Notes: generated by a model not told the origin, from the letters alone. Counted from the stretch's first letter, positions 1-20,000 are shown. The stretch: DNA of 20,000 bases from Chiloscyllium plagiosum (GCF_004010195.1 NC_057718.1:7670823-7690822); one strand, 5' to 3'. Translations and numbers: made by a program.

Positions 1-240
1 TAAGTCATCCTGTTTCTGTCTCTCTCTTTCTCTCCCCTTTTTATTGCTGGCCTTCCCACCCTCCTCTCTGTCTCATCTCTCTGCTTCTCCCTCCCTTTTT
101 CTCCACCCCACTTTCTACTTCATTCCCTCTCTCTCTTTTCATCTTTTCTCTGTGTTCCTCTCCCTCGCTTTCTCTTCCTCTTGCCCTTTCTGCCTCCCTC
201 CCTCTCTCGGTTTTTCACCTTCCCCTTTCTCTGCCTCTCT
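1..240. repeat. Pyrimidine-rich (CT/CCT/TTC) low-complexity tract
   Basis: The + strand is almost entirely C/T; ORFs 44..259 and 139..339 are compositional by-products. Confidence 0.85.
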
Positions 241-697
241 GTGGGTTGCATTGCTGTGATTTGCTGTGAGTTTATCCTGGAGCAGATGCTCTTGACGTGA
301 CCTCCTGGTTTGTGTTGCTATCGGGTGCTGGGGAATCATGTAGCGAGGAGAGTCTGCTGCTGGCCTAACCCTGATAAACTATGAATCTGATCAGAGAGTC
401 TGACTGTGAAACCACATAGTGACCTCTCAAAGCACCAGATTTACACAGGGATTGTCAAAGCCGGTAGCTGGACCATAATCCACTGCTCACTGGTTTTGGC
501 CGTCAACGTGAGATGTTTTTGAGTTTTTCTCCCTCTCCCCTCCTCTATCCGCTCAGTTGAGATTGTCACCTCTGACTCACTTCCACTAAACTGGATGCAA
601 AGCTAAGGATAACAGCTCAATGAACTGTTGCTTCCTGGGGAGTTTAAACAGCGAGGTCTGAGGTCTCTTCACGTTCTACCTTTTTGGGGAAATGGGG

Positions 698-822
698 GAA
701 TGACTGGCAAGGTCAGTGTTTGCGAATGTACCCTGGTTGACTTGCTCAGCCAATTCAGAGGGTAGTACGGCCGGATTGCTGCAGGGCTGGTGTCCCAAGT
801 GGGCCAGACCAGGTGAGGATTA
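698..822 (-). mobile_element. Degenerate fragment of tRNA-headed SINE 'family B' (unnamed here)
   Basis: 'cagagggtagt...gggccagaccaggtgaggat' resembles the minus-strand copy at 5385-5707 ('cagagggcagct...ggccagataaggat'). Confidence 0.45.
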
Positions 823-827
823 TCGAA

Positions 828-1010
828 GCCCTACAGTGTGCGAGGAGGCCACTTGGCCCATCTGCACAGCCCCTCCAAAGAACACTCCACCCCTTTACTC
901 TATCCTAGTAATCCTGCATTGCCCCCTGGCTGAGCCACCTAGCGTGCACATCCGTGGATGCTATGGGCAAGTTAATGTGGCCAATCCACTGTAAGCTGCA
1001 CATCTTTGAG
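828..1010 (-). mobile_element. HE1-like V-SINE 3' half, degenerate
   Basis: 'ggccacttggcccatc...tgcacatcc...tgggcaagttaatgtggccaatcc...ctgcacatctttg' parallels the copies at 4754-4955 and 14064-14359. Confidence 0.6.
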
Positions 1011-1084
1011 CAAAGCAGAGGATAGACTGGCTGAGCATAGCGGGAAATCGCATGTGACAGAAGTGACCGAGAAACACATGGGTA

Positions 1085-1140
1085 CACTACTGCAGATGCT
1101 GGCGATCTGAAATGAAAACAGACCGCACATTCTGGAAATA
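1085..1140 (-). mobile_element. 3'-end fragment of the short hammerhead-bearing (Penelope-like) element
   Basis: 'actgcagatgctggcgatctgaaatgaaaacaga' matches the terminal motif of the copies at about 4325, 12682 and 18514; the core is not clearly preserved. Confidence 0.45.
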
Positions 1141-1458
1141 ATTTGTTTCTGTCACTACCGACTCTGAGCAAAGGTTTTGACCGACAGACCAACCATCGTT
1201 CCTGATAAGGATTCTGAGGGAATGCTGTCTGTTTGAATTGCTCGTTCTGGGCTTGATATACCTGTGGCACTGTGGGTTTTTGGCAGGTGTGGGGGTTTGT
1301 GGGGTGTGCTGGTGAAAGGGGTGTTGGTATTTAAAAGCAGGAATCTTCCTAGCCCACCACCTACTCTCCCACTCCACCCTCCTCATTTTGTAGAGGGTGG
1401 GTGCGCTCCCAAATAGCAGCCTTGCCCGCCATATGTAAGAAGGATAATTGATCATTAA

Positions 1459-1781
1459 GGGTGGCATGGTGGCTCAGTGGCTAGCACTGCTGCCTCACAG
1501 CATCAGGGACCTGGGTTCGCTTCCAGCCTTGGGCAACTGTCTGTGTGGAGTTTGCACATTCTCCCCGTGTCTGTGTGGGTTTCCTCTGAGTGCTCCAGTT
1601 TCCTCCCACAGTCCAAAGATGTGCAGGTTAGGCCTTGGTAAATTGTCCAAGTGTGGGTTAGCCATGGGAAATGCAGGGTTACAGGAGTAATGTAGAGGAT
1701 GACTCTGGGTGGGATCGTCTTTGTGGTTTAGTGTGAACTTGATGGGCTGAATAGCCTGCTTCCCACTGCAGGGATTCTGTG
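1459..1781 (+). mobile_element. HE1-like V-SINE, near full length
   Basis: Pol III A box TGGCTCAGTGG at 1470-1480 and B box GGTTCGCTTCC at 1514-1524; V-domain 'ctgtctgtgtggagtttgcacattctccccgtgtctg...ccaaagatgtgcaggttagg'; CR1-like tail 'gatgggctgaatagcctgcttcc...gggattctgtg'. Confidence 0.9.
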
Positions 1782-2639
1782 GCGATTAATTAGTTTAGTT
1801 GAAATGCTGCTCATTCATAAATGTAAATGCTTTTATTTTGAATTGTGACTGAGCAAGTTGAATTTACTTTTGATTGATTAAGCCAAACCCTTGGTTTGCT
1901 AGACCAGCCATAACCCCCTGTGAAATGCCTTCACTCAACTTCACACACTTCGTAATGTTCAATTTAAATGCATAAAATGAAACTTTTGTGTCATCAAAAC
2001 AGCGGGGAACTTGAGTCTTGCTGGAAAACAACATGTTGAAGCTCTTCCTCCTTCAATCATCAGGACCAGTGCAAGAATGCCAGGTTTCAAACCATCCCAA
2101 CAATGTCTATCCCAACAGGATAGATATTGATACTGATTGGTCACAAGGCACTAATTGACTCTGATTGGCCTAGAGGTTGCTATAGAAGAAGCAATGGGGA
2201 AATCTGGGAAGTCACGAAAACTCCGTTTGTTTGCGGACCTCAGGGCCCGGCCTATGAATATACATCTCCTATAGCCAGTGTAAAGGTTCAGGAACATGAG
2301 TTTTTCTCAGCAGTATTCAGGCAGTGTTAGCAAAGCCTAACAGGGGTCCCAACACCTTTAAAGCAAAGGCAGGAAGGATAGAAAATCAGCAAGGACAGAA
2401 AACAAGCAACACTTCTGTGACTAAACTGGTTGTGTCATACAAATGGCGCAGGTGTCAGTCAGGTATGAGGGTTTCAAGCAGATGAAATCACTTACTGTTC
2501 ACAGAGACTCCAGTCAGTGGCATTATTATCCACTAACAAGCTCTCATTGACTGTTATTGTATCTGCTCATAAATCCAGGTACGCTGCTGGATGGCCAAAA
2601 CAGAAATTGTGTGATTTAGATCTGGTTTGGTCAAGTAAG

Positions 2640-2981
2640 AAGTTTATAAAATCATTGACAGTGTCTTTTCCCTGGGGTGGGGGAGTCCAGAACAGGAGGG
2701 GATAGGTTGAGGATGAGAGGGGAAAGATTTAGAAGGGACCTAAGGTGCAATTTTTTCACACACGCAGTGGTGCGTGTATGGAATGAGCTGCCAGAGGAAG
2801 TGGTGGAGGCTGGTACAATTACAACATTTAAAAGGCATCTGGATGGGTATTTGAATAGGAAGGGTTTGGAGGGATATGGGCCAAGTGCTGGCAAATGGGA
2901 CTAGATTAATTTAGGATATCGGGTCAGCATCGGCGATTTGGACTGAAGGGTCTGTTTCGCACGTTGTACAAATCTATGACT
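2640..2981 (+). mobile_element. CR1 (HER1-like) LINE 3' fragment
   Basis: Translates to the CR1 ORF2 C-terminus (FFTHAVVRVWNELPEEVVEAGTITTFKRHLD), followed by the 3' UTR 'ggactgaagggtctgtttc...ctatgact'. Confidence 0.92.
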
Positions 2982-3574
2982 GTAAGTGTCCGAGAGGTTC
3001 AGTTATCCATGAAGTTATTTTGTTAACACTGTTATCTCGTGCCAAGGTGTGGACTGGCTGCCAGTGTTCTGAAGGGCTGCTGTGTCGAGTTGTCGGAAGT
3101 TGTGTCTGAGCATATGATAAATACCACTGTGCTGAGTTGTGTAGTTTTGACTTGTTCATTTGCATCAGATTTCAGTTTCAAGAGTAACCCTTTATTCTGC
3201 AGAAATTTGCATTTTGCAGGAGACCGGGGAACAGAGATGAAGCTCTCACAGATGAGAAACCAAATGGCATGATCTATATTGCAGTAAAACTGGTCCAGGA
3301 GTGACTAAAGGACAAACTTGCTTTTCTTTCATTGCCTTCCTCAACCTCTGGGACATCCAAGATAATTTTGAGTCCATTAAGGACTTCTTGACGTGAAGTC
3401 AGTGTTGGAAACTCAAGTTTTTGTACAAGAGGAACTGTAATAATGACCAGACAGTGAGCTCGGCGAAAATGGTCTTCATAACACAATCTAATCAACCACG
3501 ATCTGATTAAATAGCGGGATGGGCTGCATCACCCACTCCTGGTACACAAAGTGATGTTGCTGTGCTTGGCAATG

Positions 3575-3766
3575 CCAGTTGAGAGAGTAATATTGCTCAG
3601 CGGTGCCAACTGGTAACTCTTCTTGCATATCTTTGAAATGTGCCATTGGAGTCTTTCACATATACCAGAAAGGCCATTTGGCCCCTCAGTTTAAAATCTA
3701 GCCCTCCCCAACAATGCAACACATGCCCAGCACTGCGCTGAAATGCAGGTTAGATTCTCCTTCACT
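3575..3766 (-). mobile_element. DeuSINE (SacSINE1/AmnSINE1-like) central-domain remnant
   Basis: 'gtgccattggagtctttcaca...gcccctcagtttaaaatcta...aatgcaacac...cagcactgcgctgaaatg...tagatt' resembles the reverse complement of the Deu domain as recalled; highly diverged. Confidence 0.5.
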
Positions 3767-3812
3767 CCCTCCTCCCACTTCACCTGAGGAAGACCTCAAT
3801 ATACTAGCAGCA

Positions 3813-4225
3813 TCAGCAACTTGGATTTATGTAGCCAACTATTAACATTCCGAGATGCTTTATGGGAGTGTAAAGCGAGCCACATGTGGGGAGCTGGCTG
3901 TAGATATTGCTAATGTGATAGCTTAGATCCTTACCATACACCTCTGATGCAGGTGGAATTTGAACCCAGACCACCAGGCCAAGAGCTGGGGACCCTACCA
4001 CTACATCACAAAAGCCCTCTGGGGGGAGATGGAAACTTGGTGGAAGAGGTGTGATTTGAGGATTGTTTTAAAGTCTGAGAGAAAGGGGCTTAAGGTGGAA
4101 ATTCCATTGTTCAGGACTTTAACAGCAAAAGAGACATTTGGTGGAGCGTTTTTAAAGTTAGGTCCACGGAGAGGGTGGAGAGATGTGGAGCTGCGAGAGC
4201 TTATGGAGACCAAGAGGGAGTGAGG
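3813..4225 (-). mobile_element. L2 LINE 3' remnant, interrupted by a SINE head
   Basis: Minus-strand translation 'FSAVKVLN-like...LSDFKTILKSHLFHQ' resembles the L2 ORF2 C-terminus; 'caacttggatttatgtagc' mirrors the L2 tail at about 6415-6443. Confidence 0.55.
3945..4020 (-). mobile_element. tRNA-derived SINE head fragment
   Basis: The minus strand reads 'tgtgatgtagtggtagg...gggttcaaattccacctgc', with A-box-like and B-box-like motifs. Confidence 0.5.
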
Positions 4226-4309
4226 ATGCTGAGCAATCTGAAACCCTCTGATCAGAGGAGTGTGCGCTACCCACTGAGTAAAGATTCACATGCTGACTTC
4301 AGTCTCCCT

Positions 4310-4436
4310 CCGGCGAAAGTGAGGACTGCAGATGCTGGAGATCAGAGTCGAGAGTGTGGTGCTGGAAAAGCACAGCAGGTCAGACAGCATCCGAGGAGCA
4401 GGAGAATCAACATTTCGGGCAAAAGCCTTTCTATCT
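4310..4436 (-). mobile_element. Short non-autonomous hammerhead-bearing (Penelope-like) element
   Basis: Near-identical to 11334-11459 and 18509-18622; flanked by the exact 16-bp direct repeat TGACTTCAGTCTCCCT at 4294-4309 and 4437-4452. Confidence 0.8.
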
Positions 4437-4753
4437 TGACTTCAGTCTCCCTTAGTCAGAGGGAGAAACAGATTTCATCAGGAAATGCATACTCAAAATG
4501 ACAGAGTCAAGGACTCGCAGCCCTCACATACAGCAGTCTTGGGGAGGGGTATTTTTGAAGACACGATATGATGCATGCTGGGAGAATGATGAGGGTGACT
4601 CAGTTGTGTTTCAGAAATGGCGTGGGCCATGGATGAAATAGCGAAATGGAGAACTGGAGGATATGAACCCTCTTGAGGGCTGAACCATCTTAATGGTGCA
4701 GACAGTGAAAAATAATGCACACACAGCCCTTTGTCAGAACATCCCCACTTAAT

Positions 4754-4955
4754 CACAGAATTCCTAACGTGTGGGAAGAGACCATTCAGCCCATCGATTC
4801 TGCACCGACCCTCTAACGAGCATTCGACCCAGGCCCATTGCCCTACCCAAACCCTGTAGCACCATGTTCACCATGAGTAACCCACCCTGTCCTGCACATC
4901 CCTGGGTACTACTGGGACAATTTAGCATGGCCAATCCACCAAACCTGTGGATCTT
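4754..4955 (-). mobile_element. HE1-like V-SINE 3' half
   Basis: 'ccattcagcccatcga...ctgcacatccctgg...caatttagcatggccaatccacc' matches the corresponding part of the minus-strand copy at 14064-14359. Confidence 0.75.
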
Positions 4956-5384
4956 AATGACTGGGTCAGCCAACTGTCTTGGGATGACAGTGATTAGCAA
5001 CTGAGTTTCAGAGCAGACCAGGCCTTCAGCTACTCACACATTGCTGTGCCATTGTGGGAATACATAAAAAATATTCAGTTTTTTCCCTTGTCTCAGATCA
5101 ACAGTACGATCTGGGTTTCTAAGGTACCACAATCCTGAGTGTGCTGACTGCCACACTCACACCCGATTTGCAAGACTCAGTTGAGTTCTGAAAAAGGGCT
5201 ATTCTGTTTTGCTCTGCAGAAATGTTGCCAGGTTCTCTCGCAATTTACACTTTGTTCAAAATCCGAACAGAGTTCATATACATCGGCCCAAAGTGACATA
5301 CCTTCATAGACAGGCACCTGTTCCCTGCAAACAAAAGGAATCTGTCCAAGCCTCTCACCTATTTTCAGTTACCCAAGAGCTTTT

Positions 5385-5707
5385 CTTTTCCTTTATTCAT
5401 TCACAGGATGAGGGCATTGCTGGCTAGGCCAGCTTTTCCCTAATTGTCCAGAGGGCAGCTCAGAGGCAACCACATTAGCTGTGGGTCTGAAGTCACACAA
5501 AGGCCAGATAAGGATGGCAGTTTCCTTTCTAAGGGACATTAGTGAACCAGATGAGGTTATGGTCATCATTGGATTCTTAATTCCAGTTTGATGTTGAGTT
5601 CAGATTCCCCCATCTGCTGTGGTGGGATTCGAACCCATCTCCCCAGAACATTATTTGGGTTTGTGGATTAACAATCCAATGATAATGCCACTAGGCCATC
5701 ATCTCCC
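5385..5707 (-). mobile_element. tRNA-headed SINE 'family B', near full length
   Basis: Minus-strand A box TGGCCTAGTGG (5688-5698) and B box GGGTTCGAATCCC (5624-5636); the body 'catctggttcactaatgtcc...ggaaactgccatcctta' is shared with 9278-9622 and 16203-16463; A-rich tail. Confidence 0.8.
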
Positions 5708-6034
5708 ATGGTGGAGCTAATTGCTTCCTGTAACATTGTCTACAGTGAAGATTCAGCCAGTTGCAGTTGACTTGTCAACCAGTCCGCACCCTTTCATCCT
5801 GTAATATGAATTATTGTTTGAATCTTGGCGTTCTTATGTTTGTCCTGCTGAGGCAAAACCTTCTGACAGGGTGCCTCTCTTTCCCGCAAAGCTGTTTCCT
5901 TTGTTGAACAGTGATGTAGTGTCTAATTCCTCGGTCAGTCTAATTCCTGTATCCAAAAAAAAACACGAAGAAAGAAACTCTGGCATTGCGCCGGGCTCCC
6001 ACTACTCTCCCCTTTATCTCAGTCTCCTTCACCC

Positions 6035-6443
6035 CTTACCCCTCTGCACTTGCTGACCTACCTTAGTTCCTGGTCCAGTAACACCTCAAATTGTAAAATC
6101 CTCATCCAGCATTTTCAAATCTCTCCATGGACTCAACTCTCGCTCTTTCTAATCTCTTCCAATTCCGTAACCTTCTGAAATGGCTGCTTTTCTCCATCCC
6201 TCCCTTCTTACACGCAGCTGATTTTTAATCCCCCCCTCCCCCACCAGGTGGCCATGCCTTCAGCTCTGAAGTTTCCTCCATAGCCCCTTTTAAGGGGCAC
6301 CAGTCTGTTTTGACCATGTATCTTCCTATCCCCATATATGGATCGGTGTCAGTTTTTTTCCCTGATAAACAGTTGTGTGAAATAAATGCCTTGGGACCTT
6401 TTACTTTACAAAAGGTGCTATGTAAATGCAGATTGTTGTTGTA
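6035..6443 (+). mobile_element. L2 LINE 3' end
   Basis: Decayed 'gctgacctac...aaaatcctcatc...ttcaaatctctccatgg' and 'ggtggccatgccttcagct'; L2-type tail 'gccttgggac...aaaggtgctatgtaaatgcag' ending in (TTG)n. Confidence 0.72.
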
Positions 6444-6555
6444 GCAAAGAAATACCAGAGGACCTGCAGTTCTCATGTAATATACAATGCACAACGAGGT
6501 CTCACAGATATATGGAGAACGAGGACACGATCATAAGAATGTAGTAAGAAAGCTC

Positions 6556-7055
6556 TTGTGAAACTTGAAAGGGTTCAGAAAAGATTTACAAGGATGTTGT
6601 CAGGGTTGGAGGGTTTGAGCTATAGGGAGAGGCGGAACAGGCTGGAGCTGGTTTCCCTGGAGTGTCGGAGGCTGAGGGGTGACCTTACAGAGGTTTACAA
6701 AATCATGAGGGGCATGGATAAGATAAATAGATGTCTTTTCCCTGGGGTAGGGGAGTCCAGAACTAGAGGGCATAGATTTAGGATGAGAGGGGAAAGATAT
6801 AAAAGGGACCGAAGGGGCAATCTTTTTCACGCAGAGGGTGGTACGTGTATGGAATGAGCTGCCAGAGGGAGTCGTGGAGGCTGGTACAATTGCAACATTT
6901 AAAAGGCATCTGGATAGGATATGAATAGGAAAGTTTGGAGGGCTGTGGGCCGGGTGCTGGCAGGTGGGACTAGATTGGGTTGGGATATCTGGTTGGCATG
7001 GACGGGTTGGACCGAAGGGTCTGTTTCCATGCTGTACATCTCTATGACTCTATGT
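6556..7055 (+). mobile_element. CR1 (HER1-like) LINE 3' fragment
   Basis: KLERVQKRFTRM...LSYRER...RRLRGDLTEVYKIMRG...RTRGH is the CR1 ORF2 C-terminus, with a frameshift; the tail is 'ctctatgactctatg'. Confidence 0.95.
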
Positions 7056-7064
7056 GACTTTAAA

Positions 7065-7392
7065 TCGGAGCACATTGCTGTGTCGAGTTTGCCTTGCCAT
7101 TCAGCAAAGTTGTATTTTGATCTGATTTTGGTTTTAGCTCGAGCTTCCTGCCTGCCTCCATCACCCATGAGCCCCTTGTGGATGTAAAGTCTCTCTAACT
7201 CTGCCTTGACGATATTCGATCCCCCAGCCTCCACTGCTCGCTGGGAAAGAAAATTGCGAAAGAATTCCGAGAGAAGCCGAGTGGCCCTCTGAGAGAAAAG
7301 GCCTCTTCTCCTCTTCGTCTTAAATGGGCAAACTGCCCACCCTGCTCGCAGACTTAGCTACAAGATGGACCATCTCCCTAGCCTCTACCCTG
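7065..7392 (-). mobile_element. Older CR1 subfamily 3' fragment
   Basis: Minus-strand translation VEAGGSNIVKAELER and 'ttttctctcagaggg' match the CR1 C-terminal region; diverged. Confidence 0.65.
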
Positions 7393-7921
7393 GTAGTTCC
7401 CTTTGCATATGCTTCACCTGTCATTGAAACTCCGAGTAAACTCCTCCTGCAGGGTAAAGCCAGTGGGTCTAATCCACAAGATTCCGCCCCTCCCCCCCCC
7501 TCCCCACCTCCCATCAGAATGGGATTGAGGTGGGACTGTGATACTGCTTCCTGTTGAATTGTTTGCTAATGTTTATTGGTGAGGATTCAGTGCAATTATT
7601 TTGATCAAAATCTGGTCACGTTTGGTGTTAATTGGCAAATTCAGAGCCCAGTGACAGATTTTGCTTCAGACTGCATTAATAAACAGCGAGAATGCATCTT
7701 AAGAGACTCAAATCCACTGGTCACCTTGCTAAGACAGAAAGTTTACATTGCTGTCGAAAGCCTGTATGTCTGGGGGAACAGTCTTCCCGATAATGCATTT
7801 GACCAGCCTGCCTTATACCGTCCAATTAAACACCCAAATAAAAATCTAACAGGCTTATGAATAGAAATGCAATTCGCGCATCAGAGGGAGACCCGTTAAT
7901 ACTGGAGAATGAGGGTGGGCT

Positions 7922-8110
7922 CCCTTAGCTGTATGGGTGGGTGAGTGAGTGAGGTGGCTGGTTTGTAGCGTGGAGTGAAGCCAACGCGTGGGTTCAATTC
8001 CTGCACCGGCTGAGGTTATCATGAAGGATCTCAGATGTGGTGACCCTCAGGTTCGACTCGCTGCCCGCTACCTCTCCCGACTGAGAGAGCAGTTCTCCGA
8101 AACAATGACA
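7922..8110 (+). mobile_element. tRNA-headed SINE 'family C'
   Basis: B box 'gggttcaattcc'; shares 'gctggtttgt...gttcaattcctgcac...ggt(ga/ag)ccctcaggtt' with 11232-11538. Confidence 0.6.
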
Positions 8111-8555
8111 ATTATGCTGTTACTATTCGGGAATGAATGTACTGTCCCCCCCCACCATCCATTTTGAAGTGTAGGATTTGAGTCTGCCCTGTGTTCCACC
8201 ATGCAGTTTGGACTGCCATTTGAGCCTGACAGGATATGTCAGGTTGGAGTTGAGGGGTCACCTTTGACCTGCCAAGGGCACCTGACCCTGCTAGGAACAG
8301 CAAGTGAAACCCGACAAAGCCCAGCCGAAGACACTTCTGTTTCCGGCTCACATTGGTCCCCTCAAAGCAAACTTGGGAAGTTTTGTTCTGCTGGGGGTCA
8401 AGGGGCCCGGGCCACTGTCTGCCGACAACCCCTCCACTCTCCCCTCCTGCGACGGAGCGAAATATTGGTAACCGTCGTGCCATGGAGATGCACCTGTTAA
8501 GACCACTCCATAGGCCAGTGTGTCAACTGCACCTCACCGTCCAATCTCAATGGAC

Positions 8556-9040
8556 CATCCCAAAGGCATGGTACAGCCAATGAGGCACTCTCAAAGGGTG
8601 TCCAAGCATGTGACAGGGTCATACAGCATAGAAACAGTCCCTTCAGCCCACCATGCTCATGCTAGCCAACACACAACTCATCCTGTGATGTAGCAGCCAA
8701 CTTGCACAGCATGATCCCACAAGCGCCAGAGCGACATTGGCTGATTATTTTTTTTCCTGAGCAAAGTTACATGAAGAGTTAAATACCACCACCCCCACCC
8801 TCCCGCAGTTGCTTCTCTGTGACATACCCCACAAATGGGGTCATTTCGCCCCCACCAGAGAGGGGCAAAAGGTGGACGTTGAGGCGAGAAGGGGTTGGGG
8901 TGGGTGGGTGGGATCAGATTTAAGGACTCACCCACAAGACACTACCTCCAGCCCCCGGAGCGCCCCCTCAGTGGGAGCCTGTATCTCAGGAGTGGGGCAT
9001 TGCATGTCTGACTGTGTGGCGTGTGTGTTCACTCTCGGGT
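8556..9040 (-). mobile_element. DeuSINE-like remnant containing a small CR1 tail piece (about 8615-8680)
   Basis: 'tacagccaatgagg', 'gcagccaacttgcacagcatgatcccacaa' and 'ccaccagagagggg...acctcc...ccctcagt' resemble reversed SacSINE1-type sequence as recalled; the insert 'acagcatagaaacagtcccttcagccca' is a reversed CR1 tail. Confidence 0.5.
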
Positions 9041-9073
9041 CAGTCTGAACTACCAATCCTATCCCCTACATCA

Positions 9074-9731
9074 GGGTGGCATGGTGGCTCAGTGGTTAGC
9101 ACTGCTGCCTCACAGTGCTGGGGATGCATGTTCAAGTCTAGCCTCGGCAATTGTCTGTGTGGAGTTTGCACATTTTCTCCGTGTCTGCGTGGGTTTCCCC
9201 TGGGAGCTCTAGTTTCCTTCCATAATCCAAAGATGTGCAGGTTAGGTTGATAGGTCCAGTTATAAGTGGAAGTTTTAGGGGAGGCAATGGCCGAGTGGTG
9301 CCGGTGGTGGACTATTAATTCAGAGATCCAGGAAATCTTCTGAGGAACCTGCGTTTGAATCCTACCACAGCAGAAGGTGGAACTTGTATTCAGTAAATAT
9401 CTGAAATGCAGAGTCTAAGGATGGCCATGAATTGGGAAAACCCATCTGGTTCACTAATGTCCTTGAGGGAAGGAAACTGCCATCCTTACCTGGTCTGGGC
9501 CTACATGTGACTCTAGGCCCGCAGCAATATGGTTGACTTTTAACTGCCCTCTGGGCAATTAGGGATGGGTAATGAATGGTGCCTAGCCAGCGATACCCAC
9601 ATCTCATGAATGCATAAAAAAAATTGACCATGGGCGATGTAAAGTTAGAGATTCTGAGTGGGGCAGGGGAGAGATGGGTCAGTGTGGACTTGATGGGCTG
9701 AATGGCCTGCTTCCACACTGTAAGGATTCTA
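9074..9731 (+). mobile_element. HE1-like V-SINE split into 9074-9253 and 9623-9731 by a family-B SINE
   Basis: Head and V-domain are homologous to 1459-1632; the tail 'gtgtggacttgatgggctgaatggcctgcttccacactgtaaggattct' resumes after the insert. Confidence 0.85.
9278..9622 (+). mobile_element. tRNA-headed SINE 'family B'
   Basis: A-box-like TGGCCGAGTGG, B-box-like GTTTGAATCC, body shared with 5385-5707, ends 'catgaatgcataaaaaaa'. Confidence 0.82.
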
Positions 9732-10316
9732 AGTCACATGTCAAACTTCTTGACGATAGAAAGCAGGAATGTGCAAAGCCGCAGGGAATTCGTCACTGTA
9801 CGTTAGAGAGCTTTTTTTAAATGTCCTATTTTATTTGCTGACAATGCCAGCCCCTTGGGCACTGTTTCTTCATCTCTTTGATGCCACCCTTGTTAACCAA
9901 ATGTTGGTGAAACGTGCAGCTACGAAGCCTGATAAATCTTGTCAAATGTCACCTGCTCGACAGCTGAAAATGGGTAGTTTCTGGGCCAGGCTTTGGAGAA
10001 GGCAGCTTATTCTCTCTCACTTTAATAGTTTGCCCTTTTGCAGCGAACAAGAGTGTTATCTGCCCACCCACACTCATCTGCCTTGCTGACGTGGTGCCTC
10101 AGTGCCTCATTTGCACATGCTATTTTTGTGAAGGAAAGCAGAGAGCTATACGCCTGCTCCACCTTCCCTCACCCACCCCCCTAGTGAGTGGCTCAGTCAG
10201 TTCAGCAGTGGCCCTGACACAATGATCAGATCCACTGAACCTTTTACAGACAATCAAAAGCACCTCACAGCCACTGACATGTCAGACTCCTGTTGCTCCT
10301 GGCAGTAGCGGAGGCT

Positions 10317-10339
10317 ACACACACACACACACACACACA

Positions 10340-10400
<61 letters not shown>

Positions 10401-10641
10401 CTCTCACACATACACACACACACAGACTCACTCGCACAGATACACACACACAGACACAAACTCACACTCACACACAGACTCCCTCTCACACACAAACACA
10501 CACTCACATAGACACAAGACACAAACATGTGTGCGCACACACAAACTCACTCACACAGACTCACTCGCACAGACACAAACTCACACTCACACACAGACTC
10601 CCTCTCTCTCTCTCACACTCACACACACACGCACACACACA
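10317..10641. repeat. Compound microsatellite (AC)13(TC)28 followed by a cryptic CA-rich repeat
   Basis: (AC)n at 10317-10342, (TC)n at 10343-10398, then degenerate CA/CT repeats to about 10641. Confidence 0.95.
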
Positions 10642-11231
10642 TTGTGACTGTGCAATCTCCATACTCTCTCTCTTTACCTTCTGGGGCTGAGGAGCTGAGT
10701 TAAAAGGGAAATGTAATTGCATTTCAGCCATGCTGTTCTTAACTGCAGCCCAACTCAAGGGTCACTTAAACCTTCCCAAGGAGGGTGGCATTTTTTATAT
10801 ATTGTCACAGACAGGGAAAGTGAATATTTTGCTAGGAGTGAGTTTGGGAATCCTCTGTGGTTCAGTAGGAATTTCTGACCTGGAGCTTCTTCAAACTTCA
10901 CAGCACTCCCTCTTTGCCAGATGCTACCTGATGGAAAAAGTGTGGATGTAAAAGGTCGAAGGTGCGCACCTGCAGGTTTATTGGCCTCGTTGGGTTGCAC
11001 AGGCTGCAAAAGTGCATTTATTTTTATGTGTCTGTGTGAAAATGCAAAGGAACTTGGCCTTAACCTGATGGGCAATGTCCCCCCTGACTGAAAGGTCAGC
11101 CCCATCTCTTGCCCTACACCCCACTCACCTGCGCACACATTCAGAGTTCAGAGCATTCAGAGTTTCGTCATCTCGCACCTCCTGTGTTCCCCGAAAGTTG
11201 AAATAAAGACTGCACTTATGAAGCCCCTGTC

Positions 11232-11538
11232 ATAGCTTTCACCTTGCTGGTCCTTGGTTGGACAGCTGGTTTGTGGTGTACGGTTCAACATCAAAAGGGT
11301 TGTGTGTTCAATTCCTGCACTAGTTGAGATTAGGAGAAAGTGAGGATTGCAGTTGCTGGAGATCAGAGTCGAGAGTGTGGTGCTGGAAAAGCACAGCAGG
11401 TCAGGAAGCGTCGGAGGAGCAGGAAAATCAATGTTTCGGGCATAAGTGCTTCGTCAGAAACTGGTTGGGATTAGCACCGTCTCAACCTTTCCCTCGCCTG
11501 AGGCATGGTAGCCCTCAGGTTAAACCATCACCAGTCGT
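11232..11538 (+). mobile_element. tRNA-headed SINE 'family C' interrupted by a hammerhead-bearing element
   Basis: Homologous to 7922-8110 on both sides of the 11334-11459 insert. Confidence 0.65.
11334..11459 (-). mobile_element. Short hammerhead-bearing (Penelope-like) element
   Basis: Minus strand 11457->11430 reads CUGACGA-A-GCAC-UUAU-GCCC-GAAA-CAUU; 15-bp duplication ACTAGTTGAGATTAG (11319-11333) / ACTGGTTGGGATTAG (11460-11474). Confidence 0.82.
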
Positions 11539-12240
11539 ATAGAGTCACATAGTATCCAGGAGCAAATTACTGAATCTGTACTAAAAACAGAAATGCCAGA
11601 GGTCACAGTGGGTCAGGCAGCATTCATGGAGAGAGAGCGAGCAAGCTAATGTTTCGAGTGTAGATGACTGTTCATTGTGCAGCACAGAAACAGACCCTTC
11701 AGCCCAACTAGTCCATGCCGACCATAATCTCCGACTAAACTCGTCCCACCTGCCTGCGCTTGGCCCATATCCCACCAAACATTTCTTATTCATGTACTTA
11801 TCCAAATGTAATTTAAACATGTAACTGTATCTGCATTCAACACTTCCTCTGGAAGTTCATTCCACACACAAACCACTCTGTGTGTAAAACAAAATTGCCC
11901 CTCATGTCTTTTTTTAAATCTTCCTCCTCTCCCCTTAAAAATATGCCCCCTCATCTTGAAATCCCTCACCTTAGGGAAAAGATTTTCACCTTATCGATAC
12001 CCTTCATGATTTTATAAATCTCTATAAGGTCACCCCTCAACTTCCCACACTCCAGTGAAGGAAAGTCCCAGCCTCTCCTTATGACTTAAACCCTCCATTC
12101 CCAGCAACATCCCAGTAAGGCTTTTCTGAGCCCTCTCCATCTTAATAACACCCATCCTATAGCAGGGCGACCAGAGCTAGAGACAGTACTCCCCAGAAGA
12201 GGCCTCACCAACATCCTGTCCAACCTCAACATGACATCCC
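11539..12240 (-). mobile_element. CR1 LINE 3' fragment whose extreme tail is interrupted at about 11553-11676
   Basis: Minus-strand FKLHLDKYMNKKCLVGYGPSAGRWD; reversed tail pieces 'atagagtcacatag' (11539-11552) and 'gcagcacagaaacagacccttcagcccaac' (from 11679). Confidence 0.88.
11581..11676 (-). mobile_element. Short hammerhead-bearing element, second subfamily
   Basis: Shares 'ggtcaggcagcat'; the minus strand reads AUGA-A-CAGUC-AUCUA-CACUC-GAAA-CAUU (11675->11648). Confidence 0.65.
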
Positions 12241-12247
12241 TGGTGGG

Positions 12248-12460
12248 CAACCTTTCCACACCAACTCTGTGAAGTCCCCTTAGGATCTTCTACTTTTCCT
12301 TAAGGCCACCTCTCATTCTTTGATGTTCCAATGAGTGCAGGCTTCACCTATTTGACCTCTCCTTCAGACAGTGCCTCCAGATTTGACATTAGCTTATGGT
12401 ACCTTGTCTGGACTGTCTCTACAGCCAGTATCTCTTTCCTCAGAGAAATAATATAACCAG
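12248..12460 (-). mobile_element. Old CR1 ORF2 fragment
   Basis: 'ccttaaggccacctctcattctt...ttccaatgagt...cctatttgacctctcc...ctggactgtctct' reads on the minus strand as a decayed 'LETVQ...ERSNR...SLE..RMRGGL.E' CR1 segment. Confidence 0.55.
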
Positions 12461-12477
12461 GGAGCTGAGAGGTGGAA

Positions 12478-12570
12478 TCATAAAATTGTACAGCACAGGA
12501 AGAGGCCATTCACCCCATAGTGTTTGTACTAGCTCTTGAAAGAGCTATCCAATTTCAGCCCACTCCCCTT
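12478..12570 (-). mobile_element. CR1 3' tail fragment
   Basis: 'tcataaaattgtacagcacaggaagaggccattcacccca' is a reversed CR1 3' hairpin and tail. Confidence 0.55.
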
Positions 12571-12602
12571 GGTGCTGGTCTCTATAAGCTCTAAATAAAT
12601 CA

Positions 12603-12880
12603 AGGGGCTTTTCTCCTTGGAGAGAATTAGGGGTTACAGGGATAAGGCAGGAATGTGGACTTGACTGACATAACACAAAGAACTGCAGGTGCTGGAAATC
12701 TGACAGAAAGTCAGAAATTGCCAGAGAAACTCAGCAGGTCAAGCACCATCCGTGGGGAGAGAAAACGGAGTTAACGTTTTGAGTCCAGTGACCCTTCATC
12801 AGAAGATGGGCTCTTGAGGATTACCAGATGAGCCATGATCTCGTCGAATGGCGGAGTGGACTCGATGGGCTGAACGTCCT
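12603..12880 (+). mobile_element. CR1 3' UTR fragment split by a hammerhead-bearing element
   Basis: 'ggggttacagggataaggcaggaatgtgg' continues after the insert as 'gatgagccatgatctcgtcgaatggcggagtggactcgatgggctgaa'. Confidence 0.6.
12672..12803 (-). mobile_element. Short hammerhead-bearing element, third subfamily
   Basis: Minus strand 12802->12773 reads CUGAUGA-A-GGGUC-ACUG-GACUC-AAAA-CGUU; terminal motif 'actgcaggtgctggaaatctga'. Confidence 0.78.
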
Positions 12881-13480
12881 ACATCTTGTAGCCTTTGGAT
12901 TGGACTGTTCTGGTTTGACTTTCCCTGGCAATTTGTGGGATAGTAACAGCGTGATGGGCAGTGCCCTTGCATCTGAGCAAGGAACCCCTGGTGGGCCAGG
13001 AAGGTGGTGAAACGTTCTGGGCACATGTCAGTGGAAGCCATTAAAAGCGGGCGAGAGTGAGTCTTGGTCAACCATGCTGGGCACAGAGTGGCACCCTCTG
13101 GAGATACAGCCTGTGGTGACAATCTCTTGTGATTGGTCCCGGTGAAAGGAACTGCGGAAACGGGTAGAAGCAGCACTTTGCTGGTGTCATGGGTCTTTCT
13201 AGATGTGGGAAAGGAAAAATACAAGTTTGGTGCTCAGGATGTGGTAAATCGATCATGCGTTAAGTGGACACGTTTTTAGCAATGACTTTACAGCTACTAT
13301 AATGAGGTGACACTACTCTTGAACTGACACTGCATCCAGACTCATCTGAAGGATCTGAATTGGCATGTCACCACGAATTCTGTTAAGGACCTTGCTCAGC
13401 ACAGACGAGCTGCAACGTTTCCTTACATTGGTAAATGCTTTTCAGGTCTCCTGAGCTGTGCTAGGTGCTATACCAATGTA

Positions 13481-13842
13481 AATGGAGACATATAAGGTAA
13501 TCAGAGGGTTAGGTAGGGTGGACAGTGAGAGCCTTTTTCCTCTGTTGGTGATGGCGAGCACGAGGGGACATAGCTTTAAATTGAGGGGTGACAGATATAA
13601 GACAGATGTCAGAGGTAGTTTCTTTACTCAGAGAGTAGTAGGGGTGTGGAATGCCCTGCCTGCAATAGTAGTAGACTCACCAACTTTAAGGGCATTTAAA
13701 TGGTCATTAGATAAACATATAGAGGGGAATGGAAGAGTGTAGGTTAGATGCCCTTCAGATTGGTTTCACAGGACAGCACAACATCGAGGGCCGAAGGGCC
13801 TGTACTGCGCTGTAATGTTCTATTCGATGTTCTGTGTTCTAA
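13481..13842 (+). mobile_element. CR1 LINE 3' fragment, distinct subfamily
   Basis: ETYKVIRGLGRVD...TRGHSFKL...FFTQRVVGVWNALP...FKWSLD; tail 'gggccgaagggcctgtactgcgctgtaatgttct' with ATGTTCT-type repeats. Confidence 0.93.
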
Positions 13843-14359
13843 ATCTGGGATGGTGCTGTCATGTAACAAAATCCAGTCACTTTCAGACCGATACATGAAT
13901 GGGCAGGGAGCAGAGGGATACAGACCCTTAGGAAATAGTTGGCGGGTTTAGATAGAGGATCTGGATTGGTGTGTTGTGTGTGACAACACTGTGTCACAAC
14001 GGCTCTTCTTAATATTTTTTTAATTTAACCTATTTTTTGAATCATCTTGTTCAGGAACCAAATCATAGAATCCCTATAGTGTGAAAACAGGCCATTCATC
14101 CCACCTAGTCCACACTAATCTTCCAAAGAGAATCCCATCCAGACCAGTTCCCATATCCTGTCCCTGTAAGCATTACATTTTCCATGGCTAACACACCTAA
14201 CCTGCACATCCCTGAACACTGTGGGCAATTTAGCGTGGCAAATCTGCCTAACCTGCATATCACTGAACACGCAGACACTGGGTGTATGTGCAAACTCCAC
14301 ACAGACAGTCACCCAAGGCTGGCGTTGAACCTGGGCCCCTGGCACTGTGAGGTAGCAGT

Positions 14360-14544
14360 GGACAGTGTGGTGCTGGAATAGCAGAGCAGGTCAGGCAGCA
14401 TTCGAGGAGCAGGAAAATTGACGTTTCAGGCATAAGCCTTTCATTAGACATCAAGTCTCCTGCTCCTCAGATGCTGCCTGACCTGCTGTGCTTTTCCAGT
14501 ACTAAACTCTTGACTCTGACTCTCCAATCTTCAATTTCTCCTCG
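14360..14544. mobile_element. Head-to-head inverted dimer of the hammerhead-bearing element
   Basis: Arms of about 14364-14423 and 14448-14510 are reverse complements; 16-bp duplication ACTGTGAGGYAGCAGT at 14344-14359 and 14545-14560. Confidence 0.85.
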
Positions 14545-14560
14545 ACTGTGAGGCAGCAGT

Positions 14561-14986
14561 TGAACAGGCTGGGGCTGTTTTCCCTGGAATGTCAGAGGCT
14601 GAGGAGTGATCTTATAGAGGTTTATAAAATCATGAAGGGCATGGATAGGATAAAGAGACAAGGTCTTTTCCCTGGGGTAGGGGAGCCCAGAACTAGATGG
14701 CATAGGCTTAGGGTGAGAGGGGAGAGATATAAAGGATACCTAAGGGGCAATGTTTTCACGCAGAGGGTGATGTGTGCGTGTGTGTGCGCGCAATGAGCTG
14801 CCAGAGGAAGTAGTGGAGGCTGGTACAATTGCAGCATTTAAAAGGCATCTGGATGGGGATATGAATAGGAAGGGTTTGGAGGGATATGGGCCAAATGCTG
14901 GCAAACAGGACTAGTTGGGTTGGAATATCGGGTCGGCATGGATGAGTTGGATTGAAGGGTCTGTTTCCATGCTGTACAGCTCAATG
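14561..14986 (+). mobile_element. CR1 (HER1-like) LINE 3' fragment
   Basis: LNRLGLFSLECQRLRSDLIEVYKIMKG...FTQRV; same 3' UTR as 6556-7055. Confidence 0.94.
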
Positions 14987-15733
14987 CTGACCACTGAGCC
15001 ACCGTACTGCCCTAGACAGGACATGATACTGGATCTCCTGGGTCAGAGGTAGGGACAAGAGGTGCCACCCACCCTCCCCTCTACCTTGCTAAAGCTCATT
15101 GGTTGTAGCTGTACTATGTGACTCTTTCGGGGGTGATGTCAGTTGTATGTGGAAATATGTGAGTGAGGTATCGGTGGAAAGTGAGTGTTGTGTGGAGGGG
15201 GAGGGTGCTGGTGGGGAGAGGCTATGTGATCTTTCAGGTGGTCTGCCATTCTTTGTCTCCCCACCACCACCCACACTGTCATTCGGCAAATATCAACTCT
15301 CTTTGAGAGCAAGGGTCAGGACTGGCGAACAGAAACACAGGCAGCCTTCAGCCCACTGAATGAGCTCACACAAGCACCGAGCATCTGGGGACAGCTCACA
15401 TGAATGCCATCATCATTTCCTTCTGAATGCAGACGTTTTTTTTTCTTAAAAGGGACCGTGACAGACACATGAAAGCCTTGCAATACTGTGCAGCTATTTT
15501 TGATATAATTGTGGCTGCACTCAAGCCATCTCTGAGAGGAAGATGTACGTTTCTTTAATGCTTTTTACCGTCTGCAAAAAGGCTTTACACAGTGGAGTGC
15601 TTTCCAATTGTGTGTGTGTGTCTCACTGTTGTCAGGAGTGGTGACAGGCTAGTGGTATTATCGTTGAATTTTATTCCAGACACCCAACTAATGTTCTGGG
15701 GACCCAGCTTTGAATCCCCCCCCCCCCCCACCA

Positions 15734-16017
15734 AGGGCATAGGTCTAGGGTGAGAGGAGAAAGATTTAAAAGCGCCCTAAGGGGCAACTGTTTCACGCAG
15801 AGGGTGGTGCCTGTATGGAATGAGCTGCCAGAGGAAGTGGTGGAGGCTGGTACAATGACAACATTTAAAAGGCATCAGGATGGGTACATGAATAGGAAGG
15901 GTTTAGAGGGATATGGGCCAAATGCTGGCAAATGGGATTAGATTAGGTTGGGATATCTGGTCAGCATAGACGGGTTGGACTGAAGGGTCTGTTTCCGTGC
16001 TGTACATCTCTATGACT
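15734..16017 (+). mobile_element. CR1 (HER1-like) LINE 3' fragment
   Basis: RGNCFTQRVVPVWNELPEEVVEAGT...GYGPNAGKWD*; tail 'gctgtacatctctatgact'. Confidence 0.94.
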
Positions 16018-16020
16018 CCA

Positions 16021-16202
16021 GGAGACGGTAAGGACTGCAGATGTTGGAAGCAGGAATCAATAGATGTGAAGCTGCAAGAGCACAGCAGGTGAGACAGCAT
16101 CCAAGGAGCAGGAAAGTCAGCATTTCTGATAGAAACCCTTTGTCCTGCTCCTCGGATACTGTCTGACCTGCTGTGCTCTTCTAGCTTCACATCGACTGAC
16201 TC
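16021..16202. mobile_element. Head-to-head inverted dimer of the hammerhead-bearing element
   Basis: Arms 16061-16113 and 16143-16195 are reverse complements; terminal motif 'aggactgcagatgttgga' on the left. Confidence 0.85.
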
Positions 16203-17115
16203 TGAATCCCACCATGGCAGATGGTGGAATCTGAATTCAATAAAAACCTGGAATGAGAGTTCGACGATGACCCTGAATCCACTATCGATTGTTGGAAAAA
16301 CCCATCTGGTTCACTAATGTCCTTTCAGGAAAGAAACTACAATCCTTACCTGGTCTGGGCAACTTGTGACTCCAGACCCTCAGCAATGTGGTTGACTCTT
16401 AATTGCCCACTGGCCATTTAGGGATGGGCAATAAGTACTGGCCTGGCCAGTGACACCCTCACAGAGTCAGACAGCACGAAAACAGACCATTCATTCCAAC
16501 AAATCCAAGGTGGAGGACGGGAATAAAATTGTGGCTGTAAGATCTGCTCCTTTTTTGAGATGTTTTCAGTGTTGGAGGTGATTTCCTTGAATTCCAGGAG
16601 CAGCAATCACTGTTTTATAAGCTGTTGCATTGTTTTGGAACTTGGGAGAAAAGATCAAAACAATGGCACCTTTTAAAAGGGAGAAAGACAGACAAAAGGC
16701 AGCGACCACATGGTCAGTGAGGGAGAGATAGAAAGAAACCGACACTGATAATTGACACAGCAGTGAATCTGCACAGTTACTGCCTTTACTTGAGTTCATG
16801 TATCTCTGGACATTGGAATGCATCCAGGAAAAATTAACAAACAGCAAAATTCACAGCTGACATTGGAGGAACCTGTGTGGGACAGCTGACTGCACAGTTA
16901 CACACAAGTGCATAGTTTTTACCATGTAACCTTGCTGTAAGTCTACAGTAGTGAGTAGAGTGGGTTCTTTCTTGATTATATGTTTTATTGAGATCTGTCT
17001 CTTGATTAAATTTTTAAAATATAAACCATAAGTACTAAGTTAGGCTGGTGCACTGTTTTTTTAGACCAATAAGACAGTGCTATTATCTGAGTCTGTAGAT
17101 TGTGAAGGAGCAAAG

Positions 17116-18036
17116 ATGGCCTTTAGTAGAGTGATATGCTCTTCCTGTTGGATATGGGAGTTTTGGGAGCGTTTCCATGTTACTGATGATTATGTCTGCA
17201 GGAAGTGTCTTTGGTTGCCAATCCTATCAGATCACATGGATTGGTTGGAACAGTAGTTAGCAGCAATGAGGAATTTACAAGAATAAGAGGTGTGATGGAT
17301 GTCAGTTACAGGAAGGAAGAAAAGCTGCAGATACAGTCAGGTACGTGGGTTAACTCCAGGAAAGCTAGGAGGGGTAGGCAGGTAGTGTCCGAGACTCCTG
17401 TGGCTATCCCCAAACAAGTATGCCGCTTTGGAAAATGTAGGACCCTCAGGGAAATATAACACGAACAGCCAAGTTTCTGGTATTGGGACTGGCTCTAATC
17501 TAATGTGGGGTACATCGGGTTCCAAGCGATCGATTGTGATAGGGGTCTCTCTAGTCAGAAGCACAGACAGGCGTTTCTACAGCAAGCAACAAAAAATCAG
17601 AATGGTGTGTTGTTTCCCTGGTGCCAGGATCAAGGATGTTTCAGAGAGGGTGCAGAATGTTCTCAAAGGAGAGAGGGACCAGCAGGAGGTCACTGTACCT
17701 ATTGGAACTAACGACATAGGAAGGGAAGAGTTTGAAATTCTGAAGGGAGAATAATGAAAGTTAGGCAGGAATTTAAAAAGGAGATCCTCAAGGGTAGTAA
17801 TATCTGAATTACTCCTGGTACTATGAACTAGTGAGGGTAAGAATAGGAATATAGAGCAGATGAGGATCTGGCTGAGAAGCTGGTGCATGGGAGAAGGATT
17901 CACATTTTTGGATCATTGGAATTTCTTTTGGGGTAGAAGTGACCTGTACAAGAAGGACAGATTGCACCTAAATTGGAAGGGAACTAATATACTGGCAGGG
18001 AAATTTGCGAGAGCTGCTCGGGAGGATTTAAACTAG
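17116..18036 (+). pseudogene. CR1 ORF1 pseudogene: zinc finger/leucine zipper plus SGNH (GDSL) esterase
   Basis: MAFSRVICSSCWIW...YVCRKC (CxxC...CxxC); in-frame TAG at 17254; esterase blocks IVIG(V)S (17542-17550, normally GDS), CFPGA, IGTND (GTND at 17704-17715) and DRLH (17956-17967); ends EDLN* at 18034-18036. Confidence 0.9.
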
Positions 18037-18179
18037 TAAGGTGGGGAGGGGGAGAGGTGTAGAACTCAGGGAAATATTGGGAAAAGAGATCAATCTGAGA
18101 TTGGTACAGTTGAGAAAGAAGTGAGTTAAACTGTTAAGGTAGGCAGGAACAAAGCAGAGAACAAGGTAGGACTGATAAA

Positions 18180-20000
18180 TTAAACTGCATTTATTTCAAT
18201 GCAAGAGGCCGAACAGGGAAGGCAGATGAACTCAGGGCATAGTTAGGAACATGGGACTAGGGTATCATAGTAATTACAGAAACATGGCTCAGGGATGGGC
18301 AGGACTGGCAAGCTTAATGTTCCAGGATACAAATGCTACAGGAAGGACAGAAAGGGAAGCAAGAGAGGAGGGGCAGTGGCATTTTTGATAGGGGATAGCA
18401 TTACAGCTGTACTTAGTAGTATATTCCTGGGAATATATCCAGGGAAGTTATTTGGGTGGAACTGAAAAATAAGAAAGACATGATCACCTTACTGGGATTG
18501 TATTGTAGGCAGGACTGCAGATGCTGGAGTTTAGAGTTGAGAGTGTGGTGCTGGAAAAGCACAGCAGGTCAGGCAGCATCCGAGGAGTAGGAAAATCGAC
18601 GTTTTGGGCAAAAGCCCTTTGTCTGGAATTGTATTATAGTCAGCAGGAAATTGAGAAACAAATTTGGAAGGAGATTTTACTTACCTGTAAGAATAGTAGG
18701 GTGGTTATGGTAGGGGATTTTAACTTTCCAAACATAGACGAGGACTGCCATAGTGTTAAAGGTTTAGATGGAGAAAATGTATTAAGTATGTACAAGAAAA
18801 TTTTCTGATTCAATATATGGATGTAAATACTAGAGAAGATGCAAAACTTGACCTACTCTTGGGAAATAAGGCAGGGCAGGTGACTGAGGTGTCAGTGGGG
18901 GAGCACTTTGGGGCCAGCGACCGTAATTCTATTAGTTTTAAAATAGTGATGGAACAGGATAGACCAGATCTAAAATTTGAAGTTCTAAATTGGTGAAAGG
19001 CCAATCTTGATGCTATTAGGCAAGATCTTTCAAAAGCTGATTGGAGGCAGATGTTCGCAGGTAAAGGGGCGACTGGAAAATGAGAAACCTTCAAAAATGA
19101 GATAATGAGTGTCCAGAGAAAGTATATTCCTGCTAGGGTGAAAGGGAAGGCTGGTAGGTATAGGGAATGCTGGATGACTAGAGAAATTGAAGTTATGGTT
19201 AAGAAAAAGAAGGAAACATATGTCAGATATAGACAGGAGAAGTCAAGTGAATGCTTAGAAGAGTATAAAGGCACTAGGAGTGTACTAAAGAGAGAAATCA
19301 GGAGGGCAAAAAGGGAACATGAGATAGCTTTGGCAAATAGGATTAAGGAGAATCCAAAGGAATTTTATAAATACATTAAGGGCAAAAGGGTAACTAGGGA
19401 TTGAATAGGGCTCCTCAACAATCAACGAGGCAGCTTATATTTGGAGCATCAGGAGATGGGGGAGATTCTAAACGAGCATTTTGCATCAGTATTTACTGTG
19501 GAAAAGGACAAGGAAGATATAGAATGTGGGGAAATAGATGGTGACATCTTGAAAATTTTCAGATTATAGATGAGGAAGTACTGGATGTCTTGAAACGGTT
19601 AAAGGTGGATTAATCCCCAGGACCTGATCAGGTGTACCCTAGAACTTTGTGGGAAGCTAGGGAAGTGATTGCTGGGCCTCTTGCTGAGATATTTGTATCA
19701 TCGATAGTCACAGGTGAGGTGCCGGAAGACTGGAGGTTGGCTAACGTGGTGTTACTGTTTTAGAAAGGTGGTATGGACAAGCCAGGGAACCATAGACCAG
19801 TGAGGCTGACATCAGTGGTGGGCAAGTTGTTGGAGGAAATGCTGAGGAAAGGATGTACATGTATTTGGAAAGGCAAGGACTGATTAGGGATAGTCAACAT
19901 GGCTTTGTGCATGGGAAATCATGTCTCACAAACTTGATTGAGTTTTTTGAAGAAGTAACAAAGAGGATTGATGAGGGCAGAGCAGTAGATGTGATCTATA
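18180..20000 (+). pseudogene. CR1 ORF2 pseudogene: APE endonuclease and N-terminal reverse transcriptase
   Basis: Motifs YFNARG, ITETW, MVGDFNFPNID, LDLLL, ASD(R), SPGPDQVYPR, PEDWRLANV, RPVRLTSVVGKLLE and QHGFVHGKSCLTNLIEFFEEVTKRIDEGRAVDVIY; several stops, frameshifts and one insertion. Confidence 0.94.
18509..18622 (-). mobile_element. Short hammerhead-bearing element inserted in CR1 ORF2
   Basis: Minus strand reads GGGC-UUUU-GCCC-AAAA-CGUC (18617->18598); 17-bp duplication CTGGGATTGTATTGTAG (18492-18508) / CTGGAATTGTATTATAG (18623-18639). Confidence 0.85.

Follow-up and report, generated by a model that had tools for sequence, protein, structure and literature searches.

Minimal hammerhead ribozymes (min-HHRs) have been described in the Penelope-like elements (PLEs) of metazoans; the part of the original report available to us covers fish (Xena, Poseidon, Neptune), coelacanth, Xenopus and reptiles, and gives the in-vitro activity of these motifs as low (Cervera & De la Pena 2014, PMC4209133). 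PLE insertions show hallmarks that, in the accessible portion of Craig et al. (2021, PMC8557442), include an inverted 5′-truncated copy and a tail of 30-40 bp at one end. In a PLE of Anolis, both target strands are cleaved and extended and reverse transcription (RT) starts at two internal sites, while hammerhead cleavage is dispensable for insertion in vitro (Frangieh et al. 2024, PMC11167929). Animal non-LTR retrozymes are described, in the sections available, as small non-coding repeats with type I hammerheads (Cervera & De la Pena 2020, PMC7229834; 10.64898/2026.07.22.740005), and the accessible part of the preprint, which includes one chondrichthyan, argues that they derive from the pLTRs of PLEs (Li, Clavereau & Pollet 2026, 10.64898/2026.07.22.740005).

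We analysed the repeats of one 20,000-nt stretch of DNA, referred to as the window. An original prediction had placed related copies of a single mobile family with a hammerhead-like core at eight sites. A repeat search joined the copies at 4312, 11333, 14323 and 18501 (114 nt) in one group and added those at 16065 (80 nt), 11604 and 12730 (28 nt) and 1089 (27 nt). Together with BLAST using a family A unit and a family B copy, it confirmed that all eight places hold related sequence. They split into two families, however, with five insertions of family A and three fragments of the older family B. The features are as follows.

1089..1140, minus strand: 3′-terminal stub of family B without hammerhead; 1089-1122 matches positions 91-124 of the B copy (85%).
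4294..4309 and 4437-4452, no strand: target-site duplication (TSD) of the 4310 copy, identical at 16/16 positions.
4310..4436 (BLAST 4312-4431), minus strand: single family A unit, unit positions 9-128 (94%); truncated at the 5′ end inside the CUGAUGA box, reading AUAGAA-AGGC(UUUU)GCCC-GAAA-UG-UU; 3′ end with tail.
11319-11333 and 11460-11474: TSD of the 11334 copy, 15 nt, two mismatches.
11334..11459 (BLAST to the unit, 11333-11460), minus strand: single family A unit with entire motif region and tail.
11430..11457, minus strand: decayed minimal hammerhead, CUGACGA-A-GCAC(UUAU)GCCC-GAAA-CA-UU, with broken stem II and 16.2 G>A.
11573..11676 (BLAST 11573-11673), minus strand: older B-like unit with decayed motif, 69% to the B copy.
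12672..12804, minus strand: unit of family B; a B copy from elsewhere matches it at 82%.
12773..12802, minus strand: minimal hammerhead of family B, CUGAUGA-A-GGGUC(ACUG)GACUC-AAAA-CG-UU; its lesion G12>A lies at a former CpG.
14344-14359 and 14545-14560: TSD of the 14360-14544 pair, 16 nt, one mismatch, within a SINE copy.
14360..14447 (BLAST 14357-14447), minus strand: left arm of a head-to-head family A pair, unit positions 4-94, ending at the tail-less 3′ site.
14420..14447, minus strand: decayed minimal hammerhead, CUAAUGA-A-AGGC(UUAU)GCCU-GAAA-CG-UC, with G5>A.
14448..14544 (BLAST 14448-14533), plus strand: right arm of the same family A pair, from unit position 27 to the tailed 3′ end and therefore without hammerhead.
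16021..16140, minus strand: older arm of family A, matching unit positions 10-128 at 75%, motif region heavily decayed.
16140..16215, plus strand: head-to-head family A partner of the 16021 arm, unit positions 34-108.
18492-18508 and 18623-18639: TSD of the 18509 copy, 17 nt, two mismatches.
18509..18622 (BLAST 18511-18628), minus strand: single family A unit, truncated at the 5′ end inside the CUGAUGA box; motif ACAAA-GGGC(UUUU)GCCC-AAAA-CG-UC, with G12>A.

TSDs of 15-17 bp thus flank four of the five family A insertions; none was found for the 16021-16215 pair or for the family B unit at 12672..12804. The earlier statement that terminal inverted repeats are absent does not hold for 14360-14544 and 16021-16215, because both are head-to-head inverted pairs of units. 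The 18509..18622 copy sits in a decayed LINE-like element, and the B-like unit at 11573..11676 adjoins a LINE 3′ end (junction 11676/11677).

On the minus strand, the window repeats have the common layout CUGANGA-A-hairpin-GAAA-CG-UH. The unit is built as a minimal type I hammerhead with a 4-bp helix I, CUGANGA, one unpaired A, a helix II of 4-5 bp and GAAA. Helix III is replaced by the palindrome A-CG-U, followed by the cleavage-site base and about 62 or 97 nt of conserved sequence. All four marks of PMC4209133 were found, and the assignment to the Penelope type of minimal hammerhead is supported. Re-reading the four minus-strand motif strings given in the original prediction (12802, 11457, 14447 and 18617) showed every letter to be correct, and the same is true of its lesions (G5>A, G12>A at a CpG, broken stem II). 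Its view of the genomic copies as damaged also stands, as all window copies carry lesions, mostly from CpG decay.

A strict minimal-hammerhead descriptor gave no match on either strand of the window, where no copy has an intact core. The same descriptor matched 25 times in 276,036 nt of related loci, compared with 0 matches in 40 dinucleotide shuffles. Through these 25 descriptor-intact copies, the CUGANGA and GAAA boxes, U16.1 and H17 are seen to be kept at the family level, though no window copy has all of them intact; among the 63 copies scored outside it, just 10 have an intact core. An extra nucleotide after A9, before G10.1, is present in 25/25 descriptor matches and is an A in 62/63 scored copies. 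The G10.1-C11.1 pair closing helix II reads G...C in families A, B and C. Positions 15.2/16.2 are palindromic (A-CG-U in families A and B, A-GC-U in family C) and there is no helix III, so that two copies can pair. In 28/63 scored copies the CG at these positions has decayed to CA or TG.

Between the families, helix I changes from AUUC/GAAU (A, L047 type) to AGUU/AACU (B) and CAC/GUG (C), and helix II from GGGC/GCCC (A) to GGGUC/GACCC (B) and GGAG/CUCC (C). By eye, and as a non-statistical count over three families, the changes are compensatory in three of four helix I pairs and two of four helix II pairs. The 15.2/16.2 pair turns from CG to GC with the palindrome retained. Judged from this covariation between families, the hammerhead fold is under selection in the master elements. 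The motif presumably acts on PLE transcripts as a dimeric, protein-assisted self-cleaving element. In the window, the genomic copies are neutral relics that bear the lesions of CpG decay.

The covariance-model scan proposed earlier was silent: Rfam hammerhead models matched nothing in the window at E <= 10, and four loci whose motifs pass the descriptor as intact were likewise without a match. This result says little, because the models do not cover the form without helix III. As monomers, four intact loci that were folded gave energies no better than shuffles (z from +0.33 to -1.59), and only the L048 type had a hammerhead-compatible minimum-energy fold. The window copies were also considered as pol III SINEs; this identity was rejected, with no tRNA, 5S or 7SL match at E <= 10 and no poly-A at any of them.

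The insertion anatomy was examined in 88 arms. Their 3′ ends fall at unit positions 90-99 in 18 arms, at position 117 or beyond in 52 and elsewhere in 18. There are thus two alternative 3′ ends, at about positions 94 and 128, and the 34 nt between them correspond to the PLE 'tail'. The 3′ end of the unit is real, as downstream sequence is common to just one pair among 51 arms. Of the seventeen head-to-head inverted pairs detected, 15 combine a short-ended arm with a long-ended one, leaving the tail on a single arm. 5′ truncation is heavy, and the window insertions agree in 5′ truncation, TSDs, inverted pairs and two 3′ ends with published PLE hallmarks. No same-orientation arms lie less than about 300 nt apart among the 88 arms in 167 kb, so the tandem arrays known from retrozymes are absent. 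We found no direct pLTR-ORF-pLTR tandem in the sample of 51 tailed arms; family C locus L063 gave a hint of a partial tandem. A search of the sampled loci for the full-length 5′ end of the element did not reach it. The 5′ ends are uneven: in the tail-selected loci and the window, 58/68 arms reach unit position 10 or less; 5 of these extend at least 100 nt further upstream and 53 end close to the 5′ boundary of the hammerhead.

The proposed search for an autonomous element with RT and GIY-YIG domains ending in the same sequence was positive, in longer copies in which the unit is contiguous with the ORF. Over 600-1400 nt upstream of the unit, four loci (L017, L028, L022, L010) are 72-80% identical to one another, and their translation shows GIY-YIG and RT motifs. 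With Pfam, the decayed copies of the genome gave GIY-YIG at E 1.5e-4 and RVT_1 at E 1.6e-4, both under the Pfam cut-offs. A 388-aa frame in L046 is 41% identical to residues 506-841 of an 889-aa protein (E 6.4e-69), a homologue with RVT_1 above the Pfam cut-off and GIY-YIG at E 4.9e-4. L047 has an open frame of 893 aa, 52% identical to the same protein over residues 178-886. The order in the single ORF is RT, then a C-terminal GIY-YIG endonuclease. Motif and tail lie 3′ of the ORF in 7/10 ORF-bearing loci of the L046/L047 kind, about 160 nt past its end in L047 and L048, and the unit is downstream in the correct orientation in 9/11 loci selected by endonuclease. Since the same sequence ends ORF-bearing PLE copies, the repeats are not free-standing mini-elements, and the earlier idea of a separate, tiny non-autonomous element is not supported. 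Neither is the retrozyme reading, given the lack of any contiguous head-to-tail array among the 88 arms. The short copies resemble products of ORF-bearing PLEs that were truncated or ran off.

We conclude that the window repeats are, very probably, 3′-terminal modules of PLEs with decayed minimal hammerheads. The observation is real and its kind already known, namely the hammerhead motif of PLEs, of which this is a new member. The family is far above chance. A search of the genome itself gave 2327 first-look candidates; of the 40 scored, 39 were other than the window's own copy, and these were 91-96% identical. Bystander density was 17 arms in 78 kb, about 0.2 arms per kb in a small sample. 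A rough extrapolation yields several hundred thousand copies in the genome.

By analogy with the in-vitro work on the Anolis PLE, the PLE protein would nick both target strands, and RT would begin at two internal RNA sites just 3′ of the hammerhead and proceed towards the RNA 5′ end. Most products would end at or near the hammerhead 5′ edge, giving dead-on-arrival units some 94 to 128 nt long, either single or as inverted pairs. We tentatively suggest, as a possibility with the odds against it, that the short units are run-off cDNAs of PLE transcripts starting exactly at the 5′ edge of helix I, rather than random truncations. This edge reads TCATTC in family A and TCAGTT in family B, which we take to fit an initiator-type consensus. 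Priming 94-128 nt downstream on such unit-length transcripts would yield SINE-like mini-insertions, and head-to-head pairs would arise when both target strands prime. If true, this would account for the extrapolated copy number and put the ribozyme at the extreme 5′ end of the PLE RNA.

That the short units form a non-autonomous family of their own, SINE-like or retrozyme-like, which borrows PLE machinery, and are more than mere truncations, is unlikely. Such a family would fit the very high bystander density and the uneven 5′ ends, with 53/58 arms stopping near the hammerhead edge, but run-off where ordinary PLE transcripts begin predicts a discrete 5′ end equally well. A UUUU loop occurs in 24/39 short and paired arms against 2/18 extended copies, a comparison that is confounded because the short loci were selected for their similarity to a copy with UUUU, and the extended ones were reached from a copy with UUAU. 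Moreover, both classes contain the same loop variants, and retrozyme-like tandems are absent at the spacing given above.

An incidental likeness, with hairpin and flanks serving the PLE as a promoter or for protein binding and not as a ribozyme, is improbable. A putative resemblance of the motif 5′ edge in families A and B to an initiator element would suit it, as would the weak thermodynamic signal and the silent Rfam models. The literature adds low activity (PMC4209133, available part) and insertion without cleavage (PMC11167929). Against it, three otherwise differing families keep CUGANGA, GAAA, U16.1 and H17 while their helices I and II change in compensation, and the motif bears the published family marks, namely an added nucleotide behind A9, the G10.1-C11.1 pair and a palindrome at 15.2/16.2. 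In addition, the Anolis PLE motif cleaves with its protein, and C3/G8 mutants act as a hammerhead predicts (PMC11167929). For the foldback copies, an identity as MITE-like DNA transposons or as hairpin genes of the microRNA type is hardly credible: the 14360-14544 pair does fold at -96.4 kcal/mol (z = -10.1) and both foldbacks have Rfam miRNA-family matches, but these are well under gathering scores (best 46.8 vs 80 bits), the two arms differ in the way specific to PLEs, a tail being present on one alone, single arms flanked by TSDs of their own make up most copies, the TSDs measure 15-17 bp and not one fixed short length, and PLE ORF copies end in the same sequence.

For annotation, the units should be masked as PLE fragments and not as SINEs, MITEs or microRNA hairpins; the density found in our small sample indicates what share of a large vertebrate genome PLE tail fragments can make up. 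Reading raw sequence without tools can spot a helix-III-less hammerhead that Rfam models miss even when it is intact. The two-ended head-to-head anatomy is a natural counterpart of two-strand priming and two internal RT starts in vitro.

Compared with retrozymes as described in the accessible sources, the units share the small non-coding format and the type I hammerhead, but their motif has no helix III, and in place of head-to-tail arrays giving rise to circular RNAs there is no contiguous tandem among the 88 arms. The Anolis PLE differs in having its ORF start codon inside the hammerhead (PMC11167929), whereas here the motif appears on the 3′ side of the ORF and a frame opening at the hammerhead AUG closes after 18 codons. 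The direct pLTR tandems of canonical EN+ PLEs were not encountered among the tailed arms of the sample. Heavy 5′ truncation and an inverted 5′-truncated partner are shared with canonical EN+ PLEs (PMC8557442, available part), as is a single-end tail, of 34 nt here and 30-40 bp there. Also shared are the order of RT and C-terminal GIY-YIG and 3′ ends a few tens of nt past the hammerhead, beside an AC-rich stretch (PMC8557442, available part; PMC11167929). From the PLE min-HHRs, as far as the available text of PMC4209133 describes them, the motif differs in its helix II of 4-5 bp, against 7-8 bp in the Schistosoma families, and in its host, a large vertebrate genome with shark-like repeats, which is absent from the list in that text. 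In both, helix III is replaced by the palindromic A-CG-U, an unpaired nucleotide lies between A9 and G10.1, the G10.1-C11.1 pair is present and helix I has 4 bp. Both also form consensus families with covariation and occur mainly as single copies in truncated PLEs, with opposite-strand pairs about 100 bp or more apart.

The window resembles repeat-rich vertebrate DNA, and its source assembly spans 3.56 Gb in 101,977 contigs. A repeat search within the window found related sequence at every place where the original prediction had put a mobile element copy: a 114-nt family comprised 4312, 11333, 14323 and 18501, an 80-nt family brought in 16065, a 28-nt core brought in 11604 and 12730, and a 27-nt core brought in 1089. 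The four hammerhead-like strings cited in that prediction were likewise exact when the sequence was read again. Its account of the two longer copies missed that each is folded back on itself. Inverted repeats at 81% pair 14357-14424 with 14448-14515 and 16041-16113 with 16143-16215, and both copies are therefore head-to-head pairs. An own-genome search with the 114-nt copy at 18509 gave 2327 first-look candidates, of which 40 were scored, and the 39 non-window copies were 91–96% identical, versus 80–86% for the 40 scored among 3229 candidates obtained with the copy at 12672. Thus, what had been described as a single family holds together as a set of related sequences but falls into two families, a younger A and an older B. 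We refer to each copy of the ~128-nt unit, single or paired, as an arm. The flanks contained 17 bystander arms in 78,271 nt (~0.2 per kb); extrapolated genome-wide, this small sample gives a rough figure of several hundred thousand arms.

The family A consensus reads AUUC/CUGAUGA-A-GGGC(UUUU or UUAU)GCCC-GAAA-CG-UC/GAUU, with GAAU as the final part in the type of L047, the Penelope-like copy with the longest open reading frame (ORF). Our strict descriptor of a hammerhead without helix III consisted of CUGANGA, 0–1 extra nucleotides, a helix of 4–8 bp with a loop of 3–8 nt, GAAA, complementary positions 15.2/16.2, and U then H. It matched neither strand of the window nor any of 200 window shuffles. 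Applied to 276,036 nt of related loci, the same descriptor gave 25 matches, all with the extra nucleotide, whereas 40 shuffles that preserved the dinucleotide content of these loci gave none. The parsed motifs represent three families.

Motifs of the three families
Family A: helix I AUUC / GAUU (GAAU in L047 type); CUGAUGA-A-GGGC...GCCC-GAAA; CG-UC
Family B: helix I AGUU / AACU; CUGAAGA-A-GGGUC(ACUG)GACCC-GAAA; CG-UU
Family C (one copy, locus L063): helix I CAC / GUG; CUGAUGA-A-GGAG(CGUCA)CUCC-GAAA; GC-UA

Between families, changes on both sides affected helix I at three of its four pairs and helix II at two of four, the 15.2/16.2 pair went from CG to GC and was palindromic throughout, and G10.1–C11.1 was invariant. 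As a MAFFT alignment misplaced helix II, this covariation was taken straight from the three parsed motifs, without a formal statistic. The family C motif (L063:2390-2700) is followed by a different tail of ~70 nt, and a ~70-nt sequence upstream of it is repeated about 240 nt on, which may be a partial tandem resembling a pseudo-LTR (pLTR).

At E ≤ 10, an Rfam covariance search of the window matched the foldbacks to miRNA-type models below threshold but did not return a hammerhead, and the same search returned no hammerhead in four loci with descriptor-intact motifs. Since these loci were also unmatched, the negative result is uninformative on the presence of the motif; it shows that the Rfam hammerhead models do not cover the form lacking helix III. 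Monomer folds of four intact motifs were no more stable than shuffles (z +0.33 to -1.59), and helices I and II both appeared in the minimum-energy fold of the type of L048, another ORF-bearing locus, only. In dimer co-folding, an intact motif swapped stem II instead of forming the A-CG-U helix. Low in vitro activity of such motifs is described in the available text of PMC4209133, and the Anolis element is cleaved only with protein present and inserts independently of cleavage (PMC11167929).

We scored lesions in 63 copies spanning the whole motif region; the register was fixed, and a few family B-like copies were mis-scored as a result. Lesions were commonest at CpGs, in line with the decay that had been proposed.

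Motif features in 63 scored copies
CUGANGA retained: 42/63
4-bp helix II retained: 46/63
GAAA retained: 30/63
G12>A: 19/63
CG retained at 15.2/16.2: 26/63
CA or TG at 15.2/16.2: 28/63
All features intact: 10/63

Window copies, with motif lesion and target-site duplication (TSD)
4310 (family A): truncated inside the CUGAUGA box; TSD 16/16 nt identical
11334 (family A): helix II broken, G16.2>A; TSD 15 nt, two mismatches
14360-14544 (family A, pair): G5>A in the motif at 14447; TSD 16 nt, one mismatch
16021 (family A, pair): badly decayed
18509 (family A): truncated inside the CUGAUGA box; TSD 17 nt, two mismatches
12802 (family B): G12>A
11581 (family B): badly decayed

On the CUGAUGA-bearing strand, the 3′ end was fixed and the 5′ end variable across copies, and several copies ran on upstream into a common C-rich sequence. 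Four loci (L017, L028, L022 and L010) retained 72–80% identity over 600–1400 nt 5′ of the unit, and translation of these stretches revealed reverse-transcriptase (RT) motifs and a CxxC...GIY-YIG-type block. On decayed frames, Pfam placed both GIY-YIG (E 1.5e-4, 22.4 bits, cut-off 22.6) and RVT_1 (E 1.6e-4, 21.9 bits, cut-off 29.6) below threshold, and other pieces and frames of L028, L043 and L046 had no significant match. A 388-aa frame of L046 matched an 889-aa database protein with E 6.4e-69 (41% over 340 residues, its residues 506-841). In this homologue, residues 375-563 score above cut-off for RVT_1, and residues 793-826 match GIY-YIG (E 4.9e-4). Used as a query against the C. plagiosum genome, it yielded 162,553 first-look candidates, among them L047, whose stop-free 893-aa frame is 52% identical to it over residues 178-886. 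The loci found in this way were 95–98% mutually identical over 1.8–2.3 kb with differing 5′ truncation points, except for the more divergent L050 (about 77%). An autonomous GIY-YIG+RT Penelope element ending in the unit sequence, for which the original prediction had proposed to look, was found: the motif and conserved downstream sequence lay 3′ of the ORF in seven of ten protein-found loci, including L047 and L048, where they stood ~160 nt past the ORF end. When loci were picked by the endonuclease region alone, nine of eleven carried a correctly oriented unit downstream; one had no unit and one was not readable in full. According to PMC8557442 and PMC11167929, endonuclease-containing Penelope-like elements (PLEs) are defined by a single ORF in which an RT precedes a C-terminal GIY-YIG.

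Within the window, tblastn with the PLE protein detected no PLE coding remnants at E ≤ 0.01. At the start of the L047 copy, a ~120-nt piece of the N-terminal coding region is repeated in tandem four to five times (L047:3500-4150, minus strand); this piece is single in other PLE copies, which reach further upstream with varying truncation points. The element 5′ end and an upstream pLTR were not reached among the PLE copies examined, as L047 starts in the duplication and the others are truncated. Adjoining the L028 copy, a second, different PLE-like ORF (L045:3207-4401, minus strand) ends in a GIY-YIG-like stretch and has RT motifs, RFYGLPKVHKP...PLRPIVS among them, indicating several PLE lineages in this genome. 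The PLE loci L021, L034, L044, L047, L050, L051 and L056 are broken by runs of N that add up to as much as ~1.4 kb in a locus, and the 645-aa 'open frame' in L034 is inflated by such a run.

A census in which a 128-nt unit was searched against the window and 44 loci (167,222 nt) gave 88 arms. Their 3′ ends fell at unit positions 90-99 in 18 arms, at 117 or beyond in 52 and elsewhere in 18, so that the two main ends are separated by 34 nt. The first of them directly follows CCAGCACCACAC. The long end is a true terminus, since sequence beyond it was common to only one pair among 51 arms. The 88 arms formed 17 head-to-head pairs, and 15 of these combined a short end on one arm with a long end on the other. 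No same-orientation arms stood closer than about 300 nt in the 167,222 nt. Of the Penelope/retrozyme-like reading first offered, the Penelope part is upheld by the unit lying downstream of an RT and GIY-YIG ORF, but tandem arrays of the retrozyme kind were absent among the 88 arms.

TSDs flanked four of the five family A insertions in the window and were undetectable for older window copies. Two PLE tails in the window adjoin a LINE-type repeat at its 3′ end (16014-16021 and 11676-11677), and the same LINE tail family occupies 2657-2994, 6727-7063, 14551-14986 and 15694-16031. PLEs are reported to favour microsatellite-like targets. A SINE-like repeat beginning GGTGGCATGGTGGCTCAGTGG has copies at 1458-1760, 9073-9730 and 14268-14360; one of its copies hosts the PLE pair 14360-14544, with the TSD inside the SINE, and is also interrupted by a LINE tail (14547-14984). 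The insertion at 18509 sits in a LINE-like element (17060-20000) that has decayed and is riddled with stops, in which endonuclease- and RT-like motifs were seen by eye and for which Pfam on five frames gave no significant match. The window also contains a long compound CA/CT microsatellite (10315-10650) with degenerate CACA-rich repeats of ~100 nt.

The short units may be truncated PLE copies or a lineage of their own. Among tail-selected loci and the window, 58 of 68 arms reached unit position 10 or less, and only five of the 58 extended at least 100 nt upstream, so that 5′ ends cluster where helix I begins and are not evenly spread. The TSD allowed the first element base to be mapped in seven single copies, a small number for a test of a sharp start, and placed it between -8 and +3 when counted from C3. 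The loop variants (UUUU/UUAU) did not cleanly separate short from ORF-linked copies in what was a biased sample. The helix I edge is TCATTC in family A and TCAGTT in family B, both of which we take to fit an initiator-type consensus. The Drosophila virilis element has an internal LINE-like promoter with an initiator and a downstream element, and its transcripts start 5′ of a short intron, as described in PMC2377424. With this precedent and the initiator-like edge, it is plausible that the short units would be run-off products from a transcript start.

PLEs are reported from all vertebrate lineages, one cartilaginous fish included, in the available part of PMC4350176, and a 2026 preprint, in the portion available, ties vertebrate non-LTR retrozymes, one chondrichthyan included, to PLE pLTRs (10.64898/2026.07.22.740005). 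No published description of this particular family was found in the literature searched on Penelope-like hammerheads, shark repeats and pLTR transcription starts. The original prediction thus correctly recognised an element whose kind is already known, in a host genome that is new for it. In the accessible text of PMC4209133, Cervera and De la Pena name four features that mark PLE minimal hammerheads as non-chance, and the C. plagiosum motifs display all four; most PLE motifs there are single in truncated PLEs, with some close pairs on opposite strands. The anatomy of the arms matches the PLE insertion signature outlined in the available text of PMC8557442, namely high 5′ truncation, an adjacent inverted 5′-truncated copy, and a 30–40-bp tail often at one end only. 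The Anolis PLE protein cuts and extends both target strands in vitro, and reverse transcription begins inside an AC-rich stem-loop, from two neighbouring internal sites that lie some 85–92 nt beyond the hammerhead cut site (PMC11167929). The two C. plagiosum ends lie 62–63 and 93–97 nt beyond the predicted cut site.
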